Shown here: positions 1 to 64,000 of the stretch, piece by piece | How positions within the stretch are numbered: position 1 is the stretch's first letter | How the letters are laid out: every line of letters begins with the position of its first letter | Sequence record: MN850609.1 | Strand: one strand, 5' to 3' | Source of the DNA: Escherichia phage dhaeg | DNA: 64,000 bases | Position numbers and translations under genes: made by a program | Notes under the pieces: generated by a model | Told to the model about the DNA's origin: nothing | Seen by the model: only the letters and a program-made list of their open reading frames with translations | The model's database searches: none

Positions 1-30
1 TGCTTCGGCGATCAGTTGTTCTTTAAGCAT
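1..30 (-). CDS. 22: prohead scaffolding core protein gp22, first 10 codons only (gene continues upstream of window)
   Basis: Reverse complement of 1-30 reads ATG CTT AAA GAA CAA CTG ATC GCC GAA GCA = MLKEQLIAEA, the N-terminus I recall for T4 gp22; lies downstream of gene 21 as in T4. Confidence 0.85.
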   Translation of the reverse strand, partial: MLKEQLIAEA

Positions 31-57
31 TTTGTAGTCCTGTTGTTTAGATAATAA

Positions 58-65
58 TATTTATA
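58..65 (-). promoter_or_regulatory. T4-type late promoter TATAAATA upstream of gene 22
   Basis: Plus strand TATTTATA = TATAAATA on minus strand, about 28 nt upstream of the gene 22 ATG. Confidence 0.6.
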
Positions 66-696
66 ACGCTTTTTTCATGGCCTCTGCGAGAGCCATAAAG
101 GCGTCATCGGCACTGGTATCGGTATCTACCGTTTGTGATTCTGTAATTTGTTTAGGAGTTACATAAGCATCAGGAGCAGATGGACCCCATACTGCATCAA
201 CACCGACGGTTAATTTATAACCTTCGTTTACACGCTTATATCCTTTATTGGTTTCAGTTAAAGAACCTAGACCACGAGAACTAACACCAGGCACCCAACC
301 GGCTCTAATATTAGCAGCTAGTTTATCACCAGGACCATGGTCGCCTTCAATAATACGAGCACGTCCATAAACGTCATTACCTTTCCACCACATATCTTCA
401 ATAATAATAGCGGCTTGCATAGGGTCGACGTTAGCACGAGGCGGATGATTTAATTCTCCTAAAGCTTGTTTAGTAGCAACCTGTTCTGCCATATAATCAG
501 CAACAGCTTTTTCCAAAATAGGTTTTGGATAAAGGCGTTTATTACGGTTAACCACTTCGGCTTGCATGAATATGCCTTCTATATAAAGGCCCGGGGCAAG
601 TCCAGAATCTTTTCCATCATGAGATTCCAACATCGGAACCCCATCGATAATTTCACCTGGTTGTCCCCAATGTTCGATGAGCAATTCAGGTTTCAT
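61..696 (-). CDS. 21: prohead core protease gp21
   Basis: 211 aa; LIEHWGQPGEIIDGVPMLESHDGKD...GELNHPPRANVDPMQAA nearly identical to recalled T4 gp21 (212 aa); synteny. Confidence 0.95.
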   Translation of the reverse strand: MKPELLIEHWGQPGEIIDGVPMLESHDGKDSGLAPGLYIEGIFMQAEVVNRNKRLYPKPILEKAVADYMAEQVATKQALGELNHPPRANVDPMQAAIIIEDMWWKGNDVYGRARIIEGDHGPGDKLAANIRAGWVPGVSSRGLGSLTETNKGYKRVNEGYKLTVGVDAVWGPSAPDAYVTPKQITESQTVDTDTSADDAFMALAEAMKKAL

Positions 697-1124
697 TAGT
701 TAAGTCCAAAGGCTTTACGTTTAGAACGAGCTTTCTTACGCTTACGTTCAGCACGTACTTGAGTAGACGGGTTAGCACGTTTGGTTTTAGACGCTTTGCG
801 AGCAATCTGACGGCGTTTTGCTTTAGACAACCCAGTCGTTTGATAAGCGTTGCGTTGACGGGTTTTAATATCTTTAGTACGAGTAAGCTCACCTTTAGAA
901 GAGACGTGCTTAACGATAAATTCGTTAAGAGCCATATTTTCATTCAAAGAGGCAATGGCGATAGCTGTATCGATATCACCATCAGCAATCATGTTCTCTA
1001 CAAGATTATTTATATCGCTTTTCTCGAGGGCTTCAGAAAGAGTAGCAAAACGTCCCTGTGCTTCTGGAATTTTGGCCTCTACGCTTTCTAGAGTTAATTC
1101 GTAATCATCAGGGATAAGGAACAT
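696..1124 (-). CDS. 68: prohead core protein gp68
   Basis: 142 aa, basic C-terminus, ATGA-coupled between 67 and 21 as in T4 (gp68 about 141 aa). Confidence 0.85.
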
Positions 1125-1402
1125 TATTCGTCGTCCTCGTCTTCATCATCATCGCCGTCATCACCTTCATCCGCATCGTCAGATTCTTTTTTGTCTTTCT
1201 TATCTGCTTTATCGGATTTTTCGTCTTTATCTTCGTCTTCGTCATCTTCGTCGGCTTCTTCGCCTTCAATCATAACGGAGCGAGCAATTTCTGCTTTACG
1301 GGCTTCAATCAAAGCGGCTACTCGAGATTCGATAAGCGGGGCTGCTGCTTTACGAACTGCTACGAGGTCGTTTGATTTAATAGCTTCGATTAAATCTTCC
1401 AT
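1124..1402 (-). CDS. 67: prohead core protein gp67 (acidic)
   Basis: 92 aa with a long D/E/K low-complexity tail; position between 20 and 68. Confidence 0.8.
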
Positions 1403-2976
1403 TAGAAATCCTCTTCTTCTTCATCTGGGTTTTGGAAACGAGCCTCTTTAGACTCTTCTTCAATTTGCTTAGCTTCTTGATTAATTTCTTCGTCAGTCAT
1501 CTGAAGGAAATCTTTCATAGCCGTTTGATGTGAAATATACTTACCAATAAATGGTTCAGCCATCGTTAGCATATTGATTCTGCGTTCCATGATTTCCGCA
1601 TCTTTCATTTCACTGAAATAGCTATCACGATTGAACGTAACTTTAATATTATTTATTTCCTTTTCCCACTCATCTTCTGTAATAATCTTTTTAAGAATGA
1701 GGTTTGTTTTTAACGGGTCTAGGAAAATTTCTTCAAATTTGTTTTGTAGCTGGCGAATCCATTTAGCAAATTTCAACTCATCACGAGTGATTGCTGTACC
1801 GGCATCAAACATAACGCCTGAATTAGATTCACTAGGGATACGTGACTCTGGAATACGCAGTGCACGATAAAGTGCTGTGCGGAAATAAAGAACATCATCC
1901 ATATCACTCATACCAGTAGCACCTGGCATTGTATCAACTTCTGTTACCGCTTTACCGTCACGACGTTGCAACCAATAGTCTTCAGTCATAGACATATTAT
2001 GTTGTTGGTTTTTAATTTTACCTGTCGAAGCATCATACACCACACGGTTTTTCATCGTGTTCATGATATGTTGCATTTGTGCTGCAGCCTTACGTGAAGG
2101 CATATTACCTGTATCGATATAAAACACACGACGGTCAGGAGCACGTGTAATACGGTAGATGACCATTGCGTCTTCCATCAATTTAAGCTGGTTTGCAGGC
2201 TTAATAGCACGTTGCAAATAGCCAATGATGTTTTTACCGCAACAATCTAATAATCCGGAATGTGCATAAACTACGGCAGCACGAGGAATTTTAACTTTAG
2301 TCCCGGCTGAATAAATGCGTCCATCAGCGCAATAACTTTCATGGCCTGTGTCGTAAACGAAAAACTCGCGATACCCGTCTACAATTTTAACGCCGTCTTC
2401 CATACGTGTAACGATTTCACGAATATATTGGACTTGGCGCGGGTCTAAGCGTCGAAGCTCTTGTACGCCATCTTTCATTTTTTTAGGGTTTATAATTTTA
2501 TGAAAGAATATTCTCGAGTCTACATACCAACGTTGGAAATGGTCAGTGCCTTTACGTTGGAAATTTAAAAGGTTTAAAACTTCACTAAATTCAGCCAAAA
2601 TTTTATCTTTAATTGATTGACTAAATTCCGTGCCGTCTAAATTCAATGCAACTACTTCTTTATCATCCTCGTAGACAATAGCGTCAGACACAATTTCTTG
2701 AACGGCATTGTCGACTTCATAGTTGTTCATCAAATTACGGTAGGTATCAATGAGTTCCCTGGTGTTTTTAACTTCAGGCTCATTACTACCAAACATTTGT
2801 TGCATAAGAGCATTATAAGGAATATTTTGCTCTTGGGTTTCAATTTCGCGAGCGCCATCATCAAGCTTAGGTGCAGTGACAGACTCTAAATTGTTATTTA
2901 ATTGTTGTTTATATTCTTTTTCGTCTTCATTAGCCCATGGCTTAAGAAAACTTAATATTGTATTAAAGTTTGCCAT
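1402..2976 (-). CDS. 20: portal vertex protein gp20
   Basis: 524 aa (same as T4 gp20); synteny 19-20-67. Confidence 0.95.
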
Positions 2977-2998
2977 TAGAGTCTCCGATGAATGGGAT

Positions 2999-3016
2999 AA
3001 GGAGCCGAAGCTCCTT
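2999..3016 (-). promoter_or_regulatory. stem-loop AAGGAGC-CGAA-GCTCCTT in the 19-20 intergenic / gene 20 leader
   Basis: Perfect 7-bp inverted repeat with a 4-nt loop, no U-run afterwards; sits between the late promoter (3025-3032) and the gene 20 SD. Confidence 0.4.
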
Positions 3017-3024
3017 TATAATTC

Positions 3025-3032
3025 TATTTATA
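3025..3032 (-). promoter_or_regulatory. late promoter TATAAATA upstream of gene 20
   Basis: TATTTATA on plus strand, directly after the gene 19 stop. Confidence 0.6.
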
Positions 3033-3033
3033 C

Positions 3034-3525
3034 TCATTCCCACCAATCGATAGCGAACGTAGATTCGAAAGTTTCTACCTCGTTGTTTGAATCCCAATCC
3101 ATCTGGACTTCACCAACGTTAGTAGGCCATAAGCCATAAATTGTAACTTCTTTAGTCACAGTCTTACCATCACGGTGGAACTGTCGAACAATTGCTTGTT
3201 TCTTATATTCTGCAGGTGCAGCACCGGTAATTTCATTGGTCATACCGTGGCAGAGGTTTTGCCAATCGACAATTGCCTGACGGGTGTCATGGGCATCATC
3301 GTTATAAATGGTAATAGTCCAATCATCAAACGTACGGTCGCCAGCTACGTTAATTTTACGGTTCATGTAGCCAACCGGTACTTTTTCTACAATGCCTGCC
3401 GGCATAGGTGCTGCTTTACATTTAAAGCTAAAGTTTTTACCAAGAAATGGAATTTCCACTTCGAAAAGGTTAGGGCGTGCAAAGTCACCTGACTCAAACG
3501 CACGAGTGATATCTGTCAACTCCAT
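3034..3525 (-). CDS. 19: tail tube protein gp19
   Basis: Second ATG chosen (GAGG SD 7 nt upstream); gives 163 aa as in T4; ...TRAFESGDFARPNLF... matches recalled T4 gp19. Confidence 0.93.
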   Translation of the reverse strand: MELTDITRAFESGDFARPNLFEVEIPFLGKNFSFKCKAAPMPAGIVEKVPVGYMNRKINVAGDRTFDDWTITIYNDDAHDTRQAIVDWQNLCHGMTNEITGAAPAEYKKQAIVRQFHRDGKTVTKEVTIYGLWPTNVGEVQMDWDSNNEVETFESTFAIDWWE

Positions 3526-3543
3526 GGGATGCCTCATAAGTCA

Positions 3544-3564
3544 GTTCCTGGCCACACCAGGAAC
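3544..3564 (-). promoter_or_regulatory. 8-bp hairpin GTTCCTGG-CCACA-CCAGGAAC in the gene 19 leader
   Basis: Perfect inverted repeat between the late promoter at 3578-3585 and the gene 19 start. Confidence 0.4.
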
Positions 3565-3577
3565 GTTCTGATTAATT

Positions 3578-3585
3578 TATTTATA
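3578..3585 (-). promoter_or_regulatory. late promoter TATAAATA upstream of gene 19
   Basis: TATTTATA on plus strand in the 173-bp 18-19 spacer. Confidence 0.6.
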
Positions 3586-3620
3586 ACAGTTGATAAATCA
3601 TATTCCTGATAGTTAATCAA

Positions 3621-3710
3621 TCCCAGGCGCAATTCTACGTGATGTACGCTGTAACCAAACCCATGGTATAATGGTTTTAGGTTCTTTATATTACAGCCTG
3701 GGATAATAGA
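3621..3710 (-). repeat. intercistronic palindromic element, copy A (directly after gene 18 stop)
   Basis: mRNA-sense sequence TAA-TCTATTATCCCAGGC...GCGCCTGGGA; arms 3621-3628 / 3696-3703; same start and core as copy B at 28287-28347. Confidence 0.7.
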
Positions 3711-5693
3711 TTATACTAAAGGTCCAATCAATTCATCAAAATCAGCACCAGTGCTCGTTGCAACGAAGTTCAACGTGATGTAGTTAATAGAACGAGAAGG
3801 TTTTACGTATATATTAGCAATAAACTCGTTACGGTCGATAACCGCAGGGGTGTTCACTGTAGTATCACAAACCACACGTCCTTCATAAATCCCACCAAGT
3901 GCCTTAATACCATCTAAGTACTGAGAAACTTCCATACGGAAGCTTGAACGAGTGAAGTTATCGTTCAATTCAAACAGTTTATATTTAGAGGCATCACCGA
4001 TATTTTTCTTAAGCATGTTGAACAGACGGCGAACGTTAATGTGGTCCATCGGAGATGGAACTTTAGTTGCAGTCTTATCACCAAACAATACGAAACCATC
4101 ACCACCAGCAAAACCAACAACTGGGTTAATAGCTTCCTGGTACATGCGGTCGCGTTGTGCTTGGCGTGGTTCAATTGCCAATTTCAGAACGTTAAGAATC
4201 TGACCACGGTTATAACCAGCAGGAGACATCCAAGGCTGAGACACATCATCAGTACGTGCACACAAACCAGCCATATCAGCAGCCAGTGGTACCCAACGGT
4301 TTACGTCATTATATTTGTCATACTGATATTTATAGTTACCATCAATAGCAGCATAAGTGGTACTGATGTTCATGTTGTTGGCATCGAAATTACCAGCACC
4401 GGTACGCCAGTCAATAAGGTTATCTACTGCACGAGTCAGTGGAACGTTAACCAACAGTCCTTTAGGAGGAGAAATAAATGCTAAGCAATCCTGACGTTCA
4501 TCAGCAATACTCACAACGTGTTTCTGAACAGTAGAAGCCACTTCGTCGCCTTCACCAGCAACAGCACCGGCAATAAGCAGGTTAATATGGAGTGCTTCAC
4601 GATCGGCAAACAAATCCCAACCTTGCATCAAATCGCCTGCAGTAACTTTATCGTTAGCAGAAACACCGCCCATCAGATTAATGATACCGCTGAAGCCTTT
4701 AGGCCAGTTCAAAGAGGTAGCAAAAATATAGTTGGAAGTACCTTTAGCGAAATAGTCGTCAAGATAAATGTTATTACCGTAAACGTCTTTTTCACCTTCT
4801 TTGGTAGAAAGTACGACAGATTCTACGATAGCGCCATCGCGACGAACAATAATTGCGTATTGGTCATCTGTTTGCGGTCCGTAATTAAATACTGCCTTGG
4901 CAATAGAAGCACGGGTACCACCGCCAGGATAAATATCCAGCATTTTAGAAGAACCAGCATCATAAGCGGCTTTGGAAACGATTTCTACTTCCAGAGTAGA
5001 ACCAATTTCACCGGGATAAAGAGCCACTACGCCTGGCATAGCAAATTTCTTAAGAGAAGCTTGGAATTCAAGAGAAGTAATAGCTTCTTCACTATTCTCT
5101 GCTTCAGTCAAAAGAATACCGGAATCCGTAACAATTTTACCTACGGTAATAGTACCAGAAACACCGGAAGATGCAGAAGTAACTTCAGCGGTCCAAGCTG
5201 GGCCAAGGGTAGGATACTGGTTTAAAGAACGTGCATAAGCAATAATTTTTGCTGACGGAATAAACACGGAAAGAATTTTACCGTCTGTATCTACAGAAGT
5301 CACACGACCTTCAGATTCGACTACAGTTTGGTTATATTTAATATTGATTTTATCGCCTACTGCATAGTTGGAACCGGCCGTAGTAATAGTGGTCTCAATG
5401 TTACCAGCGATAGGAGATGCGTTTTTAGCAAATTCGCGACTAACAACACGAACTGTGCGAAGGTCATTACCATACTGGAGGAAGTTCATACCAGACATAA
5501 AGTAATCTGCTACTTCGTTATTAGGACCTCCAAATAAATCAACCAGTTCAACTTCATTAGTAATCTGAGTTACCTGGAAAGCAGGGCCCCACTGGAATTT
5601 ACCTACCAGCGCTGCACGACCCGTTGCGTTACGAACGACAGTACTCTGTACGGACGTTTCTTTGAGCTCAATGCCCGGTGATAATAAAGCCAT
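3711..5693 (-). CDS. 18: tail sheath protein gp18
   Basis: 660 aa (T4 659); MALLSPGIELKETSVQSTVV start; synteny. Confidence 0.95.
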   Translation of the reverse strand: MALLSPGIELKETSVQSTVVRNATGRAALVGKFQWGPAFQVTQITNEVELVDLFGGPNNEVADYFMSGMNFLQYGNDLRTVRVVSREFAKNASPIAGNIETTITTAGSNYAVGDKINIKYNQTVVESEGRVTSVDTDGKILSVFIPSAKIIAYARSLNQYPTLGPAWTAEVTSASSGVSGTITVGKIVTDSGILLTEAENSEEAITSLEFQASLKKFAMPGVVALYPGEIGSTLEVEIVSKAAYDAGSSKMLDIYPGGGTRASIAKAVFNYGPQTDDQYAIIVRRDGAIVESVVLSTKEGEKDVYGNNIYLDDYFAKGTSNYIFATSLNWPKGFSGIINLMGGVSANDKVTAGDLMQGWDLFADREALHINLLIAGAVAGEGDEVASTVQKHVVSIADERQDCLAFISPPKGLLVNVPLTRAVDNLIDWRTGAGNFDANNMNISTTYAAIDGNYKYQYDKYNDVNRWVPLAADMAGLCARTDDVSQPWMSPAGYNRGQILNVLKLAIEPRQAQRDRMYQEAINPVVGFAGGDGFVLFGDKTATKVPSPMDHINVRRLFNMLKKNIGDASKYKLFELNDNFTRSSFRMEVSQYLDGIKALGGIYEGRVVCDTTVNTPAVIDRNEFIANIYVKPSRSINYITLNFVATSTGADFDELIGPLV

Positions 5694-5722
5694 TTTGAAT
5701 CCTCTTGGTTATGCTTTATTGT

Positions 5723-8032
<2,310 letters not shown>

Positions 8033-8036
<4 letters not shown>

Positions 8037-8902
8037 GGGTTTCTCCTTGGTGCTGGAGGCTCTGGTTCAACAGGCACCGGAATATCTTGTGAATACGTTT
8101 GAATGGACTTACCATCCCATTCTTTTTCTTCTACGCCTCTAGGAACTACTTCGCTATCAACCGATTCAAAATTACCTTCAGGAGCGAGTTCTTTAGAGTT
8201 GGCAAAGAAATCAAGATAAATGGTTTTGATTTCGCCTTCCATTTCTTTAACAGGAGGATATAGCCATCCGTTAACCTCAAACATCATAGACCATTCTAAG
8301 CGACGACGTGAAGTGGTATCACCTTCTAATTGTTCGTCCATTGCTATAGATTGGAACACAATACGAATATCACGGTCAAATTTAATTTCGTTTGTATAGA
8401 GTTCGGTAATTGTTGTATTAAAGTGAGGTTGGAAATACGGCATAATTTGTTCCACAATCTGGAACATATCATCTTGAGTTCTAGTGTAAATACCCAGTTC
8501 AAAAATCATTTTTACTGGAGTAGGAGAATATTGGCTGACTCGTTTCCGAGGGTCTCCATTCTCAAATTGAATTTGTGTTCTATTTTGAAGAGCCGTTTTG
8601 TATTGTGAGTTATAAAGCATGTCAACCATTTGGAGGTTCATACGTGGAAGAACAGTTTCCACTTTAGCTTTTTGTTCAGCCCTTTCTTTTGGGGACATAT
8701 TAGGATTTGGGATATTTTGAACTGCGGTCCACTTACCTAAATTAGCCATAAATCTTTCTTTAGAAGCATACGTAATAGGAACCTTAATAAATTTAAGCCC
8801 TGTATCTTCTCTTTGACGTGCTACTTGAACATGGGAAAATAAATCACCCATCAAAACAATATAGCGACGTAGCGAACTATTATACCAATGTCCAAACATC
8901 AA
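8033..8902 (-). CDS. 15: tail sheath stabiliser / tail terminator gp15
   Basis: 289 aa; ...YNSS.RRY..LMGDLFS...VPITYASKE... matches recalled T4 gp15. Confidence 0.92.
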
Positions 8903-8912
8903 ACCTCCTAAA

Positions 8913-8931
8913 ATGGCGCATAGTGCGCCAT
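8913..8931 (-). promoter_or_regulatory. hairpin ATGGCGCA-TAG-TGCGCCAT between genes 14 and 15
   Basis: Perfect 8-bp palindromic stem in the 36-bp spacer. Confidence 0.35.
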
Positions 8932-8938
8932 GTATTAT

Positions 8939-9712
8939 TTAATCATCTAAAAAAGCATCATCAAATGCTGTAGGAGGAGCATCTTCTCCTCTACCATTAA
9001 TCACCACATAAGGATGTACGAATTCCGCTGCTTCAGCATTAATCTCATTAACCTCTTCATATTGGATATCAGAGATATCAGCCAACCCGTCGATATTTTT
9101 AACAGGCATTAAATCAAGCTCACTGAATTCAGGAATATTAATACCTTCATTTCTCTGTAATTCAGGACGAAGTTCTTCACCATTATAAATGAACTTGGTA
9201 GCAGTAATACGACGCTGGACGTTTGTACCAACTTGATAGAACGGGTCGTAAGGTTGAACCCAATTAATTTCAAATAGACTGTTGTCCATAGGGAAATAAA
9301 TCAAGTCACCTGAAACAGGTTCAGTACCATTGCATTGATGTTTAAAAAGGTTAGGGTTAATTGTGATTGTTACTTCATCATTAACCATCATACCGAACTT
9401 ACTGAAATAAGTATTGTCACCGGAATAACCTTCAAAGGAATCTAAATAACCTGCAAACTTCCAGGCTTTAGTAAATTTGTTCTGAAGGTCTTCGCCAAAT
9501 AGCTGGTCTGGTTTAACATATTCACGTGGTATATAATAAAGCTCGATACCACGCATTTGAATAGACTCAGCAACTAAAGCATCAGCCAATGTTTGGGTGT
9601 TCTCATGGCGATAAAAGTTGACGAATGGGTTCATTATTTCAGTTTCGTTCGTGTTAGCATAGCCAGTATTATCTTCTAGCTTAGCGAATAAACTCGAATC
9701 GAAAGTAGCCAT
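8939..9712 (-). CDS. 14: neck protein gp14
   Basis: 257 aa; MAT.D..LFAKLE..TGY.QTNETEI.NP... matches recalled T4 gp14. Confidence 0.93.
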
Positions 9713-9714
9713 AA

Positions 9715-10647
9715 TTATCCAATTAAAATAGGTGTTGGTGGGTCGAGCAAATCTAATTCTTCACGAAGACGTTCTTTTTCTAAACGAGCCTCTTCAATCA
9801 ATCGAATACCATCTACAGTGGTTCCACCTGCAAGTTGCATGCCTTGGTGTTTGGCTAGAATATTGCCATTGACTTCTTTAACCAATGCAGTGGCATAATC
9901 TTTAACCCAACGGTTATTATATGCACCGTCCTGAAGGCCGAGGTCCTCGCCTACGCGCATACCGGAAATACGACGAGATGGGTTATCCCAAATAGCACCT
10001 GGGCTCCATTCGTTTTCACCACAGGCCGAAGCATAACCATAGCCTACGGTATTTCCAACCATAGAATCAACCCCATTAAAAGAACGAGTATAAACTTCGA
10101 TTACAATAAAATCGCCTTTAACAAAGTTACCCATTACCTTCAATTGTTCAGTGGCATCGTTATACCAATAATCTGGTAGTGGAACCAAAAGGTCCTGCAT
10201 CATAGAACGATATTGCATTAGCTGCGTAAAATAACCAAGGTCGGCGCCGAAGGCATTAGGTCCGAAACTGTTACATGAAGACCCAAGCCCACCATTAATA
10301 CCAGCTAAGCCTAATACAAAATCTGTAAACCAGGGATAAGTTGCTTGCCCATCCATAGATGTTAAAGAACCAACGTTAGTTCTCAAAATTTGTGTTACTG
10401 CAAATATATTACGTCCTTTAAGGTCGAATACACCATTACGGAATTTTTCTTCATCGTCGTGGCCGATATAAAAAGCCTGATATCCTTTGTTATACCCGTT
10501 ATAATGGTATTCACCGTAGAGCTCTAGAGCACGCTGGATGCAATCATATACTTGGTCTGTAGTTACTTCAATATTTGTAATCGGTGCACCCAGGCGGCGC
10601 AGAATAGCGTCCTTGAGTTGCTTAGGGTTGAATGATTCGCTTGCCAT
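9715..10647 (-). CDS. 13: neck protein gp13
   Basis: 310 aa (T4 309); synteny wac-13-14. Confidence 0.9.
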
Positions 10648-10668
10648 ATTTTATTCCTCTAATAACCG

Positions 10669-10676
10669 TATTTATA
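10669..10676 (-). promoter_or_regulatory. late promoter TATAAATA upstream of gene 13
   Basis: TATTTATA on plus strand, about 22 nt upstream of the gene 13 ATG. Confidence 0.6.
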
Positions 10677-10680
10677 GCAA

Positions 10681-10701
10681 AAAAGGGCCGAAGCCCTTTT
10701 T
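10681..10701 (-). terminator. rho-independent terminator after wac (symmetrical A/T flanks)
   Basis: AAAAGGGCC-GAA-GCCCTTTTT. Confidence 0.7.
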
Positions 10702-10702
10702 A

Positions 10703-12772
10703 TTATGGTGCTGAGTTTAAAGTCACAAAATCAGACAATAATACCCATGCGTTATCAACCAGAACGTACGGGAGTCCGTCTGCAGCAGGAGCCACCGGCG
10801 GACGTTTAGCTAATTCTGTTTCTAAGGCTGTAATTTTACCTTCGGCGGTGGTTAAACGGGTTCCTAAATCGGCAACTTTATCCGATTCAACCTTAACTGC
10901 GGCTAAATCGGACTGAAGGGTAGTTATTTTACCTTCAGCTGTTGTTACACGAGTTGTTAAAGGAGCTATTTTAGCGGTATCTAATTTAATATCAGTAATT
11001 TCGCCTTCATTAGCTGCTACTCGCCCGGTTAAAGTAACGATATCACCTTTATTCTTGGTTATATCGGCTTTAATAGGGGTTAATTGTGATTCTATAGAAC
11101 TCACATCTAAAGCCAAAGCCGTAACATCAGAATCGGTTGTATCCGTCTTGGTTTCCAATGCGGTTATTTTGCCATTAATAGTTACGTCACTTTCTTCCAA
11201 AGCAGTAATACGATTATCTTGCTCAGTGTCTTTGGATTTTAACAAAACAACATCGGCTTTAATTTCTCCTACTGAAGTGTTTAAAGCACCAGTTCTGGTA
11301 TCAAGAGAAGAAATGGAGGCGTCATTAGTATCGACTCTAGCCGTTAAGGCTGATACCTTACCATCAGTAACCAATAAAGAAGCTTTTACTGCATCGATTT
11401 CTGTAGTACCATCAAGGATTTCCGTCCATGCCGAATCCTTACGTCCATACAATTTACCATCAGTAGGTGCTTCACCCAATTTAGTAGGCATCTGAGCTTC
11501 AAGGCCTTTAACCGAGTTTATTAATCCTCGTTCTTCTACGGTACTACCGTTAGGGTTGGTTCCTTCAATTTGGTTGGTGATTTTAAGAATAGAACCTTTG
11601 ATGCCTGTTTGGTTATTACCAATTTCGGCCTGCAAATCCTGAATAGTAGAGGCTGAAGTATTGCCTTGAGTTGTAAGGTCGTTCAAACGTTTATTGATTG
11701 TTCCTGCTGCCGGACTCACATCCGCACCGATTTTACGGTCTATATCAGAAACCTGGAAACGAAGCCCTTCAGATGAACTAGCACCAACTATGGTTTTTAA
11801 CTCATTAACATCAGTACGCAAGCCGCCCAATCTGCCGTTAATAGACGTAGGGGTATCGGCAGTACCGATGGCAGTTTCTACTGCAGTAACCCTAGGGACC
11901 AATCCATTATTAACAGTGTTTTCTAAAGTAGACGTTTTAGTTTCTAATGTAGTTACTCTGGTATCAATAGAGCCCTTATTAAAGCCTATACTGGTTTTGA
12001 TAGAATCTATCGATTCATTAAAGTTTACGGCTGCCGTTTCGAGAGCTGAAATTCTAGTATAAGCAGGTTGTTTACCTACCGTATCAATATGTGGACCAAG
12101 TTCTTCACGAATTTCGTTAAGTTTAAGCCCAAGTTGACCTACATCAGAATCTTCATAATTCTTTTCAAGGGTATCTATACGTTGCGAATGGTCGACAATA
12201 GCACTGGTATTATCCATAATACGACGTTTCATACCGGTGGCTTCAGAAGTTTCACCGGGAGGAAGCGGCTGGCTGTTTATATCTTGGTTTGCATAATGGC
12301 CAATTTCTGATTTAAGAAGATTTATATTTTCTCTAACAGTGAGATACGGGCCATCTAAAGACGGGTCATAATAACCGACATCTTCTTCTAAAAAATTAAA
12401 ATTAACTGTTAAGTCGCCTAAGTCCTTTTTAGTCTCGGAAGCCTTTTCATCTACAGCCAATATATCGACACGGTTCTTTTCAATTTGCTGAATAACAGCC
12501 GTATCAGTAGAAATATCAAGGGCTTCATTAATCAAATTAACGTTATCCACAAGCTCGTTAATTTTGTCTTTAGAAGCTATGCTGTTTTCTTCTAATCTAA
12601 CTACGTTAGTTTGTACTCCTAAAGCAGGGGCATTCAAATTACCGTCGTGACCGTATTTAGTCGTGGCTCCTTCAATACATTCGCCATTGCGTATCCAACG
12701 GATACGCTCTTGGGATGCATCAGGTACACCATCGACAAACGGAAGTTCTTTAATACTCAGTTTGTCAATCAT
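10703..12772 (-). CDS. wac: fibritin (whisker antigen control), extended form with two foldon-like modules
   Basis: 689 aa (T4 487); N-terminus ...LPFVDG.P....RI.WI.NGE..., mid-part ...EIGNN..GIKG......GTNPNGSTVEERGL.NS... as recalled for T4; C-terminus DGLPYVLVDNAWVLLSDF resembles the foldon. Confidence 0.92.
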   Translation of the reverse strand: MIDKLSIKELPFVDGVPDASQERIRWIRNGECIEGATTKYGHDGNLNAPALGVQTNVVRLEENSIASKDKINELVDNVNLINEALDISTDTAVIQQIEKNRVDILAVDEKASETKKDLGDLTVNFNFLEEDVGYYDPSLDGPYLTVRENINLLKSEIGHYANQDINSQPLPPGETSEATGMKRRIMDNTSAIVDHSQRIDTLEKNYEDSDVGQLGLKLNEIREELGPHIDTVGKQPAYTRISALETAAVNFNESIDSIKTSIGFNKGSIDTRVTTLETKTSTLENTVNNGLVPRVTAVETAIGTADTPTSINGRLGGLRTDVNELKTIVGASSSEGLRFQVSDIDRKIGADVSPAAGTINKRLNDLTTQGNTSASTIQDLQAEIGNNQTGIKGSILKITNQIEGTNPNGSTVEERGLINSVKGLEAQMPTKLGEAPTDGKLYGRKDSAWTEILDGTTEIDAVKASLLVTDGKVSALTARVDTNDASISSLDTRTGALNTSVGEIKADVVLLKSKDTEQDNRITALEESDVTINGKITALETKTDTTDSDVTALALDVSSIESQLTPIKADITKNKGDIVTLTGRVAANEGEITDIKLDTAKIAPLTTRVTTAEGKITTLQSDLAAVKVESDKVADLGTRLTTAEGKITALETELAKRPPVAPAADGLPYVLVDNAWVLLSDFVTLNSAP

Positions 12773-12781
12773 TTTATTTCC

Positions 12782-14314
12782 TTAAGCAACTTTAATAATG
12801 AATAGGATGGACATAGTCCAAGGACGGTTTTCGTTACCAATTAACCCTTCACTGTTTAGGGTAGTTCTTGAATCTCGTGAACCGGAACCGTCAATTTCGT
12901 ATCCTTCGTTTGTAAAGTAAGAACGGTTATCCCAGTCTAATCCTTTACGAGTACCGGCAAAGTTGGAACGAACAGTGTTACCAAAAGCACCTGCGTTATC
13001 ATGTTCACCAAAACCACCTGCATGTTTATGGAACCGAAGTTGTTGAGCTTGTACTGTACCGTGTCCATATGAACCACAACCTACACCTAATTTTGGTTTG
13101 CCTTTGGCGTCGTTACCTTTGGCGTCTCTAATTCTAACGTTGGCGTCCCATTCTTTTAATCCACCGTCATTAGTTTGGTTTGCACCTCTAGGATATAATC
13201 CACGGAAGTCAGGACGAGCACCAGTTGAGCCCCATTTACTACCAACTACGTTTCGGAATCCTTGCTCACCAGAGTTACCACCATCACAAACGGCCCAACC
13301 TGCAGGGATATTGTTAATTTGGCCTCCCCACATAACGATAGTACCAATAGGAACAGAATCTTTTAATTGGTCGACAGTAACAACATCACGCCCATTACGA
13401 CGTAAAGTACCATTAACGTTTAAAGTACCATTAATAGTACCACCGGTGGTAGAAATAACGTTAGCATTATATGCCAATGCTGTACTTCCATCGCCAGAAC
13501 CCACGGTAGTTGTGGTTTTAAGAAGGCCTATTCTACCGGTATTACCCGTTCTTGACAAAAGGGTTTGAGGCGTAATAGCTTTATTTGCATCAATTCCGGC
13601 CGAAACTTCAGCTCCAGTGGCTAATTGAACCAGTCCACGTCGAGAAGTATTAGAAGTTAAAGAAATAAGCCCTGATGGAGAAATTGCGACGCCATTAGTC
13701 AATGTGCCATTTGCCACTTCGGCATTTGTCGCGATTCTAACAATACCTTCAGTAGTTTGTGTTGCACTTGCATAAGTTGGTAAGGCCGATGTAGCGGCTC
13801 CAATTGCCTGTGCGGTTTTAAGAGGCGTCATAGCCGTAGTATCATCTGTACCCGCTAAAGCCGCTGGCAAGGTTGAAATCTTGAGTACACCTGTAGTGTT
13901 CTCTGTGGCTAAACGATTGGTGAATGTATAATCTATAGTAGCCTTCAAAGATGATGCTACGATTGCAGCCTGGGTCTCTGTCCCAGCGATGGCCTCATCA
14001 TTAGTAGCATAACGTGTGATACCTACATAGGTTTCAGTTGCTTGAGTAGGAATGTCCAAGCGGCCTTTTAAAGTAGCCGGGGTCACAGCAGAGAAAGTAT
14101 CAGTGCCATCAATAACTTCTTGTTGGGTGGCTAATCTAATAATACCCTGTTCTGTTTCGGATGCGGCCGGAATATTACCTGTAACACCTATAGCAGAAAT
14201 GGATGATAAGGCGTCTTGGACGTTGGTAATACTAGGGTCAAAATTCGACCCGGTAGGGTCGAATGTTTTAAATTCCGATTTATCACTTATATGTTTTAGT
14301 GTATTTGTAGACAT
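12782..14314 (-). CDS. 12: short tail fibre gp12
   Basis: 510 aa; ...HKHAGGFGE.D..GAFGNT.RSNF.GTRKGLDWDNRSYFTN.GYEID... matches recalled T4 gp12. Confidence 0.95.
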   Translation of the reverse strand: MSTNTLKHISDKSEFKTFDPTGSNFDPSITNVQDALSSISAIGVTGNIPAASETEQGIIRLATQQEVIDGTDTFSAVTPATLKGRLDIPTQATETYVGITRYATNDEAIAGTETQAAIVASSLKATIDYTFTNRLATENTTGVLKISTLPAALAGTDDTTAMTPLKTAQAIGAATSALPTYASATQTTEGIVRIATNAEVANGTLTNGVAISPSGLISLTSNTSRRGLVQLATGAEVSAGIDANKAITPQTLLSRTGNTGRIGLLKTTTTVGSGDGSTALAYNANVISTTGGTINGTLNVNGTLRRNGRDVVTVDQLKDSVPIGTIVMWGGQINNIPAGWAVCDGGNSGEQGFRNVVGSKWGSTGARPDFRGLYPRGANQTNDGGLKEWDANVRIRDAKGNDAKGKPKLGVGCGSYGHGTVQAQQLRFHKHAGGFGEHDNAGAFGNTVRSNFAGTRKGLDWDNRSYFTNEGYEIDGSGSRDSRTTLNSEGLIGNENRPWTMSILFIIKVA

Positions 14315-14979
14315 TAACTTACTCGCTTATAGTGATATAAAGTTGTAGTTCCATTTATAGTTCCACCGGTCATAGATTCTGTAGTAGAACCTAAATATTC
14401 CCAGTATCCATAACCTGCACGAGGCTCTTGGACTATAGTTTGGGAAATGGTACATCCAGCCTGTTTAAATGGCTCAAAAATATGGTTTTGGTAGTCGTTA
14501 TATTTAATGTTTAAAGTAGATTGGTCCAGAGGGTCGATAGAGGTTTCTGCTAAAATATAACTATTAGCAATAGCGCTTATAAAAACATCGTTAACTTTAG
14601 AAGCAACCAGAACCGAAGAATCACCCACAATAACTTCAACAGGCAAACCAAATACCTTAATTATAACCGTATCGCCTAATTCGCCACCAGAAGAAATGGA
14701 GCCAGAGAAAGTTAATTTATCAGATTGTTGGATAAAGCCAGGCGCTCTGTTTTCGGTAGTAGTTACCACCGCATTAACAGGAAGTTCTGCGCGGAAAGCA
14801 ATATCATCAATAGCACTTTGGACTGTAGGGTAATAAACGCCTTTTCGGGTTTGGTTTGCCGATGGACCACCAATAGGGCGTTGACCTGCCACTGCGGCAG
14901 GTTGATTAGTTGTAAAAGAAAATTCTAAAAAGTCGGCAAGGCGGGATTTTAACCCGCTTTTCATTTCTGTTAAAGTCAT
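14314..14979 (-). CDS. 11: baseplate wedge / short-fibre attachment protein gp11
   Basis: 221 aa (T4 219); synteny 10-11-12; ATGA-type coupling. Confidence 0.88.
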   Translation of the reverse strand: MTLTEMKSGLKSRLADFLEFSFTTNQPAAVAGQRPIGGPSANQTRKGVYYPTVQSAIDDIAFRAELPVNAVVTTTENRAPGFIQQSDKLTFSGSISSGGELGDTVIIKVFGLPVEVIVGDSSVLVASKVNDVFISAIANSYILAETSIDPLDQSTLNIKYNDYQNHIFEPFKQAGCTISQTIVQEPRAGYGYWEYLGSTTESMTGGTINGTTTLYHYKRVS

Positions 14980-16790
14980 TACGCAATCCTCACCCAGCGA
15001 TAAACGGTTGTATATGGAGGCAATGTATTAATTGGAATAGGCGTTGTAGATTGCTGCTTGTTTATTGTAGCTTTATCTTCACGATATTTGGTATAAGCAG
15101 GACCTTGTGCATCCGGGTCTACCAAACATCCACCGATAACAATAGGGCCATTATCATCAGCAACTAATACCTTGTCATCTGTATTAAGTTCAGGAACATT
15201 TTCATATTTAATCGAAATATTATGAGAACCACCTGTTCCACCTGCGGTAGATTTAGGAATACCAGAAGAATCCAAATCGTTATTGTTCGCATTGAACAAT
15301 GAATCTGCATCCGGCGACCAACCTACAAGGAAACTATCAGATAAACGTTTCCAACTACCCATACCCATATAAGTTGCAGGGTTATTAGGGTTCACCGTGT
15401 TCTCGTAAATTGTCCCTATTGGATGGAACAAATCGAACATCACTGCAGCCGTATTAATAGAAACTTCGGATTCTGCAACAGGTTCAAAGTTAGGAGAAAA
15501 TGGATTATCCACATCAGTAATACGAACCTGGCCGGTTAAAGACACCGAAGGACCTTGAGAAATGTAGATATCATTTGTAGTATCCAAAATCTCATCAATA
15601 GTCATGGTAGTACCAATATCATTATTATACCAAATTACGGTAAGGATATCACCATGTTCTAATTTACGTCCAAATTCGAATGATTCGATTTTATCGTCAT
15701 CTGCAATATTCAAAATATAATCAGATTTAGATTGTGTCCATACACCACCCGAATCAGCACAAAGAGCTGCATCATCAGTATCAACACCTTCACAATAGAA
15801 AGCAGGGAACCCTGCAGTACCAGCTTGGTGCAATAAAGTACTGTTAAGCATTACCTGGCAAGCATTAGGGTTAATAGGGCTTGTAGGAGAAACATTTAAT
15901 TCCACCGCGGTAATAGTCTGTATGGTAGAAAGGTCTAATACTACTTTAGAACCGTTAACTGTGGTTTCATGGGTAAGGGTTTTATCTAAAATAGTAATAT
16001 CACGACGATTATAAGAACTACGCCATTGGGCCAATCCATCGTTATAGGATTTAATGATTACTGTATCACCGGCTTCACATGGATATTTCAAACGGATATC
16101 TTTACCGTTCAATTCAACCAATTCGCCTGGGTTAGCGCCTGGGCTACCGAACTCTGAAGTGGCTTCATCAAATATATCATCTACACCATAAAACAAGGTG
16201 TTACCACGTTGAATTACGCTAAGACTAGAAATATTATAGGTTAATCCTGGGAAAATATCCAAGAAATCGGTTTGGCCTTCAGTAGCAATAAACTGTTTGG
16301 TTGCTACAGTAGCGAGGTCGTTATTTGGAATACGGTTAACTTGCTTGTTCTCAACATATTCCCAGCGACCCGGAGCACAATAGACAAGTTCAAGGTCAGC
16401 AAAGTTACGGGCTATTTCAACCTGTACAGCAGAGCCTTTAATCGTATCACCTGGAGCAGGTATAATTGTTACAGGGTTAGCTTGCCAAGAAGAATAAACG
16501 TCACGCAAACGAATTACAAAGTTATATTCTGAAGGGGTACCTTTAGGAAGTTGAACGTTAATCCTTCCACCCTGGGTATTCAACGTATAGCTATGACCCA
16601 TAACAGCATTAAGTAAAGGACCATCTGCAGTAGAATATTGTTTCCAGGCACCAGCAGCGTGAGGATTATCTCCATCACCTAATTGATAGTATAACTCGTT
16701 AAAGTTATTATTGATTTTTAGACCACCTGCGCGCAGGTAATCTCCGGAGCCATCATCAACGGCCTGGCCTATTTTTAATTCTTGTTTCAT
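14979..16790 (-). CDS. 10: baseplate wedge protein gp10
   Basis: 603 aa (T4 602); MKQ...G..VDDG.GDYLR.GG.KIN.NF.ELYY.LGDGD and C-terminal ...PY.TVYRW.RIA match recalled T4 gp10. Confidence 0.95.
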   Translation of the reverse strand: MKQELKIGQAVDDGSGDYLRAGGLKINNNFNELYYQLGDGDNPHAAGAWKQYSTADGPLLNAVMGHSYTLNTQGGRINVQLPKGTPSEYNFVIRLRDVYSSWQANPVTIIPAPGDTIKGSAVQVEIARNFADLELVYCAPGRWEYVENKQVNRIPNNDLATVATKQFIATEGQTDFLDIFPGLTYNISSLSVIQRGNTLFYGVDDIFDEATSEFGSPGANPGELVELNGKDIRLKYPCEAGDTVIIKSYNDGLAQWRSSYNRRDITILDKTLTHETTVNGSKVVLDLSTIQTITAVELNVSPTSPINPNACQVMLNSTLLHQAGTAGFPAFYCEGVDTDDAALCADSGGVWTQSKSDYILNIADDDKIESFEFGRKLEHGDILTVIWYNNDIGTTMTIDEILDTTNDIYISQGPSVSLTGQVRITDVDNPFSPNFEPVAESEVSINTAAVMFDLFHPIGTIYENTVNPNNPATYMGMGSWKRLSDSFLVGWSPDADSLFNANNNDLDSSGIPKSTAGGTGGSHNISIKYENVPELNTDDKVLVADDNGPIVIGGCLVDPDAQGPAYTKYREDKATINKQQSTTPIPINTLPPYTTVYRWVRIA

Positions 16791-17650
16791 TATAATGGAA
16801 CTCCAATAGTTTGGGTATCTACGACTTTAATTGCTAATCTCATAGGGGTTTCAGATGATGCCGTAGCCACTATATAGTTAGAGGTATCAAATTTAAAATC
16901 GAGTTTGTAAATTTCGTCTTCATCAGTGGTCTGTCCACGACGGATAACAGCATATTCGGTGGAATATATTTTTTTAGCTTGGTTATCCATAAACAAAAGA
17001 TATTCAGAAGCTTTATAAATGGTTTCATTAGCATTTACTGCGGTAACTAAAAGCTTGACCAAAGAATATTGACCTGAAAAAACCACCGGTATATCTCTAG
17101 GTACGTTAGAAATGTTATATGTTCTATTTAACGGCACTCGTTTATCACCAAACATGCTCTCAATAGAATAATCCCATACAGCTATACCGTTGATGTCACT
17201 TACACACCATAATAGAACTCTAGTATAAGGAGTTACTATTCTTAGGGTTGATGTAGGATGGTTTAAAAACGAATCCAATATACGGATTTCAAGATAGTTG
17301 GTAGCTGAAATACTTCCATTAGAGTTAATTATTTCAATACCTTCACCTACGGCTCCTTTTACCGTGGTTAACACTATAGAACCTGTAGAAGCATCAATAT
17401 CAACCAAAGAACCAAGGTCAACAGAACTTGCTTGGTCGGTATCGCCAAATTTTTGATAGTATCCAGTGGCATGTAATTTCTGACCGGTAGTTTCGCCTGT
17501 AAGAGCGGTTTTACGTTGGTCACCAAAGGTATTATAGATGTTGTTTAAGTCGGTGTTTAGTTTAACACCACCGTCATAAAGAATGTCGCCGGTGCTAGCA
17601 TTACCAATTTCACCAACGTCAATTAGTAATTTACCAGTTTGCTTAATCAT
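16790..17650 (-). CDS. 9: baseplate wedge / long-tail-fibre socket protein gp9
   Basis: 286 aa (T4 288); ...GEIGNASTGDIL.DGG.K.N.D.N.IYN.FGDQRK... matches recalled T4 gp9. Confidence 0.93.
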   Translation of the reverse strand: MIKQTGKLLIDVGEIGNASTGDILYDGGVKLNTDLNNIYNTFGDQRKTALTGETTGQKLHATGYYQKFGDTDQASSVDLGSLVDIDASTGSIVLTTVKGAVGEGIEIINSNGSISATNYLEIRILDSFLNHPTSTLRIVTPYTRVLLWCVSDINGIAVWDYSIESMFGDKRVPLNRTYNISNVPRDIPVVFSGQYSLVKLLVTAVNANETIYKASEYLLFMDNQAKKIYSTEYAVIRRGQTTDEDEIYKLDFKFDTSNYIVATASSETPMRLAIKVVDTQTIGVPL

Positions 17651-17676
17651 AGGTATGCCTCATTATTGATATAATG

Positions 17677-17684
17677 TATTTATA
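17677..17684 (-). promoter_or_regulatory. late promoter TATAAATA upstream of gene 9
   Basis: TATTTATA on plus strand in the 8-9 spacer. Confidence 0.6.
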
Positions 17685-17690
17685 CCCCCG

Positions 17691-17710
17691 AAAGGGCCTT
17701 GCGGCCCTTT
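17691..17710 (-). terminator. terminator hairpin after gene 8
   Basis: AAAGGGCC-TTGC-GGCCCTTT directly after the gene 8 stop. Confidence 0.65.
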
Positions 17711-17711
17711 A

Positions 17712-18719
17712 TTAGAATTCGAAGATAATGTTAATTTCTTCGGTTTGGTCCATGGAACGAATAACCGGAGGACGGTTTTCCATATAAATCATTTCACCGG
17801 AGTGGCGGGAGAGGTCTATAACGTCATAGTACTCTTTTTCGGCTTTAATGATCGGGTCTGATGGGTGGGCTTTAGCTTCCAATGGGTTGGAAATTATTGA
17901 AAGTTGTCTAAATCCTTTATTCCCTGGCAAACTAAATTCAGGGAAATAAACTGAATCTAAGAATGCTTTAAAACGAATAGTATTGCCTTTAATACGATAA
18001 ATCAATCCGTAATCGTCTTGTTGCCAAGTGAGGTTATTCTCGTATCCCCAACGTTCAGGGTCTTCAGCAATTTCTTCCGGCCATGGAACTACAATATATT
18101 CATTGGTACAACGGTTGATACTTACATCAGGTGGAATCTCATAAAGATATTCCCAAAGATACCCATCGCCGGTATCAACCATACCTTCGGTATCGCCTTG
18201 TCCTGCTGGAGCTTTAACTGAAGGGACGTTTGCGGTCCATTTACCACCAAGTTTAATACACTCGGTTTTATTATCAAGAGATAAAATAGAGCATGCTCCG
18301 GATTCAGGAACATCCACACAACGATAAACCATCCAACCTGCACCAACATCAGTACGGTTTTGCGGCTGGCTATTCGCCACTACAATTTCACCAATCTGGA
18401 ATGTGAAAGGATTAGGATAAGAGGTATCGCCCCAGTCTTTGCGAGGAACAACACAATCCAACATACTCTTATAAACCTTAACACAACCCATCATGTTTGT
18501 CCAGACGTCCTCTACGCCCTCAGAATCATCTACAGGATACGGTGGAGCAAAGCCTGGGTCGTTTTCGTTAGGAGCCCATGGTTGGGCTCTCCCGAAAGAT
18601 ACATACATCGTGTTCTGGTCTTCACCATCACCGATTGTTCTGTAAAAGTTGTACATCTTTTCCGTTCTAAATTTAGAAGTAACAATAGAACGATATATTA
18701 CTGTTGAATTAATCATCAA
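17712..18719 (-). CDS. 8: baseplate wedge protein gp8
   Basis: 335 aa (T4 334); ...VIYR.IVTSKFRTEKM.NFY... and ...HSGEMIYMENRPP... match recalled T4 gp8. Confidence 0.95.
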   Translation of the reverse strand: MMINSTVIYRSIVTSKFRTEKMYNFYRTIGDGEDQNTMYVSFGRAQPWAPNENDPGFAPPYPVDDSEGVEDVWTNMMGCVKVYKSMLDCVVPRKDWGDTSYPNPFTFQIGEIVVANSQPQNRTDVGAGWMVYRCVDVPESGACSILSLDNKTECIKLGGKWTANVPSVKAPAGQGDTEGMVDTGDGYLWEYLYEIPPDVSINRCTNEYIVVPWPEEIAEDPERWGYENNLTWQQDDYGLIYRIKGNTIRFKAFLDSVYFPEFSLPGNKGFRQLSIISNPLEAKAHPSDPIIKAEKEYYDVIDLSRHSGEMIYMENRPPVIRSMDQTEEINIIFEF

Positions 18720-21700
18720 TTTTTACCTGAGTTGGGTCTTGCGGGTCTCTAGGGTTTCCTATATCAGCTTTAAGTCTGTCATCAACTAAAGCACGCCATT
18801 TTGAAAATGTTACTGCACTTTGGTCAAATAAAGGACTATGCTTTTTAATACGTTCATGAGGTAATTGGCCTTGGAATACAGAGAAATCATTTTCTGCGTC
18901 ATAATCAGCAGGAATATCAAACGGTTCACCTGCTTTAGGTCCAACGTTATAAACCGGGAGCCCTGTTCTAGGGTCTCGTTCTATATTACCATCAAATCCG
19001 ATTACAGCAACTCTATCATACCATTCAGATGGAAGACCTGAGTCCCACTTATAGTTCTTAAGTATATTAATAATGGTTTCCGTGTGCTTTAATGTCAAAC
19101 CGACGTTAACAAACATAGAAAGCAACGTAATCCCTATAAAACCAAATCCTACAGGGTGGACAAATCTCAATACATCATTACGATATCGAGAAGTAGGGAG
19201 GTTGGATTTAATAGTCATAACATAATAAGAACGGTTGCGGTTAATATAATCGATATTGTTACTTAACAATTCTTTACCGCGTACACCCTGCACTATCATA
19301 CCTTTAAATGATGTGCGTTCAGATTTAATCTCTTGACCCACTATAAAACGACCTAAAAGATTATGAATGGTTAAACGCCATTGCAATTTACCATCTTTAT
19401 AATTTCGTTCTATATAAGTAACATTACTTCTTCCTGTAGGGGTATAAATTGTTTGGCCGACAATATCTTCACTGATGTTATCGGATTCTACAATGATATC
19501 ATATTCAATAGAGTTCTTAGACTCTATATCAATTTCGACATCTTCGTTATAAAGCAATTTAAACAGGAACTTATAAGAAGCCTCGGTACCTTTTGTAGAC
19601 CAGAAATCCGATTGACGAGCCTGGAAGAAACGAACCACTTCGTCGCGCTTTTCTTTAGACAGGTAGATATTACGTTTATAGATTTCGGACCACAAATATT
19701 CCCACGAGTCTTCTTCACGAGGATATTGGTTACGAATAAGATTTAATAGGTTATTATAATGAGTGCCAGAGCCATCACTAATAAACTGAAGATAATATTC
19801 GCAGAATTTTTCAAAGTTAGAATCTTGAAGCAAATAACTATCAGGGACCATTTTAACCAATAAAGGACGCAAATCAGGGTCTTGTTCACCTGTTTCTTCT
19901 TTAGGGGTCCATGGGATTTCATGCTCTTGGTTTTGGAGCTCTGCGGTAAACATTATTTCTTTAGGCTTCCAAATTATTCTAACTTCATCTCGAACTCGAT
20001 AATCGAACTCGAAATATCCTACCAATTCACCTGATGATTTGTGAATCATAATACCTGAAGAATATTTTTTAAATCCGCTGAATTCAATGTTAGGGCATGT
20101 TACGGTACAAAAGCCTTTATCCCAAATTTCACGGATAATACGCTCTGGAGAAGAACCACTGTTTAAATCAATAATTTTCTGATATAATGCATCGTTATAA
20201 ACTACCATCGCATGATTACTTGTGGTAATCCAAGAGCGGGTTCCATCGCGTCTAGACCAACTAAAGAATGGTTCGGCGTAATAAGCCATTCGGCCAGGTT
20301 TGAATTCTTTAAAATCTGATTTACTGTTGGCTCTAAAGCTCATCATCAGATAATGTTTATCATGAATCCACTGCTCATCCTTAACGTATTTTACGGCAGA
20401 AGCCACGATAGGGTATTCTAAAGGCAATTCGTTGTCAACTTCCACCTCGTATTTGAAGTTACTTGAGCTAAAGAATATTTCTTCACCGTCTGTAGACATG
20501 CTGGTATAACCATGCTCAATACGACGTCTCTCTTCTTCAGTATTACCAAATACTCTGGTCCATGTATCAGTTTCAGCATCCAACCAATAAACGCCTTTAG
20601 ATTCAGAATCAACCACGTTTTCTTCTTTAGTAGGGTCCATTCTTTCTTCTTTAACTTCACCCGTAATTAAGGCAAAAGTATTTCCTTGAATAGAGTCCAA
20701 TTTATAACAAACTGCTTTAGGGTTGCCGGTTATGGTCGAATATCCACTTTCAAATATTTTTTCACCATAAGTAGGAGAACCTGGGTCGGTATCAATAGGC
20801 GCATCGGTGGTTTTTGCTTTATAAACTCTGTCTCTAGCAGCCACGTAAATAAAATCATCCGAAGCACACATTGCCTCTGCTATAGTAGAAATAGCTAATG
20901 GTAAACGGGCATAAGAACCAAAAATTTCAATTTCAAAATCAAGGTCGATATCACTACCAATTTTAGCAAATGTCACGTCTTGTGAGCTAAAACGTACATC
21001 GTCAGCAGACCATCTGATATCGCTCGATTTACGTCCGTAAAATATACGGTCATAACCTAAAACATAAGTTGTGGTGTCCGTTTGGTAATGGGCCGTACGT
21101 GAAACCGGGTTACCTACTCGGTCATTAAACAAACGAATATAGTGCCAGTTTTGAGCTTTGTCATTAGATACCTTAGCAGTGTTCTGAAATCTTTCTAAAA
21201 GATAAAGTACACCACCAAGCTCCATTAAAATGGAACGATTAGGGTCCTTACATACGGCTTGAATACTTCCTTGAATCTCATGAAAGCGGTCAGCCTTTAA
21301 TACATAATTAGAAATTGAAGAAAGGTGAGAATACGATGGAGTCCAAGTAAAATCCTCTGTCATCATAGAAGCCATAATGGCATCACTATTAAAATCCACG
21401 TAATTCTGGTTATTTTTGGTAAATTTTTCTTCAATGAATTTATTGGATAAAGTGAATTCTCGCATATGCTCGAAGGTATATGCGTTGGTAGAAAATGTCT
21501 CGAATTCTTCTGTATAAACCCATTCAGATTGTTCAAATCCTTGAGCAGCTACAGCGACACGCATTTTATAAAACGAATTAGGAGAAATAAATCTTTCTTC
21601 GAACCAGTTATTGTTCGGGGTGTAACCTAAATTTCTCCAAAATAACTTATCATCGGGTATAGATTCACCCGCATCCTTGGTTTGGGCCAGTTCTACGAAA

Positions 21701-21801
21701 TAATAGAAATTGGCGCCTACGTCATCCCAAAGAATACTTACATGGTTAGCCGAGAGTTTATCAATTCTCAAACTAGTAACGGAAGGCGCTTGCACAGACA
21801 T
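18709..21801 (-). CDS. 7: baseplate wedge protein gp7
   Basis: 1030 aa (T4 1032); synteny 6-7-8. Confidence 0.9.
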   Translation of the reverse strand: MSVQAPSVTSLRIDKLSANHVSILWDDVGANFYYFVELAQTKDAGESIPDDKLFWRNLGYTPNNNWFEERFISPNSFYKMRVAVAAQGFEQSEWVYTEEFETFSTNAYTFEHMREFTLSNKFIEEKFTKNNQNYVDFNSDAIMASMMTEDFTWTPSYSHLSSISNYVLKADRFHEIQGSIQAVCKDPNRSILMELGGVLYLLERFQNTAKVSNDKAQNWHYIRLFNDRVGNPVSRTAHYQTDTTTYVLGYDRIFYGRKSSDIRWSADDVRFSSQDVTFAKIGSDIDLDFEIEIFGSYARLPLAISTIAEAMCASDDFIYVAARDRVYKAKTTDAPIDTDPGSPTYGEKIFESGYSTITGNPKAVCYKLDSIQGNTFALITGEVKEERMDPTKEENVVDSESKGVYWLDAETDTWTRVFGNTEEERRRIEHGYTSMSTDGEEIFFSSSNFKYEVEVDNELPLEYPIVASAVKYVKDEQWIHDKHYLMMSFRANSKSDFKEFKPGRMAYYAEPFFSWSRRDGTRSWITTSNHAMVVYNDALYQKIIDLNSGSSPERIIREIWDKGFCTVTCPNIEFSGFKKYSSGIMIHKSSGELVGYFEFDYRVRDEVRIIWKPKEIMFTAELQNQEHEIPWTPKEETGEQDPDLRPLLVKMVPDSYLLQDSNFEKFCEYYLQFISDGSGTHYNNLLNLIRNQYPREEDSWEYLWSEIYKRNIYLSKEKRDEVVRFFQARQSDFWSTKGTEASYKFLFKLLYNEDVEIDIESKNSIEYDIIVESDNISEDIVGQTIYTPTGRSNVTYIERNYKDGKLQWRLTIHNLLGRFIVGQEIKSERTSFKGMIVQGVRGKELLSNNIDYINRNRSYYVMTIKSNLPTSRYRNDVLRFVHPVGFGFIGITLLSMFVNVGLTLKHTETIINILKNYKWDSGLPSEWYDRVAVIGFDGNIERDPRTGLPVYNVGPKAGEPFDIPADYDAENDFSVFQGQLPHERIKKHSPLFDQSAVTFSKWRALVDDRLKADIGNPRDPQDPTQVKIDD

Positions 21802-21813
21802 TAAATCTCCTCA

Positions 21814-21831
21814 AAGCCTCCTAAGAGGCTT
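21814..21831 (-). promoter_or_regulatory. hairpin AAGCCTC-CTAA-GAGGCTT between genes 6 and 7
   Basis: 7-bp inverted repeat overlapping the gene 6 stop. Confidence 0.35.
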
Positions 21832-23788
21832 ATATTGTAATAGGTTCTAATTCAATGGTCGTGTATTGAGGGCGGAGGTCATCTTCAAATACGATTAATG
21901 AACCATCTTTTGTAAAGATGTTATCTTGGTCAGGTCCCGCATAAAGTTCTATAGATTGAACTTCAAAACGGTCGGACGTTAAACCAATAGCCGCGATGTC
22001 CCAGAAAATGAAATCTGAATAATAATCGATTTCACCTATAACGTAATAAACGGATTGGTCTGCAGGAGCAGGCATTTTATCAAAGTCATTTCCTGTATAT
22101 GGTTTAATATATTGGTTTTCAATTACATCTCCTGGACGGAAAGGCCCAATAACCATTTTACCATCACCACGTTCGTCTTTATCTGTAGCGGCAATTCGTA
22201 CATTATATGCCGGGTGGTCTTCAGAAACGTTAGTAGGGACAAACTCAAATTCACTAGAAACCACAGAACGGTTAGTGTATTGATTATAGTATTTAATACC
22301 TGACTCAGGAGTTTTGAAAAAGTTCAATACCTCACGAACCATTGTTATGGTAGCAGAGGAGCCTAAAATACTATGGTCAGCATTATCAATATAAGTCAGC
22401 ATTTTTGACTTAGCGAATCCGTGGTTAAAAATTTCTACTTCGTTAATATAATAACGGTCTATCTGAGAAAGAATTTGGGCCGATAACCACTGTTCAGATT
22501 CCTGTAATTTATTCAAGGCATACGATACCTTAATTTTATGCTTTAAGAACAAATAATCGGGAGAAATAACAGAAGCGGTAATAGGGGCTAAGTTAAATTC
22601 TTTTAGATAGTCTTGGATATCTTCACGTTGGACCGCGGTCAAATATAGCCCTGATTTAGGTTTAATGGTGACAAAAGCATAACCGGGTTTATTTGGGTCT
22701 GTAAAGGTTTGTACTGCTTGCACGATAGAACCAAAACGTTCGGATACGAATGTATCGTAGTCGGTTCCTGTTACAGCACGCATCTGGGCTTCACGCTTAA
22801 CTACAGCCAATTCACGGATTCGTTCAATATCTTCAGGGTCGCCACCACCATCAGCACCCACATAATCAGGGTCGTCGTTATAGTTTTCAGTAATTTTTTC
22901 TACAGTAATATAAGCCAAGGAGTCAGCATAACTGAAGTCCACCGCACCGTTAGCAACTTCACCATCTGTACGAAGATATTCGATGACGATAGTAGAATCT
23001 TTAACAGGTTTTAGGCCGCCGATATAATTAGCTTCCAATACTCCACCCGCAACAGATTTCTCGGCTTCACCCTCACCAAAGAAGAATTCTGTATTACCAT
23101 CTACGGTTTCACGCATATAATAAATTGTTGAAGTACTGCCAGCGTGGACCATTGATTTATTGGTCCAGTTAATCCATTCTGAGCCATCAACGTAAAGTCT
23201 AACTTCTTGTCTATCAATATCAGGGTCACGAATAAGAATAGGAGTTTTAGGGTCATATTTAAGTTCAGTACGAATAATACGTCCCTGGGCCAAAGAAACA
23301 ATAGGCCAATACTGATTATTAACGTCTCGCACTGCGATAACGTTATCAGTTGTCACAAAAGAATATGGGTCTGCTGATGTATCACGTGCATAAGCCAAGA
23401 ATTTGGTACCTCTAGGGATACGAATATTCTTTTCATTAAGGGCTTGCGTGCATGTGAGCATTACCGTAGTTTTAGCTGCAGACTTAGAACTAGGGAGATA
23501 TCCATTGTCTTGTGCAGCTTGGACAACAGAAGAACGAAGGTTTGCTGTTCCTATAAAAGATTCGTATAAAGCTGTGTTAGCAAATTGCTGCATATAAAGG
23601 GTATTATAAGCAAGCATATCAATAAGGATATTCATTCGAGAACCAACGAAATCATAATCCTTAAATTCGTCCTGGCTGGAAAGCCAGTCTATAATATTCT
23701 TTTTAATTTCTTCAAACGTAGCTCCCACAAATACTTTTGGGATAGCGTTAACGGTTCTTGTTAATTGGTAATTCGTAGGAGTAGCCAT
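21830..23788 (-). CDS. 6: baseplate wedge protein gp6
   Basis: 652 aa (T4 660); synteny. Confidence 0.9.
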   Translation of the reverse strand: MATPTNYQLTRTVNAIPKVFVGATFEEIKKNIIDWLSSQDEFKDYDFVGSRMNILIDMLAYNTLYMQQFANTALYESFIGTANLRSSVVQAAQDNGYLPSSKSAAKTTVMLTCTQALNEKNIRIPRGTKFLAYARDTSADPYSFVTTDNVIAVRDVNNQYWPIVSLAQGRIIRTELKYDPKTPILIRDPDIDRQEVRLYVDGSEWINWTNKSMVHAGSTSTIYYMRETVDGNTEFFFGEGEAEKSVAGGVLEANYIGGLKPVKDSTIVIEYLRTDGEVANGAVDFSYADSLAYITVEKITENYNDDPDYVGADGGGDPEDIERIRELAVVKREAQMRAVTGTDYDTFVSERFGSIVQAVQTFTDPNKPGYAFVTIKPKSGLYLTAVQREDIQDYLKEFNLAPITASVISPDYLFLKHKIKVSYALNKLQESEQWLSAQILSQIDRYYINEVEIFNHGFAKSKMLTYIDNADHSILGSSATITMVREVLNFFKTPESGIKYYNQYTNRSVVSSEFEFVPTNVSEDHPAYNVRIAATDKDERGDGKMVIGPFRPGDVIENQYIKPYTGNDFDKMPAPADQSVYYVIGEIDYYSDFIFWDIAAIGLTSDRFEVQSIELYAGPDQDNIFTKDGSLIVFEDDLRPQYTTIELEPITI

Positions 23789-23796
23789 TTTAATTC

Positions 23797-24090
23797 CTAT
23801 TTTATGAATACTTTAGATGAGGCTTGTGCGACTGTATCACCGCACGAAATAGGGTCTGCCATCTGGACAGCCTTTTTGCCTGTAACATATACCTTTGATG
23901 TTCTAGGTTGGGTTACCCCACCGTGGGTTTCATATGGTTTTTTAATTTCTGTATGAGGAGTTATTGGGTCCCCATCGACTAATACAGGAATGCCGCCTGT
24001 AAATACTTTACCCTGGGTGGCATTTATTACTGTAGGAGGCCATGCTTCATGACCTGCGGTTACGCATTGGTTATAACTTAAGCCCGACAT
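23797..24090 (-). CDS. 5.4: PAAR-type spike-tip protein gp5.4
   Basis: 97 aa; [90 protein letters not shown], near-identical to recalled T4 gp5.4. Confidence 0.95.
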
Positions 24091-24611
24091 TATGGCCTCG
24101 CATATACATATTCTCTGAGTTGATTAGCCCATTTGCTCCAATTACCCACTATAACCTTGGTATAAACCTTAGTAAGGGTTTTTCTTACTGGTGCTGGAGG
24201 AGGGTCGGTTTCGCTACCGGCTCTAGAATTACTTCCTCCTGAGCTCCCTGTATCACCTCCTGATGACTCTTCCTGAAAGTCATAGATTAATGTGACAGTA
24301 TAGGAAAAAGTCTTCTGAAGATTACCAGGGGCTTTCCAGAGGTATAATTGAGTGCTCTTGTCCTCTGGTAAATCTTTCCATGAACCTGCTGTTTTAAATT
24401 CATCACCTAATCGATATTTTAACGCATCTTCAGAGAATCCAAATACCGATTCATAGGTTCCGTATAAACGAGCCCCATCGACAATAATGCCTTCTGTTGG
24501 CTCATATTCTGTTATATTTATTTCAACTAATGTTTCGTTTGTTTCTAATTGAGCGGTAAACGTAACATCGATTGAGGCTCCTTCCATGGAGTCTCCTAAA
24601 TCAGTGCTCAT
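24090..24611 (-). CDS. 5.1: gp5.1-position protein (function unknown)
   Basis: I start at the internal ATG (MSTDLGD...), which avoids overlapping the gene 5 coding end. S/G-rich and proline-rich stretch near the C-terminus. Position between 5 and 5.4. Confidence 0.6.
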
Positions 24612-24621
24612 AGGTAAAATA

Positions 24622-26364
24622 TTAGCCAATGTCAATCCTCGAACCATCAATAGTATATTGACCGGATGCAATAGAACTCATAGTCGACATAGTTTCAGAC
24701 CAATTACCAGCAACGGTCATATCAACGTTTCCGTTTACCGACCATTTAACGTTTCCATTTACTGTATAATCATGGTTGCCTTCAACTAATGTTTTTGCAT
24801 CACCTTTAACAGTTATATCAGCATTGCCTTCAACAATAACCGTAACATTTCCTTTAACAATAAGGGTTCCGTCGCCTTCTACCGTTTTGGTTTCGTTACC
24901 ACGAATATGGATGCTTTCAGAACCGTCAGTTTGACGTCGAACGTTTGCCATATTATAATAGGTTTCATCACCACCTATATTGACTTTATTATTACCGCCA
25001 ACATAAGTATTAGAATCGCCTTGGGTCATATAATATCCGTCGGCTACGGTCTTAGAAGTTTTACGTCCATCAGGAGCAACTTCTTCATAACTACCTGTAG
25101 GGTGAATTAATCGGTAACGTTCTTGCCCTGGTGTGTTATCGAATTCTTGGATATGCCCACCTTCAGTTTGCATGGTTTGGACATATGGATATTCGCCTTT
25201 ATAACTGGAATCCGGCTCTTTAAAAAGAATCCTTGTATCTTCTGGAGTCCATGGGTCGGCTGGGTCTGAATTTGTAGGGGCTGCAAAGGTTTGAATCATC
25301 CTATAAGAACGGCCATTAAATTCTCTTTCTTTAGGGGCCATAATACCGTATGATTCCATATTACCGGTAAGGATAATCATTGATACCCTTGAGGCACGTC
25401 CCTTAGTTTGGTTAAACCATACTGAATTACGAGCTTCCTCAAATGCCTTTTTATAATCGCCTATTAACATAGCACTGAGCATACCACGGAATTTAGCAAG
25501 TCCACCTAAACCCATTTGGAAAGCCATGTTTTCAAGAGCCATTTGTCTTGAACGGTTTTCTTTATTGTAAACCGGACCTACAACACTATGCCTACCTATA
25601 TCGTTTTGAACTTTTTTAAGGTCTTCCTGGAATAACTTAGAAGCCTCGTCCATTGATATTGCACCTGGATTACCTTTAACTTCTCGACCTATTTGATTAG
25701 ATAATATTTTGTTTATCTGGGTCATATCTCTAATAGGTTGTGGAGTAATAAGGTGGCCTATACCAATAGTAGGGTATCCTTCGGTGTCCCAATATACCTT
25801 CAGTCTAAGCCCTTCATCACGATGAAGCATGTTTTCTATTGTGAAATTAGGATTATCATCAGGCTTAACTTGGCTTAAATCCAAACCGTCAGGATTAATA
25901 CCTACATCAGTGTTTGCATCTTGTATTACGTTAGAAGTGGCATCATATCCAACTTCACCACCTCGGTTTAGTGCAGCGGCATCATTACCTAAATAAAGCG
26001 GATACTGCCCTGTAGGGTCACTAAAACCTTCGTTTGGATTTGCCTTTTGTTTTGATGCTGAACCGTACGTACCAAGGACAAGCCCGTTTAATTTCCACTT
26101 ATCAAGAAAATGGCCATAAACTTGTGTACCAGGGACCATACCAGTCATAGCGGTTTGGATACCGGAAACAGAGGCAGAAGATGTAGGCATTAATACCGAC
26201 ATCCATGGTAAATCTTCCGTACGAAGGCCTTTTACAGGGCCCTGTACTTTTTCATACGGGTGCATACCCCATACGCGTACGCGTACACGACCTTGTTGGA
26301 GTGGGTCCATTCGGTCTTCAACTACACCGACGAACCAACTTACGTTATCAGACATGTTAATCAT
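24622..26364 (-). CDS. 5: baseplate hub / cell-puncturing spike with lysozyme domain gp5
   Basis: 580 aa (T4 575); OB-fold N-terminus, lysozyme block MLHRDEGLRLKVYWDTEGYPTIGIGHLI, C-terminal VxGxxxxx beta-helix repeats. Confidence 0.96.
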   Translation of the reverse strand: MINMSDNVSWFVGVVEDRMDPLQQGRVRVRVWGMHPYEKVQGPVKGLRTEDLPWMSVLMPTSSASVSGIQTAMTGMVPGTQVYGHFLDKWKLNGLVLGTYGSASKQKANPNEGFSDPTGQYPLYLGNDAAALNRGGEVGYDATSNVIQDANTDVGINPDGLDLSQVKPDDNPNFTIENMLHRDEGLRLKVYWDTEGYPTIGIGHLITPQPIRDMTQINKILSNQIGREVKGNPGAISMDEASKLFQEDLKKVQNDIGRHSVVGPVYNKENRSRQMALENMAFQMGLGGLAKFRGMLSAMLIGDYKKAFEEARNSVWFNQTKGRASRVSMIILTGNMESYGIMAPKEREFNGRSYRMIQTFAAPTNSDPADPWTPEDTRILFKEPDSSYKGEYPYVQTMQTEGGHIQEFDNTPGQERYRLIHPTGSYEEVAPDGRKTSKTVADGYYMTQGDSNTYVGGNNKVNIGGDETYYNMANVRRQTDGSESIHIRGNETKTVEGDGTLIVKGNVTVIVEGNADITVKGDAKTLVEGNHDYTVNGNVKWSVNGNVDMTVAGNWSETMSTMSSIASGQYTIDGSRIDIG

Positions 26365-26966
26365 TAGAGGGCTTTCTCCATTTCACGAATAAGGGCAGAA
26401 ATAAAAGACTCAATATCATTAGGGTCAATAATCTTTATTTCGCGCTTATATTCATTTTTACGAATGGCATCCTCGTAAATATCTACTGCGGCTAATGGAC
26501 CTTCGTATTGAGGATAACGTTTTTCTGTATCGCCTTTATCATACCAAGTATACGGATTTTCCGGTGTGTTGACAAGATTCCAGAATTTCTCACCTTTTTC
26601 GTTTACATGGTAAAGGACCTGGTTTCCGCCGTCGGTAGAATATCTTTGGATTGCCGCTTGATATGCTGCTTCTTGCCCGGTAATCCATCCATAATAAGGG
26701 TCATATATATTGTTGCACATAAGTAGAACCCAATATAATTGGACATTGCCATAAAGAAGATGGGCCAATTCTTCTGGACGAGGGGCCCCATTGATATAAT
26801 AAGTCTTTAGTGTATAATTTTTAGCCACTTTATCAAAATATTCTTTATAATTTCTAAATATATCAGTCATCGGCACGCTCAATACATCGGCATTTGTTAA
26901 TGAGCCCGAATCCGGCTTGACTGTTTTTGATTCGTAATCGATAGGATCGAAAAATGAGAAGAGCAT
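26364..26966 (-). CDS. 53: baseplate wedge protein gp53
   Basis: 200 aa; MLF.FFDPI.Y..KTV...PMTDIFRNYK.YF... matches recalled T4 gp53. Confidence 0.93.
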   Translation of the reverse strand: MLFSFFDPIDYESKTVKPDSGSLTNADVLSVPMTDIFRNYKEYFDKVAKNYTLKTYYINGAPRPEELAHLLYGNVQLYWVLLMCNNIYDPYYGWITGQEAAYQAAIQRYSTDGGNQVLYHVNEKGEKFWNLVNTPENPYTWYDKGDTEKRYPQYEGPLAAVDIYEDAIRKNEYKREIKIIDPNDIESFISALIREMEKAL

Positions 26967-26978
26967 AGGGCCTCCGAG

Positions 26979-26986
26979 TATAAATA
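26979..26986 (+). promoter_or_regulatory. late promoter TATAAATA for gene 4
   Basis: Exact TATAAATA 27 nt upstream of the gene 4 ATG; AAGGAGG SD follows. Confidence 0.7.
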
Positions 26987-26993
26987 ATATTAA

Positions 26994-27001
26994 TATTTAT
27001 A
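26994..27001 (-). promoter_or_regulatory. late promoter TATAAATA for gene 53 (divergent, back-to-back with the gene 4 promoter)
   Basis: TATTTATA on plus strand, 28 nt upstream of the gene 53 ATG. Confidence 0.7.
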
Positions 27002-27012
27002 AGGAGGCAACT

Positions 27013-27462
27013 ATGGCTTACTCAGGGAAATTTAAACCTACAAACTTACAAAAATATAAAGGTGACTGGAAGAAAATCCAATATCGTTCCTCTTGGGAAG
27101 CATGGCTAATGAGATGGCTTGATAATCATCCTAATGTAGTCCAATGGAATTCAGAAGAGGTTGTGATTCCATATTTTTGTAATGCTGAAGGAAAGAAACG
27201 TCGATATTATATGGACTTCTGGGTTAAGTTTGATAATGGTCAACAATTCTTTTTTGAAGTCAAACCTTTTAAAGAGACCCACCCTCCAGCGATTCCGGTA
27301 AAAATGACCACTGCCGCTAAAAAGAGATATATTAACGAACATTATACTTGGTCTGTGAATAGTGACAAGTGGAAAGCCGCTAAAGCTACCGCAGATAAAA
27401 TGGGTATCAACTTTAGATTGATTACCGAACATTCACTGAAAAAATTAGGATGGAAAGGATGA
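27013..27462 (+). CDS. 4: head completion protein gp4
   Basis: 149 aa; MAYSGK..P.N..KY.GD.KKI.YRS.WE...[15 protein letters not shown]... matches recalled T4 gp4. Confidence 0.95.
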
Positions 27463-28286
27463 GTATATTTTCCTACATCAATGAGGCCACTGAAACCACA
27501 AAAGGTTCTAAGCCTACTCGTTCAGAGCAACAATGGATAGCTTTAGGTGTTGAATATGCCAAAGCTAAGGCCAAAGGTGTCTCGTCTAAGAAATTCGCTG
27601 AAGATAAAGGCATTAAGTATTCTAGCTTTACATCTGCGATGTCTCGATACTCGAGTCGAATTAAAACTGCCGTACAGGTCGAAAAACTTCAGAAGAAACC
27701 TGGCAATAAATTGACCAAAGCCGAACGTCAATTAATTTTGGTGAATAGTTTTAGAAAGAGTATTCGTGATAAGATTGCTAACGAAGGCGCTGCTGTAAAC
27801 AATAAATCAGCTAAATGGTTTACAGAAACATTAAAGAAAGGAATTCGTGGACACCAGGTATCTAAACCATCTCCTGGTAAGCTTTATGCTTATATCTATG
27901 ATGCTAAACACAAGGACACATTACCCTACTGGGACAAATATCCTTTAATCATTTATCTTGGGCTCGGTAAGCATAATCTGATGTATGGGTTGAACTTACA
28001 CTATATTCCGCCTAAAGCACGCCAACAATTTCTAGAAGAATTGCTGAAGCAATACGCGAGTACGCCTACCATTACGAACTCGACCAAATTAAAAATTGAT
28101 TGGAGTAAGGTAAAAGGATTTGCTGGTGCTGACGCGATGATTAAGGCTTATATCCCTGGAAATATCAAGGGACCTTTAGTAGAGATAAAACCTTCTGATT
28201 GGGCTAATGTCGTAATGATGCCTCTCCAGCAGTTCATGTCTAAAGGTAAGCGTTACTCAGCTCAGAAAGTATGGAAGAACGCATAA
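27459..28286 (+). CDS. 2: DNA end-protector protein gp2
   Basis: ATGA overlap with the gene 4 stop; 275 aa (T4 274); synteny 4-2-3. The track ORF starts 9 nt earlier at 27450. Confidence 0.88.
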
Positions 28287-28347
28287 TCTATTATCCCAGC
28301 CAGTTATTGAATGGAACAGACCTAGGACCATTATACACTGTCTGGGA
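28287..28347 (+). repeat. intercistronic palindromic element, copy B (directly after gene 2 stop)
   Basis: TAA-TCTATTATCCCAGCCAG...CTGTCTGGGA; arms 28295-28303 / 28338-28346 (9 bp, 1 mismatch); core ACCTAGGACCATTATAC shared with copy A. Confidence 0.7.
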
Positions 28348-28368
28348 CTTAAGCAATATAGGAATCCT

Positions 28369-28959
28369 ATGAACGGTTTATTTAACCAAACTAACACTAC
28401 CAACTTTATCTTAGAGGTTAGTGACTCAGGAATGACGCAGTCATTCAAATTGAACGTACAAGATGTAACACTACCGGGTATCCATATTCCTATCTCAGAC
28501 GTCCCCGGATCGACCCAGGGCATACATCGTGCTAAGCTGCCAGGTTCTACAGTAGAATTCGATCCCTTGATTGTAAACTTTCTTGTAGACCGTGAGTTGA
28601 AATCATGGATGGACGTTTATAAATGGATGCTATCATTAAACAACTATGTAACACATGAATCCGAAGCCTGGCATCCTAAAGGCTTGCCTGAAGCGATTAC
28701 CCTCCATATCCTTGATAACAACAAACAGAAAATCGTAATGAGCATTCATTACTACGGCGGTTGGCCATCCGACTTATCGGAAATCCAATACTCGTATAAA
28801 GAAGATTCTGACCCTGCTATAATCGCTACGGCAACATTCAACTTCAAGTCGTTTGCTGTAGAAATAGATGGTACAATAGTTACAGGTCGTCCACAAATTG
28901 ATTCGTATGCCGAACAACGTGTGGCTCGTATGTCTATGCATCCATCTATGAGAAAATAA
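28369..28959 (+). CDS. 3: tail completion / tube terminator protein gp3 (by position)
   Basis: 196 aa ORF between genes 2 and 1, as gene 3 is in T4 (176 aa); I cannot recall the sequence well enough to confirm. Confidence 0.7.
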   Translation: MNGLFNQTNTTNFILEVSDSGMTQSFKLNVQDVTLPGIHIPISDVPGSTQGIHRAKLPGSTVEFDPLIVNFLVDRELKSWMDVYKWMLSLNNYVTHESEAWHPKGLPEAITLHILDNNKQKIVMSIHYYGGWPSDLSEIQYSYKEDSDPAIIATATFNFKSFAVEIDGTIVTGRPQIDSYAEQRVARMSMHPSMRK

Positions 28960-29712
28960 TGAAACTAATATCAATTGTAGGAATCAAACGTAGCGGTAAG
29001 GATACCGTTGCTAACTATGTAATTGAGAATACGGATTCCGTAAAATTCCAACTCGCTGGTCCTATTAAAAAGTATCTGGCTGAAGCTTATGAATACATAT
29101 CTGATGACCCTGTATTTGACCGTAGCTATATGCCTAAATTAGATTTTAATTGTTTTGAAGGTATCGGTTATGACCGTGAAGAAATAATTCCTTTAAAACC
29201 GTATGATGTGGTTGATATTTTTGAACATGCTATTGTTAAGCTGAATAATATCCTTCCTATTCCAGGAATTGATGTTCGTATCGCATATCATTATGGTCTT
29301 ACCCCGGTCCAGTATCTGTCTGAAGAAACAAAAGACCAGCTATTTGAAGTAATAAATAAAAATAACAATTGGTCAGTACGTCGTCTCATGCAGACCCTTG
29401 GGACTGATATTATTGTTAACCAATTTGATAAGATGTATTGGGTTAAGTTGTTCGCTTTAGACTATTTTGATAAAATATACTCTGATGCGAAATACTATGT
29501 CGTACCTGATGTTCGTCAAACACACGAAATTGATTCACTCAGAGCGATGGGTGCTACGATTATTCATGTAGTTCGCGCTGAAACCGGTCAAGTACAAGAC
29601 TCGCACATCACTGAAGCGGGTCTACCAATTTTACCTGGTGACGTTGTTATTGAAAATAACGGCACTCTTTCTGAACTATACACTACTATTGATAAATTAT
29701 TAGGAAATAAAA

Positions 29713-29720
<8 letters not shown>
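28959..29720 (+). CDS. 1: deoxynucleoside monophosphate kinase gp1
   Basis: 253 aa; MKLI...G.KRSGKDT.A...QLAGPIK...WSVRRLMQ.LGTD.IVN.FD.MYWVKLFALDY.DK... matches recalled T4 gp1. Confidence 0.95.
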
Positions 29721-30604
<884 letters not shown>

Positions 30605-30613
30605 TTTAAAAAT

Positions 30614-30644
30614 GTTTTACAAAGGGCTTTAGTGATGATACTAT
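30614..30644 (+). promoter_or_regulatory. T4-type early promoter cassette (GTTTTACA ... TGATGATACTAT)
   Basis: -35-like and extended -10 elements followed by AGGCCTATCAAAAAC leader. Confidence 0.7.
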
Positions 30645-30682
30645 AGGCCTATCAAAAACAAACTAACCAAATGGAAATCAAA

Positions 30683-30961
30683 ATGAAAACTTATCAAGAA
30701 TTTAGTAAATCCCAAAAAGTGGCTCCTATCACTGAAGCCAGTGTTATGAGTGAAGTTATAGCCCTAAACAAAGGCCGTGAAGGTAAACCGGTTATCGGTC
30801 TTAATGGTGATGAACTTAAAGGTACTGTTTATCTGGGCGACGGTTACCATGCTAAAAAAGACGGTGGGAGCATTGTTATTTCCCCGGCTCAAGAATCTTC
30901 TGTAATGAAAACCGTTTACATCGCCACCAAGCACTTTGATATTTTGAAAAAAGCACTTTAA
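30683..30961 (+). CDS. internal-protein-like protein (capsid-targeting prefix MKTYQEF)
   Basis: 92 aa from the second ATG; starts MKTYQEFSKSQKVAPITE-A; occupies the ipI locus position of T4. Confidence 0.65.
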   Translation: MKTYQEFSKSQKVAPITEASVMSEVIALNKGREGKPVIGLNGDELKGTVYLGDGYHAKKDGGSIVISPAQESSVMKTVYIATKHFDILKKAL

Positions 30962-30965
30962 AGTT

Positions 30966-30995
30966 ATTTACAACGGGCTCTAGTGATGATACTAT
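30966..30995 (+). promoter_or_regulatory. T4-type early promoter cassette
   Basis: ATTTACAACGGGCTCTAGTGATGATACTAT, near-identical to 30614-30644. Confidence 0.7.
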
Positions 30996-31031
30996 AGCCC
31001 TATCAAAACAAATGAGTGATTGGAGAATAAA

Positions 31032-31217
31032 ATGAAACGTTGTGAATTAATTAGAAATGTTACTGCACTGGCCGCCGTTACTGCTTTTGGCTTTAGTATG
31101 TTTGCAGGATTCATGTTGGATTTGCTTACAACTTCCGAGAATATAATCTCTTTAGTAGTGGCATTCTTAATTGGTTCAATCTCTTTCGTTATGGATAAAA
31201 TCTCTAAAGGTGAGTAA
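31032..31217 (+). CDS. small membrane protein (2 predicted TM helices)
   Basis: 61 aa from the ATG preceded by GGAGAATAAA; hydrophobic stretches ALAAVTAFGFSMFAGFML and LVVAFLIGSISFV. Confidence 0.6.
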   Translation: MKRCELIRNVTALAAVTAFGFSMFAGFMLDLLTTSENIISLVVAFLIGSISFVMDKISKGE

Positions 31218-31218
31218 A

Positions 31219-31599
31219 ATGTATAAAGTGTATGCGGATTATCAAGCAAATCCATCTGAAAAACCAGATTGCCAAATTGGGTGGGCGCATGACACCCTGC
31301 TTGAAGCGGTAAATGAAGCACAGAAATTAGGATATAGTTATGTAGATATTGTTCAACCGGGTGGAACAGTTATTACTCTTGAAGAATTCAAGAATATCAA
31401 AACAAACTTTTTGCTCTTTGCCGGTGATAACTATTATCCTCGTGGCGGTTATGCTGACTTAATCGCAAAGGCCGCGACTGAAGATGAACTGCGCGATATC
31501 ATTAAAGAAAACGAGAATAAGCCTTGTTACGGTTCCAATCGTTTTGACTGGTGGCAGATTGTCAATGCCAATACCCACACTATTGTAGACGAGGGTTAA
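31219..31599 (+). CDS. hypothetical protein
   Basis: 126 aa from the ATG (GGTGAG SD) just after the upstream stop; no motif recognised. Confidence 0.55.
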   Translation: MYKVYADYQANPSEKPDCQIGWAHDTLLEAVNEAQKLGYSYVDIVQPGGTVITLEEFKNIKTNFLLFAGDNYYPRGGYADLIAKAATEDELRDIIKENENKPCYGSNRFDWWQIVNANTHTIVDEG

Positions 31600-31884
31600 A
31601 TGTTATACGTTAAGGTTACTAATCCAGAGAATGGCTATAAATCCGATCAGGTTGCAGCCGAGTTGTTGATTCGAAATTACGGCAAAGATGCCGTGCTTGA
31701 TGTTCAACAGGTTAATATTGGCCGTAGTTCAAGCGATGTTAAACTCAAAGTTAACAGCCATCGCTATAATTCTGTTAACTTTACTTTTTATACCGCAACT
31801 GAAAATGGATTGGTCGAATACGACATCTTTAAAAACCCTTTGAAGATTGCTTCTATTAAACTTGACTATATTAATATGCTTTAA
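31600..31884 (+). CDS. hypothetical protein
   Basis: 94 aa, TAAATG junction with the upstream ORF. Confidence 0.55.
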   Translation: MLYVKVTNPENGYKSDQVAAELLIRNYGKDAVLDVQQVNIGRSSSDVKLKVNSHRYNSVNFTFYTATENGLVEYDIFKNPLKIASIKLDYINML

Positions 31885-31901
31885 GAATTATGTGATATTA
31901 T
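31877..31901 (+). promoter_or_regulatory. candidate MotA-dependent middle promoter for the tRNA cluster
   Basis: TGCTTTA (MotA-box consensus) - 12 bp - TATTAT, 70 nt upstream of the first tRNA. Confidence 0.55.
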
Positions 31902-31969
31902 TACTCTATCATTAATACCCTCTATTACCAAAGGTTCTTCCCTCAAAGAGCCTTTCATAATAGAATTAA

Positions 31970-32043
31970 GGCCCTGTAGCTGGACGGTCAAGCGAGCGAC
32001 TCATAATCGCTGGATGGTGGTTCGATTCCACCCAGGGCCACCA
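31970..32043 (+). tRNA. tRNA with CAU anticodon (Met, or Ile if C34 is modified)
   Basis: Cloverleaf by hand: acceptor GGCCCTG/CAGGGCC, anticodon stem AGCGA/TCGCT, loop CTCATAA, T-arm GGTGG-TTCGATT-CCACC, encoded CCA. Confidence 0.9.
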
Positions 32044-32047
32044 ATTT

Positions 32048-32122
32048 GGATGTGTAGCTCAGTGGTAGAGCAGTTGACTGTTAATCAATTGGTCCATGGT
32101 TCGAATCCATGCATGTCCGCCA
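32048..32122 (+). tRNA. tRNA-Asn (GUU)
   Basis: Acceptor GGATGTG/CATGTCC (two G-U pairs), D-arm GCTC..GAGC, loop CTGTTAA, T-arm CATGG-TTCGAAT-CCATG, encoded CCA. Confidence 0.9.
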
Positions 32123-32126
32123 AATA

Positions 32127-32202
32127 CGAGGCATAGCTCAGAAGGAAGAGCAAGGACCTTCTAAGTCCTGGGTCGTAGGTTCGATCCCTACTGTCTCGAC
32201 CA
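32127..32202 (+). tRNA. tRNA-Arg (UCU)
   Basis: Acceptor CGAGGCA/TGTCTCG, D-arm GCTC..GAGC, anticodon stem AGGAC/GTCCT, loop CTTCTAA, T-arm GTAGG-TTCGATC-CCTAC, encoded CCA. Confidence 0.9.
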
Positions 32203-32371
32203 AACAAGAAACCGGGTCGCTACCGGTAAGTCGTCGGACTGAAGTTCCCTGAATAAGACCCGACTTTAAGGCGTACATGAGTTCCTCTTAAAGTCCCTTA
32301 TCTCACAGCTGAAACGGCGCACCGAACACTTGCCTAGCAGGTGGAACCCCGACAAGGTTACCCTAGGTTAA
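32203..32371 (+). ncRNA. ORF-free structured RNA downstream of the tRNAs (candidate equivalent of T4 stable RNAs C/D)
   Basis: About 170 nt without an ORF, relatively GC-rich, several local hairpins (ACCGG-GTCGCT-ACCGGT at 32210-32226; CTTTAAGG...CCTCTTAAAG), co-transcribed with the tRNAs and closed by a terminator. Confidence 0.5.
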
Positions 32372-32401
32372 AGGCCCTTCCGAAAGGTTGGGCCTTTTTT
32401 G
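32372..32401 (+). terminator. rho-independent terminator
   Basis: AGGCCC-TTCCGAAAGGTT-GGGCCT followed by TTTTTT. Confidence 0.8.
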
Positions 32402-32409
32402 TATAAATA
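32402..32409 (+). promoter_or_regulatory. late promoter TATAAATA upstream of the 207-aa internal-protein-like gene
   Basis: Exact TATAAATA 29 nt upstream of the ATG at 32438. Confidence 0.65.
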
Positions 32410-32437
32410 GATAAGTTAATTAACACAGGAAACAATA

Positions 32438-33061
32438 ATGAAAACTTACAATGAATTTTTGAACGAAAGCGTTCTGACTGAAGCCAGCGTGCGCATGACT
32501 AAAGATATGTGGCAAGCTGCTTATGATAAAATTTCCGGGACTAAAACCACTACCGAGTTCTTTAAAAACGTTTATGATATGTATGGTTTTGATACTAGTA
32601 ACCAGAAAGAATATTACAAAGCTTCCAAAGCTTTTAAAGATATCGTAGCCGGTGGCGCTACTAAACCTGCTAAACCAGCTAAAGCTCCTGTTGCTAAACC
32701 TGCAGCCCCAACCAAAGTTGCACCACCTAAACCTGCGGCAGCACCTAAAGCAGAGCCTGTAAAAGAAGCTCCTAAACCTAAAATCAAGTTCGACACCAGC
32801 ACTATTGTTAAAAAATATAACCAACTGGCTTCTTTGGTTTCTGAAATAGAATCCGAAACTAAACACCTTGTTCGTGAATTCAATGTTCTTCGTAACGGTC
32901 AACACATTAACAACCTGGACACACCAGACCTTTATCGTCTCTATCTGACGGTTGAAGGCCTTAAGTACACCCAGCCTATGCGCGAAGAAATTGACAACAA
33001 ACTTCGTCAAGCACGCCGACTGGCCGGTGACGCAGCTCAGTTCGAAAAGACTCGTAAATAA
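32438..33061 (+). CDS. internal-protein-like protein with K/P/A-rich low-complexity core
   Basis: 207 aa; starts MKTYNEFLNE-S (capsid-targeting prefix); KPAKPAKAPVAKPAAPTKVAPPKPAAAPKAEPVKEAPKPK tract; own late promoter. Confidence 0.7.
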   Translation: MKTYNEFLNESVLTEASVRMTKDMWQAAYDKISGTKTTTEFFKNVYDMYGFDTSNQKEYYKASKAFKDIVAGGATKPAKPAKAPVAKPAAPTKVAPPKPAAAPKAEPVKEAPKPKIKFDTSTIVKKYNQLASLVSEIESETKHLVREFNVLRNGQHINNLDTPDLYRLYLTVEGLKYTQPMREEIDNKLRQARRLAGDAAQFEKTRK

Positions 33062-33065
33062 TGAA

Positions 33066-33086
33066 AGGAGACTTCGGTCTCCTTTT
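33066..33086 (+). terminator. rho-independent terminator (UUCG loop)
   Basis: AGGAGAC-TTCG-GTCTCCT-TTT. Confidence 0.8.
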
Positions 33087-33120
33087 AGGGGGTTTAAACT
33101 AAAAATAATTTCACAAAGTT

Positions 33121-33149
33121 GTTTACACCTCCTTTAAACGTGATACTAT
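33121..33149 (+). promoter_or_regulatory. T4-type early promoter cassette
   Basis: GTTTAC-17 bp-TACTAT, then AGACCTATCAAAACAACAGAGTGAAGGAGAG leader. Confidence 0.75.
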
Positions 33150-33184
33150 AGACCTATCAAAACAACAGAGTGAAGGAGAGTAAA

Positions 33185-33448
33185 ATGGATAATTATGGTG
33201 AATTGTTTAATTTCTTTATGAAATGCGTTCCTGAAGAATTTGGTGCTACTGTTAACGATATTAAGGTTATAGGTGATGACCATCCCATATTTGAAACCTA
33301 CGCAGTAATGGGTAATGACGATGGACAGTGGTATACCGTAAAGGTTGTGGTTAATATGTTTGCTGCCGAAGGGTACGTCAAATTGTCTACCAAAGTTTAT
33401 CACGATAACGATTTTGATGCGGAAGATTATTTCAATAATATGAAATAA
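33185..33448 (+). CDS. hypothetical protein
   Basis: 87 aa from the ATG after the AAGGAGAG SD. Confidence 0.6.
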   Translation: MDNYGELFNFFMKCVPEEFGATVNDIKVIGDDHPIFETYAVMGNDDGQWYTVKVVVNMFAAEGYVKLSTKVYHDNDFDAEDYFNNMK

Positions 33449-33450
33449 TT

Positions 33451-33480
33451 GTTTACACGGGCTCATGATTGAGATATTAT
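33451..33480 (+). promoter_or_regulatory. early promoter with stem-loop (GTTTAC ... TATTAT)
   Basis: Inverted repeat CGGGCTCAT (33458-33466) / ATGAGCCCG (33479-33487) spans the spacer and the -10. Confidence 0.65.
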
Positions 33481-33505
33481 GAGCCCGTAATTTGAGGAGA
33501 GCATA

Positions 33506-33904
33506 ATGAATATCGAAGATAAAGAAATGCAAGAGTTGTATAATTCATTAACGCCTGAACAACAAAAAGCTGCCAAAGAATTAGAGAAAGCTCTTACTTT
33601 CAGCTTGGCAAAAACTGATTGGGCCGCCATGTATGAAGAAAAAAGGAGATCGGAAATTGAAGCTGTCGAGAGAAATGAATGGATTGTAGAAACCAAGATT
33701 TCTGATGGTGGTTGCTCTGTTGAGGTGTCAGCTGTGGTTAAAGGTACTCATGGTGAAAAATCACTAGGTTGGCATAATGAGGCAAACAAATATATTGTTC
33801 TCTCAACGTCAAAAACTTATGGTCAAAGGGTTCCTGTATCCAAAGCTATTATTAAGCAAGCTCAATGGGAAGCCAATGAAATTTGCCTAGCAAAAATGAA
33901 ATAA
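33506..33904 (+). CDS. hypothetical protein
   Basis: 132 aa, GAGGAGAG SD; no motif recognised. Confidence 0.6.
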
Positions 33905-33907
33905 AAT

Positions 33908-33937
33908 GTTTACAACCCTCAGAGGACAGGGTATAAT
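33908..33937 (+). promoter_or_regulatory. early promoter with stem-loop (GTTTAC-18-TATAAT)
   Basis: GAGGACA (33922-33928) / TGTCCTC (33937-33943) bracket the -10. Confidence 0.65.
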
Positions 33938-33980
33938 GTCCTCATGGATTACAAAATATCAACCGACTGAAGGAAATACT

Positions 33981-34574
33981 ATGAACACTTTAAAGAAAAT
34001 CGTTGAATTCATCCGTTCTAAACTGGGTACCGCAATGACTCAGAACCTGTCAATCGAAGACCAGTATACTAAAGCTGCTTCTACCCTGATTGATAAAATT
34101 ACTGAACTCCAGACTGCTCATGTTAAGTCTGTGAATGAAGAAAAACGTATTCGCGAGTTAGCGAATGAAAAAGACCAACTCGCCGCTTCAAAAGAGCGTG
34201 AAATTCGTAAACTGATTAAAGAAGGCGCCGATGTCCAGGTGCATGCTAAACTTGGCCTCCTTTATCGTCGTACAGCTAATCAACTTCGTAAGAAAGCAGA
34301 CGATTATATCGAAATGCGTAATGAAATTAAACTGAAGGTCAAGGAACTTGATGACTCTCGTCAAGAACTGGCTGTTAAGCTCGAGTACATCCGTGAAACT
34401 CGTAATATGGCTGCCCTTGGTATTGCTACTGCCGATGATGTGGTTGAAATCGCTGCACTGACTAAGATTGATATTGAAGATACCCTGCTGCGTGTAGAAA
34501 CGTTTAAAGGCCCACAAGTTGGAATGGATACGACTTCAGCCGATATCGAAGACTACATTAATTCACTTAAGTAA
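33981..34574 (+). CDS. long coiled-coil protein, possibly PspA/IM30-like
   Basis: 197 aa from the ATG after the AAGGAAA SD (the track ORF start at 33906 would run through the promoter). N-terminal amphipathic helix [15 protein letters not shown], then an uninterrupted charged heptad-like sequence. Confidence 0.55.
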
Positions 34575-34581
34575 TATTACC

Positions 34582-34604
34582 GGGAGACTTCGGTCTCCCT
34601 ATTT
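34582..34604 (+). terminator. rho-independent terminator (UUCG loop)
   Basis: GGGAGAC-TTCG-GTCTCCC-TATTT. Confidence 0.7.
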
Positions 34605-34622
34605 GGAGGAGAGGAGAATATT

Positions 34623-35177
34623 ATGAGTTTATATGATAACCTTATATCAAATATTGATTGGTTTAAAAATAGTGGTCTTTCCCATGAAACCAATTCAGTT
34701 CTTTATAGAATTCGCCAAGACCTAGGCTATTCAAACGATTTCTTAAGCAGAACATCTAGCCGTGGCGATACTACCAAATTACCTTTTATTTTTGCTTTAG
34801 CTGAAGACCTTTCTTTTGAAGATGCTTTGGAAATTATTGACGTAAATCTGGCTATTCAACGAGTGGAATTCGCTGGACTACGTTATTCAGTATATTCTTT
34901 AAATGAGAGCAATGATTGCGTGCTTCTTAATATGGCAGACGATGATTACCATTTAGTATGCTATGTGGCTTTAGAAAATGGTGATGTATTTGGAATGGTC
35001 GACCGCCGCCCAACTTATACTGATATTAAAAATTATGATAAAGATGAGCTTCTTGATTTGGCGGCTGAGTACACATTAGAGAGTCGTAAACGGAAACGTA
35101 AGCTTAATCGTTTTATTGCTGAATGTCGTGAATATGCTAAAGGGGTTCAAAATGCGAACGTTATATCTGCCAAGTAA
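34623..35177 (+). CDS. hypothetical protein
   Basis: 184 aa, GGAGGAGAGGAG SD. Confidence 0.6.
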   Translation: MSLYDNLISNIDWFKNSGLSHETNSVLYRIRQDLGYSNDFLSRTSSRGDTTKLPFIFALAEDLSFEDALEIIDVNLAIQRVEFAGLRYSVYSLNESNDCVLLNMADDDYHLVCYVALENGDVFGMVDRRPTYTDIKNYDKDELLDLAAEYTLESRKRKRKLNRFIAECREYAKGVQNANVISAK

Positions 35178-35511
35178 ACCAGAAAAATTTGTATACGCAG
35201 ACAAGATTGATAAAGACCTTATGCCTCCATTTGGGGCTCTGTCCATGTGCATCGTTGGAATTATAATGATGGTTGTTTGTGGAGATATGAATATCATCAG
35301 TGTTGGAGTCGCCTGGACGCTAGTAATTACAGCTCCTTTTATTACAGTCCTGTGTATGGTATTGATAAATGTGTGGCATCAAAATCATATGAATAAAGGA
35401 TATCGTGGGCGAGTTAAAGAGTGGGAACAAAAATGTGTTTCCCTACAAGAAGAGCACAAAATTAAATGTGCCGAAGAATTTATTAAGGAGGTTCGTAATG
35501 GAACGGCCTAA
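35152..35511 (+). CDS. 2-TM membrane protein ending ...EEFIKEVRNGTA
   Basis: 119 aa from the ATG after AAGGGG; hydrophobic helices ALSMCIVGIIMMVVCG and VAWTLVITAPFITVLCMVLI. Confidence 0.55.
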   Translation: MRTLYLPSKPEKFVYADKIDKDLMPPFGALSMCIVGIIMMVVCGDMNIISVGVAWTLVITAPFITVLCMVLINVWHQNHMNKGYRGRVKEWEQKCVSLQEEHKIKCAEEFIKEVRNGTA

Positions 35512-35851
35512 TCTTGCATCACATGTTTATCAATTGGCTGAATATGATATTGGTGCCAATTTATTATTAGGGATTGCCACCGGTATGCTTGGCGGCTTGG
35601 TTGGTCTGGTAATGACCACGGTTATGGCTGCAATCGAGGGAGTCATGCCCATTGAGATGGGTTTCTATATGATAATCGCTCCGGCTGTCGTGGCTTATTT
35701 TATCCCTCTAGTGTATGATATTTGCCATACAAATGCTTTGAATGCTCCCATCCGTAAGAGATATGCTTTAGAGATGGCTAATTATAATGAGTATGTAAAA
35801 CAAACCAAACGTAATGACCTTGAAACCTTTATTAAGGAATGTAAATCATGA
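35498..35851 (+). CDS. 2-TM membrane protein ending ...LETFIKECKS
   Basis: 117 aa from the ATG after AAGGAGG; helices LLLGIATGMLGGLVGLVMTTVMAAI and FYMIIAPAVVAYFIPLV. Confidence 0.6.
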   Translation: MERPNLASHVYQLAEYDIGANLLLGIATGMLGGLVGLVMTTVMAAIEGVMPIEMGFYMIIAPAVVAYFIPLVYDICHTNALNAPIRKRYALEMANYNEYVKQTKRNDLETFIKECKS

Positions 35852-36138
35852 ATAAAATTGAAATTGAAATCCCTGAATACAACGACGAGAAATCTGCAGA
35901 AAAAGCTATCTATGCTCTTCTGAATAAAGTAGATATCATCGAATCCAAATGTGAAGCTATTGCCGATAAGTACGGTATTCAATTCGGAACAGGTGATTAT
36001 GGCTCAGGACGTACATACTATCCGGTCGGTTATGAATGCTCCCAGTGGTTTAAAGATGAAATTGAAAACAATGGCGGTGAAGTTGAAAATGGCGTCGTTA
36101 CAGTTGGTGCCTGGGTCTCCTCTTCGGCAATGTGCTAA
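35848..36138 (+). CDS. W-x-SSS-x-x-C family small protein, paralog 1
   Basis: 96 aa, ATGA-coupled to the upstream gene; ends GAWVSSSAMC-stop. Confidence 0.7.
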   Translation: MNKIEIEIPEYNDEKSAEKAIYALLNKVDIIESKCEAIADKYGIQFGTGDYGSGRTYYPVGYECSQWFKDEIENNGGEVENGVVTVGAWVSSSAMC

Positions 36139-36147
36139 GGAAAAGCT

Positions 36148-36429
36148 ATGATGAATGATAATCATAACCATCCAGAGCTTCTGGCCGCAGTAAAAGAAAT
36201 TCATGAAGCTATTCGTCGTGCCGAGGAAATTGCAGATAAATATGAGACTCATTTTAATATATACCCTGCTCGCGGTATGGGCGGTGACTATTATTCTCCT
36301 GGCGCCTTGAAAGCTGACCTTGCCCATTGGGAAGAAGATGGTCATCCTGAATGGGCTATTGTTAATACTCATGACTATACAACTGACCTCGCAACTGGCG
36401 GTTGGGTGTCCTCTTCTTCTGAATGTTAA
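36148..36429 (+). CDS. W-x-SSS-x-x-C family small protein, paralog 2
   Basis: 93 aa; ends GGWVSSSSEC-stop; TAAGGA SD fused to the upstream stop. Confidence 0.7.
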   Translation: MMNDNHNHPELLAAVKEIHEAIRRAEEIADKYETHFNIYPARGMGGDYYSPGALKADLAHWEEDGHPEWAIVNTHDYTTDLATGGWVSSSSEC

Positions 36430-36438
36430 GGAAATATT

Positions 36439-36636
36439 ATGTCTCGTGAATTAGATTGTGCAATCCGAACTGCCGCGGCGGCAATTGAAAACGTTATTCA
36501 AATTTGTAAAGAAGAACGCGAAGAAGCTGATATCTATATTGATGGTGCTCGTGACTTAGAACGACATATAACGCTTTATAACGGTTGTATTACTATTAGT
36601 GGTACCTCTTGGGTGTCCTCTTCTTACGAATGCTAA
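36439..36636 (+). CDS. W-x-SSS-x-x-C family small protein, paralog 3
   Basis: 65 aa; ends TSWVSSSYEC-stop. Confidence 0.7.
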   Translation: MSRELDCAIRTAAAAIENVIQICKEEREEADIYIDGARDLERHITLYNGCITISGTSWVSSSYEC

Positions 36637-36645
36637 GGTAATAAA

Positions 36646-36858
36646 ATGACTATTGATGAAATTGAAAAACAAATCCGTGAATTAGTACGTAAAGGCCAGT
36701 CCGTGGCTGATGAAACAGGTGAAGAATTTTATGTTTCTGGACGCGGTCAATACATTTCTCCAAAGAATCCAGAATATGATGATTACGAATGGGTCCGTGA
36801 TGACTACGGTATCCCAGAAGGTGAAGGTTTCTGGTTTAGCTCCTCTATGTCTTGCTAA
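36646..36858 (+). CDS. W-x-SSS-x-x-C family small protein, paralog 4
   Basis: 70 aa; ends GFWFSSSMSC-stop. Confidence 0.7.
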   Translation: MTIDEIEKQIRELVRKGQSVADETGEEFYVSGRGQYISPKNPEYDDYEWVRDDYGIPEGEGFWFSSSMSC

Positions 36859-36868
36859 GGAATAAAAA

Positions 36869-37093
36869 ATGTCTAATATTAATGAATTGGAAAAAGCAGC
36901 TCTTGAACTGGCTGCGCTGTATAAGAAAGTAAAAGATATGGCTTCTGCCCAGGATTTTGGTGTTGAGCTAGATGATTACGACGGTGAAGTTCGTCTTGAA
37001 GATTGGCTGAATAGCTCTTGTTATGGTGAAGAAGCTGGTCGTACCTTCGTTGCTCGCTCCGATGGTAAAATCTGGTACCCGAGCTCATGCTAA
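36869..37093 (+). CDS. W-x-SSS-x-x-C family small protein, paralog 5 (shortened motif)
   Basis: 74 aa; ends KIWYPSSC-stop and has an internal DWLNSSC. Confidence 0.65.
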   Translation: MSNINELEKAALELAALYKKVKDMASAQDFGVELDDYDGEVRLEDWLNSSCYGEEAGRTFVARSDGKIWYPSSC

Positions 37094-37314
37094 AATTAAA
37101 GAAAAGATACATTCGTAAAATAAATGGTCTTCGCGATTATGCCAAAGGTTGGCCGTTAAGTATTATTATGGCTGATAGACACCCACGTTATAATACCGAG
37201 TTGACCTATTATAAAAAGTATGATTCATATTGTCGGTCTAAAGCCGGTCGTTTAGATGGTTCTTATGAAGAATACTTTGGTAAAAAACCTACTCGTATTT
37301 CGTTAGGAAAATAA
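37087..37314 (+). CDS. small basic protein
   Basis: 75 aa, K/R/Y-rich, 7-nt overlap with the upstream gene. Confidence 0.5.
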   Translation: MLKLKKRYIRKINGLRDYAKGWPLSIIMADRHPRYNTELTYYKKYDSYCRSKAGRLDGSYEEYFGKKPTRISLGK

Positions 37315-37344
37315 TTTAGCCACACGGATGTGGTAGGAGGACTT

Positions 37345-37674
37345 ATGCACAAAGATTCAGTATTCAAATATCTTTTGAAAACAGATAAAGAATTCTATAT
37401 GAATGGGCAAGCTTTCTTGTTCGTCCGTGGTAAACGTGAGATGTTTTATAAATGCGACCTCTCAATGCACCATCATATGTATCATACCCACGGCGAGCCT
37501 ATACTAGGGTTCTCTGGTGACGAGACTAGACACATAGCTATGTACTATGACCATTTTAAGCTCAATGATTGTGGTGACAACGCTTTGGTCTGGAACCCAT
37601 CTTGGAGACGTTGGGATACAGTAGACAGCGATAAATTATTTTTAGAATATTGCAGAAGTGATGTACAACTCTAA
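37345..37674 (+). CDS. hypothetical His-rich protein
   Basis: 109 aa from the ATG after AGGAGG; HHHMYHTHGEP cluster. Confidence 0.55.
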   Translation: MHKDSVFKYLLKTDKEFYMNGQAFLFVRGKREMFYKCDLSMHHHMYHTHGEPILGFSGDETRHIAMYYDHFKLNDCGDNALVWNPSWRRWDTVDSDKLFLEYCRSDVQL

Positions 37675-37690
37675 AAACTTGTGTTACTAT
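37662..37690 (+). promoter_or_regulatory. degenerate early promoter cassette (TGTACA-17-TACTAT)
   Basis: Resembles the 39134-39161 promoter; leader ACACAAACATGAGGGGAACATTATG resembles the 60288 leader. Confidence 0.45.
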
Positions 37691-37718
37691 TACCTTACAC
37701 AAACATGAGGGGAACATT

Positions 37719-37958
37719 ATGTGGTATTATTCTCCACTGTCTGATAAGTCTGATGAGCCGGTACGCATTAGTCGTGCCAAGTTTAAAAAGATTTATGGCT
37801 TTGCCTATAAGAAGTCTGATTACGGTGTTCGTTTTGAAGATGCCCACTGTATCAACGACCCTTATGCAGAAGAAATCTCTAATGAGATAATTCCTATCAT
37901 TAAGAATAATTCTGATGATATGTGGGAATTGCATAACGATTACGTTGCTGAAATTTAA
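37719..37958 (+). CDS. hypothetical protein
   Basis: 79 aa, GAGGGG SD. Confidence 0.55.
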   Translation: MWYYSPLSDKSDEPVRISRAKFKKIYGFAYKKSDYGVRFEDAHCINDPYAEEISNEIIPIIKNNSDDMWELHNDYVAEI

Positions 37959-37979
37959 GTTTACTCTGAGGAAAATATT

Positions 37980-38147
37980 ATGTATAATGTTCTTATTGTT
38001 TTTGTTACTCACCCACAAGGTGGCGTAAGGCAGAATACTTCCCAAGTGGTCCAATTTTCTTCACTAGAGGCTGCTAATCTAGCCGCAACGCGTATTGAAG
38101 CAAAAAAATCTGAACTGGGTAAATATGAAGTAACTCGTCTTTATTAA
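37980..38147 (+). CDS. small hypothetical protein (below the ORF-track cut-off)
   Basis: 55 aa MYNVLIVFVTHPQGG...; preceded by the recurrent TIR TGAGGAAAATATTATG. Confidence 0.5.
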   Translation: MYNVLIVFVTHPQGGVRQNTSQVVQFSSLEAANLAATRIEAKKSELGKYEVTRLY

Positions 38148-38160
38148 TGAGGAAAATATT

Positions 38161-39120
38161 ATGATGCTAGTTATTGGTTCTCGTGCACTGCACCACGCTG
38201 GTCTGATTGAAAGTAAGTATATCGAAAATTCTGATTGGGATTTTATTGCCGACCAGGGGTCATGGAATAATTTTAAAGCACAGATGTTTGGCGCCCATGT
38301 ACACGTAGACAACCCTGACGTCCAGGCTTTTAAATGCATGCACAACGGTAAAGAAACCTATTTTGAAGCTTATATCGTCCGCGCCTTGACTAACGTACGT
38401 GAAATTACCGGCGAACTCCAAGATGAGGATTTCACCTCAAGCTACCGCCTTCTGAATTATGCTAAAACACATATTAAGAAAGATCGGATGACGGGTTTCT
38501 ATTGGGCCACGCCTGATATCTGTCTGGCCATCAAAATGAGCCATCGTTATTTGAAGAACAACCCTTTCTTTTTGAAGACGATGTCCCACATCAAATACCT
38601 TCGTAATAAAGGTGTAACCTTGAATGAAGAGCTCCAAGAAATCATGCTGCAACGTCAGAAAGAAACGTTGAGCTATTCTCATCCTAAATTAGATGTAAAC
38701 AAATCATCGTTCTTTAATGATACCATCTATACATTAGACCACGACTCTATTCATGAAGCTGTGGCATTAGCCGGACGCCCAGCGTATACCTTTTATATGA
38801 AAGATGGTTCTGAAGTCATGACCTCTCGTGAGAAGTTTGAAGCTTTGCCTGAAGCTATTAAACTGGCAGGGGTTTATGAAGAAGCATGTGTACTTGCTCT
38901 AGAGCGTTCGCAGGTTCCTAATGACTTTAATATCCCAGCAGCCACAAGTTTCTATATGGCTCTTGAGAAAGTGTGCACCTCAATCACTTCAGGTTGGTTC
39001 CGTGAGTATGCCTGGGAAAACTACCAAGCTGTAGTGAATATGTATAGGACCCTAGGTGAAAGTGACTACATCAACCGGTTTAAGCGTAATCAACATTTAA
39101 TTCGTCCTTTCGAAAAATAA
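38161..39120 (+). CDS. hypothetical protein with a possible minimal nucleotidyltransferase-fold N-terminus
   Basis: 319 aa; VIGSRAL-x17-SDWDFI fits a loose hG[GS]...D.D NTase pattern; helical C-terminal two-thirds. Confidence 0.6.
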   Translation: MMLVIGSRALHHAGLIESKYIENSDWDFIADQGSWNNFKAQMFGAHVHVDNPDVQAFKCMHNGKETYFEAYIVRALTNVREITGELQDEDFTSSYRLLNYAKTHIKKDRMTGFYWATPDICLAIKMSHRYLKNNPFFLKTMSHIKYLRNKGVTLNEELQEIMLQRQKETLSYSHPKLDVNKSSFFNDTIYTLDHDSIHEAVALAGRPAYTFYMKDGSEVMTSREKFEALPEAIKLAGVYEEACVLALERSQVPNDFNIPAATSFYMALEKVCTSITSGWFREYAWENYQAVVNMYRTLGESDYINRFKRNQHLIRPFEK

Positions 39121-39133
39121 TTGCATAAAACAG

Positions 39134-39161
39134 TGTACAAGGTCTATAGGTGTGATACTAT
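39134..39161 (+). promoter_or_regulatory. early promoter cassette with stem-loop (GTGTAC ... TACTAT)
   Basis: Perfect 9-bp inverted repeat GGTCTATAG (39141-39149) / CTATAGACC (39158-39166) around the -10. Confidence 0.65.
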
Positions 39162-39198
39162 AGACCTATCAAAACAACAGAGTGAAATGGAGAATAAA

Positions 39199-39411
39199 AT
39201 GAAACTTTCTAACCAAGCAATCAACATGTTAAACGAAGTTCGTGCAGCTGGTGCTAAATGTCTGATGGTTAACACTCGTGACGGTGACCTTCGTCAAGCA
39301 TTTGGTGAATTGAAATCTGCTGACCTGGTTAAATGTTCGGTTGGTATCGGTAATGCACTTCGTGTATCCTTATCCCCTAAAGGTAAAATGTACTTTTTCA
39401 ACAAAAAGTAA
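39199..39411 (+). CDS. small hypothetical protein
   Basis: 70 aa from the ATG after GGAGAATAAA. Confidence 0.6.
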   Translation: MKLSNQAINMLNEVRAAGAKCLMVNTRDGDLRQAFGELKSADLVKCSVGIGNALRVSLSPKGKMYFFNKK

Positions 39412-39439
39412 TATACATTCTCGTAAGATATGTTATTAT
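39411..39439 (+). promoter_or_regulatory. early promoter cassette (weak -35 ATATAC, -10 TATTAT)
   Basis: TGTTATTATAGACCTATCAAAACAAATGAGTGAATTGGAGAATAAAATG matches the other cassettes. Confidence 0.5.
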
Positions 39440-39476
39440 AGACCTATCAAAACAAATGAGTGAATTGGAGAATAAA

Positions 39477-39707
39477 ATGAAAGCCATCATGAGTGTTTTA
39501 GCCCTGAGCTTGGTTGCTTTAGCTGCAGTTCCTTTTATTGTTGATGTTGGAGACGAAACACAAGTTGAATCCTCAATCGTTGTCAGTAAAGATGGTACAT
39601 CGGTTAAGATCGGTAATAATCTCCATATGAATCCTAATGGTACTTTAGGTGTTCAGCTCGGTAACACATGTGTAAGCACAACTGGTAAAGTTAATACTTG
39701 CTTCTGA
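39477..39707 (+). CDS. small secreted/periplasmic protein (signal peptide)
   Basis: 76 aa; MKAIMSVLALSLVALAAVPF hydrophobic N-terminus. Confidence 0.6.
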   Translation: MKAIMSVLALSLVALAAVPFIVDVGDETQVESSIVVSKDGTSVKIGNNLHMNPNGTLGVQLGNTCVSTTGKVNTCF

Positions 39708-39717
39708 GGAAAATATT

Positions 39718-40404
39718 ATGAACAGCCCAAAAACTTTTAATTCTCAAGCTCGTGCAGTAGGCGGTTTCGCTGGTAAAATTTCTAACGATAAAATCAAAAA
39801 CGAAACTATGTTCTTCAACAGCTCATTGGCTTTCGCTTTTGATAATGGTGGCCCTATTACTCGTAGCTTTATAATGAGTCTGCCGGATGATTGGAACACC
39901 GACCAGGTTGTATTTGATTCTCGGGTTCATATGCTGATGCCTGGTTGGTATCCTGCTATCCCAGGTTATCACCATGATGATGTACCACGCCCGGATATTC
40001 CGGTTGGTCAACACTTTATTACTGCAGGGCAACCTGATTATGATAACCCTCGATACCATTCTGAACATATTCTTGGTCTTGTTAACGCTGATGTGTGTCC
40101 TACTTATTTTGCAACCGGAACTGCACAATTTAGCCAGATTCCTGATGGCGAACTTATCTATCGCCAGTGGCATAAAGAAGTTCTGGAAAAAATTGAGTCT
40201 AATGAATTAACCAAGTGGGATGCTCCTGACCGTACATTGCTCCAGTTTGATTGGCAGACATGGCATACAGGTTCCCGTGCAGTAAGTAACGGATGGCGCT
40301 GGTTTGGTCGTGTGTCTCGTAATACCGACCGTGTTAAAAAGATTACAAATGAAATCCGCGTTAATGCTCAAGTATATCTGGAATTCCCTATGGAGGGCTG
40401 GTAA
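39718..40404 (+). CDS. hypothetical protein, possible double-stranded beta-helix (2OG-Fe(II) oxygenase-like) fold
   Basis: 228 aa; candidate H-x-D (GYHHDD) ... H (WHTG) ... R-x-S (GRVS) spacing; weak, motif-level only. Confidence 0.55.
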   Translation: MNSPKTFNSQARAVGGFAGKISNDKIKNETMFFNSSLAFAFDNGGPITRSFIMSLPDDWNTDQVVFDSRVHMLMPGWYPAIPGYHHDDVPRPDIPVGQHFITAGQPDYDNPRYHSEHILGLVNADVCPTYFATGTAQFSQIPDGELIYRQWHKEVLEKIESNELTKWDAPDRTLLQFDWQTWHTGSRAVSNGWRWFGRVSRNTDRVKKITNEIRVNAQVYLEFPMEGW

Positions 40405-40991
40405 TGGCCCTTTATGAACCTGGTTGCATGGGTGTTGATGTAAACTTCATCCGTCGGTCTGAAAATGCCGGAATCATTATCCCAAATGGTGAGAATATGA
40501 TTATTAAAAAGTCCTGGCGAAATATTGATGATGCTGATGAAGGAATTTCAGCCAGTACAGTAGATTGGTCAGGATGTACTGCTGAAATGAAACAACTTTT
40601 AATTGAGGAATATAAAATGGGCTATATCGTAAATGGTTGGCAACCGGAACCCCATAAAGAACAGACGCCAGACCCATTGATTTGTTATAGCAAAAAATAC
40701 GGCTTCCGTACATGGAGTGATGAATACGACAAATTGGTGAGTTCTAGGTTCTATGTTTGGATGGGGATATTATTTTTCCCACTCCTAGGGTTTTTCCTGA
40801 CAACGGATAATGACCTGCCTATTACGCTATTTGCTTCAGCGATGTCTGCGGCTATCTTAGGACTTATCGCATCATTTTTATGGACTGCAGTTATTGAAGT
40901 ACCTTTTCGTATTTCTAAAGTTAAAAAGGTATATGACGATATCACTAAGAAAAATACATTAAACTCTTTTATTGAGGAATGCCGTAAATGA
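40404..40991 (+). CDS. protein with soluble N-domain and C-terminal 2-TM module ending ...LNSFIEECRK
   Basis: 195 aa; helices FYVWMGILFFPLLGFFL and ASAMSAAILGLIASFLWTAVI; tail similar to those of 35152 and 35498. Confidence 0.6.
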   Translation: MALYEPGCMGVDVNFIRRSENAGIIIPNGENMIIKKSWRNIDDADEGISASTVDWSGCTAEMKQLLIEEYKMGYIVNGWQPEPHKEQTPDPLICYSKKYGFRTWSDEYDKLVSSRFYVWMGILFFPLLGFFLTTDNDLPITLFASAMSAAILGLIASFLWTAVIEVPFRISKVKKVYDDITKKNTLNSFIEECRK

Positions 40992-41224
40992 GTATTGCGA
41001 TTTATATTAAATCTGAGTCATGCGATTCTTATCTGTATTCCTATGACACTGGAACATCAGAAGAGAAAATCAAAGAAGATTTAGAAAGCGACTTGGATAT
41101 GTTCCGACCTATTTCTGATTATATGGTCCAAATATCTGATAGTGAAAGTCCGTCATTAGAAAATAGACTTGAAATTTTAATGAGCGACATTTTTAACCAA
41201 TCATGGAAACGAGACGATGAGTAA
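40988..41224 (+). CDS. small acidic protein
   Basis: 78 aa, ATGA-coupled. Confidence 0.55.
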   Translation: MSIAIYIKSESCDSYLYSYDTGTSEEKIKEDLESDLDMFRPISDYMVQISDSESPSLENRLEILMSDIFNQSWKRDDE

Positions 41225-41666
41225 AAAAGTTAAAGAACTATCCGCCGGTATTTTGTTTATGACCGCCGATAAAGAATTGGTTATGGGTCGTGTAACAGGT
41301 TCTCGTAATCCAGAGAATATGCGTCATAAATGGGACATCCCTAAAGGTCATGTCGAACCGGGTGAAGAGCCTATTCAAGCAGCAATGCGTGAAACTGAAG
41401 AAGAGATTGGATTCACTGCATACGATCCTGCGTTCCTGAAAGACCTAGGTGAGTTCAAATATTCTAGCAATAAGAATCTACACCTGTTCTTATATACTGT
41501 GCCTGTCGAACACGAGCAGTTCAAGAATTGCAAATGTACAGCTTACCACACGTTCCCTGATGGTCGTACGATTCCTGAATTTGATGCCTTCGCCTTGATT
41601 AAACGCCCGCAATGGGAATACGTCATGGGCCCGTCGATGTTTAAGGTTTTAGATTCGCTCTTTTGA
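41217..41666 (+). CDS. nudE: Nudix hydrolase NudE (e.1)
   Basis: 149 aa; Nudix box GHVEPGEEPIQAAMRETEEEIGF; immediately upstream of e as in T4. Confidence 0.9.
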   Translation: MSKKVKELSAGILFMTADKELVMGRVTGSRNPENMRHKWDIPKGHVEPGEEPIQAAMRETEEEIGFTAYDPAFLKDLGEFKYSSNKNLHLFLYTVPVEHEQFKNCKCTAYHTFPDGRTIPEFDAFALIKRPQWEYVMGPSMFKVLDSLF

Positions 41667-41696
41667 TATAAATACCTCCTATAATCAGGAGGTATT
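41667..41696 (+). promoter_or_regulatory. late promoter TATAAATA plus SD-sequestering hairpin of gene e
   Basis: TATAAATA 41667-41674; perfect 10-bp stem AATACCTCCT (41671-41680) / AGGAGGTATT (41687-41696) ending at the ATG. Confidence 0.8.
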
Positions 41697-42185
41697 ATGG
41701 ATATTTTTGATATGTTACGTCAAGACGAAGGTCTTGATTTAAATCTTTATAAAGACACCGAAGGTTATTGGACTATTGGTATAGGCCAATTGATTACTAA
41801 GAACCCATCTAAAGATGTTGCTCGCGCTGAACTTGATAAGCTTATGGGTCGAGTTTGTAATGGTCGTATTACTATGGCTGAAGCCGAACAACTCTTTAAT
41901 CGTTCAGTAGAAAATGCCCGTAGAGCTATAACGCGCAATCCTAAATTGAAACCGGTTTATGATGTGCTAGACGAAGTTCGTCGTTGCGCATTGATTAATA
42001 TGGTCTTCCAAATGGGTGAAGCTGGTGTAGCGGGATTTACCAACTCTCTGCGTATGCTCCAACAAAAACGTTGGGATGACGCCGCAGTTAACCTGGCGCA
42101 GTCTCGTTGGTACAAGCAAACCCCTAATCGTGCCAAGCGTGTTATCGCCACCTTTAAAACAGGTACTTGGGCCGCTTATAGATAA
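41697..42185 (+). CDS. e: endolysin (T4 lysozyme)
   Basis: 162 aa; [28 protein letters not shown]...[52 protein letters not shown]. Confidence 0.97.
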
Positions 42186-42190
42186 AAGCA

Positions 42191-42219
42191 GTTTACATCT
42201 CCGGTAGGCATGATACTAT
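42191..42219 (+). promoter_or_regulatory. T4-type early promoter cassette (denV)
   Basis: GTTTAC-17-TACTAT; part of the 63-bp repeat 42185-42247. Confidence 0.75.
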
Positions 42220-42245
42220 AGACCTATCAACTACAGGAGATTAAA

Positions 42246-42662
42246 ATGACTCGTATCAACCTTACCTTAGTATCTGAATTGGCTGACCAACACTTAATGG
42301 CTGAATATCGTGAATTGCCACGTGTTTTCGGTGCAGTTCGAAAGCATGTTGCTAACGGTAAACGTGTTCGTGATTTTAAAATCAGCCCTACTTTTATCCT
42401 TGGTACAGGCCATGTCACATTCTTTTATGATAAGCTTGAATTTTTACGTAAGCGTCAAATCGAGCTTATAGCCGAATGTTTAAAACGTGGCTTTAATATC
42501 AAGGATACTACGGTCCAGGACATTAGTGATATTCCTCAGGAATTCCGTGGTGATTATGTTCTTCACGAAGCTTCTATCGCTATTTCACAAGCCCGTTTGG
42601 ATGAAAAAATTGCACAACGTCCTACCTGGTACAAACATTATGGTAAGGCGATTTATGCATAA
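42246..42662 (+). CDS. denV: endonuclease V (pyrimidine-dimer DNA glycosylase)
   Basis: 138 aa; [33 protein letters not shown] matches recalled T4 DenV (138 aa). Confidence 0.96.
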
Positions 42663-42800
42663 GGGAGCAACCTGGACCTCACAATTCTGTGAGGGACTCC
42701 CGCCAACCTGTAATAAGGTCGAGCCCAAGTGCGGTAATGGGTAAATGCAGAAAGGGACGAATTAATGTGCCAAGGAACGGCCCACAACTAAGAGACAACT

Positions 42801-43328
42801 ATGAAATTTTTAACCCCCATTTATCTAACCTTAATGCACGCCTTCGCTGAACGCGCCATTGAACGTTTAGACTCAGACCAATATACCTGGTATGAACCTA
42901 CTTCAAGAATGCAAGAGTTTGGTACTCTTCGACTTGACGGTGGGCGTCAAACAGGTAAAACAAGTGCCATTGCCCAGTTCGCAGCTGATTGGGTTTCCAA
43001 GGGTAATGATGTGATTGTTATGTCAAGTTCTTCGCACCGGTCACGCGAAATTTGTAATGTAATAAAAAGGGTTTCTAAGGCCCAACCACACCTTCAAGTA
43101 GAAGGTCCTGGGTTTGTTGTATATGATACCGTACGTTCATTTTTAGACGAAGATAACTTCCATAAGTATCGTGGTCTATCAGTTACTCGATTATTGATTA
43201 TTATCGAAGAGCCAATGCGCCTTCCAGCGATGGATAAGTTCTATGAAGCTTACCAGGTAATGATGAATAAATTTATGTGCCAGGGTTCTAAACCTCTGCC
43301 GCTGTTCTTTGTGATAGGAATGCAATGA
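42801..43328 (+). CDS. hypothetical small P-loop-like protein
   Basis: 175 aa; GGRQTGKTS (Walker-A-like) and LLIIIEEP (Walker-B-like). Confidence 0.55.
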   Translation: MKFLTPIYLTLMHAFAERAIERLDSDQYTWYEPTSRMQEFGTLRLDGGRQTGKTSAIAQFAADWVSKGNDVIVMSSSSHRSREICNVIKRVSKAQPHLQVEGPGFVVYDTVRSFLDEDNFHKYRGLSVTRLLIIIEEPMRLPAMDKFYEAYQVMMNKFMCQGSKPLPLFFVIGMQ

Positions 43329-43621
43329 TGACTGATGAAGAGCTTTTTGAGTTCTGTTATTTCTCACGTAAGGTTCGAAGAGAGGACCTTACTACAAATT
43401 TCGAATATGCTTATTTCTATCCATTAGAATATGTATTCATGTCAGGGCCCTTTAAGGGCTCTCGTTTTAGATGTCATGCCCCAAGCATCCGATTAATGAA
43501 ACAGGTTCCTTACTTCACTCTCGAGTTCATCTCTGGGCCGTGTAAGGGTATTATTACTCGCAGTCTCTTGACGTATGACCAAGAGATTCATATGATTTCT
43601 GACTGGAAAAAATATGTCTAA
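43325..43621 (+). CDS. hypothetical protein
   Basis: 98 aa, ATGA-coupled. Confidence 0.55.
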   Translation: MMTDEELFEFCYFSRKVRREDLTTNFEYAYFYPLEYVFMSGPFKGSRFRCHAPSIRLMKQVPYFTLEFISGPCKGIITRSLLTYDQEIHMISDWKKYV

Positions 43622-43832
43622 ATTGACAATTGAAGGCTCTGATGAAGCTCTGAAGAGATTTGTTGAATGGTTTAATGGGCCGGGTGAACAAGACTTTCTG
43701 GAAGTCTGGGACGGCGGCCAATGGAATGGTAAAGAAATTGTTTACCCAACTACTTATATCTCCGTGCAAGGTTGGACTGAAGGCCTTCGTTTGGTGGAAT
43801 ATGATATCGCAACTGGCGAGGAAGTGAAATGA
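43614..43832 (+). CDS. hypothetical protein
   Basis: 72 aa, overlapping starts/stops. Confidence 0.55.
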   Translation: MSKLTIEGSDEALKRFVEWFNGPGEQDFLEVWDGGQWNGKEIVYPTTYISVQGWTEGLRLVEYDIATGEEVK

Positions 43833-44107
43833 TTGAAGACATCAAAGGTTACAAGCCACATACCGACGATAAAATAGGTAAAGTGAATGCCATTAAAGAT
43901 GCTGAAGTTCGATTGGGCTTAATCTTTAAAGCATTAGAAGAAGAATATGTTGAAGCCTTTACATGCTCCGGTGTTGATAAAATGAGTGATGAAGAATTCG
44001 ACCTTACTCATGAACGCCTCGCCCAGATTCGTACGGCAATCGAACGCTTGAAAGAAGCATCCATGTGGGCCTGTCGTTCCGTTTTCCAACCGGAAGAGAA
44101 ATACTAA
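43829..44107 (+). CDS. candidate Acb2 (T4 Vs.4-like cyclic-oligonucleotide sponge)
   Basis: 92 aa, located two ORFs upstream of regB, where vs.4 lies in T4. Tyr8 and Lys23 are 15 residues apart, like the ligand-binding Y11/K26 I recall for Acb2. From recall only. Confidence 0.45.
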   Translation: MIEDIKGYKPHTDDKIGKVNAIKDAEVRLGLIFKALEEEYVEAFTCSGVDKMSDEEFDLTHERLAQIRTAIERLKEASMWACRSVFQPEEKY

Positions 44108-44316
44108 TGAAAATCGAAAGTTTGCAAGAATTCCAACGTATCATCAGTGAAGCCTGTACTGGCTACCACAAATACTTGCTTGACGACCAAATGGCTTGTA
44201 TTGAAGAAGGTGAATTGCAGTACGCAGCCCAGCGCCTTGAACAGGTGAAAGAGTTTTATCCGGTGCTGGTAGAAATTTGTTCTGCTGTCGGAAAACTTAC
44301 CCCATTCCAAGAATAA
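44107..44316 (+). CDS. hypothetical protein
   Basis: 69 aa from the TAATG junction. Confidence 0.5.
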   Translation: MKIESLQEFQRIISEACTGYHKYLLDDQMACIEEGELQYAAQRLEQVKEFYPVLVEICSAVGKLTPFQE

Positions 44317-44320
44317 AGCA

Positions 44321-44349
44321 GTTTACATCTCCTGTAGACGTGGTACTAT
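44321..44349 (+). promoter_or_regulatory. T4-type early promoter cassette (regB)
   Basis: GTTTAC-17-TACTAT. Spacer ATCTCCTGTAG (44327-44337) is perfectly complementary to CTACAGGAGAT (44361-44371), which contains the regB SD. Confidence 0.75.
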
Positions 44350-44377
44350 AGACCTATCAACTACAGGAGATTACAAA

Positions 44378-44836
44378 ATGTCAGAAATTAATTCAGAAGT
44401 ATTCATCCGCCGCAACAAATTACGTCGTCAGTTCGAAACCGAATTTCGTGAACTTAACGCGTCCATCAAAAAAGCCGCCATTAAGAGCGGTGTCCCAGCT
44501 TTCTTTATTAAGTACTCTAATCACTTGTTGGACCGTGCTATCCAACGTGAAATTGACGAAAAATATGTTTTCTCTTTGTTCAAGAAGCTCCATAATCATG
44601 TTAAAGAAATCCATGAATTTTTAATCCAGGAGCCTCTTCCTGACATAGAATCTGAAATTGTCCCAGGTAAAGTGTATCGTCCACTGCGTCTCGAGATTAC
44701 CGATAAAACCTTATGGTTGGGTATGACCGTAGATCGTAAACATCCTGATAAAGGATATTCATTAAAATGTCGTATGGCATTTGTTAATTCTAAACGTTTA
44801 GAAGGTAAAACCAGCACGAAAGTAATCTATCTTTAA
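44378..44836 (+). CDS. regB: RegB site-specific endoribonuclease
   Basis: 152 aa; ...EVFIRRNKLRR.FE.EFR...HLLDRAIQREIDE.YVF.LF... matches recalled T4 RegB (153 aa). Confidence 0.93.
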   Translation: MSEINSEVFIRRNKLRRQFETEFRELNASIKKAAIKSGVPAFFIKYSNHLLDRAIQREIDEKYVFSLFKKLHNHVKEIHEFLIQEPLPDIESEIVPGKVYRPLRLEITDKTLWLGMTVDRKHPDKGYSLKCRMAFVNSKRLEGKTSTKVIYL

Positions 44837-44848
44837 TAATGAGGTCTC

Positions 44849-45388
44849 ATGAAAAAAGTATTAGCCACTTTACTATTGACAGTTAGTATGTCTGCCTATA
44901 GCGTAGAGCCTACTTTCAGTAATGAACAACTCGATAATTTACATTATGCGTATGCTTTCGGTGAACAATACCAAAAGTCGGGAAAGTTCAAAGAAAACCC
45001 TAATCAAAAAGGATTAGGATATATAATGGCCGGATTATTATGGCAGGAATCATCTGCTGGAATTAATCAAGGTTTAAATAAAGATAAGCACCATGCTTAT
45101 GGCATGTTCCAAAATTACTTGCCTACGTTAAGAAGTCGTGTTCAACAGGTAGGTTGGAAGATGTCAGACAAAGAAATAATTCGCATGGTCCAAAAACGAC
45201 AGAACAGTGCCTCTTGGGCCTACATTGAGCTGTCTTATTGGATTGATGTTCACAAAGGTGACCTGAGAAAAGCGATTGCTTCTTATAATGCGGGCTGGAA
45301 TGTCAAAGCAGGCAGTAAATATGCTTCCGAAGTTCTAGAAAAGGCCAATTACCTAAAATCTAAAAAGATGTTTGAGGCGGTATATTAA
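44849..45388 (+). CDS. vs.1: secreted lytic transglycosylase (SLT family), Vs.1 position
   Basis: 179 aa; signal peptide; SLT motifs LWQESSAG, YGMFQ, SYNAG. Confidence 0.8.
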   Translation: MKKVLATLLLTVSMSAYSVEPTFSNEQLDNLHYAYAFGEQYQKSGKFKENPNQKGLGYIMAGLLWQESSAGINQGLNKDKHHAYGMFQNYLPTLRSRVQQVGWKMSDKEIIRMVQKRQNSASWAYIELSYWIDVHKGDLRKAIASYNAGWNVKAGSKYASEVLEKANYLKSKKMFEAVY

Positions 45389-45745
45389 ATGATTAAACAG
45401 ATGACTATAGCGCTTATGTTGATTGCTCCGGGAGTATTAGCATCACAGGTTGATGATACAAATAATTCAATTGTCGAGTATGCCACCCGTACAGCAAAAG
45501 ATTATTGTCATCCGAGTAATACTGAATGTGTTATTGAATTCAGTTCAAAAATAACAGCTGCTTTTAAAGATGGACAGAACGACGTCGAGCATCGCCGAAT
45601 GAAAGAGAAAACTCTTTCTAAAAGATACGAGCAACGTCTAAACGTTACTGAATGTGTTCCGTCTGATAAAAAGTACAAAGAAATGTGCGCGTCTATGGTA
45701 GACAGACTCGTTGACTCTTACAACCGAGGGCTAAACTCTAAATGA
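45389..45745 (+). CDS. signal-peptide protein at the position of T4 vs
   Basis: 118 aa; MIKQMTIALMLIAPGVLAS; positional inference only. Confidence 0.5.
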   Translation: MIKQMTIALMLIAPGVLASQVDDTNNSIVEYATRTAKDYCHPSNTECVIEFSSKITAAFKDGQNDVEHRRMKEKTLSKRYEQRLNVTECVPSDKKYKEMCASMVDRLVDSYNRGLNSK

Positions 45746-46221
45746 TTATTGATTATATTAAGGGCGATATCGTCGCCCTGTTTCTTCAAGGTAATATTAT
45801 TGCACACGGGTGCAACTGTTTTCATACTATGGGTTCAGGTGTGGCTGGTCAATTAGCAAAGGCCTATCCTAAAATATTAGAAATTGATAAGACCACTACT
45901 GAATATGGTTCTCGTGATAAATTGGGTGATATGTCTATTGTTTTTAAACATAAGCCTAATGGATTTGCAATGTGCTATAATTTATACACCCAATACGAAC
46001 CAGGCCCTAATCTTGATTACGGTGCTTTAGTAAACTGTATGATAGAATTAAATCTACAAGCAAATGACCTTTTGTTTAAACCAAGAATTTATATTCCTCG
46101 CATTGGTTGTGGTATTGCTGGTGGTGATTGGGACAAGGTTTCTAAATTAATCGACATGTTTACTCCTGATATTGATTTAATAGTGGTGGATTATGAAAGC
46201 ACATTACCCACATCCGTTTGA
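45742..46221 (+). CDS. macrodomain protein (TARG1/DarG-like ADP-ribose hydrolase fold), tk.4 position
   Basis: 159 aa; GDI...IAHGCNCFHTMGSGVAGQLAKAYP and IPRIGCGIAGGDW match macrodomain signature blocks. Confidence 0.65.
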   Translation: MIIDYIKGDIVALFLQGNIIAHGCNCFHTMGSGVAGQLAKAYPKILEIDKTTTEYGSRDKLGDMSIVFKHKPNGFAMCYNLYTQYEPGPNLDYGALVNCMIELNLQANDLLFKPRIYIPRIGCGIAGGDWDKVSKLIDMFTPDIDLIVVDYESTLPTSV

Positions 46222-46405
46222 CCCTAAAAATAAAGCTGAAATTATTCGGCGCTGGACTGAAACTCGAGTAACCAAATGCCCTATAAAAAGTCAGCATAAC
46301 ACCGATAAATGGTATATTGGTGAATATGTTGAATATACTTTTATAGATAAAAATAAACGTAAACAGCATGTAGAAGAATATTGCTTAAAGGTACAATGGT
46401 TATGA
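46193..46405 (+). CDS. hypothetical protein
   Basis: 70 aa, 29-nt overlap with the upstream gene. Confidence 0.45.
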   Translation: MKAHYPHPFDPKNKAEIIRRWTETRVTKCPIKSQHNTDKWYIGEYVEYTFIDKNKRKQHVEEYCLKVQWL

Positions 46406-46608
46406 GCCAAGCCCGAATTCTTAAAACAGCCAAATGTGAAAAATGCGAATGGCCGGTAATCGCAGCTTTATGCAACGATGAAATGAATTGCGAATATGAT
46501 TACTGGTGGTACTGTTCTAATAAAGGATGTTCTAATCATAAAGGTGAAGGTTTTCATTCTGGTTATTGCGAACATCCTAAATTTGTGCGATATGGTGAAC
46601 CTAAATGA
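46402..46608 (+). CDS. small Cys-rich (putative Zn-binding) protein
   Basis: 68 aa from the ATGA junction; CEKCEW...CNDEMNC...CSNKGCSNH...C. Confidence 0.55.
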   Translation: MSQARILKTAKCEKCEWPVIAALCNDEMNCEYDYWWYCSNKGCSNHKGEGFHSGYCEHPKFVRYGEPK

Positions 46609-46790
46609 GTTTGAGTAAAGAACAGAAAGACAAATTGTTTGAGCTTATCCATGAGCTTTTGGATGAACATGCCGAAGCAAACGCTTTTTACGATGAATAT
46701 GGCCCGATAGATGCCGACCATCAGGAAGAATTTGCTAATCGATTTGATGAGAAAGAAAACGAATTAATTGCTTATGTGAATAGTCTTTAA
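46605..46790 (+). CDS. small acidic protein
   Basis: 61 aa, ATGA-coupled. Confidence 0.55.
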   Translation: MSLSKEQKDKLFELIHELLDEHAEANAFYDEYGPIDADHQEEFANRFDEKENELIAYVNSL

Positions 46791-46799
46791 GAAGGTAAT

Positions 46800-47372
46800 A
46801 TGGCTCAACTTTATTTTCACTATGCGGCAATGAACTCAGGTAAGACAGCTTCATTGCTAACGGCGGCTCATAACTACAAAGAACGTGGTATGGGCGTGCT
46901 CCTTTTAAAGCCTGCGATAGACAATAGAGAATCAAGCCATACCATTTCGTCTCGTATAGGGATTAGTCAAGAGGCTAATGCAGTGACTCCGGATATGGAC
47001 CTATACGAGTTCTATCGTTGGGCTGAATCTCAAAAAGATATCCACTGTGTGTTTGTGGATGAAGCACAGTTCTTAGAACCTGCACAGATAAAACAACTGG
47101 CAAAGATAGTAGACAATTATAATGTTCCAGTTATGTGTTATGGACTAAGAACTGATTTTCAGGGTAAACTGTTTCCTGGTTCTGCCGAATTACTCGCTAC
47201 GGCAGATAAACTCGTTGAGTACAAAGGTGTGTGCCATTGTGGCCGTAAAGCTACTATGACTGCTAGGGTCCAAGATGGTATCGCAATTAAGGACGGAGCC
47301 CAAGTTTCTATAGGTGGCAACGATTCTTACGTGTCATTGTGCAGGAAGCACTGGATAGAAATAACGAGTTGA
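46800..47372 (+). CDS. tk: thymidine kinase
   Basis: 190 aa; ...YAAMN.GK.ASLL.AAHNYKERGM.VL.LKPAIDNR...HCVFVDEAQF...VCHCG.KA.MTAR...SLCRKHW. Confidence 0.96.
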   Translation: MAQLYFHYAAMNSGKTASLLTAAHNYKERGMGVLLLKPAIDNRESSHTISSRIGISQEANAVTPDMDLYEFYRWAESQKDIHCVFVDEAQFLEPAQIKQLAKIVDNYNVPVMCYGLRTDFQGKLFPGSAELLATADKLVEYKGVCHCGRKATMTARVQDGIAIKDGAQVSIGGNDSYVSLCRKHWIEITS

Positions 47373-47379
47373 GGGTACT

Positions 47380-47658
47380 ATGGACCTAAATTCAAAGATT
47401 TTAATTCTAGCGTTCGCTGTGGCCATCTCTTATATTGTTCTTTCGCCCATCATGGATGATGTGGCTTACAAAAGAGAGATAGAAGTTGTAGCAGCGACGT
47501 ATAATGCTAATAATAAAGAATGTCCTAATAAAAATGGAATGGATTTAATTAAAGCGCATTATATGCTTTCCATTACCTCGCCTATACAGAGGAATTGGGT
47601 TGAATATAATTTTAACGACGTGTTCTATTCTTATTGTCGTAAGCTTAAAAAGCTATAA
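47380..47658 (+). CDS. small membrane-anchored protein
   Basis: 92 aa; N-terminal TM ILILAFAVAISYIVLSPIM. Confidence 0.55.
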   Translation: MDLNSKILILAFAVAISYIVLSPIMDDVAYKREIEVVAATYNANNKECPNKNGMDLIKAHYMLSITSPIQRNWVEYNFNDVFYSYCRKLKKL

Positions 47659-47751
47659 ATAGTAATACTAACCGTAGAGCTTTAGCTTTTGGTAATCGCT
47701 ATCGGTTAAGGCCGAAAGGCAAATTCGTATAAAATAACAAAGGACTTTTGT

Positions 47752-48045
47752 ATGGGTATTTTCCGTACAGTGGCTTGTATCCTTATGATTGGATGTTTAA
47801 GCCCGACATCTTCACTAGCAAACAAATCCGACCCTAAATTGATGGATGCCTTTGCTAGTAGTGCGATGCCAGTTTATGCGCAAATGAGTAAACCTAGTGT
47901 AAAGGCTTCCGAAGACTACTGGGCTTATGTAACTGCTTCTTGGAAAATTTCAAATTGCAATACAATAGAGTCTTGCTCGATTGAAGGTCGGGCTATCGGA
48001 GAACGATACGCTAAACTAATGAAGGTAGATGATGAAATTCAATGA
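47752..48045 (+). CDS. rI: lysis-inhibition regulator RI (antiholin)
   Basis: 97 aa (same as T4); signal-anchor N-terminus; C-terminal C.IEGRA.GERYAKLMKV resembles T4 CIERGAEMAQSYARIMNI; adjacent to tk. Confidence 0.8.
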   Translation: MGIFRTVACILMIGCLSPTSSLANKSDPKLMDAFASSAMPVYAQMSKPSVKASEDYWAYVTASWKISNCNTIESCSIEGRAIGERYAKLMKVDDEIQ

Positions 48046-48415
48046 TTTCGTACTTAGTCGAGGGACTGAAGTAGATTCTTATATTGGCTGGCTGTTGGTT
48101 TCTTTAGCCTATTTTAAGTCAGCCCATTTGGAAACCAAAAGCTATGCAAGACACAAAGCATATGACTTCTATTATACAGAAGTTCAAGGACCACTAGACC
48201 AGTTCAGTGAACAGTATTTAGGATTTAGTGGCAAAGAATATAAAGCATCACTACCGTCTGCTTCAGAACTGCCTAAAGACCCCATAGATTTTCTTGATGA
48301 ACTTATTAAAGCGTCTGATAAAATCTACAAAAATCTTCCTAAGGCCATCCAATCGACTTTGGACGACATCACTGGTGTCTTTTACCAGACTAAGTATTTG
48401 TTAACGTTAGAATAA
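48029..48415 (+). CDS. hypothetical protein
   Basis: 128 aa, overlaps the rI end. Confidence 0.55.
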   Translation: MMKFNDFVLSRGTEVDSYIGWLLVSLAYFKSAHLETKSYARHKAYDFYYTEVQGPLDQFSEQYLGFSGKEYKASLPSASELPKDPIDFLDELIKASDKIYKNLPKAIQSTLDDITGVFYQTKYLLTLE

Positions 48416-48420
48416 TCAAA

Positions 48421-48446
48421 GGTCTCACTTCGGTGGGACCTTTTTT
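48421..48446 (+). terminator. rho-independent terminator (UUCG loop)
   Basis: GGTCTCA-CTTCGG-TGGGACC-TTTTTT. Confidence 0.8.
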
Positions 48447-48455
48447 CGTTTTAGT

Positions 48456-48484
48456 GTTTACATCCTCTAGGAACGTGATACTAT
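48456..48484 (+). promoter_or_regulatory. T4-type early promoter cassette
   Basis: GTTTAC-17-TACTAT + AGACCTATCAACTAATGAGGAGAATAAAATG. Confidence 0.75.
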
Positions 48485-48512
48485 AGACCTATCAACTAAT
48501 GAGGAGAATAAA

Positions 48513-48743
48513 ATGAAAACCATCACCAACCTGAAAGTTATCGATATCGCTAAAGCTTCTAAAGCACTTAAAGTTAAAGCTGAAGATTTTGAAAACGCTA
48601 CCTTTGCTATTATCGAACAAAACGGTAAAGTAACTGGTTTAGAAGTTTATGAAGCTACTAAGTTCCAATCACAGCCTAAAATGGTTATTGGTACTAAATC
48701 TGTAGCTATCGAAAAAGCTTTGGCATTATTCGAAAAAATTTAA
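48513..48743 (+). CDS. hypothetical protein
   Basis: 76 aa. Confidence 0.6.
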   Translation: MKTITNLKVIDIAKASKALKVKAEDFENATFAIIEQNGKVTGLEVYEATKFQSQPKMVIGTKSVAIEKALALFEKI

Positions 48744-48756
48744 TGAGGAAAATATT

Positions 48757-48939
48757 ATGTTAACTACCGAACAGATTGAGAAAATTATCAAACTCGCCCA
48801 GCACATTGAAAACGCATCCAATGACCTGGCTGTTGAATATTGTGAAGGTTATTCGTATTCCGGAATAGAGCAGTGTAAACGAGATTTGGCTAACTCTAAA
48901 GCAGCCTTGGTTGAGTATCTTAATGGGTTGAAAGCATAG
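48757..48939 (+). CDS. hypothetical protein
   Basis: 60 aa; TGAGGAAAATATTATG TIR. Confidence 0.55.
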   Translation: MLTTEQIEKIIKLAQHIENASNDLAVEYCEGYSYSGIEQCKRDLANSKAALVEYLNGLKA

Positions 48940-49196
48940 TGGCCGTTGGATTTGCTAAGGACGGGGCCGAACAGCTCGAAATGGAAGCGGTCGTACAGGC
49001 CGCTATAGTACACGCCCGTAAGCAAGTAGCAGTTGAACGTGAATCGGCTAAATATTGTTTTGATTGTGATGAAGAGATTCCTGAAGCACGACGTCAAGCT
49101 ATTAAGGGTGTGATATACTGTGTAGGTTGTCAGTCAATGCATGATGAAATTTTTAAACGTGAGCCACGTAACTGTTGGCATAGGAGCATGAGATGA
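48939..49196 (+). CDS. TraR/DksA-family C4 zinc-finger protein (GTG start)
   Basis: 85 aa; CFDCDEEIPEARRQAIKGVIYCVGC = C-x2-C-x17-C-x2-C with the family's typical IPEARR segment. Confidence 0.7.
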   Translation: MAVGFAKDGAEQLEMEAVVQAAIVHARKQVAVERESAKYCFDCDEEIPEARRQAIKGVIYCVGCQSMHDEIFKREPRNCWHRSMR

Positions 49197-49288
49197 TTTA
49201 CTATCTTGAACCTTGGGCTTGGCTTACAATGCTTATTGGTCCAGTTTTAATAGGTTTATTCTTTTCACGGTTAGCGAGGAAACTGTAA
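49193..49288 (+). CDS. 31-aa hydrophobic micro-protein
   Basis: MIYYLEPWAWLTMLIGPVLIGLFFSRLARKL; ATGA and TAATG coupling on both sides. Confidence 0.45.
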   Translation: MIYYLEPWAWLTMLIGPVLIGLFFSRLARKL

Positions 49289-49497
49289 TGTTATACGACC
49301 CGAGTGGTAATTCTGAAGATGGTGTTATTGTTTTGAAACCTGAAACATTAGCAGGTTCAGGTGATGATATGACTGTTGAAGTGGTAGAGTGGAATCTTAT
49401 TAAAGGCGGAATTGTCCTGGAACAAGATGACGAGGTCATTTATCTGGATGCAAGCCAAGTCGAAGAGCTTTATAGTATTTTAAAACATAACCGGTGA
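49288..49497 (+). CDS. hypothetical protein
   Basis: 69 aa from the coupled ATG. Confidence 0.5.
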   Translation: MLYDPSGNSEDGVIVLKPETLAGSGDDMTVEVVEWNLIKGGIVLEQDDEVIYLDASQVEELYSILKHNR

Positions 49498-49500
49498 TTT

Positions 49501-49683
49501 ATGAAAACCAAAGAAAAGCACTTAAAGCTTGAAGAGCTTATCGAGGCCTATGCTGGTACAGTTGCCAGATTCGAAACAGCATTTTGTCACCATTACTCGG
49601 TTGATGATTGTACTAGGCTTTCTAAAGAAGAAGATAAAGCCCTTAAAGAATTGCTAAATTTTATTAAACAAAATGTGAAATGA
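49501..49683 (+). CDS. hypothetical protein
   Basis: 60 aa. Confidence 0.5.
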   Translation: MKTKEKHLKLEELIEAYAGTVARFETAFCHHYSVDDCTRLSKEEDKALKELLNFIKQNVK

Positions 49684-49693
49684 GGAACGGAAA

Positions 49694-50254
49694 ATGATTA
49701 TTGAAACATCTGGGCTGTTTGGTGACCTGACTGCTGAAGTAGTTGATAATGCAATTGTGCTTTCACAAGAAGACGATAAAATCGTACTGACTATCCAAGA
49801 TATCAAGCCGCTTTATGATTTAAAGGTTTTGGACAAACACGAATATCTTAATGGCAGATTTAGAGGTGTATTTGATATTAATGATGGTTTATGGGCCCAG
49901 ATTTATAACCATGACAAAGGGTTTAATTTGGAAACAGACGGAGAATGTCTGAGCATTAGCGATTCTAGTAATTTCTTTAAATGTATTTTTAAACTGTTCC
50001 AGGAAGAATGCAAGCCGGAAGTTGAATGGAAAGTCCCTGGTCAAGATGCCGTAATTCGTTCTAGTGAAACATTTGAAGGTGATGAAGAAGAAATGGATTA
50101 TGATACCGAACTAACCGTGTATCAACACCAGGGCCGTGATTTGCTATCCTTGGTCCAAAGACACGACGGTGAAAATGAAGTTGTATTTACGAAGGACGAG
50201 CTAAAAGTTTTAGTATCTTATCTGAACTCTGTTATCCCAACTATGAACTCTTAA
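49694..50254 (+). CDS. hypothetical protein
   Basis: 186 aa, GAGGAA SD. Confidence 0.6.
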   Translation: MIIETSGLFGDLTAEVVDNAIVLSQEDDKIVLTIQDIKPLYDLKVLDKHEYLNGRFRGVFDINDGLWAQIYNHDKGFNLETDGECLSISDSSNFFKCIFKLFQEECKPEVEWKVPGQDAVIRSSETFEGDEEEMDYDTELTVYQHQGRDLLSLVQRHDGENEVVFTKDELKVLVSYLNSVIPTMNS

Positions 50255-50263
50255 GGAAATATT

Positions 50264-50716
50264 ATGATTATCAATGAAAACTCTTGGCATGTTAAATTAC
50301 ATGACCGCTTTTATGCCAGTTATTCGCGTCCGCGATCATTATGCGCATACTTCTGGAAAATGGTTTGGGTGTGCTTTATGTGTTCTGTGCTTGCAGGTAG
50401 TACTATTTTCGGCTTAACTGTTGCAGGTGCCGGTATATTGGAGCAGTTCTTTGTATTGAGTACTCCTGTTGGTTTAAGTTTAGGTTTTATTTTAGGACTG
50501 ATTATAATAGCCCTTATTCTAGCGGTAGCTTTTGGTTTGGTGTATGGTCTAATGAATTTATGGGCCCGGTACGATTTACGTAAAGAAGAAAAAGAATGGG
50601 AACGCATTAAAGCTAAACGTGAAGGAAAGGAAATTAAAGAAAATGTTTTCATTCAATATATTAAAGCTCGTAAATCTAAGATGTGTCCGGTAATCCATTT
50701 TGAGGCTAAGAAATGA
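50264..50716 (+). CDS. membrane protein (3 hydrophobic helices, basic C-tail)
   Basis: 150 aa; FWKMVWVCFMCSVLAGSTIFGLTVAGAGIL, PVGLSLGFILGLIIIALILAVAFGLVYGLM. Confidence 0.6.
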   Translation: MIINENSWHVKLHDRFYASYSRPRSLCAYFWKMVWVCFMCSVLAGSTIFGLTVAGAGILEQFFVLSTPVGLSLGFILGLIIIALILAVAFGLVYGLMNLWARYDLRKEEKEWERIKAKREGKEIKENVFIQYIKARKSKMCPVIHFEAKK

Positions 50717-51723
50717 GAACAGTTATGAAAGGCTACTTCGGTAGCCACCTTTATGGAACAAGTACTCCGGAATCTGATGTCGATTTTAAAGAAATCTTTG
50801 TTCCACATCCGCGTGATATTCTGTTAGGTACGGCAATGAACCATACCAACCTGAACACGAATAACACTGCTTCCAAAAACACTAAAGATGATGTTGACCA
50901 TGAGCTTTACAGTCTGAAATATTTCTTTAAACTAGCTGCTGAAGGCGAAACCGTTGCTCTGGATATGCTCCACACTCCGCCTGAAATGGTGGTTAAATCT
51001 GATTTACCTGATGTATGGAAATTTATCCAAGATAACCGTTCGCGTTTCTATACAACCAACATGAAAGCCTATTTAGGGTACGTCCGTAAGCAAGCTTCTA
51101 AATATGGTGTTAAGGGTTCTCGACTGGCTGCTTTACGTGGTGTACTGGCAATTGTTAACCAGATTCCTGAACAGTGGGTTGATTATCAAGAAGATGGTTC
51201 TACTAAGCAACGACGTACTAAGGTAGAAGATATTAAGCACCGGCTCCCTGAAAATGAGTTCTGTGAATGGGTATTTCATAACCACGAGAAAACAGGTCCT
51301 CAAACGTTCTATACCGTCCTCGGTCGTAAATACCAAACTACTTTGTCATTAATCGAGCTCAAGCAATCTCTGAATAAACTTGATGCCGAATATGGTGAAC
51401 GTGCTCGTAAGGCCGAAGCCAATGAAGGTATTGACTGGAAAGCTCTGAGCCACGCTTATCGTGCTGGATATCAGTTGAAGGAAATCTATCAAACAGGCGA
51501 TTTGGTTTATCCACTTAAAAATGCTTCTATTATTAAAGCAATAAAAGCAGGTGATATGCCTTTTAAAGTGGTCCAAGGGCTGCTAGAAAACATTGTTGAT
51601 GAAGTTGAAGTCCTGGCTGTACAAGCTCATAAGAACGGTATACCTGAGAAGGTGGACATGAAGTTCTGGGACAAGTTCGTCGAAGAGGTGTATCTTGACA
51701 ACCACAACTCTTATTACCGCTAA
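50713..51723 (+). CDS. Pol-beta-superfamily nucleotidyltransferase (RlaP/COG3541-like)
   Basis: 336 aa; N-terminal GSHLYGTSTPESDVDF = G-S-x-x-Y-G ... D-x-D NTase signature. Confidence 0.7.
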   Translation: MRTVMKGYFGSHLYGTSTPESDVDFKEIFVPHPRDILLGTAMNHTNLNTNNTASKNTKDDVDHELYSLKYFFKLAAEGETVALDMLHTPPEMVVKSDLPDVWKFIQDNRSRFYTTNMKAYLGYVRKQASKYGVKGSRLAALRGVLAIVNQIPEQWVDYQEDGSTKQRRTKVEDIKHRLPENEFCEWVFHNHEKTGPQTFYTVLGRKYQTTLSLIELKQSLNKLDAEYGERARKAEANEGIDWKALSHAYRAGYQLKEIYQTGDLVYPLKNASIIKAIKAGDMPFKVVQGLLENIVDEVEVLAVQAHKNGIPEKVDMKFWDKFVEEVYLDNHNSYYR

Positions 51724-51919
51724 AGAAGAAATCAAGGTTTTCCTGTCATATGGAAGACCTCATAAAACCTGTCGTTGGTATCTTGAAGTAGTTTGTAGAG
51801 AAACCGGTAGACGAATCAATTTCAAGTACGTATGCAAGCCTACGTCTAAGCAGATAAGACGGTGTATTAACTGGGCTATCAATAATATCCGCTTCCATAA
51901 TTATTGGAGCGCAATTTAG
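51695..51919 (+). CDS. possible small basic protein (non-ATG start, uncertain)
   Basis: 74-aa frame that fills the 196 nt up to the terminator but has only a TTG start and no clear SD. Confidence 0.3.
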   Translation: MTTTTLITAKEEIKVFLSYGRPHKTCRWYLEVVCRETGRRINFKYVCKPTSKQIRRCINWAINNIRFHNYWSAI

Positions 51920-51941
51920 GAACCTTCGGGTTCCTTTTTTT
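51919..51941 (+). terminator. rho-independent terminator (UUCG loop)
   Basis: GGAACC-TTCG-GGTTCC-TTTTTTT. Confidence 0.85.
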
Positions 51942-51960
51942 GGGTTCAGCACAAAAAAGT

Positions 51961-51989
51961 GTTTACAACCTAGTAGAGCATGTTATTAT
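51961..51989 (+). promoter_or_regulatory. T4-type early promoter cassette
   Basis: GTTTAC-17-TATTAT + GGACCTATCAAATCTACTGAGTGAAACGGAGAATATAATG. Confidence 0.7.
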
Positions 51990-52026
51990 GGACCTATCAA
52001 ATCTACTGAGTGAAACGGAGAATATA

Positions 52027-53007
52027 ATGTTAACTATCAAAATCAACAAAGGTATCTATCGAGGTAATGAAATCTCTGGTACGTTCATGAGTTCAGGTAA
52101 AACCTGGTTCCCTAATAAAATTCATGAATCCGAAGCTCACCTCGGTGACGGCAAGGTATTTGTACAGATTGATGGTGTTGAACGTGGTGTGTGGGTGTTC
52201 AAATGTGACATCGAAATGGAAGGTGCTGAAGCTCCTGCAATGGTCACCGAATCCGCTGAAGAAATGAAACACCGCATCAACAAACGTTTTAAAGTAATGA
52301 ACATGATGACTAACGGAATCATCGATGGTAAAATTCGTTCCCTTATCATCTCTGGTGCCGCAGGTATTGGTAAAACATACTCTTTGGATAAAGCATTACA
52401 AAATGCCCATGAAAATGAAACTATCGAATATAAATCAATCAACGGAAAGATTAGTGGAATCGGTCTTTACGAGCAGCTTTGGAATAACCGCGGCCCTAAT
52501 AGTGTTCTTCTTATTGATGATGTTGATGTATTCTCTGACATGGATATCCTGAACCTTCTGAAAGCCGCATTGGATACTGGTGAAAAACGTAAGGTGTGTT
52601 GGAGCACTTCAAGTTCTTACCTCGACGATAAAAATATCGATAAAGAATTCGAATACGAAGGCACCATCGTGTTCATCACCAACGTTGATATTGACCGTGA
52701 ATTAGAGCGTGGAACTAAACTTGCTCCACACCTCCAGGCTTTAGTATCTCGTTCCGTTTATCTCGACTTGGGTGTTCACTCAAACGAAGAGATTATGGTT
52801 CGGGTTGAAGACGTTATCCTGTCCACTGATATGATGCAAAACCGAGGTCTGACCGATGCCGAGACTTATCAAGCTTTAGCATGGATGAAGGCTAATGTAT
52901 CTCGTCTTCGTAACGTATCATTACGTACAGCTCTTTATCTGGCGGACTTCATTGCCACCGATAAAAATGACTGGAGCGAAATCGCTGAAGTTACACTTCT
53001 GAAATAA
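52027..53007 (+). CDS. AAA+ ATPase
   Basis: 326 aa from the ATG after GGAGAATATA; Walker A GAAGIGKTY, Walker B VLLIDDVD, sensor-like VFITN. Confidence 0.75.
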   Translation: MLTIKINKGIYRGNEISGTFMSSGKTWFPNKIHESEAHLGDGKVFVQIDGVERGVWVFKCDIEMEGAEAPAMVTESAEEMKHRINKRFKVMNMMTNGIIDGKIRSLIISGAAGIGKTYSLDKALQNAHENETIEYKSINGKISGIGLYEQLWNNRGPNSVLLIDDVDVFSDMDILNLLKAALDTGEKRKVCWSTSSSYLDDKNIDKEFEYEGTIVFITNVDIDRELERGTKLAPHLQALVSRSVYLDLGVHSNEEIMVRVEDVILSTDMMQNRGLTDAETYQALAWMKANVSRLRNVSLRTALYLADFIATDKNDWSEIAEVTLLK

Positions 53008-53017
53008 AGGTGAAATT

Positions 53018-53359
53018 ATGTTCGAACAATTTAGTTATGACCTTATAAAAACAGAGTTGAAATACTCTAATGCCATGAAACAGTCTATTGAAGACTATGA
53101 TAATGAATTTAAACACCAATTCGCCGAGAAGGTTTACAAAACCGATTGTGAAGAAGGAGACTACAAGAGACTGGCCTTGGCCGCGAAGACCCAAGCCTTA
53201 ATAAATCTAGACCGTAAGCAGGTTAAGTTGGCAGGCGACTTCAGAGATGAACTCTGCGCCATCAGGAACGAATACCTTATTCGTATTAAACACCAACGGA
53301 AAGAGAACACCCAATCCGCATGGTTTAGTGGGCAAGCCGGTGAAAAAAGTTTTTATTAG
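53018..53359 (+). CDS. hypothetical protein
   Basis: 113 aa. Confidence 0.55.
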   Translation: MFEQFSYDLIKTELKYSNAMKQSIEDYDNEFKHQFAEKVYKTDCEEGDYKRLALAAKTQALINLDRKQVKLAGDFRDELCAIRNEYLIRIKHQRKENTQSAWFSGQAGEKSFY

Positions 53360-53361
53360 TT

Positions 53362-53390
53362 GTTTACATCTCCAGTAGAAATGATACTAT
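53362..53390 (+). promoter_or_regulatory. T4-type early promoter cassette
   Basis: GTTTAC-17-TACTAT + AGACCTATCAACTAATGGAGG. Confidence 0.75.
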
Positions 53391-53416
53391 AGACCTATCA
53401 ACTAATGGAGGTTATC

Positions 53417-53941
53417 ATGAACGCTAAAGATATTTTTTCACTGATTAATTTTAACAATGGTAATTTCAAATCTGAAAAACAAAGCAAGTTCTTTAACGAC
53501 GTTGCTTGTGGTAATGAGATTACCGTATCTGGAGGAGAGATTTACAAAAGCCGTTGGAACTGGATTGTTATCATCGATTCAGTTGGTATTGTAGAGCTCT
53601 ATAAAAACACTAACAAAAAACGTACTCTTCACTGGAGTCGTGAAACCAATCAAGCTTATCAAGCCGAGCGTAATAAACGTTTAATGCCTACTGAATCTGA
53701 CCTGGCAAACGTTAAATCAGATATCGCTTATTTTGATAACTTGATTGCCGAACAACAAGCGGTTATTGATAAGTTTGACGAAATCAAAGCTTGTAAAGAG
53801 ATTCCTGAATTTATGCGGGAATCAGTAAACGAACAGTATGCCCTCACTTCAGGTCGTATCGAGCAGTACAAATCACAACGAGCTGAACGCCAAGCTCTGC
53901 TTCAGAAATTTGAAGAGCGTTTAAAGACGGTTCTCGCATAA
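53417..53941 (+). CDS. variable-head / C-terminal coiled-coil protein 1
   Basis: 174 aa; C-terminal IAYFDNLIAEQQAVIDKFDEI...QRAERQALLQKFEERL. Confidence 0.6.
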   Translation: MNAKDIFSLINFNNGNFKSEKQSKFFNDVACGNEITVSGGEIYKSRWNWIVIIDSVGIVELYKNTNKKRTLHWSRETNQAYQAERNKRLMPTESDLANVKSDIAYFDNLIAEQQAVIDKFDEIKACKEIPEFMRESVNEQYALTSGRIEQYKSQRAERQALLQKFEERLKTVLA

Positions 53942-53942
53942 A

Positions 53943-53967
53943 CGCTTTATACCAAGGATGGTATAAT
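53943..53967 (+). promoter_or_regulatory. candidate middle promoter (MotA-box-like CGCTTTA-12 bp-TATAAT)
   Basis: Spacing fits T4 middle promoters; core GGTATAATGGTTCTAGGTTCTT also occurs at 3664-3686. Confidence 0.5.
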
Positions 53968-54004
53968 GGTTCTAGGTTCTTAATTACTTACTGAGGAAAT
54001 TATT

Positions 54005-54850
54005 ATGTCACAAGCAATTAATCAAATTCGTTCTGAAGTTAAAAAAGTTGTTAAATTTGGTCGTATTCCTAGTTCTAAAGAAGTGGTTGAAAAGGTCCTA
54101 TATATGATGTGGGACAAGTTCAATGTTTGTACTGTTAAAGATGACTTTATTAAAATCTTTGACAAGACTAAAGGTTCGTTTACGTTAGAAGACCGGGTCA
54201 TGAAAACTCTTCGTAAAACAGGTATGTTGTCTCGTGCTAATGCCAAAATTATTCTTAAAAATTATAACAAAGGCTACGACCTTTATGGTCGTTTAATCCC
54301 GGCGATGTCATTTGGTGAAGTTGTTCAAGACCTTCATGCCAACCAACGACGTTTACTGGCTCTTGGCGCTCGACTTGCAAAAGGTCTTGATAAACAAATG
54401 ACATTTAAGACTAACGGTTCAGGTGATTGGATTATCTTTAATATTGTTAACCACCCTGGAAATGAAAATGAGTATACCATTTCGACTTTTAGTGGTTGTC
54501 AATACGACAACTGGAAGTTCCATCTGCGCTTGGCCCTGTCTGAATTAGAACAACACGGTGTTCTTAGTTTTGGTGATGCTGAAACTGGAGTAGGTCAGCG
54601 TATTAAACTTTATAAAATTAAAGACCTGGCTGAAGAGCATTCAGAACAAGCTCCTAAAATGGAACCTGTACCAGTGCGCAGCAATGAGAAACATCAGGCC
54701 CAGATTGAGTATTTTAGCAATTTGCTTACTTGCTTGAATGTTACAATCCAACAACAAGATGATGAGATTTTCCGACTCTCTGGTCTTAATGCCAAAGCTA
54801 AGGCTGAACGCCAGAAATATATCGATATCCTAAATCTTCTTAAGGATTAA
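54005..54850 (+). CDS. variable-head / C-terminal coiled-coil protein 2
   Basis: 281 aa; C-terminal IEYFSNLLTCLNVTIQQQDDEI...AKAERQKYIDILNLL. Confidence 0.6.
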   Translation: MSQAINQIRSEVKKVVKFGRIPSSKEVVEKVLYMMWDKFNVCTVKDDFIKIFDKTKGSFTLEDRVMKTLRKTGMLSRANAKIILKNYNKGYDLYGRLIPAMSFGEVVQDLHANQRRLLALGARLAKGLDKQMTFKTNGSGDWIIFNIVNHPGNENEYTISTFSGCQYDNWKFHLRLALSELEQHGVLSFGDAETGVGQRIKLYKIKDLAEEHSEQAPKMEPVPVRSNEKHQAQIEYFSNLLTCLNVTIQQQDDEIFRLSGLNAKAKAERQKYIDILNLLKD

Positions 54851-54852
54851 TT

Positions 54853-54933
54853 ATGGAATGGCTCGCTGTTCTTGGTTATGTAATCGTAGCCACGGGTGTT
54901 CTGTGGCTAATTTTCTCAAACATTATAGGTTAA
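54853..54933 (+). CDS. 26-aa hydrophobic micro-protein
   Basis: MEWLAVLGYVIVATGVLWLIFSNIIG; AAGGA SD. Confidence 0.4.
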   Translation: MEWLAVLGYVIVATGVLWLIFSNIIG

Positions 54934-54934
54934 T

Positions 54935-55150
54935 ATGGAAATCTTAGGTTTTATTCTCCTTTACTTTGTGCTAGGATTTATGACGACCTTTATCATTCAT
55001 AAATCAGGTGATTGGAATCCGATCGAAATTGAATCAAGCTATGATGCAGTATTCATTACACTAGTATGGCCCCTACTTTGGGTTGTTTTGGTCATTATGA
55101 TGGTGTTTTGGCCTATCGCTAAATTCTATGAAAAATTATTTGGACTTTAA
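54935..55150 (+). CDS. small 2-TM membrane protein
   Basis: 71 aa; ILGFILLYFVLGFMTTFII and VFITLVWPLLWVVLVIMMVFWPI. Confidence 0.55.
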   Translation: MEILGFILLYFVLGFMTTFIIHKSGDWNPIEIESSYDAVFITLVWPLLWVVLVIMMVFWPIAKFYEKLFGL

Positions 55151-55151
55151 T

Positions 55152-56021
55152 ATGAACATTAAAACACGTAAAGAATACTCTATATACGACCATGACACAA
55201 CTCGTCGTATCGCTATTGACAGGTTAGCCGACTTTGGTCATATTTGTAATGGTAATTATACTTATGGCGTAGGTCGTAAAGGAACTTATATTTCTTCTTT
55301 GAACGATTATTGCCGTCGCCCAGCCCACCTGTTTGGTGCAACATTACGAGCTAATATCAAAGACCTCTTGGCTACTGCAGGACGTATTTCTACGGTTCCT
55401 GTTAATATCAAGAATATTAATTTTACGGCCCGTAACCTAGTCATTAATATTCTGTCTGACGGTATTCAAGTTCGTTTTCGCCCCACCTCAAAAGGTAATA
55501 AGGCCCTTCGTGAAGCATTCGAAACCTTATTCAGAGAAGCAATGACTCGTATTAAGGCCGTAGAATCATATAAAGTTACAACCGATGAATATGCTGATTG
55601 TTCCGGGCAAGCCGATGCAGTGTATATCAGAGTTAAACTAACTAGCGAATATCTTTTATCTTATGCCCCTTATCAACCCCAACAAAAGGACCCACAAATG
55701 GAACGTCGTATCTCTGCAGTATCATGTGACAGCGTAGGCCAGTATGCAGCCTATGACAAATTCAAAACCACCGCTGTGCCTAGTCCATTCAATTCCGAAC
55801 CGTATCATTGGAAAATTAAACCTGATAATTCTTTGGTTGTTACTAACCCTACGATGAAACCTATTGAGACCTATTATGCAGATAGCATTCAGGAATCAAT
55901 CCATCGTTTAAATGGTCAGATTGAAGATGAGAAAAAGAGCATTCAAGACGTTCTTAATCGCATCAAGAATATGGAAAACCAGCGTGACAAGCTTCGCGCG
56001 GCACTATTAGCTCTAAAATAA
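55152..56021 (+). CDS. variable-head / C-terminal coiled-coil protein 3
   Basis: 289 aa from the ATG just after the upstream stop (the track start at 55128 is an alternative); C-terminal IHRLNGQIEDEKKSIQDVLNRIKNMENQRDKLRAALLALK. Confidence 0.55.
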   Translation: MNIKTRKEYSIYDHDTTRRIAIDRLADFGHICNGNYTYGVGRKGTYISSLNDYCRRPAHLFGATLRANIKDLLATAGRISTVPVNIKNINFTARNLVINILSDGIQVRFRPTSKGNKALREAFETLFREAMTRIKAVESYKVTTDEYADCSGQADAVYIRVKLTSEYLLSYAPYQPQQKDPQMERRISAVSCDSVGQYAAYDKFKTTAVPSPFNSEPYHWKIKPDNSLVVTNPTMKPIETYYADSIQESIHRLNGQIEDEKKSIQDVLNRIKNMENQRDKLRAALLALK

Positions 56022-56022
56022 T

Positions 56023-56052
56023 GTTTACATCCAAGGACGGATGGAGTATAAT
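56023..56052 (+). promoter_or_regulatory. early promoter (GTTTAC-18-TATAAT)
   Basis: Followed by the leader ATCAACTACTGAGGAGAATATCATG. Confidence 0.7.
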
Positions 56053-56080
56053 CCTTTTATCAACTACTGAGGAGAATATC

Positions 56081-57091
56081 ATGACCCGTACTGAATACAT
56101 CAATGCCTTTACTACGTATATCACTGACAATACCCCTCCATTAACCCCATATGAGGTGATAGTTTCCAATATCAATAAATGGGTAGACCAAATTGATGAA
56201 GATTTGTCGCTGTATTTTAAATCTGAAATAGAAAAGATTGCAGGGCGTTTGTTTATCCCTGATATCATAGATACATTTAAAGGTTCTCGACTTCTTTCGC
56301 GGCTGGTTAATAAGGATATCCTTTCAGAGTTTGGCAAAGAGAAACACCCAGGTTCCAGCCACGTTGTTAGCTACCAATGGTTTGGTGATGTTTTAAAAAG
56401 CTATATCAAAATGAAAGGTATGGATCCTAGTGGTCTATTTCCACAGCGTTGGACTAGTGAATTTAAGGCTAACTCTGCATTAATTCTCAAAGCGGCCTCT
56501 AAAACCATAGTTTCTGGTGATTCCCGTACTATTCACCCTATGGCTAATTGCATGATTAAAACAAATAGTTATAAAGGAAAAGCAATTATTTCTGTTATTT
56601 GGTCACCTAATAGGAAACCTAAAGATGACGCGGAAGTTGTAAAGTATCAAGATATTGCTTACGACACCTTGAATATTATCGAACAAGCCTTAGCTTTTAT
56701 GGATACAGTAGAGAAATATGAGACTCAAGAAGTAAAACATTTCTATGGCTGGAAAGGATACGAGGTCTTAGTAAAAGTTCGCGAAATCAAATGCCATGTT
56801 CCAAAAACTGACGCTGAAATTTACCAAGAAAAATGTGAGGAAATTGTGAACACTGATAAAGAGCCTGCTACATTAGAAGACTTGATTAACGACTTGAATA
56901 GCCCTATCATGGCTCCTACACCAATTACTAAATCCAAGTTACCGGAAATCGTTGCCTTAGAAAAAGCGTATAAAGATGCCCTTGCTATTAACAAAAAACT
57001 GACTGGCCAATATACCGCTGCCAAGAAACTTTGGGAAGAGTCTACCAATCGTTTAGACCGTCTTGAACAAGCTCTGGAGCTGTTGAAATGA
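56081..57091 (+). CDS. variable-head / C-terminal coiled-coil protein 4
   Basis: 336 aa from the ATG after GAGGAG; C-terminal [44 protein letters not shown]. Confidence 0.6.
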   Translation: MTRTEYINAFTTYITDNTPPLTPYEVIVSNINKWVDQIDEDLSLYFKSEIEKIAGRLFIPDIIDTFKGSRLLSRLVNKDILSEFGKEKHPGSSHVVSYQWFGDVLKSYIKMKGMDPSGLFPQRWTSEFKANSALILKAASKTIVSGDSRTIHPMANCMIKTNSYKGKAIISVIWSPNRKPKDDAEVVKYQDIAYDTLNIIEQALAFMDTVEKYETQEVKHFYGWKGYEVLVKVREIKCHVPKTDAEIYQEKCEEIVNTDKEPATLEDLINDLNSPIMAPTPITKSKLPEIVALEKAYKDALAINKKLTGQYTAAKKLWEESTNRLDRLEQALELLK

Positions 57092-57309
57092 AATATCAAT
57101 TAGCCGATGATATCGACCAAACTATTCCTGATTGGAATCAAATTATTAAAATTGTCGAACGTCGTGAAAAAGCTTCTAAGAACGTTCCTAACTGTCCTGA
57201 GTGCGGAACTGAACAAGTCCAGTTGACTCAATGGCGTCATAATCCGCTTCAGTATAAATGCCGTCATTGTAAACACCGATTTGAGCGAGATGAAAATGGC
57301 AAAGCGTAA
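57088..57309 (+). CDS. zinc-ribbon protein
   Basis: 73 aa; CPECG-x19-CRHCKH. Confidence 0.6.
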
Positions 57310-57532
57310 AGAATATGTAGAGGCCGCTGATAAGGCGGTCCGTGAACTTACTTTGGCTTATTATAAAGAGCACGGTAAATTTCCGGACAGTTATTCAGTA
57401 TTGAAATCTGCTTTAACTCGTTCGTATAATAATATACTATCTGATGTATATGATTTAAAATACGAACACCTCGAAAAATACGGAACAGAACTTGACCGTT
57501 CTGAAGCATTCAAACAAGTATTAGGAATTTAA
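57290..57532 (+). CDS. hypothetical protein
   Basis: About 80 aa; start ambiguous (57290 or 57296). Confidence 0.5.
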
Positions 57533-57533
57533 A

Positions 57534-57797
57534 ATGTTTAAAGTTTATGGTTACGATTCAAATATTCACCGTTGTGTTTTCTGTGATAATGCCAAACGTC
57601 TACTTGATGTTAAGAAACAACCTTACGAATTCATTAACGTGATGCCGGAAAAAGGTGTATTTGATGATAAGAAGATTGCTGAACTCTTGGCTGCTCTTGG
57701 TCGTGAATCTCAAGTAGGTTTGACCATGCCTCAGGTATTTGCTCCTGACGGAACTTCTATTGGTGGCTTTGACCAACTGCGAGCATATTTCAAATGA
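57534..57797 (+). CDS. nrdC: phage glutaredoxin/thioredoxin NrdC
   Basis: 87 aa; MFKVYGYDSNIH.CV.CDNAKRLL.VKKQP.EFIN.MPEKGVFDD.KIAELL..LGR..Q.GLTMPQVFAPDG..IGGFDQLR.YF, near-identical to recalled T4 NrdC. Confidence 0.96.
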   Translation: MFKVYGYDSNIHRCVFCDNAKRLLDVKKQPYEFINVMPEKGVFDDKKIAELLAALGRESQVGLTMPQVFAPDGTSIGGFDQLRAYFK

Positions 57798-57961
57798 TTG
57801 AATTATTGTTGGGTATTTTGTATCTTATCATCGGTATTGGTTATGCTAAGACCCTAGCTAAATTAGATGATTTCGGTGCAGGTGACTTTTGTTGGTGGCT
57901 GACGTCTATGATTTGTTGGCCTTTATTTCTGGTTGGTGCTTCATTCTGGAACTTTAAATGA
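57794..57961 (+). CDS. 55-aa 2-TM micro-protein
   Basis: MIELLLGILYLIIGIGYAK...WWLTSMICWPLFLVGASFWNFK; ATGA coupling on both sides. Confidence 0.5.
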   Translation: MIELLLGILYLIIGIGYAKTLAKLDDFGAGDFCWWLTSMICWPLFLVGASFWNFK

Positions 57962-58266
57962 TTGGATTAAATGAACAGACCATTTTTCTAGGTGATGGTA
58001 CTGAAGACGACCTAGAATATAAACTATACGAATATATGGTTTGGTTGGCTAAAGCAGAAGGTATTGATTTTGTTGTGGCTAACCCGTATGGCGAGAATAC
58101 TGTTGTAATCGGTGGCACTGCTTATGAAGTCCAATGGCAATACGTTGGGCTAGAATCTGAAGAATTTGAAGAAGATGAGCATGGTGATTGGCATCCGGTT
58201 GGCCCTTGGTATTGGGAAAACGGCGAGCCTGATTTTGAAGTAAGTAGTTGGTGGTGTGACCGTTAA
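57958..58266 (+). CDS. acidic hypothetical protein
   Basis: 102 aa. Confidence 0.55.
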   Translation: MIGLNEQTIFLGDGTEDDLEYKLYEYMVWLAKAEGIDFVVANPYGENTVVIGGTAYEVQWQYVGLESEEFEEDEHGDWHPVGPWYWENGEPDFEVSSWWCDR

Positions 58267-58312
58267 GCCATGGTATGTCGCTCGGTGGGAAACTACCGAG
58301 CCAGAGGAACCG

Positions 58313-58342
58313 GTTTACAACGATTCCGAAATAGAGTATAAT
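58313..58342 (+). promoter_or_regulatory. early promoter (GTTTAC-18-TATAAT)
   Basis: Preceded by hairpin GCTCGGT-GGGAAACT-ACCGAGC at 58279-58300. Confidence 0.65.
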
Positions 58343-58382
58343 GAACCTTCAAACAATGATTTAATCGATATGGAGTTTGGAT

Positions 58383-58556
58383 ATGAGTACCAAAATTGAA
58401 GTTGGCCGTCACAAAGGCCGTCTGATTGAGCATTCGCTTTACGAGTTGTCGGATTCGGGTTCTTTACCTGACCTAGAATCCGATTTGATTAAAGCTGCTG
58501 CTGACTATATCCATTGGCTTGAAGCTCAACTTCGCTTTGCTGATAAGGCGTTCTGA
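58383..58556 (+). CDS. small hypothetical protein
   Basis: 57 aa, GGAG SD. Confidence 0.5.
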   Translation: MSTKIEVGRHKGRLIEHSLYELSDSGSLPDLESDLIKAAADYIHWLEAQLRFADKAF

Positions 58557-58636
58557 TGAAAACTTCTACTGTAATCTTGTGCTTATGGGGAATTTTTAAT
58601 TTGGGTATGCTTGTTTACTTGGTGGGTCAATTATGA
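58556..58636 (+). CDS. 26-aa hydrophobic micro-protein
   Basis: MKTSTVILCLWGIFNLGMLVYLVGQL; TGATG and ATGA coupling. Confidence 0.4.
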   Translation: MKTSTVILCLWGIFNLGMLVYLVGQL

Positions 58637-58809
58637 AAACTAAATTAGTCTATACTGAAAAGTTAAATGGTGACAAGGTCTGGAAACTTCTTATCAAAGG
58701 AAGTCCTACCGACCAGTTTATGGCCACCTGTATAGGGTTGTATACCCGTCCTACCAAAAAGATGATTCGTCAATTTAAACGGTTGCATCGCTCATTTTAT
58801 AATGTTTAA
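58633..58809 (+). CDS. small basic protein
   Basis: 58 aa. Confidence 0.5.
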   Translation: MKTKLVYTEKLNGDKVWKLLIKGSPTDQFMATCIGLYTRPTKKMIRQFKRLHRSFYNV

Positions 58810-58844
58810 TAAATACCCTTATCTAATAATGGTAAGGGTTTATT

Positions 58845-59318
58845 ATGTTGCTGACTGGCAAATTATACAAAGAAGAAAAACAAAATCTTTATGATGCACA
58901 ACATGGTAAGTGTTTGATTTGTAAACGTGAATTAAACCCTGATGTTCAAAGTAACCACCTTGACCACGACCATGAATTGAATGGGCCAAAAGCCGGTAAG
59001 GTTCGTGGTTTACTATGTAATCTGTGCAATGCTGCAGAAGGACAAATGAAGCATAAGTTCAACCGTTCTGGTTTGAAAGGTCAAAACGTTGACTACCTCG
59101 AATGGTTAGAGAATTTGCTGGTCTATCTGAAAGCTGATTATACCGAAAATAATATCCATCCTAATTTCGTTCCTGATAAAACCAAAGAGTTCAGTAGATT
59201 AGGTAAGGAAGAAATGATTGCTGAAATGCTTTCACATGGAATGACTTATAATGAATCTGACACAAAGAAACAAATGGTCGATTCATTTAAAAAACAACTG
59301 AGGAAATCGCTTAAATGA
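58845..59318 (+). CDS. 49: recombination endonuclease VII (Holliday junction resolvase)
   Basis: 157 aa; MLLTGKLYKEEKQ..YDAQ.GKCLIC.RELNPDVQ.NHLDHDHELNGPKAGKVRGLLCNLCNAAEGQMKHKF, near-identical to recalled T4 gp49. Confidence 0.97.
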   Translation: MLLTGKLYKEEKQNLYDAQHGKCLICKRELNPDVQSNHLDHDHELNGPKAGKVRGLLCNLCNAAEGQMKHKFNRSGLKGQNVDYLEWLENLLVYLKADYTENNIHPNFVPDKTKEFSRLGKEEMIAEMLSHGMTYNESDTKKQMVDSFKKQLRKSLK

Positions 59319-59440
59319 TTAATTTTTATGGCTACACATTCTATGCTTTAGCCGAATCAGTGAATGATGCTGTACGTCTTATGGGTGTTGAGTATCCTGC
59401 TCAATGGTTATTTGTTGTAACTAACATGTGGGTTCTTTAA
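59315..59440 (+). CDS. 41-aa small protein
   Basis: ATGA-coupled to the gene 49 stop. Confidence 0.4.
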   Translation: MINFYGYTFYALAESVNDAVRLMGVEYPAQWLFVVTNMWVL

Positions 59441-59655
59441 TGAATAAATTTCGTAATGCAGTTTCTGATATCTTGGCCAATATTACATTTGTCTTGTTTA
59501 TTGTGTGCCTTTTAATCCTAGTCATCCCATTTGGATTGCTGTTCGTTATTATTGGTGCGCTGAGTACTGAAAAGGGTCTCGAAGAGTCTGAGTTCGAAAA
59601 ACGAATCCAGTCTGTCCATAGTGTTATTTCTAAAATGATGAAGGTGAAAGAATGA
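59440..59655 (+). CDS. small membrane protein
   Basis: 71 aa from the TAATG junction; ITFVLFIVCLLILVIPFGLLFVIIGAL. Confidence 0.55.
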   Translation: MNKFRNAVSDILANITFVLFIVCLLILVIPFGLLFVIIGALSTEKGLEESEFEKRIQSVHSVISKMMKVKE

Positions 59656-59948
59656 AACGTTTTGAAGAATATGTAGCTACTGATTGGGGTGCCTGGGACA
59701 AGTTCGGTCAAGAATGGTATTTCCATGATTGCGACCTTAACCCGGAATTCTTTAAAGATAAGGAAGATGACCTCAAGGACATCTATGCTCTATCAGAGAT
59801 TCACGGTATTAAACCTACTGTCTACTTCTCTTTTGATGATATGGGATTCCTTATCCAGATTTACGTCCCGTATGGAACTAATGAAGACGAAGTTATCAAA
59901 ACTTGGGACTACCAAGGAGTTATTTCCTGTGGACCAAAAGTTAACTAA
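59652..59948 (+). CDS. hypothetical protein
   Basis: 98 aa. Confidence 0.55.
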   Translation: MKRFEEYVATDWGAWDKFGQEWYFHDCDLNPEFFKDKEDDLKDIYALSEIHGIKPTVYFSFDDMGFLIQIYVPYGTNEDEVIKTWDYQGVISCGPKVN

Positions 59949-60246
59949 AATTGAGATTTACGGTATCCCTGAGACAGTCATGCGCTGTCCAGGGTGCATT
60001 GCAGTTCTATCGCTCCTAAATTCCCTTTCTATCCCACATACTTTCTATCCTGTGATTAACCAGACGCCGTCAGGCGCAGTATATGACAAGCCTCTTATAG
60101 TATCATTGGCCAAACGCGCCGGCTTCAAGAGCTTAGCTATACGCTATCCTGTCATCTTTGTTGATAATAAGAAAATAGAAAATATTCCTGCTTTTAAAGC
60201 ACTTTTGATTGAACTTGGTTATGACCGAGATTTAATTGAAGATTAG
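59929..60246 (+). CDS. nrdH: glutaredoxin-like protein (NrdH-like), probable GTG start
   Basis: About 105 aa if started at GTG 59929; IEIYG...CPGC redox motif. The longer track ORF (from 59689) overlaps the upstream gene out of frame. Confidence 0.65.
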   Translation: MDQKLTKIEIYGIPETVMRCPGCIAVLSLLNSLSIPHTFYPVINQTPSGAVYDKPLIVSLAKRAGFKSLAIRYPVIFVDNKKIENIPAFKALLIELGYDRDLIED

Positions 60247-60247
60247 T

Positions 60248-60276
60248 GTTTACTTCCTCTCCTCACGTGTTATAGT
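60248..60276 (+). promoter_or_regulatory. early promoter cassette (GTTTAC-17-TATAGT)
   Basis: Spacer CTCCTCACGTGT (60259-60270) is complementary to ACACATGAGGAG (60288-60299, contains the SD), with 1 mismatch. Confidence 0.7.
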
Positions 60277-60305
60277 CTATCCTATCAACACATGAGGAGA
60301 ACATT

Positions 60306-60482
60306 ATGACTATCCAAGATAAAGAAATTAAAGTCCACCAGTATTATTCAATCAACGGCAAAGCTGTTCTAGTAACTGAAATATCTAGCCTGGACGTGTG
60401 GTATACCATAATTGACCTTAATATTAAAATGATTTGTGACCGTGGTGTATTTTGTTCGATAGCTAAGGAAATTAAATTATGA
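60306..60482 (+). CDS. small hypothetical protein
   Basis: 58 aa after the GAGGAGAACATT SD. Confidence 0.5.
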   Translation: MTIQDKEIKVHQYYSINGKAVLVTEISSLDVWYTIIDLNIKMICDRGVFCSIAKEIKL

Positions 60483-60733
60483 GCCTGAAATTACATTCAA
60501 TGAAAAATGTCATCACCCTTAATCTGGATGATGAGCGCCTAATTTTTCTCACCGTCACTGATAAGAATATTGAAATTGCAAATGGTCCTAAGACTTATTG
60601 CTGCCCAGTGAAGAATTGGAAGCATGTAACCTTTTTGACCCTGGCCGACCGTCTGAAAGACCTTAAGTTGGATTTGGATATCAAAGATATCCAGTACATT
60701 AAAAATCTTATTGGATACAAACTGTTGAGGTAA
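60479..60733 (+). CDS. hypothetical protein
   Basis: 84 aa, ATGA-coupled. Confidence 0.55.
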   Translation: MSLKLHSMKNVITLNLDDERLIFLTVTDKNIEIANGPKTYCCPVKNWKHVTFLTLADRLKDLKLDLDIKDIQYIKNLIGYKLLR

Positions 60734-60735
60734 CT

Positions 60736-61029
60736 ATGGGTAAAACTATCCGTCGTAAAGAATTGCCTGTAAAAGATTTTTATTATTCCGGACGCCGTAA
60801 AGCACCATACGGCGTAAGTCAGGAAAGAGTTGAAGAAAATATCTTCCGTTCTGACAAGTGGAAACGTATGCGTGGCGTTGATTCTGAAGTTAAGAATGAA
60901 ATGAACCGCCAACTTCGTAAAGAAGTAAGAAAACTGAAAAAAGATGTTTACAGCGACGATGAACCTGATTACAATACTTCTCATCGAGTTGCAAAACGTA
61001 AATCAAACGAATGCTATCGTTACAGCTGA
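60736..61029 (+). CDS. basic hypothetical protein
   Basis: 97 aa, K/R-rich. Confidence 0.55.
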   Translation: MGKTIRRKELPVKDFYYSGRRKAPYGVSQERVEENIFRSDKWKRMRGVDSEVKNEMNRQLRKEVRKLKKDVYSDDEPDYNTSHRVAKRKSNECYRYS

Positions 61030-61036
61030 GGAAAAT

Positions 61037-61168
61037 ATGAATATCAAACGTATGCTTTTTAAACAAGGATTATACACTTTAAATGTTGCTCCAAAAGGCG
61101 ATACGACTAAGTGGTCAGTAAATGACTGGATTGAATTTATTGATGAAAACGGTAACTGGAAAATTTAA
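61037..61168 (+). CDS. 43-aa small protein
   Basis: ATG after TGAGGAAAAT. Confidence 0.45.
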   Translation: MNIKRMLFKQGLYTLNVAPKGDTTKWSVNDWIEFIDENGNWKI

Positions 61169-61369
61169 ATGAATCCTGAATCTAAATTATCACAACGAAT
61201 TGCTGAAGCCCGTCGTCAGTTCTTTGAAAATATGATAGCCCAAGGTATTGATGACGAAGTTTTTCTAAACTGGTTTTGGAATAACAAATATTCAAAATGC
61301 TCAGGAGCAATATTGATATCAGCCGCGATGATGTATGAAGGCTGGAAAGGCGCCAAAGCACAAAAATAG
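61169..61369 (+). CDS. hypothetical protein
   Basis: 66 aa, TAAATG junction. Confidence 0.5.
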   Translation: MNPESKLSQRIAEARRQFFENMIAQGIDDEVFLNWFWNNKYSKCSGAILISAAMMYEGWKGAKAQK

Positions 61370-61398
61370 TTTACAAACTCTTGGGACCAGAGTATAAT
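61369..61398 (+). promoter_or_regulatory. early promoter with stem-loop (GTTTAC-18-TATAAT)
   Basis: TGGGACC (61382-61388) / GGTCCCA (61399-61405) bracket the -10. Confidence 0.65.
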
Positions 61399-61437
61399 GG
61401 TCCCACGGATTATAAATTTTAAACTGAGGAAATTATT

Positions 61438-61767
61438 ATGTCACAAGCTATTAAAAACGTACTGAACTCTTTCGCTTTCGATAAAGTTAACGAACTGATG
61501 AAAACCGGCTTTGTAACTCCTCAGGTTCTTGACCAATGGGTTGCTGAACTGTTACCAATCATGCACTCTAAAGACCAAAAAATTGGTAAGAACGGTATTC
61601 GTGAAATCCTGGTTCAATATATTCTCGACGAGTTTGATGTGGCCGCCTTTGGTGTCGAATCTAAAGCTTGGCAGCCGGGTGAAATCACAGACAAAACCAT
61701 CCGTCGTATGAAGAATCAACGTAAGAAAAAATTCGTTGACCTGAAAATTGTTAAGGCTGCTAAATGA
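61438..61767 (+). CDS. hypothetical protein
   Basis: 109 aa; the TIR ACTGAGGAAATTATTATG is identical to that of 54005. Confidence 0.6.
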   Translation: MSQAIKNVLNSFAFDKVNELMKTGFVTPQVLDQWVAELLPIMHSKDQKIGKNGIREILVQYILDEFDVAAFGVESKAWQPGEITDKTIRRMKNQRKKKFVDLKIVKAAK

Positions 61768-62012
61768 GTAATTTGCCTGAAGATGTATCGGTTATAATAG
61801 TCCTTAAAGCTTTAGCCGGTTTCCAACGTACCCCTATGATGAATAATAGCGAAACTATTATAAAAGCGGCTAATATGTTAAGTGGAAGTCATCGCGATTT
61901 CAGGATATTTCCTATAAGCTCTAAGACCACTTATATGAAAATGCCCGATCCTAAAATAGCTTGGGACGAAGGCATGACATTAAATGAATTTGAGGATTAT
62001 TTAAATGATTAA
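61764..62012 (+). CDS. hypothetical protein
   Basis: 82 aa. Confidence 0.5.
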   Translation: MSNLPEDVSVIIVLKALAGFQRTPMMNNSETIIKAANMLSGSHRDFRIFPISSKTTYMKMPDPKIAWDEGMTLNEFEDYLND

Positions 62013-62271
62013 AATAAAACTCTCTAATTACGATAAAAACTTGGAAATGATTGCTATGAAAGAAGAACTCCTGAATGATGTCCGCTTTACTGGTTATGCA
62101 GTTCAATTTAATAGTGATGGGGTTCTCCAGATTGAGGGTGACCACTTTATTATTGAATATGAATTTAAACAGTACTGGCTATACGCTAAAGATGAGGTCG
62201 GCGGTATTGATTACGTTGATGAGTTTGATAATCTTGATGATGCACTAGAAGGAGCCCGATTCCTACAATGA
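62005..62271 (+). CDS. hypothetical protein
   Basis: 88 aa. Confidence 0.5.
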   Translation: MIKIKLSNYDKNLEMIAMKEELLNDVRFTGYAVQFNSDGVLQIEGDHFIIEYEFKQYWLYAKDEVGGIDYVDEFDNLDDALEGARFLQ

Positions 62272-62531
62272 CGCCTGTATCCATAACATTAGCTTATGAA
62301 GGCTTAGGATTTTTCTTAATAGATAACTATATGAATGTTGAGTTTATTTGCGGAGAGACTTCTGAAGTGTGGAAGTCTCATATTTCCAAATACAACCAAT
62401 CCGAATATTTAGTCCTTTACCAACAATTCTGCCTTTATATTCAAAGCCAAGGATTTGAAGGAGCCCCTTCCTTCGAAGAGTTCAAAAAAATTCTTGAAAC
62501 AGTATTTCAGGCTTATTGCTTACTCCGTTGA
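62268..62531 (+). CDS. hypothetical protein
   Basis: 87 aa. Confidence 0.5.
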   Translation: MTPVSITLAYEGLGFFLIDNYMNVEFICGETSEVWKSHISKYNQSEYLVLYQQFCLYIQSQGFEGAPSFEEFKKILETVFQAYCLLR

Positions 62532-62566
62532 TGCTTTAAACGGGTCTTCAAATACTATGATATAAT
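62532..62566 (+). promoter_or_regulatory. promoter region of gene 55 (MotA-box TGCTTTA plus cassette-type -10 TATAAT)
   Basis: TGCTTTA 62532-62538; 12 bp later AATACT; cassette-like TGATATAATAGACCTATGA with TATAAT at 62561-66. Which -10 is used cannot be decided from sequence. Confidence 0.5.
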
Positions 62567-62597
62567 AGACCTATGATTTGAGTTATCTGAGGTAACA

Positions 62598-63155
62598 ATG
62601 ACCGAAATTAAACTGACTAAAAATAACTATGTAAATAATAAGGAGCTTCTGAAAGCCATTACCCAGTGGAAAACAGAGCTCCGAGAAAATACCGATCCTA
62701 ATAAAATAGTTCGTCAGAACGATGTTATCGGCTTGGCTATTATGCTCATTGCTGAAGGCCTTTCTAAGCGTTTCAACTTCTCCGGGTATACCCAATCTTG
62801 GAAGCAAGAAATGATTGCTGATGGAATCGAAGCTTCTATTAAAGGCCTTCACAACTTCGACGAAACAAAATACGACAACCCACATGCATATATCACTATG
62901 GCTTGTTTTAATGCCTTTGTTCAGCGTATCAAGAAAGAACGTAAAGAAATGGCAAAGAAATACAGCTACTTCGTCCATAACGTTTATGACGCTAATGACG
63001 ACGACATGGTAGGTATCGCAGATGAAACTTTTATCCAGGATATTTACGACAAAATGACTCAGTATGAAACCTCTTTAGTTAAAGCGCCAGGGTCTGATAA
63101 GAGCGCCGAATCTAAAGTTGGTGAGCTGGATTTTTTATATGGAACTCAAGATTAA
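62598..63155 (+). CDS. 55: late-transcription sigma factor gp55
   Basis: 185 aa; ...[15 protein letters not shown]...[85 protein letters not shown], near-identical to recalled T4 gp55. Confidence 0.97.
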
Positions 63156-63366
63156 CCTGGTAGGCCTTTTAGAAGAAGTAGATGGAGAGTATTCGGCAAT
63201 TCCTTATGTTCTTAAAATGTATCTTAAGGATATTGCCAAGCTTCCTATTGTAATAGACCCAAAACACCCTGATTCGGTAGAAATTAAAGCTGAAAAAGGA
63301 ACATTAACTTATAACTATCACGTTACCGACGAAGATTTTTATATAAAACTGAATTACAAGGATTAA
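63139..63366 (+). CDS. hypothetical protein
   Basis: 75 aa from an ATG inside the gene 55 3' end. Confidence 0.5.
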
Positions 63367-63367
63367 T

Positions 63368-63679
63368 ATGCAAAGCACCGACATTTCTCAATTGACCGAA
63401 GAGCAAATTGAAGAAGCCCAGAAGCGTTTAGAAGAGAATAATGCTAAAGAAGCCGCTTCTCAAGCTGCCAAAATTCTTAAAAAGAATGCCCGTGAAATTA
63501 AGCGTCTTAATACACATGCTCAGGGCGCTGTTCTCGAAAACAATTTCGAAGCTTACAAATATGCTATAATTAAATTACGTGGTATTTACCGTCAACCAAC
63601 TACTGACGAAATCGTTAGAGTTATGTGGGAAACTACGCGTAAACAGATTTGGGAAATTATCAATGGCGCTAGTAAATAA
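63368..63679 (+). CDS. hypothetical protein
   Basis: 103 aa. Confidence 0.55.
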   Translation: MQSTDISQLTEEQIEEAQKRLEENNAKEAASQAAKILKKNAREIKRLNTHAQGAVLENNFEAYKYAIIKLRGIYRQPTTDEIVRVMWETTRKQIWEIINGASK

Positions 63680-63866
63680 ACCCTTTAAACGGCTTCTTAT
63701 TGGAGCCGCCTTCAGACTTCGCTCATACGGTAATATTTGTATTAAGCAGACTGAAACCGAATATAAAATGGTTGGGCAATATTCCGATGAAATTTTTCGG
63801 ATTGAGCCTGTAGCCAAGGTTTGGGTGGATTCTCATCAACTTAAGAAATGGTGGAAACGATGGTAG
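63663..63866 (+). CDS. hypothetical basic protein
   Basis: 67 aa from the ATG at 63663. Confidence 0.45.
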   Translation: MALVNKPFKRLLIGAAFRLRSYGNICIKQTETEYKMVGQYSDEIFRIEPVAKVWVDSHQLKKWWKRW

Positions 63867-63956
63867 GATTTTATGAAAGCGGATGTAACGAAGACGAACA
63901 TCCGGATTTTTAAGCTTATGAATGACGAATACGAAAAAGTTTAAGAGGTCGTATGA

Positions 63957-64000
63957 ATGACGAATTCGATGGATTTTGATAAGATTAAATCTGACAAAAA
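63957..64000 (+). CDS. 5' end of an ORF running off the window
   Basis: ATG ACG AAT TCG ATG GAT TTT GAT AAG ... open to the window end. Confidence 0.3.
   Translation, partial: MTNSMDFDKIKSDK

Follow-up and report, generated by a model that had tools for sequence, protein, structure and literature searches.

What is the role of five consecutive small genes whose products all end in the same short, Ser-rich, Cys-terminated tail? The question is raised by the genome of Escherichia phage dhaeg (MN850609.1), a Dhakavirus (JS98-like T-even phage), in which an array of five plus-strand genes occupies positions 35848-37093 of the window, the stretch of 64,000 nucleotides that was analysed. Each open reading frame ends with W-x-[S/P]-S-S-(x0-2)-Cys-stop, and the genes, lengths (96, 93, 65, 70, and 74 aa), and tails originally reported for the array are confirmed:

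35848-36138, plus strand: paralogue 1, Cys-terminal small protein of 96 aa; tail GAWVSSSAMC, motif codons at 36112-36135
36148-36429, plus strand: paralogue 2, Cys-terminal small protein of 93 aa; tail GGWVSSSSEC, motif at 36403-36426
36439-36636, plus strand: paralogue 3, Cys-terminal small protein of 65 aa; tail TSWVSSSYEC, motif at 36610-36633
36646-36858, plus strand: paralogue 4, Cys-terminal small protein of 70 aa; tail GFWFSSSMSC, motif at 36832-36855
36869-37093, plus strand: paralogue 5, Cys-terminal small protein of 74 aa; tail KIWYPSSC

Within the window, W.[SP]SS at the end of an ORF is found in these five genes only, and Cys is the last residue in 20 of the 625 stop-to-stop segments of at least 40 aa. 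Paralogues 1, 2, and 4 are mutually homologous (BLASTP, E = 5e-5 to 5e-7); for paralogues 3 and 5, only the tail, or a weak signal in the body, reveals the relationship. Paralogues 1, 2, 4, and 5 match the C-terminal part of the PHROG 899 profile (E = 3e-23, 1e-18, 1e-14, and 4e-10, respectively), and paralogue 3 matches PHROG 4882 instead; both PHROGs are of unknown function. The family HMM recovers paralogues 1, 2, and 4 with E = 5e-21, 2e-21, and 6e-14. Paralogue 3 is a reduced member that lacks the YGMGG loop, and its alignment with the family profile is limited to the last 16 residues (probability 93%). Paralogue 5, with a profile-profile probability of 75%, has two motif units, WLNSSC at an internal position (37004-37021, within the DWLNSSC noted before) and WYPSSC at the end (37073-37090), and its subtype, DG.IW..SSC, is found again in other genera. 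The body features (I/V)AD..G..F and G.G..Y..P, which had been noted originally, are real and match the family-wide consensus AExIADExGxxFxF..YGMGGTYYP. The described gene junctions, TG[CT]-TAA-GG[AT]...ATG, and the ATGA overlap of the array with the upstream 2-TM gene are likewise present; the two upstream 2-TM proteins of the window are lineage-specific. The array is located in a hyperplastic early region, and a strong match to a σ70-like promoter lies upstream of it at 33909-33937.

A shared ending of this kind could be constrained as DNA or as protein. The original prediction regarded the 3' junction as a recombination or cassette-shuffling site; this, or a translational-coupling RNA element, would leave the peptide motif as a mere by-product. 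Genes 2 and 3 of dhaeg do share the 16-nt block TGGGTGTCCTCTTCTT, present at 36403 and 36610, and all four junctions have a stop codon that overlaps the Shine-Dalgarno sequence of the following gene. However, the 16-nt identity is peculiar to the dhaeg genome; relatives have TCC-TCC-TCT or GTA-TCA-TCC in gene 3. The motif codons vary synonymously, with TCN/AGC switches for Ser (AGC codes for the first Ser of the motif in paralogue 4) and TGC/TGT for Cys, and the variation also covers GTG/GTA/GTC/ATC. Because of this synonymous variation, the constraint is seen to act on the protein. In addition, hundreds of distant members keep the motif despite unrelated junctions, internal copies keep it too, and no promoter, terminator, or Rfam element was found in the array. 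Homogenisation of the junction at the DNA level is rejected, given that conservation lies at the protein level, and the DNA-level explanation as a whole is extremely improbable, having been effectively refuted through the synonymous variation. Comparison with orthologues gave dN/dS values of 0.0-0.31 over all five genes (0.05-0.16, 0.06-0.31, 0.0-0.08, 0.09, and 0.04-0.11 for paralogues 1 to 5, respectively), so these are genuine coding genes under purifying selection. The paralogues are thus not "diversifying", as had been suggested, but represent old subtypes that recur across genera.

The array belongs to a large family, comprising 298 clusters at 50% identity, with medians of 84 aa for protein length and 4.4 for pI. 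The consensus of the tail is G-G-W-x-[SAP]-S-S-x-x-C-COOH, and among 254 diverse Cys-ending members W(-7) is present in 251, S(-4) in 253, and S(-3) in 251. On these alignments, the W-x-S-S-S-x-x-Cys C-terminus is the defining constrained feature of the family, as the original prediction had supposed. The W-x-S-S-x-C unit occurs two to three times in 17 members and, as noted above, is repeated in paralogue 5; paralogue-specific variants of the tail are kept across genera. The positions conserved family-wide are A39, Y51, G52, G54, Y57, W89, S92, S93, and C96; Arg and His are absent from this set. The family is real, had gone unrecognised, and matches no named one: searches of Pfam, NCBIfam, PADLOC, and PDB sequences returned generic helix matches only, and a literature search on C-terminal-Cys phage proteins, on phage nucleotidyltransferases (NTases) with a small protein, and on accessory-gene screens gave nothing relevant. 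The small proteins are strongly acidic and, judged by the AF2 model of paralogue 1 (pLDDT 94), predicted to be folded into a long helix and a small β-sheet. The invariant Trp is predicted to lie on the last strand, and the chain end to form a short turn that would present the two invariant Ser hydroxyls and the terminal Cys. When a confident small-protein model was compared with the PDB using Foldseek, the best E was 1.5, and therefore there is no usable structural neighbour.

The original prediction saw no modifying enzyme in the window. This is not supported: a candidate lies ~1 kb downstream of the array and is co-inherited with the family across lineages.

37087-38147, plus strand: four small, lineage-specific ORFs between array and enzyme (75, 114, 79, and 55 aa)
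38161-39120, plus strand: partner enzyme of 319 aa, with Pfam matches to DUF7277 and DUF7275

When enzyme lineages are defined at 80% identity or less, small genes are present <4 kb upstream on the same strand, in 1-6 copies, in 62 of the 64 independent lineages; the remaining two have divergent or opposite-strand copies. Single-copy lineages are the commonest class (21/64). Among 80 enzyme-anchored loci, the HMM finds family genes in 70, with 1-6 per locus; these always share the strand of the enzyme, and almost all lie within ~2 kb upstream. Using a loose form of the motif, 195 of 219 motif-bearing ORFs fall within 3 kb upstream of the enzyme on the same strand, a zone that holds 973 of all 10,487 ORFs. 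Approached from the other side, with loci anchored on the small gene through a YGMGGTY sub-alignment, the enzyme is found 0-1.5 kb downstream in 35 of 37, the other two being contig ends (35/35 of the informative loci); the small family was never found without the enzyme among these loci. The enzyme is found without the small family in L030 and in actinophage and roseophage homologues, and the distant homologues have a different small gene directly upstream or overlapping. The linkage holds between phages whose enzymes share only 40-45% identity, and conservation is far stronger in the enzyme than in its small partners. No third conserved family occurs in more than 12 of the 64 lineages; an apparent third cluster, seen in 37 lineages, turned out to be an antisense shadow ORF lying within the gene of the enzyme. 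In the window, 1,067 nt with a promoter-like site separate the array from the enzyme; many other lineages have the last small gene directly next to the enzyme, with gaps down to 3-60 nt. The four intervening ORFs match PHROGs 7065, 9796, 3723, and 20278, none of which has an assigned function, and do not belong to the conserved module. About one lineage in three has RNA-repair genes <10 kb away (Pnkp in 8, metallophosphoesterase in 14, and RNA ligase in 3 of the 64 representatives). tRNA genes lie <10 kb away in 15 of the 60 representatives scanned, mostly enterobacterial T-evens with shared synteny, and tRNA linkage was rejected on these grounds as a feature of the module. The linkage points to a new system of enzyme and partner proteins in large lytic phages, and the best explanation of the sequence data is that the array and the 319-aa protein are halves of a conserved, virus-specific two-component module.

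The enzyme has DUF7277, an N-terminal NTase fold, followed by DUF7275, a C-terminal, helical domain rich in His, Asp, and Glu. Both Pfam models, PF23942 (96.5 bits) and PF23940 (262.8 bits), are covered over their full length and well above the cut-off (27 each), and the order, DUF7277 first and then DUF7275, is the expected one. The Pol-β NTase signature, hG[GS]...Dx[DE] plus a third carboxylate, is present: among 120 homologues G6, D25, and D27 are invariant, S7 is found in 119, and position 69 is Glu in 113 and Asp in 7. The NTase domain thus appears to be an active Pol-β-type domain (G-S...D-x-D...E) of the structural class that includes MenT/AbiEii and the antibiotic NTases. In a fold search the best matches were the tRNA-NTase toxins MenT1, MenT2, and MenT4, which have a similar bi-lobed NTase fold. 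Motifs III (a Lys like that of CCA-adding enzymes, K189 in MenT3) and IV (a family-specific Asp, D211 in MenT3) have been defined for DUF1814/MenT proteins (PMC7450476); in the sequence alignment of the phage enzyme K125-x-x-H128-R129 and D193/D195 are invariant and may or may not be their counterparts. Within the helical domain H128...H194-D195...H198...E240/E241 are invariant, and this H...HD...H...EE set may constitute a second, HD-like site. A Zn-Cys site in the enzyme (LanC-like or a zinc clasp) is weakened as a candidate, with Cys at C243 in only 86 of the 120 homologues and at C272 in 115. At E <= 0.1, Pfam gave DUF7275 and DUF7277 only, with AbiEii/DUF1814 absent; there was no PADLOC match at E <= 1 (AbiE models included), no match to the AbiEii/DUF1814/MenT class among PDB sequences, and no mention of DUF7275 or DUF7277 was found in the literature. 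A weak RNase L/HEPN-like match of the enzyme profile (E = 0.098) is not significant.

How does such a pair compare with known systems? In MenAT1/AbiE (M. tuberculosis Rv0078A/B, S. agalactiae AbiEii/AbiEi), a DUF1814 NTase toxin is encoded downstream of its antitoxin. The phage pair resembles this arrangement in being a two-gene module with a small gene upstream of a Pol-β-superfamily NTase and in having a small partner with a long helix. It differs in that the enzyme has no sequence-level DUF1814 match and carries a ~200-aa extra domain (DUF7275) with its own invariant His, Asp, and Glu; the partners, which number 1-6 per enzyme, are unrelated to MenA1-4/AbiEi and have a β-sheet and the invariant C-terminal W-x-S-S-S-x-x-C; and the module resides in lytic phages, with next to no occurrence in cellular genomes. 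In the HepT/MntA type VII toxin-antitoxin system, an NTase AMPylates the small adjacent partner on Tyr (PMC7641770, PMC11586414). Here too an NTase-fold protein is encoded beside a small protein partner, but the phage partners are not HEPN proteins, having neither the Rx4-6H motif nor a Pfam match, and the phage enzyme is much larger than a minimal MNT. In place of the acceptor Tyr, the phage proteins have the position-locked Ser, Ser, and Cys, with the conserved Tyr of the YGMGG loop as an alternative. The antibiotic NTases ANT(2'')-Ia and LnuA act on small molecules and have no dedicated protein partner and no DUF7275. GlnD, an NTase plus HD enzyme, reversibly uridylylates the small protein PII. 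By analogy, in the phage enzyme a possible HD-type domain comes after the NTase domain, and the candidate target, a small folded protein, has a Gly-rich loop that contains Tyr; however, the phage module has no sequence match or significant structural match to GlnD/PII. Arrays of RiPP precursors, for example those of lanthipeptides or of AviCys-type peptides ending in Cys, are served by one conserved modifying enzyme, and the Ser-to-Cys rings of lanthionine and AviCys have i+3 or i+4 spacings. The phage locus may be likened to these in having divergent small genes upstream of one highly conserved enzyme, a repeatable motif unit, and an S-S-x-x-C-COOH spacing that resembles Ser-to-Cys rings; the small family does have the Ser plus C-terminal Cys at ring-forming spacing that mark a lanthipeptide/AviCys precursor. 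RiPP precursors are leader-core peptides, however, whereas a well-folded structure is predicted for the phage proteins; their distance between Ser and Cys varies, being reduced to S-S-C in the type of paralogue 5, and no protease or exporter is conserved near the module. Pfam searches of the window genes beside the array and of ten recurrent neighbours elsewhere revealed no LanB-, LanM-, LanKC-, LanC-, or LanD-type enzyme.

The reading we prefer, tentatively and at somewhat less than even chance, is that the small proteins are clients of the enzyme, which would nucleotidylylate their Ser/Cys tail. The enzyme would recognise the core and tail common to the small proteins and transfer a nucleotide monophosphate to the tail, most probably to a Ser hydroxyl; the differing bodies of the paralogues would then carry a common modification to different jobs early in infection. 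We infer the physical interaction of the two components, the tail as acceptor, and any downstream role from the near-obligate linkage (62/64 lineages, no third family), the retention of the NTase catalytic residues (n = 120), and the position-locked, near-invariant W, S, S, and C of a tail whose unit can be repeated two to three times, as in 17 members and paralogue 5. A modification "handle", as originally proposed, remains the best putative reading of the tail. A single enzyme, far more conserved than its partners, serving up to six ancient paralogues that are each under purifying selection is consistent with clients, as is the asymmetry by which the enzyme occurs without the family but the family never without the enzyme; MntA/HepT provides a precedent for an NTase modifying an adjacent protein (PMC7641770, PMC11586414). 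On the other hand, the closest structural relatives, MenT1/2/4, modify tRNA 3' ends and not proteins, and their small upstream partners are inhibitors (PMC10435456). The nearby RNA-repair and tRNA genes hint at an RNA substrate, and the intervening 1,067 nt and promoter-like site in the window also weigh against clients. The invariant Trp, Gly-Gly, and Ser could, in the models, be partly structural (core packing, hairpin turn, and helix N-cap). Because distant homologues of the enzyme function without the family, the small proteins cannot be its only or ancestral substrate. A more specific proposal, an undescribed phage protein-modification system in which the NTase covalently modifies the W-x-S-S-S-x-x-Cys handle of small acidic effectors, is doubtful: Ser nucleotidylylation would conceivably be followed by elimination and a thioether with the terminal Cys, the HD-like second site would possibly be an eraser or lyase, and the outcome would be chemically altered effectors early in infection.

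The main rival to clients is an antitoxin-like inhibitor. In this rather unlikely MenAT/AbiE-like arrangement, the enzyme would be an RNA- or tRNA-directed NTase, used for host shut-off or RNA-end repair, and the small proteins its stoichiometric inhibitors or regulators, whose tail would block the active site or imitate the acidic 3' end of an RNA. The fold matches to MenT1, MenT2, and MenT4 argue for it, as does the MenT1 antitoxin, a 68-aa helical protein that is encoded upstream, in the same gene order, and blocks active sites (PMC7450476, PMC10435456). The strong acidity of the partners (median pI 4.4), the other small upstream gene of the distant homologues, as in antitoxin swapping, and the tRNA/RNA-repair genes near the enzyme in a minority of lineages point the same way. 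Yet one toxin has no need of up to six anciently diverged, selected inhibitors; an enzyme without the family (L030), and a family never without the enzyme, is the reverse of what is expected of toxin and antidote; a position-locked W/S/S/C in a tandemly repeated unit is unusual for an inhibitor; DUF1814/AbiEii and PADLOC matches are absent; and the enzyme is itself mildly acidic (pI ~6.3). Less probable again are non-catalytic subunits or adaptors, each paralogue directing the enzyme to a different target or compartment and the tail with its terminal Cys acting as a docking element, for example in a shared metal site. Near-obligate linkage without a third partner, paralogue-specific tail variants conserved across genera, and a predicted fold that is not peptide-like would all suit such proteins, but lineages with one copy are the most common, and the Cys residues of the enzyme are not invariant, which makes an inter-subunit Cys-metal clasp unlikely. 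Finally, the original idea of early effector or anti-defence proteins, functionally unrelated to the enzyme, whose tail would target a host factor, serving as a handle for metal, redox, or disulfide chemistry or as a C-terminal Cys mimic, is very unlikely. Small acidic proteins in 1-6 copies, encoded in an early region downstream of the 33909-33937 promoter match, are compatible with it; however, the co-inheritance with enzymes that are only 40-45% identical, in constant strand and order and often with gaps of 3-60 nt, makes a functional link between family and enzyme very hard to avoid.

The tandem array is consequently viewed as part of a larger unit and not as a free-standing "effector cassette", which changes the design of deletion and complementation experiments. 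All records and libraries consulted annotate both components as "hypothetical". With its near-obligate linkage and position-locked Ser-Ser...Cys tail, the enzyme-partner pair poses a well-defined, directly testable biochemical problem. Its solution could be a new phage-made post-translational modification of proteins, a phage-borne MenT/AbiE toxin-antitoxin logic put to viral use, or a new RNA-end-modifying activity regulated by proteins. The enzyme is found in 733 of 50,697 sequenced phage genomes, among them coliphages from therapy and from standard collections; among the genomes of 185,579 cellular species, homologues occur on five MAG contigs only, which are probably phage.

The five small plus-strand genes of Escherichia phage dhaeg are not a free-standing gene set; they make up one half of a phage module that is widespread and uncharacterised. 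The original prediction described them correctly, although their significance was greater than its reader could see, and their coordinates, lengths and C-termini are confirmed:

35848-36138, plus strand, paralogue 1, 96 aa
36148-36429, plus strand, paralogue 2, 93 aa
36439-36636, plus strand, paralogue 3, 65 aa
36646-36858, plus strand, paralogue 4, 70 aa
36869-37093, plus strand, paralogue 5, 74 aa

Each stop codon overlaps the next ribosome-binding site (TG[CT]-TAA-GG[AT]...ATG), as had been observed. Of the window's 625 stop-to-stop segments (>=40 aa), none but these five terminates in W.[SP]SS...C. Paralogues 1, 2 and 4 are homologous to one another (BLASTP E = 5e-5 to 5e-7); paralogues 3 and 5, which align with the family over the last 16 residues and over 51 columns, respectively, are reduced or divergent members. 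Relative to Dhakavirus and Gaprivervirus orthologues, all five genes have dN/dS values of 0.0-0.31, mostly <0.1. They are therefore real and under purifying selection, rather than rapidly diversifying; a diversifying family had been proposed. The paralogues are also old, because subtypes (GAWVSSSxMC, GGWVSSSxEC, ..W.SSSY.C, GFWFxSSMSC and a short DG.IW..SSC) recur across genera.

A 16-nt block common to genes 2 and 3 had suggested a junction for cassette shuffling. The block is present here (36403 and 36610), but at this position gene 3 of relatives reads TCC-TCC-TCT or GTA-TCA-TCC. Among orthologues and paralogues the motif codons vary synonymously (GTG/GTA/GTC/ATC, TCC/TCA/AGC, TCG/TCA/TCT, TGC/TGT), and no promoter, terminator or Rfam element is found inside the array. 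These results do not support the shuffling proposal and effectively refute a DNA-level reading of the junction; constraint acts on the peptide.

With 96% identity to Escherichia phages dhabil and CLB_P2 and 92-94% to JS98, JS10 and IME08, the region belongs to Dhakavirus, a T-even relative. Within the variable tRNA-to-lysozyme (e) region, the array is preceded by an e.6 homologue and a paralogous pair of 2-TM proteins and followed by e.2, nudE and e; its genes are labelled hypothetical in every relative. The 2-TM genes overlap by 14 nt, the second has the ATGA overlap with the first small gene that had been described, and neither is conserved with the module in other lineages:

35116-35511, plus strand, e.4-like 2-TM membrane protein (PHROG 2604)
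35498-35851, plus strand, second 2-TM membrane protein (PHROG 2330, whose profile also matches the first weakly)

An exhaustive profile search (E <= 1e-3) yields 298 clusters of the small family at 50% identity, nearly all of 70-120 aa, with the match extending to the final residue. The consensus consists of an N-terminal helix, AExIADExGxxFxF, YGMGGTYYP, an acidic linker and G-G-W-x-[SAP]-S-S-x-x-C-COOH. Cys is the final residue in 254/269 members and is followed by one extra residue in 9/269; of the 254, 251 carry W at -7, 253 carry S at -4 and 251 carry S at -3. The proteins are acidic (median pI 4.4, net charge -8), 154/269 have a single Cys, and 17 repeat the W-x-S-S-x-C unit, as does paralogue 5 (one repeat-bearing member ends in WESSSEGWESSSEGWVSSSSQC). 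The family has no match in Pfam, NCBIfam, PADLOC or PDB sequences. A confident AlphaFold2 model of paralogue 1 (pLDDT 94) shows a long helix (14-42) and a small sheet, the last strand of which (88-91) contains the Trp; the chain then closes with a turn (92-95) and Cys96. A Foldseek search with this model gives no neighbour in the PDB (best E = 1.5).

One subclade (P0044, P0055, P0056, P0073, P0108, P0178, P0180, P0182) ends in W-x-S-S-T-x-x-C plus one extra residue (N, S or R); consequently, Cys is not strictly terminal everywhere, and here the third Ser becomes Thr. Longer family-like proteins of 155-172 aa (L059 8058-8576; L068 8334-8801, plus strand) fuse an unrelated N-terminal domain (~100 aa) to the C-terminal helix and a ...NS(D/N)W(A/D)SS(R/T)C tail. 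Such fusions may explain the 221-position length of the PHROG 899 profile.

The original prediction saw no modifying enzyme in the window; a candidate, genetically linked to the family, is encoded at 38161-39120 (plus strand). Two distant family members on jumbo-phage contigs (378 and 396 kb) each lie directly upstream of a 313-aa DUF7277+DUF7275 protein, and the 319-aa product of 38161-39120 is this same protein (E = 1.5e-27 and 2.4e-78). The linkage was tested from both sides. Among 80 viral loci anchored on the enzyme (40-96% identity), an HMM finds 1-6 family genes in 70, all on the enzyme strand and nearly all within ~2 kb upstream; a looser motif reveals divergent copies in all but one of the remainder. 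The same-strand 3-kb interval upstream of the enzyme contains 195/219 motif-bearing ORFs, compared with 973/10,487 of all ORFs. When loci are collapsed to 64 lineages (<=80% identity), 21 have one copy, 20 two, 11 three, 3 four, 6 five and 1 six, and the two "zero" lineages contain divergent or opposite-strand copies. Anchoring on the small family gives 37 new loci; the enzyme is 0-1.5 kb downstream in 35, and the other two contigs end 94-207 nt past the small genes. With all neighbours clustered, no third family occurs in more than 12/64 lineages.

The gap between small gene and enzyme is -7 to 1,621 nt across lineages (only 3-60 nt in many). The window's gap measures 1,067 nt and is occupied by four lineage-specific ORFs. 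Strong sigma-70-like promoter matches lie upstream of the array-containing operon (33909-33937, plus strand, TTTACA-17-TATAAT, 11/12) and just before a 55-aa ORF and the enzyme (37960-37988, plus strand, TTTACT-17-TATAAT, 10/12), so this phage may transcribe array and enzyme separately or as overlapping RNAs.

Occurrence is asymmetric, in that the enzyme can be present where the family is missing and the reverse was not observed. At locus L030 the small-gene region has been replaced and the enzyme remains intact. In Streptomyces and Gordonia phages and in roseophage DSS3_VP1, which encode the remotest homologues of the enzyme (shorter, 26-33% identity), unrelated small genes precede the enzyme gene and a Cys-terminal protein is absent. 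In Stenotrophomonas phage YB07 a family member is downstream of the enzyme. Two metagenomic lineages (L080 8506-11367; L117 413-3421) have six members each, five upstream and one downstream, with unusually divergent tails (e.g. GGWMASASSC, DSTGWQPSAGIC). In 37/64 lineages the enzyme gene contains an antisense ORF of ~100 aa (e.g. L004 6754-7017, minus strand), best read as a by-product of strong conservation in the sense frame and not as a gene of its own.

The enzyme occurs in 733/50,697 phage records (hosts include Escherichia, Acinetobacter, Aeromonas, Pseudomonas, Vibrio, Enterobacter and Klebsiella) and is essentially absent from cellular genomes (5 MAG contigs among 185,579 species). Its sequence (dN/dS 0.03-0.07) is conserved much more strongly than those of its small partners. 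Across 120 homologues G6-S7...D25-x-D27...E69 is conserved and K125, H128, R129, H194-D195, H198, E240, E241, E248, R249, K270 and R281 are near-invariant; its two Cys are not. One depositor labelled it "putative nucleotidyltransferase"; DUF7275 and DUF7277 are not mentioned in the literature searched. The best Foldseek matches of its confident AF2 model (pLDDT 91) are the MenT1 toxin and other Pol-beta-superfamily nucleotidyltransferases (NTases). It has no Pfam AbiEii/DUF1814 or PADLOC match; as modelled, it is MenT-like in structure and not a sequence member of the MenT/AbiEii/DUF1814 family.

Taken together, these results define a virus-specific two-component module: an apparently active NTase-fold enzyme with 1-6 small acidic proteins bearing a position-locked W/S/S/C tail. 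We infer that the components act together. We tentatively favour, at somewhat below even odds, the idea that the small proteins are substrates whose tail the enzyme would nucleotidylylate, most plausibly on a Ser hydroxyl, because the acceptor-like unit is near-invariant and sometimes tandemly repeated, many old paralogues are kept per single enzyme, and occurrence is asymmetric. The proposed transfer is likened to that of ANT(2'') and LnuA, which nucleotidylylate sugar hydroxyls, and to that of MntA, which nucleotidylylates its protein partner HepT (PMC7641770, PMC11586414). The main rival, which we consider rather unlikely, is that the small proteins block an RNA-directed NTase as in MenAT1 (PMC10435456, PMC7450476). 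The fold match to MenT, the small gene upstream of the NTase, the acidity of the partners and the RNA-repair gene context fit such an arrangement; paralogue multiplicity and enzyme-only genomes weaken it. Still less likely are an adaptor-subunit role for the small proteins and a reading of array and enzyme as unrelated neighbours. In kind the module resembles MenAT and HEPN/MNT, yet by sequence and partner it belongs to neither; its partner family is new, its enzyme has an additional conserved domain, and it is confined to viruses. There is an appreciable chance that the module is a new protein-modification system.

Genes of RNA-repair type turn up repeatedly a few kb or less from the module in phages of unrelated lineages, a minority of the 64 (T4-Pnk-like kinase-phosphatase in 8, metallophosphoesterase in 14, RNA ligase in 3), and also at distant actinophage and roseophage homologues (RNA ligase adjoins those of Limpid and DSS3_VP1). 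Loci with T4-Pnk-like, calcineurin-like metallophosphoesterase or RNA ligase/Rnl2 genes are:

L047 1854-2780
L043 5585-6322
L004 3967-4614
L128 2064-2723
L130 1265-2810

In 15/60 lineages, tRNA genes are found no more than 10 kb from the module. These neighbours hint at RNA-end biology but are not a property of the module itself. A permuted tmRNA-like ARAGORN prediction at the edge of one metagenomic phage locus (L107 13-589) overlaps a pair of tRNA genes and is probably spurious. Upstream of the module in a Mosigvirus-like phage, the tRNA cluster includes an ARAGORN-predicted tRNA of 94 nt whose anticodon is TTA (ochre-suppressor type; L014 4381-4474).

Follow-up and report, generated by a model that had tools for sequence, protein, structure and literature searches.

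In bacteriophage T4, the ribosome-binding sites (RBS) of e, soc and I-TevI are sequestered by a hairpin in long transcripts and are free in transcripts that start from a promoter inside that hairpin. That internal promoter is of the late type, so these genes are translated only late.

The promoter-early stem-loops (PeSLs) of T4-type phages have been described in RB49 and phi1 (Arbiol et al. 2010, PMC2839356) and in T4/PST and KVP40/nt-1 (Comeau et al. 2014, PMC4122927), and these papers set out the PeSL definition, the chimeric cassettes and the mini-circles. PeSL pairs in RB49/phi1 yield mini-circles and deletions (PMC2839356), the T4/PST consensus is TTTACW-N17-TAYWAT (PMC4122927), and both papers see in the stem-loop a terminator or attenuator and no translational gate. 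For T4 itself, the 1986 record of the 58.3-65.5 kb early region (X04567) shows inverted repeats C/C' and D/D' around the -10 boxes of denV and ORF 61.9 (regB), with the 3' arm covering the RBS.

Near-identical cassettes in front of denV and regB

The locus described here lies in a 64,000-nucleotide stretch of Escherichia phage dhaeg (MN850609.1; the window). Its genes and the two cassettes, A and B, are as follows.

41697-42185, + strand: gene e (lysozyme), upstream of A; Pfam Phage_lysozyme, 3.3e-13, and annotation of relatives
42185-42248, + strand: cassette A, predicted denV early promoter and leader, starting on the final base of the e stop codon (TAA 42183-42185) and ending with the denV ATG (42246-42248)
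42246-42662, + strand: denV (endonuclease V, pyrimidine-dimer glycosylase); Pfam Pyr_excise, 1.3e-14; 91% nucleotide identity to T4 denV
42663-42800, + strand: vs.8 leader, non-coding, from alignment; breakpoints 42662/42663 and 42703
42801-43328, + strand: vs.8 homologue, 175 aa; phrog_1488, 2.8e-69; annotated vs.8 in JS10 and Bp7
43325-43621, + strand: vs.7 homologue, 98 aa; phrog_2049; annotated vs.7 in JS10 and Bp7
43614-43832, + strand: small ORF, 72 aa; phrog_1986; conserved in relatives
43829-44107, + strand: vs.4/Acb2-like gene, 92 aa; Pfam Acb2_Tad1_hairpin, 3.5e-16; 67% aa identity to T4 ORF 62.5
44107-44316, + strand: vs.3 homologue, 69 aa; tblastn with T4 ORF 62.2, 41% aa identity, E 3e-15
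44315-44380, + strand: cassette B, predicted regB early promoter and leader, starting inside the vs.3 stop codon (TAA 44314-44316) and ending with the regB ATG (44378-44380)
44378-44836, + strand: regB (sequence-specific endoribonuclease); Pfam REGB_T4, 2.2e-69

The initial annotation had described near-identical 63-bp direct repeats in front of denV and regB that are far closer to each other than to the other cassettes, and the window sequence, in which both copies were matched, agrees with it on each count. Both cassettes are on the + strand and end directly at the denV (42246) and regB (44378) start codons; the end given as 42247 is off by one, because the first repeat spans 64 nt, 42185-42248. 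A gapped alignment of A and B contains 60 matches in 66 columns, with 4 substitutions and a 2-nt indel (90-91% identity overall), and the ungapped identity is 90% over 67 nt (42180-42246 against 44310-44376; family D2 of the repeat search). The longest exact run is 30 nt (42214-42243 and 44344-44373) and a second covers 18 nt (42185-42202 and 44315-44332). In an all-against-all cassette matrix the A/B pair reaches 90%, while the next-best pairing is at 78% and most others fall between 48 and 70%. An Acb2-like gene between the repeats, and the absence of ipII and ipIII, had also been noted: the ORF at 43829-44107 carries the Acb2_Tad1_hairpin match, and tblastn across the full 64-kb window yielded neither an IpII nor an IpIII homologue, whereas the T4 order is e-ipIII-ipII-denV.

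A and B belong to a larger family. With at most 3 mismatches allowed, the window contains 10 copies of the 17-nt core TACTATAGACCTATCAA, every one on the + strand, against 0.31 copies expected by chance. The order of elements is an upstream stop codon, an A-rich tract, GTTTACA (-35), TGn, TACTAT (-10), the conserved AGACCTATCAA, GGAG and ATG, and all 10 cassettes have the stop codon and the A-rich tract. In A and B a promoter scan identified TTTACA-16-TACTAT with TG (9/12 matches for A), a layout that corresponds to the UP/-35/TGn/-10 description of T4 early promoters (PMC2988021).

42191-42219, + strand: predicted sigma-70 early promoter of A; -35 GTTTAC(A) 42191-42197, TGn 42211-42213, -10 TACTAT 42214-42219
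44321-44349, + strand: predicted sigma-70 early promoter of B; -35 GTTTAC(A) 44321-44327, TGn 44341-44343, -10 TACTAT 44344-44349

Transcripts are predicted to start near 42226 in A and near 44356 in B, upstream of GGAG Shine-Dalgarno (SD) sequences at 42236-42239 and 44366-44369. Each cassette would supply a UP-like A-rich tract, a strong sigma-70 promoter, the start region AGACCTATCAA, a GGAG SD and the ATG of the next gene.

This architecture is that of PeSLs. Both cassettes begin at the stop codon of the upstream gene within an A/T-rich tract, have sigma-70-like boxes that fit the T4/PST consensus, form a stable predicted stem-loop whose 5' arm lies between -35 and -10 (one of the published positions), and end in an SD and ATG. 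As with PeSLs, the many copies on a single strand occupy variable (hyperplastic) regions, and cassettes are chimeric at indel junctions and are gained or lost together with an ORF. The dhaeg cassettes differ from the published ones in their genus, Dhakavirus, and in having their own 17-nt core, and, where mini-circles and promoter activity have been published for PeSLs, the dhaeg elements are known from sequence and the A-B pair is without a known recombinant. The T4 denV and regB regions are likewise comparable, since they hold the orthologous positions with the -10 between the arms and the RBS in the 3' arm, and the T4 denV cassette (inverted-repeat C region) is 88-90% identical to A. T4 differs in that its two cassettes are not a near-identical direct repeat and in having ipIII and ipII between e and denV. 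We consider A and B to be paralogous copies of the phage's standard early-gene expression cassette, of the PeSL kind, whose near-identity is limited to one Dhakavirus lineage and is not the mark of the ends of a mobile 2.1-kb element (probability about 0.8).

Exchange at the cassettes and the history of the denV-vs.3 block

Comparison with JS10 shows recombination within cassette A. Its left part (the e stop codon, AAGCA and GTTTACA) corresponds to the JS10 cassette that follows e and precedes ipIII, and its right part corresponds to the JS10 denV cassette. At three-way informative sites only the e-ipIII cassette of JS10 is matched up to 42197, and only the denV cassette from 42204.

42198-42203, + strand: crossover interval of the recombination that made A, 6 nt; junction of the ipIII+ORF399 indel relative to JS10

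Judged from these sites, cassette A is the product of recombination between cassettes, an event that explains the 1117-bp indel of ipIII and the ORF relative to JS10. Other junctions also fall at cassettes. Homology with relatives stops or restarts at 42190-42202, 42242 and 44315 (BLAST breakpoints include 42202 and 42190); vs.3 is a gene that some relatives have and others do not (dhabil, CLB_P2, JS10 and Bp7 lack 44108-44314), and its indel adjoins cassette B; and a cassette+ORF unit is inserted at 39412-39704 (junctions 39411/39704). The cassettes would act as 60-70-bp islands common to otherwise unrelated genes, so that general homologous recombination, within a phage or between co-infecting phages, could insert, delete or swap the genes they flank. 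A dedicated site-specific recombinase or nuclease that recognizes the cassettes and moves gene cassettes would be in line with the core conserved in 10 copies and with the speculation of Arbiol et al. that the stem-loop is the target of a DNA-binding protein (PMC2839356). We regard it as extremely improbable: the junctions vary from event to event (42198-42203, 42242, 44315, 39411/39704), which fits homology-driven exchange and not a fixed cleavage site, ORF, Pfam and PHROG annotation reveals no recombinase gene in the neighborhood, and the conserved core is accounted for by its promoter and start-region role.

The similarity between A and B probably reflects sequence exchange between paralogous cassettes, added to the functional constraint that the two share. 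The denV and regB cassettes are 90-92% identical in the window and in Bp7, compared with 61-75% in T4, HY126, ZX14, M719 and Clarke. Cassette A is 80% identical to the regB cassette of HY126 and 67% to its denV cassette over ~60 nt; cassette B, which is kept in all Dhakavirus relatives examined, shares 82-83% identity with the cassettes before regB in HY126 and Moon. Selection alone, for a maximal early promoter, start region and anti-SD spacer, might have made the two converge with no recombination between cassettes, as most shared positions lie in the -35, TGn, -10, family core, GGAG and anti-SD arm, and the private differences of orthologous cassettes persist across genomes. The five other genera, however, have the same functional layout at both genes with only the lower identity, and the non-motif left flank AAAGCA, identical in both, demonstrably reached A by crossover with another cassette. 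Stems elsewhere have different, compensated sequences, so function does not dictate the particular sequence of A and B, and purely convergent similarity is quite unlikely. Orthologous A and B cassettes retain their own diagnostic differences across Dhakavirus genomes, giving no sign of ongoing A/B homogenization.

The initial annotation had gone further and raised the idea that the 2.1-kb denV-to-vs.3 block is a shuffled module, which recombination between A and B would excise or duplicate. The cassettes as exchange sites are supported by the hybrid A and the breakpoints; the block as one A/B-bounded module is not. In its favor, the repeats are direct, with 90% identity and an exact 30-nt run, RB49/phi1 PeSL pairs do form mini-circles and deletions (PMC2839356), and all genes of the block are accessory. 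Against it, each of the 10 Dhakavirus relatives compared carries the block, and T4 has the identical gene order although its denV and regB cassettes are only 65-67% alike, which implies that the arrangement is older than the repeat similarity. In IME341, IME08 and AnYang the block is preceded by another denV promoter, 63% identical to B, and these phages thus present the very situation, the block without flanking repeat similarity, that had been named as contradicting the idea.

The block is also heterogeneous internally, within an e-tk region that is highly variable among relatives. A T4-like module starts at 42176, with 91% identity to T4 over 42176-42795 and 69-74% in the flanks, while 42703-44109 is 89% identical to pEC-M719-6WT.2 with flanks at ~70%. 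Internal junctions are found at 42662/42703, 42847-43299 and 44107, and the vs.8 leader, which matched no Rfam family, is ultraconserved from 42703 and forms the right-hand anchor of a variable slot after denV. By these comparisons the A-B block is evidently a mosaic of at least three sub-modules with separate histories and not one module.

Genomes that lack or duplicate exactly denV-vs.3 with a hybrid cassette at the junction were the expected signature of the one-unit idea. Synthetic deletion and duplication junctions of A with B were used as queries against 50,697 phage records, and no record covered at least 80% of either query. The junction was also absent from two metagenome contigs carrying the core and from the few IMG/VR and metagenome matches. 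Low-frequency recombination between A and B remains plausible; that A and B are the ends of a module excised, duplicated or shuffled as a unit is very unlikely. As the block has not moved as a unit and cassettes mark the junctions in relatives, the locus cleanly illustrates a phenomenon already known and does not reveal a new one.

A predicted stem-loop over the Shine-Dalgarno sequence

In both cassettes the spacer that separates -35 from -10 can base-pair with the SD region, which puts the -10 and +1 in a 23-nt hairpin loop.

42197-42241, + strand: predicted hairpin of A; 5' arm ATCTCCGGTAG (42197-42207) with 3' arm CTACAGGAGAT (42231-42241), one G.A mismatch
44327-44371, + strand: predicted hairpin of B; ATCTCCTGTAG (44327-44337) with CTACAGGAGAT (44361-44371), perfect pairing

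The RNA folds are predicted at -16.4 kcal/mol (z -2.6) for A and -19.2 kcal/mol (z -3.0) for B, and cassettes in the window, T4, HY126, Moon and ZX14 range from -16 to -23 kcal/mol (z -2.6 to -5.3). RNA that begins at the predicted +1 is unstructured (-1.0 and -1.4 kcal/mol). For B, the predicted probability of an unpaired SD is 0.00 in read-through RNA versus 0.63 in own-promoter RNA; for A the two values are 0.25 and 0.45, a modest difference. SD sequestration is predicted in only about half of the window's 10 cassettes. The pairing covaries over seven genera: between a spacer arm and the SD region of the same cassette it averages -12.8 kcal/mol, versus -8.6 with the SD regions of other cassettes, and none of 20,000 permutations reached the observed value. 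Compensated stems include TCTCCTGTAG/CTACAGGAGA, TCTCCTCTAG/CTAGAGGAGA, TCTCCTTTTAG/CTAAAAGGAGA and TTCCTCTTGAC/GTTAAGAGGAG, and the 3' arm is at the SD position in nearly all genera. A sense/antisense wobble test did not tell an RNA-level from a DNA-level hairpin.

The hairpins could instead be intrinsic terminators or attenuators that insulate genes from upstream transcription, with the repeats serving as terminator-promoter units and not as translational gates. In X04567 the corresponding T4 elements bear the label 'put. stem-loop structure; pot. transcription terminator', and one RB49 PeSL stem-loop cut downstream lacZ as strongly as rrnB T1 (PMC2839356), although that reduction would also follow from SD occlusion. 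No U-tract follows either stem (GGAGAUUAAAAUG), a terminator scan flagged no intrinsic-terminator signal at A or B, and the loops measure 23 nt. Terminators, moreover, need no overlap of the 3' arm with the SD, and we consider this explanation unlikely. Compared with published PeSLs, the dhaeg stem pairs promoter spacer with SD and lacks both a G-run/C-run and a U-tract, which makes it resemble a translational gate more than a terminator.

We infer promoter activity, start sites and translational gating from these predictions. RNA reading through from upstream promoters would fold and hide the GGAG from ribosomes, probably also from RegB, while RNA begun in the loop at the cassette's own promoter would lack the 5' arm and be open to translation. 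With own-promoter RNA open and read-through RNA closed, denV and regB would be translated mainly from their own immediate-early transcripts. This resembles T4 e, soc and I-TevI, in that transcript origin would set translation and an internal promoter removes the 5' arm; a hairpin with the SD and such a promoter is predicted in both cassettes. It differs in that the internal promoter is an early sigma-70 promoter, which would restrict translation to immediate-early instead of late transcripts, and the late promoter TATAAATA is absent from both A and B.

A broader and tentative proposal, which we would place somewhat short of even odds, is that the stem-loop of Tevenvirinae cassettes is a conserved, covarying translational insulator and not a terminator. 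Because each early promoter sits inside an SD-occluding hairpin, denV, regB and other cassette genes would owe their translation solely to their own immediate-early RNA, and read-through (delayed-early) RNA would be neither translatable nor open to RegB cleavage at the GGAG. These 60-70-bp units would at the same time serve as portable recombination handles, such that a moved gene brings complete transcription-plus-translation control.

Significance for T4-like phages

The results at the A/B locus do not overturn current understanding; they match known PeSL-mediated modular shuffling (Arbiol et al. 2010; Comeau et al. 2014) and add a further T4-like genus to it. The locus offers a base-resolved case of natural cassette-mediated shuffling, in which a hybrid with a 6-nt crossover interval lies at the classic internal-protein locus. 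It also places accessory anti-defense and repair genes (Acb2/vs.4 and denV) in a mosaic, the pieces of which pass between genera by exchange at conserved non-coding anchors. In phage engineering and the genomics of therapy phages, the direct repeat deserves notice because production lysates could come to contain low levels of deletion variants without denV and acb2. The covariation, finally, suggests that the PeSL stem-loop merits re-examination as an SD-occluding element rather than a terminator.

Two near-identical cassettes within a promoter family

Two early-promoter/leader cassettes, A and B, bracket the denV-to-vs.3 interval (the block) and had been described in the initial annotation as near-identical direct repeats. 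Both quoted sequences are present in the window, although the first interval as annotated ended one base off. The features are as follows.

42185-42248, plus strand: cassette A, between e and denV
42246-42662: denV
42801-43328: vs.8
43325-43621: vs.7
43614-43832: 72-aa ORF
43829-44107: vs.4/Acb2 (Pfam Acb2_Tad1_hairpin, 3.5e-16)
44107-44316: short vs.3 homologue
44315-44380, plus strand: cassette B, between the vs.3 homologue and regB

The repeat extends over 67 nt at 90% ungapped identity (42180-42246 and 44310-44376); in a gapped alignment 60 of 66 columns are identical, with exact common runs of 30 nt and 18 nt. The phage is a T4-like Dhakavirus, and over 41600-45000 the window shares 98% identity with dhabil and 90-96% with JS10, Bp7, IME08 and others. 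A 17-nt core, TACTATAGACCTATCAA, occurs in 10 copies in the window, all on the plus strand, against 0.31 expected. All-against-all comparison confirmed A and B as the closest pair of this family, at 90% compared with at most 78% for every other pair. Two sub-families in the window are told apart by leader sequence and spacer pairing.

Sub-family 1: leader ATCAACTA..., spacer pairs with the SD; cores at 42214 (A), 44344 (B), 48479 and 53385
Sub-family 2: leader ATCAAAACAA...; cores at 30639, 30990, 33144, 39156, 39434 and 51984

Several sub-family 2 cassettes carry a palindrome between the spacer and the -10/+1 region (for example GGTCTATAG...CTATAGACC at 39156), and little SD occlusion is predicted for them. 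The cassette with its core at 39434 forms, with a 231-nt ORF, a 293-bp unit (39412-39704) that is present in the window, dhabil and CLB_P2 and not in JS10, Bp7, E33, IME341, EcWhh-1 or AnYang. The edges of this unit are the cassette -35, right after the upstream stop codon, and the stop codon of its own ORF, and it reads as a textbook insertion of promoter cassette plus ORFan.

HY126 and Moon have regB cassettes with 82-83% identity to B, which weakens the reading that B is a denV-type cassette copied ahead of regB; the exchange may have run in either direction. The vs.1 homologue (44849-45388, lytic-transglycosylase-like; counterparts dhabil_170 and Moon gp124) is labelled 'endoribonuclease' or 'T4 RegB-like' in some records, probably through annotation carry-over from the neighbouring regB.

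Cassette anatomy and the predicted hairpin

Cassette A spans from the e stop codon to the ATG of denV (Pfam Pyr_excise), and cassette B from the stop codon of the vs.3 homologue to the ATG of regB (Pfam REGB_T4). The order is an A-rich tract, GTTTACA, a 16-nt spacer ending in TGn, TACTAT, AGACCTATCAA, GGAG, an A-rich run and the ATG, which matches the UP/-35/TGn/-10 layout of T4 early promoters (PMC2988021). A and B are orthologous to the promoter and inverted-repeat features at T4 denV and regB (GenBank X04567), and share every sequence-level character of the promoter-early stem-loop (PeSL) cassettes of T4-type phages (Arbiol et al. PMC2839356; Comeau et al. PMC4122927).

The SD region CTACAGGAGAT has its complement in the 5' part of the spacer, ATCTCCkGTAG. 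Folding of the read-through RNA gave -16.4 kcal/mol (z -2.6) for A and -19.2 kcal/mol (z -3.0) for B. Both hairpins have GGAG in the stem, and their loop contains the -10 and the predicted +1; RNA beginning at the predicted +1 of either cassette is unstructured on folding. In RNA from the cassette's own promoter the SD is computed to be unpaired with a probability of 0.45 for A and 0.63 for B, compared with 0.25 and 0.00, respectively, in read-through RNA. This predicted gating logic would resemble that of the T4 e, soc and I-TevI hairpins, in which gating works via a late internal promoter, whereas the predicted internal promoter of A and B is early.

The denV and regB upstream regions of T4, HY126, pEC-M719-6WT.2, ZX14 (Kanagawavirus), Moon (Moonvirus), Boboto (Jiaodavirus) and Clarke_MM3 were compared. 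They have a common layout, in which the stem bases are different but compensated.

HY126 regB: TCTCCTCTAG / CTAGAGGAGA
ZX14 regB: TCTCCTTTTAG / CTAAAAGGAGA
Moon regB: TCTCCTGTAAG / CTTACAGGAGA
T4 regB: TTCCTCTTGAC / GTTAAGAGGAG
HY126 denV: TTCCTCCAAG / CTTGGAGGAA

In an alignment-free test, each spacer arm was paired with the SD region of its own cassette and with those of the 18 others, and the duplex energies were compared. Own pairings averaged -12.8 kcal/mol and other pairings -8.6 kcal/mol; the observed value was reached in 0 of 20,000 permutations, also without the near-identical cassettes. On this sequence evidence, we consider the cassette hairpin to be under selection. RNAalifold returned no consensus structure for a MAFFT alignment of 14 cassettes because the 3' arms are out of register in that alignment. 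Comparison of wobble pairs in sense and antisense (13 versus 15 G.U pairs; summed energies -255 versus -246 kcal/mol) did not separate an RNA hairpin from a DNA hairpin. That the SD regularly serves as the 3' arm argues for action at the RNA level, in translation.

The T4 counterparts were annotated as potential terminators in 1986 (GenBank X04567), and the PeSL stem-loop has been taken to be a terminator (PMC2839356). A terminator scan did not flag the A and B stems and no U-tract follows them, so a classical terminator role seems less likely here. With regard to translation, T4 RegB cleaves the SD of regB itself, and GGAG is shielded from RegB by secondary structure (PMC3014915); both observations fit a design that leaves only the short transcript from the cassette's own promoter open. 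What is new here, modestly, is covariation evidence pointing to the stem-loop as an SD occluder rather than a terminator. A search of Rfam over 41500-45000 gave nothing at gathering level, and a group II intron match inside vs.7 (43338-43420; 24 bits against a 40-bit threshold) was taken as a chance match.

Mosaic structure of the interval between A and B

The gene order of the window is that of T4, e-(ipIII-ipII)-denV-vs.8...vs.3-regB-vs.1 (X04567), with ipIII and ipII in T4 only; regB does not adjoin denV in T4, and no rearrangement is implied here. The denV and regB cassettes reach 90-92% identity to each other in the window and Bp7, compared with 65% in T4 and 61-75% in four other genera. 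Since T4 has the same order with cassettes only 65% alike, the arrangement is old and the repeat similarity a lineage-specific overlay.

The evolutionary seams lie elsewhere. Homology resumes at 42190 in JS10, EcWhh-1 and E33, and only at 42242 in IME341, IME08 and AnYang, whose denV promoter is a different one. Right after the denV stop (42662) comes a variable slot with 0-2 extra ORFs in relatives, and homology is back at 42663 or 42703. In Bp7 and IME08 the centre of vs.8 (42847-43299) shows an allelic replacement by unalignable sequence, and the vs.3 homologue (44108-44314) is missing in dhabil, CLB_P2, JS10 and Bp7 through a stop-codon-to-stop-codon deletion adjoining cassette B.

Identity to T4 is 91% over 42176-42795, a stretch that comprises A, denV and the greater part of the vs.8 leader, compared with 74% for e and 69% for vs.1; regB is undetectable by blastn, and the RegB protein is ~60% identical to T4-type RegB. 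This suggests that Tequatrovirus-like and Dhakavirus-like lineages recently exchanged a ~620-bp denV module whose left edge lies at the cassette. From the vs.8 leader to vs.4/Acb2 (42703-44109) the window is 89% identical to the unclassified coliphage pEC-M719-6WT.2, which shares only ~70% identity with the window in the denV and regB regions; this stretch is a second inter-lineage mosaic module and includes the anti-CBASS gene. Moon (a Citrobacter phage) and Boboto (a Klebsiella phage) have no denV, and their vs.8 leader directly follows ipIII or an internal head protein gene, so denV with its cassette is itself a module present or absent at genus level. Collectively, the differing identities and junctions relative to T4, pEC-M719-6WT.2 and the denV-less Moon and Boboto indicate that the interval between A and B consists of three or more pieces, each exchanged separately.

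The non-coding leader between denV and vs.8 (42663-42800), especially 42703-42790, contains invariant runs (ACCTGTAATAAGGTCGAGC, GCGGTAA, GGGT, GTGCC and GGCCC) kept across T4, Dhakavirus, HY126, pEC-M719, ZX14 and Moon, while the neighbouring genes are only 65-75% identical. The leader does not vary in a codon-like way and matches no Rfam family; it gives no thermodynamic signal (z -0.07) and hardly any covariation. A hairpin in two compensated versions, with closing stems GGGAG...CTCCC or AAAGG...CCTTT, makes up its 5' part. Because homology with many relatives resumes exactly at 42703, the vs.8 leader doubles as a recombination anchor.

Recombination at the cassettes

JS10 has, after e, a cassette (TAA-AAGCAGTTTACATCTCC-TAGAATTG...) driving ipIII; a 399-nt ORF and the denV cassette (...AAATAAGTTTACTTCTCC-TGTAGGCATGATACTATAGACC...) come next. 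In the window, dhabil, CLB_P2, Ec2-ASingh and Bp7, e is joined straight to denV via one cassette, the left part of which corresponds to the first JS10 cassette and the right part to the second. The informative sites in A change parent between 42197 and 42204. Judged by these sites cassette A is a recombinant, and it has exactly the chimeric form that is the signature of PeSL-mediated deletion or insertion (PMC2839356). The internal-protein locus, the site of the A junction, had already been singled out by Comeau et al. (PMC4122927). The hybrid cassette at this locus supports the earlier suggestion that the absence of ipII and ipIII reflects shuffling. The cassettes do act as recombination handles here, but shuffling of the block as one module is not supported. 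A site-specific recombination site was rejected because junction positions vary from event to event. In metagenome contig OERO01004249.1, a different gene lies ahead of the denV cassette with a remnant of the e 3' end (CTTATAGATAA) between them, a scar left at the same junction by an earlier rearrangement.

Synthetic queries for the deletion junction (e-hybrid cassette-regB) and the duplication junction (vs.3-hybrid cassette-denV) found neither at 80% or greater query coverage among 50,697 phage records; excision or duplication of the block as a unit, as initially proposed, is seen in no sequenced relative. Exact junction patterns gave 0 matches in IMG/VR, as did the native e-cassette-denV positive control, which makes this collection uninformative, and a 27-nt core retrieved only four already known Dhakavirus genomes from it. 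Two short metagenome contigs with the 27-nt core have denV cassettes with yet other upstream genes and no A x B junction. T4-type recombination uses short homologies. The PeSL mini-circles of RB49 have been estimated at about 1 per 1e5 virions (PMC2839356). On both grounds, low-frequency recombination between A and B in lysates is plausible.

What the first reader, a model, noticed from the sequence alone, without database searches (positions are those of the whole stretch)
45742..46221. TARG1/DarG-like macrodomain protein in the tk-vs accessory cluster
- Sequence blocks GDI...IAHGCNCFHTMGSGVAGQLAKAYP and IPRIGCGIAGGDW match the macrodomain nucleotide-binding loops. The second block is close to the RIGCGL.. 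motif of TARG1/DarG-type enzymes.
- DarG-type macrodomains remove ADP-ribose from thymidine in DNA, the mark written by the DarT toxin of the DarTG anti-phage system.
- A phage copy could therefore be a counter-defence. It could alternatively erase host or phage (Alt/ModA/ModB) protein or RNA ADP-ribosylation.
Basis: partly seen in the sequence, partly recalled or inferred. Interest (0 to 1): 0.5.

Follow-up and report, generated by a model that had tools for sequence, protein, structure and literature searches.

The report
Phage Tk.4/AdfM macrodomain, anti-DarTG2 factor

Summary

The window is a JS98-like Dhakavirus, a T4-type phage. The gene is tk.4:
- 99% identical to JS98 Tk.4
- 57% identical to T4 Tk.4
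- same regB-vs.1-vs-tk.4-tk.3-...-tk order

A November 2025 preprint (HIDEN-SEQ) found T4 tk.4 to be the only gene conditionally essential on a DarTG2 host. A clean knockout sensitised T4, and the gene was renamed adfM. The counter-defence idea is therefore supported by orthology, and it is already known.

My addition concerns the active site. The catalytic Lys of DarG (K80) and TARG1 (K84) is an invariant Gln (Q84) here, and TARG1 Asp125 is Ala. That matches Streptomyces SCO6735, a Gln-dependent enzyme that hydrolyses thymidine-linked ADP-ribose on DNA.

PhiKZ gp104, also named AdfM, is a different, Lys-type DarG-like lineage.

Enzymatic removal of ADP-ribose from DNA is inferred, not shown, for the Tk.4 lineage. 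Interest is low.

The parts
45742..46221 (+). tk.4 / adfM coding sequence: a 159-aa single-domain macrodomain protein
45805..45846 (+). Loop-1 block HGCNCFHTMGSGVA (residues 22-35), which corresponds to the ADP-ribose-binding loop 1 of macrodomains. It includes the invariant residues H22, G23, N25, C26, G33 and A35.
   Evidence: Invariant columns in the 106-sequence family alignment A1. N25 aligns with PhiKZ gp104 N23, whose N23A mutant has reduced activity.
45979..45993 (+). Catalytic-loop block NLYTQ (residues 80-84). Q84 occupies the position of TARG1 K84, DarG K80 and SCO6735 Q85.
   Evidence: Profile-to-TARG1 alignment. Multiple alignments A2 and A3. N80, Y82 and Q84 are invariant in A1. 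SCO6735 Q85A is inactive (PMC9411070).
46096..46131 (+). Loop-2 block PRIGCGIAGGDW (residues 119-130), which corresponds to the diphosphate-binding loop. A126 sits at the position of TARG1 D125.
   Evidence: Alignments to SCO6735 PRIGCGLAGGTW, BT1257 PRIGCGLAGGKW and TARG1 PRIGCGLDRLQW.
45742..45745 (+). ATGA overlap of the vs stop codon with the tk.4 start codon, suggesting translational coupling and co-transcription with vs
   Evidence: Sequence and ORF coordinates. T4, T6 and JS98 show the same 4-nt overlap.
44322..44349 (+). Sigma-70/T4-early-like promoter (GTTTACA...TG..TACTAT) upstream of regB. It is the likeliest start of the regB-vs.1-vs-tk.4-...-tk transcription unit.
   Evidence: Consensus scan, 9/12 matches with a TG extension, and sequence. 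This is weak evidence: the number of promoter-like sites in the region is not above the shuffled expectation.
46193..46405 (+). Context gene: the tk.3 homolog (DUF7202). Its start overlaps the last 29 nt of tk.4.
   Evidence: ORF list. Pfam DUF7202 E=2.5e-37. JS98 annotation.
45389..45745 (+). Context gene: vs, the valyl-tRNA synthetase modifier, immediately upstream
   Evidence: PHROG 1256 E=4e-34. JS98 and T4 annotation.

Best explanation
The ORF is the Dhakavirus ortholog of T4 tk.4, recently renamed adfM (anti-DarT factor macrodomain). It is a stand-alone, antitoxin-like macrodomain ADP-ribosyl glycohydrolase, probably made early in infection from the regB-vs-tk transcription unit.

Proposed mechanism:
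1. An infected host carries the DarTG2 toxin-antitoxin defence.
2. Freed DarT2 ADP-ribosylates thymidines in single-stranded (TNTC) DNA of the replicating phage.
3. Tk.4 binds the ADP-ribose moiety in its macrodomain cleft and hydrolyses the thymine-ribose bond. This restores normal DNA so that replication continues.

The catalytic position carries an invariant Gln (Q84), not the Lys of DarG and TARG1. The chemistry is therefore most likely the SCO6735-type, Gln-dependent, water-mediated mechanism rather than the Lys-dependent one.

What is shown here: the fold, the class, orthology, and conservation of the active-site residues. What is shown elsewhere: the anti-DarTG2 phenotype of T4 tk.4. 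What is inferred: that this allele has the same phenotype, and that protection is enzymatic de-ADP-ribosylation of DNA.
For: - Real ORF with the macro motifs.
- Pfam Macro above the gathering threshold.
- High-confidence model, pLDDT 94.7.
- Orthology with T4: 57% identity over the full length with no gaps, and identical gene order regB-vs.1-vs-tk.4-tk.3-...-tk in T4, T6 and JS98.
- T4 tk.4 was the only significant hit depleted on a DarTG2 host, and a clean knockout sensitised T4 to DarTG2 (10.1101/2025.11.20.689424).
- Q84 aligns with SCO6735 Q85, TARG1 K84 and DarG K80 and is invariant in 106 homologs.
- SCO6735 hydrolyses thymidine-linked ADP-ribose on DNA, protects against DarT, and is dead as Q85A (PMC9411070).
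- An unrelated phage macrodomain, PhiKZ gp104, removes DarT2 marks from DNA in vitro. This shows that the strategy exists in phages (PMC13309987).
- The only defence-library model hit is DarG.
Against: - No biochemical assay exists for any Tk.4-type protein. The preprint itself only says enzymatic removal 'seems likely'.
- The phenotype was measured for T4, not for this 57%-identical allele. T4's loop 2 differs (PRIGAGIGKGNW against PRIGCGIAGGDW).
- The canonical catalytic residues of DarG and TARG1 are absent.
- The mobile loop after Q84 is short, unlike SCO6735's DNA-binding loop with Lys89 and Lys94.
- Catalytically dead SCO6735, DarG and TARG1 still inhibit DarT by interaction, so protection need not be catalytic.
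- The homolog family is found in about 2,770 phage records from many hosts. This may indicate a more general role than defeating one defence system.
Confidence: 0.72

Rival explanations
1. Tk.4 protects against DarTG2 mainly without catalysis. It would bind and block DarT2, or shield ADP-ribosylated sites, as a stoichiometric antitoxin mimic.
For: Catalytically inactive SCO6735 Q85A, DarG K80A and TARG1 K84A all still inhibit DarT in vitro, with SCO6735 the strongest (PMC9411070). Phage ICP1 AdfB neutralises DarT by direct binding (PMC11481870). The classical catalytic Lys is missing here.
Against: The putative active-site residues H22, N25, N80, Q84 and the Gly-rich loops are invariant or nearly so across 106 homologs down to 38% identity, which argues for a conserved enzymatic pocket. 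Homologs occur in phages of hosts with very different DarT proteins. DarG's dedicated DarT-binding C-terminal domain is absent.
Confidence: 0.1
2. The primary substrate is a small soluble ADP-ribose derivative rather than DNA. Candidates are ADP-ribose-1''-phosphate (a Poa1p-like phosphatase, as the legacy 'A1pp phosphatase' annotation implies), O-acetyl-ADP-ribose, or an ADP-ribose-derived immune signal. The DarTG2 phenotype would then be secondary.
Against: The labels derive from the old domain name, not from assays. Poa1p has Ser where this family has the invariant Gln84, Cys where it has Asn80, Phe152 where it has Ala126, and a roughly 20-residue insertion absent here. From general knowledge, the T4 RNA-repair route (Pnkp/Rnl1) does not go through the Tpt1/KptA step that makes ADP-ribose-1''-phosphate. 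The only phenotype on record for the T4 ortholog is specific to DarTG2.
Confidence: 0.1
3. It erases protein or RNA ADP-ribosylation. Either it tunes the phage's own Alt/ModA/ModB marks, or it reverses host RNA-directed ADP-ribosyltransferases such as CmdT.
For: SCO6735 and TARG1 also remove Glu-linked protein mono-ADP-ribose. T4-type phages encode three ADP-ribosyltransferases.
Against: Alt, ModA and ModB modify arginine. From general knowledge, that linkage is cleaved by ARH/DraG-type enzymes, not by TARG1-class macrodomains. Wild-type T4, which carries tk.4, is strongly restricted by CmdTAC (PMC11618068), so Tk.4 does not neutralise CmdT marks. SCO6735 was inactive on 2'-OH-linked RNA ADP-ribosylation (PMC11833690). 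tk.4 is not adjacent to alt or mod genes.
Confidence: 0.05

Closest known systems
T4 Tk.4 = AdfM (anti-DarT factor macrodomain; bioRxiv 10.1101/2025.11.20.689424)
   Same: Ortholog. It is 57% identical over the full length and sits in the same position between vs and tk.3. It has the same single-domain size (155 against 159 aa) and the same NLYTQ catalytic loop and HGCNCFHTMGSGVAGQL block.
   Different: Loop 2 differs (T4 PRIGAGIGKGNW against PRIGCGIAGGDW here); the window allele is closer to the family consensus. The window protein has four extra C-terminal residues, and its overlap with tk.3 is 29 nt, not 4 nt. The phenotype has not been tested for this allele.
Streptomyces coelicolor SCO6735 (PDB 5E3B) and Bacteroides BT1257 (2AFC/2FG1)
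   Same: Orphan macrodomains of the ALC1/TARG1 class, not linked to DarT. They have Gln at the catalytic position, Asn four residues before it, and a PRIGCG[LI]AGGxW loop 2 with no Asp. SCO6735 hydrolyses T-linked ADP-ribose on DNA and needs Gln85.
   Different: Only 26-29% identical. SCO6735 has a mobile loop about 5-6 residues longer, carrying Lys89 and Lys94, and a GGWGKG loop 1, whereas Tk.4 has HTMGSG. Its Val25 position is Gly23 here. SCO6735 is a cellular, DNA-damage-induced gene, not a phage gene.
DarG antitoxin macrodomain of DarTG2 (PDB 5M3I, 5M31, 7OMU)
   Different: The catalytic Lys80 is replaced by Gln. Loop 2 is PPLGxGNGGL in DarG. There is no C-terminal DarT-binding domain and no adjacent darT. 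The NCBIfam score is 28 bits against a cut-off of 250.
PhiKZ gp104, also named AdfM (Cell Rep 2026, PMC13309987)
   Same: A phage-encoded stand-alone macrodomain that counters DarTG2. For this protein, removal of DarT2 marks from DNA was shown in vitro.
   Different: A different lineage. gp104 is DarG-like (E=9e-25 to 5M3I; PADLOC DarG 133 bits) with the FPTK catalytic Lys. It is barely similar to the window protein (BLASTP E=8e-4 over 33 residues). gp104 is imported into the phage nucleus, which T4-type phages lack.
Human TARG1 / C6orf130 (PDB 4J5R/4J5S)
   Same: Top Foldseek hit (E=8e-10, TM 0.72-0.82). It shares the PRIGCG motif.
   Different: The TARG1 catalytic dyad Lys84/Asp125 corresponds to Gln84/Ala126 here. 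Identity is 20-24%.
T4 AdfN (gene 30.3, NADAR; PMC11825919)
   Same: Same logic: an orphan antitoxin-like ADP-ribosyl glycohydrolase in T-even phages that detoxifies DarT-modified phage DNA.
   Different: An unrelated fold (NADAR). It acts on guanine marks written by DarT1, not on thymine marks by DarT2. It is encoded elsewhere in the genome, outside this window.

Membership tests
Macro domain superfamily (Pfam PF01661) | Profile HMM score above the curated gathering threshold | tested here: met
   33.7 bits against a cut-off of 22, E=4e-8, covering profile positions 2-117 of 118.
Macro domain superfamily (Pfam PF01661) | Three-layer alpha/beta/alpha macro fold with a mixed central sheet | tested here: met
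ALC1-like / TARG1-type macrodomain class | Closest relatives are TARG1, DarG, Poa1p and SCO6735/BT1257 rather than MacroD, PARG or viral macrodomains | tested here: met
TARG1 | Catalytic dyad Lys84 / Asp125 | tested here: not met
   Q84 and A126 occupy these positions. Q84 is invariant in the family.
DarG antitoxin (DarTG2) | Catalytic Lys80 in the FPTK motif | tested here: not met
   The alignment shows NLYTQ against NFPTK.
DarG antitoxin (DarTG2) | C-terminal DarT-binding domain, giving a full-length protein of about 330-340 aa | tested here: not met
   The protein is 159 aa. It matches only positions 1-142 of the 338-position NCBIfam model, at 28.3 bits against a cut-off of 250, and positions 2-144 of 329 in PADLOC.
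DarG antitoxin (DarTG2) | Encoded in an operon with the darT toxin gene | tested here: not met
   The neighbours are vs and tk.3. A bacterial homolog from Pelagimonas is also an orphan with no DarT nearby.
DarG antitoxin (DarTG2) | Hydrolysis of thymidine-linked ADP-ribose on ssDNA | not testable with these tools
   This needs a biochemical assay. It has been shown for DarG, SCO6735, TARG1 and PhiKZ gp104, but not for any Tk.4-type protein.
SCO6735-like Gln-type macrodomains | Gln at the catalytic position (SCO6735 Gln85) and a GCG[LI]AGGxW loop 2 lacking Asp | tested here: met
   Q84 aligns with Q85. PRIGCGIAGGDW aligns with PRIGCGLAGGTW.
SCO6735-like Gln-type macrodomains | Extended mobile loop with Lys89 and Lys94, and Val25 as a second catalytic residue | tested here: not met
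   The loop after Q84 is about 6 residues shorter and lacks the lysines. The Val25 position is the invariant Gly23.
T4 Tk.4 / AdfM orthologous group | Full-length sequence similarity and conserved position between vs and tk.3 | tested here: met
   57% identity with no gaps to T4 and 99% to JS98 Tk.4. Synteny holds in T4, T6 and JS98.
T4 Tk.4 / AdfM orthologous group | Needed for growth on DarTG2-expressing hosts | not testable with these tools
   Shown for T4 only.
Poa1p ADP-ribose-1''-phosphate phosphatase | Poa1p active-site residues His23, Ser30 and Phe152 (the residues mutated in PDB 6LFS, 6LFT and 6LFU), plus the Poa1p-specific insertion | tested here: inconclusive
   His is conserved (H22). 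Ser30 corresponds to T29, and Phe152 to A126. Poa1p has Ser at the Q84 position and a roughly 20-residue insertion that is absent here. The Poa1p structure paper was not in the library, so the roles of these residues could not be checked.

The most novel reading that the evidence does not exclude
T4-type phages may have recruited a SCO6735-like, Gln-dependent macrodomain independently of the Lys-type DarG-like macrodomain used by PhiKZ-type phages. Two non-orthologous 'AdfM' lineages would then have converged on DarT2. The Gln-type enzyme might have a broader substrate range, for example T-ADPr-DNA plus Glu-linked protein ADP-ribose as in SCO6735. That could explain its presence in about 2,770 phage genomes of very different hosts. 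It could also serve as a general eraser against several ADP-ribose-based defences, not only DarTG2.
Probability: 0.25. Interest if true: 0.45.

Novelty: already known. Interest (0 to 1): 0.22.

Why it matters
The gene is one half of the T-even phages' two-enzyme answer to DarTG defence: AdfN (NADAR) against guanine marks and Tk.4/AdfM (macrodomain) against thymine marks. Knowing that this Dhakavirus carries an intact, consensus-like allele helps predict its host range on DarTG2-positive E. coli, which is relevant for therapeutic phage choice.

The observation that goes beyond the literature I could read is that the Tk.4 lineage lacks the DarG/TARG1 catalytic lysine and carries an invariant Gln as in SCO6735. 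Mechanistic and mutational work should therefore target Q84, N80, N25 and H22 rather than a lysine. Also, the name AdfM currently covers two non-orthologous proteins.

Tried and rejected
1. Direct phmmer of the C-terminal two thirds against PDB, to see the catalytic region aligned to SCO6735 and DarG. It gave only short local alignments around loop 2. I worked around this by recovering the PDB sequences from alignments printed for closer queries (PhiKZ gp104; Streptomyces phage Annadreamy gp152; Poa1p) and aligning them myself.

2. Sigma-70 promoter and terminator scan of 42.5-48 kb. The counts are not above the shuffled expectation (13 against 15.0; 6 against 3.9). Only the regB-proximal early-like promoter is mentioned, and as weak evidence.

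3. Looked for a link to DarT in cellular homologs. The one bacterial homolog examined (Pelagimonas, 41% identical) sits among housekeeping-type genes with no DarT.

4. Searched for the Poa1p structure paper to learn its catalytic residues. It is not in the library.

5. Considered filing the protein as a DarG family member. Rejected, because three defining features fail: the Lys, the C-terminal domain and the darT operon.

6. Considered a role against CmdTAC. Rejected, because wild-type T4 is sensitive to CmdTAC.

Full report
**Observation.** The window has an ATG-initiated ORF at 45742..46221 on the + strand encoding 159 aa (sequence read).
- KGDIVALFLQGNIIAHGCNCFHTMGSGVAGQLAKAYP, residues 7-43
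- IPRIGCGIAGGDW, residues 118-130

The start codon overlaps the stop codon of the upstream gene in an ATGA (45742-45745). The last 29 nt overlap the start of the next ORF (46193). All genes from 44378 to 47372 lie on the same strand and are tightly packed.

**Is it a macrodomain?** Yes.
- Pfam Macro (PF01661) scores 33.7 bits against a gathering cut-off of 22, E=4e-8, over almost the whole profile.
- PHROG 335, labelled 'phosphatase', matches at 7e-71.
- Against PDB sequences, the single sequence hits BT1257 (2e-10), yeast Poa1p (5e-10), SCO6735 (1e-7), the M. tuberculosis DarG macrodomain (2.7e-5) and TARG1 (3e-3).
- A profile of 106 homologs raises these to 3e-19, 7e-15, 2e-15, 8e-13 and 2e-16 respectively.
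- An AlphaFold2 model built on that alignment is confident: mean pLDDT 94.7, pTM 0.89.
- Foldseek puts TARG1, Poa1p, BT1257 and DarG on top.

**What genome and what gene.** The region is 97.5% identical in DNA to Escherichia phage JS98 (Dhakavirus, Tevenvirinae), and similar DNA occurs in 548 phage records. The protein is 99% identical (157/159) to JS98 Tk.4. It is 57% identical, with no gaps, to T4 Tk.4 and 55% identical to T6 Tk.4.

The gene order regB - vs.1 - vs - tk.4 - tk.3 - ... - tk is the same in the window, JS98, T4 and T6. GenBank and RefSeq call it 'Tk.4; contains A1pp phosphatase motif', 'phosphatase', 'macro domain protein' or 'Poa1p-like family protein'.

Homologs detectable by tblastn occur in 2,773 of 50,697 phage records. 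Most are large myoviruses of Escherichia, Klebsiella, Salmonella, Pseudomonas, Vibrio, Acinetobacter and Aeromonas. This fits the survey of Iyer, Burroughs and Aravind, which found Macro domains in 41% of myoviruses (PMC9503650).

**What is already known about it.** A bioRxiv preprint of 20 November 2025 (HIDEN-SEQ, 10.1101/2025.11.20.689424) used a T4 transposon library on an E. coli host expressing DarTG2.
- tk.4 was the single significant hit.
- A clean tk.4 knockout sensitised T4 to DarTG2.
- The authors noted structural similarity to the M. tuberculosis DarG macrodomain and renamed the gene adfM.
- They stated that enzymatic removal of ADP-ribose from DNA 'seems likely'. No biochemistry was reported.

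The companion factor against DarTG1 is AdfN, the T4 30.3 NADAR protein (PMC11825919).

Independently, a Cell Reports 2026 paper named PhiKZ gp104 'AdfM'. It showed in vitro that gp104 removes DarT2-written ADP-ribose from a TNTC oligonucleotide, with an N23A mutant impaired (PMC13309987).

**What I can add: the active site.** In the 106-sequence family alignment, the invariant positions are H22, G23, N25, C26, G33, A35, N80, Y82, Q84, P119 and W130.

The profile-to-TARG1 alignment places Q84 exactly on TARG1 Lys84, and A126 on TARG1 Asp125. I recovered the sequences of SCO6735, BT1257, TARG1, two DarG macrodomains and Poa1p from printed PDB alignments and aligned them with the window, T4/T6 and PhiKZ proteins.

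| Protein | Catalytic loop | Loop 2 |
|---|---|---|
| Window and T4/T6 Tk.4 | NLYTQ | PRIGCGIAGGDW (window); PRIGAGIGKGNW (T4/T6) |
| SCO6735 | NMIGQ | PRIGCGLAGGTW |
| BT1257 | NMIGQ | PRIGCGLAGGKW |
| TARG1 | YLITK | PRIGCGLDRLQW |
| DarG | NFPTK | PPLGxGNGGL |
| PhiKZ gp104 | MFPTK | PPLGCANGGL |
| Poa1p | CLFTS | PQINSGIFGVPW |

The SCO6735 paper states that Gln85 is the equivalent of TARG1 Lys84 and DarG Lys80. It also reports that Q85A abolishes activity, and that SCO6735 hydrolyses thymidine-linked ADP-ribose on DNA and protects against DarT (PMC9411070).

The Tk.4 lineage is therefore a Gln-type enzyme like SCO6735, not a Lys-type enzyme like DarG or TARG1. It is not simply an SCO6735 copy, however. 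Its loop after Gln84 is short, as in TARG1 and DarG. It lacks SCO6735's Lys89 and Lys94. Its loop 1 (HTMGSG) resembles TARG1 and DarG (MGAG/MGKG) more than SCO6735 (GGWGKG).

**Two different 'AdfM' proteins.** PhiKZ gp104 matches the Mtb DarG macrodomain at E=9e-25 and the PADLOC DarG model at 133 bits, and it retains the catalytic Lys. The window protein scores only 28.5 bits on the PADLOC DarG model. It is barely alignable with gp104 (BLASTP E=8e-4 over 33 residues). The shared name hides two non-orthologous lineages.

**Membership.** The protein is a macrodomain of the ALC1/TARG1 class and an ortholog of T4 Tk.4/AdfM. It is not a DarG family member in the strict sense, for three reasons:
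- The catalytic Lys is absent.
- It lacks the C-terminal DarT-binding domain (159 aa; NCBIfam antitoxin_DarG 28 bits against a cut-off of 250, matching only model positions 1-142 of 338).
- There is no darT next to it.

A bacterial homolog (Pelagimonas phthalicica, 41% identical) is likewise an orphan among housekeeping-type genes.

**Mechanism proposed.** The gene sits in a tightly coupled, same-strand block. It probably starts at a T4-early-like promoter in front of regB (GTTTACA-N-TG-TACTAT, 44322-44349). This evidence is weak, because promoter-like sites are not enriched over shuffles.

Made early, the protein would scan replicating phage ssDNA, bind ADP-ribose attached to thymine by host DarT2, and hydrolyse the bond through a Gln84-dependent, water-mediated mechanism as proposed for SCO6735. 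Replication could then proceed.

- Shown here: fold, class, orthology, and conservation of active-site residues.
- Shown elsewhere: the T4 phenotype.
- Inferred: that this allele has the same phenotype, and that protection is enzymatic and acts on DNA.

**Rivals.**
1. Non-catalytic inhibition of DarT2. This is plausible because dead SCO6735, DarG and TARG1 mutants still inhibit DarT and ICP1 AdfB acts by binding. The invariance of pocket residues argues for catalysis.
2. A small-molecule substrate, such as ADP-ribose-1''-phosphate or OAADPr. This is suggested by the legacy annotation and the similarity to Poa1p. But Poa1p differs at the invariant Asn80, Gln84 and Ala126 positions and carries an insertion, and the only known phenotype is DarTG2-specific.
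3. Erasing Alt/ModA/ModB or CmdT marks. This is unlikely. Alt, ModA and ModB modify arginine, a linkage that, from general knowledge, TARG1-class macrodomains do not cleave. Wild-type T4, which carries tk.4, is still strongly restricted by CmdTAC.

**Verdict.** The feature is an ordinary, long-annotated, widely conserved T4-family gene whose function was reported in late 2025. Novelty: already known. The residual interest lies in the Gln-type active site, the absence of any biochemistry for this lineage, and the naming collision with PhiKZ gp104.

Noticed in passing
window 41217..41666 (+): A 149-aa Nudix hydrolase, the nudE/e.1 homolog, with a clear Nudix box (GHVEPGEEPIQAAMRETEEEIGF). It lies 4 kb upstream of tk.4, next to the lysozyme gene e (41697..42185) and denV (42246..42662). 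T4 NudE is annotated as active on ADP-ribose, so it could dispose of the ADP-ribose released by Tk.4. No linkage was tested.
   Followed up: partly
window 46023..46048 (+), inside tk.4: A MotA-box-like middle-promoter match (TGCTTTA-N12-TAGAAT) lies within the tk.4 coding sequence and points towards tk.3...tk. The pattern occurs 8 times in the window against 1.75 expected from shuffles. Five of the eight are on the + strand.
   Followed up: partly
window 45761..45779 (+): A G+C-rich 8-bp-stem hairpin (AGGGCGAT-ATC-GTCGCCCT) lies 19 nt downstream of the tk.4 start codon, within codons 7-13 (KGDIVAL). The terminator scan reported it. It could be an mRNA structure or a by-product of the conserved peptide. 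Not examined in other phages.
   Followed up: no
window 41697..43328 compared with JS98 (L005 20502..23636): Gene content differs from JS98 between e and vs.8. JS98 has ipIII, orf114, denV and an internal-head-protein gene there. In the window, e is followed directly by denV and then by a 175-aa ORF (42801..43328, PHROG 1488). The internal-protein cassette appears to be variable or absent here.
   Followed up: no
literature; PhiKZ gp104 sequence from PMC13309987 compared with window 45742..46221: Two non-orthologous phage macrodomains carry the same new name, AdfM. T4 Tk.4 is Gln-type and SCO6735-like. PhiKZ gp104 is Lys-type and DarG-like (E=9e-25 to PDB 5M3I). Pairwise similarity between them is marginal.
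   Followed up: yes
L006 6001..6459 (Pelagimonas phthalicica chromosome): A bacterial homolog, 41% identical, is an orphan macrodomain gene flanked by peptidase M23, tryptophan halogenase and peptidase U32 genes. No DarT or phage genes lie within 6 kb.
   Followed up: partly
L002 1504..1971 (Streptomyces phage Annadreamy gp152): This phage protein, annotated as hypothetical, is a very close relative of SCO6735 (E=2.6e-47 to PDB 5E3B) with the NMIAQ catalytic loop. Bona fide SCO6735-type macrodomains therefore also occur in actinophages. It sits next to an rIIA-like gene.
   Followed up: partly
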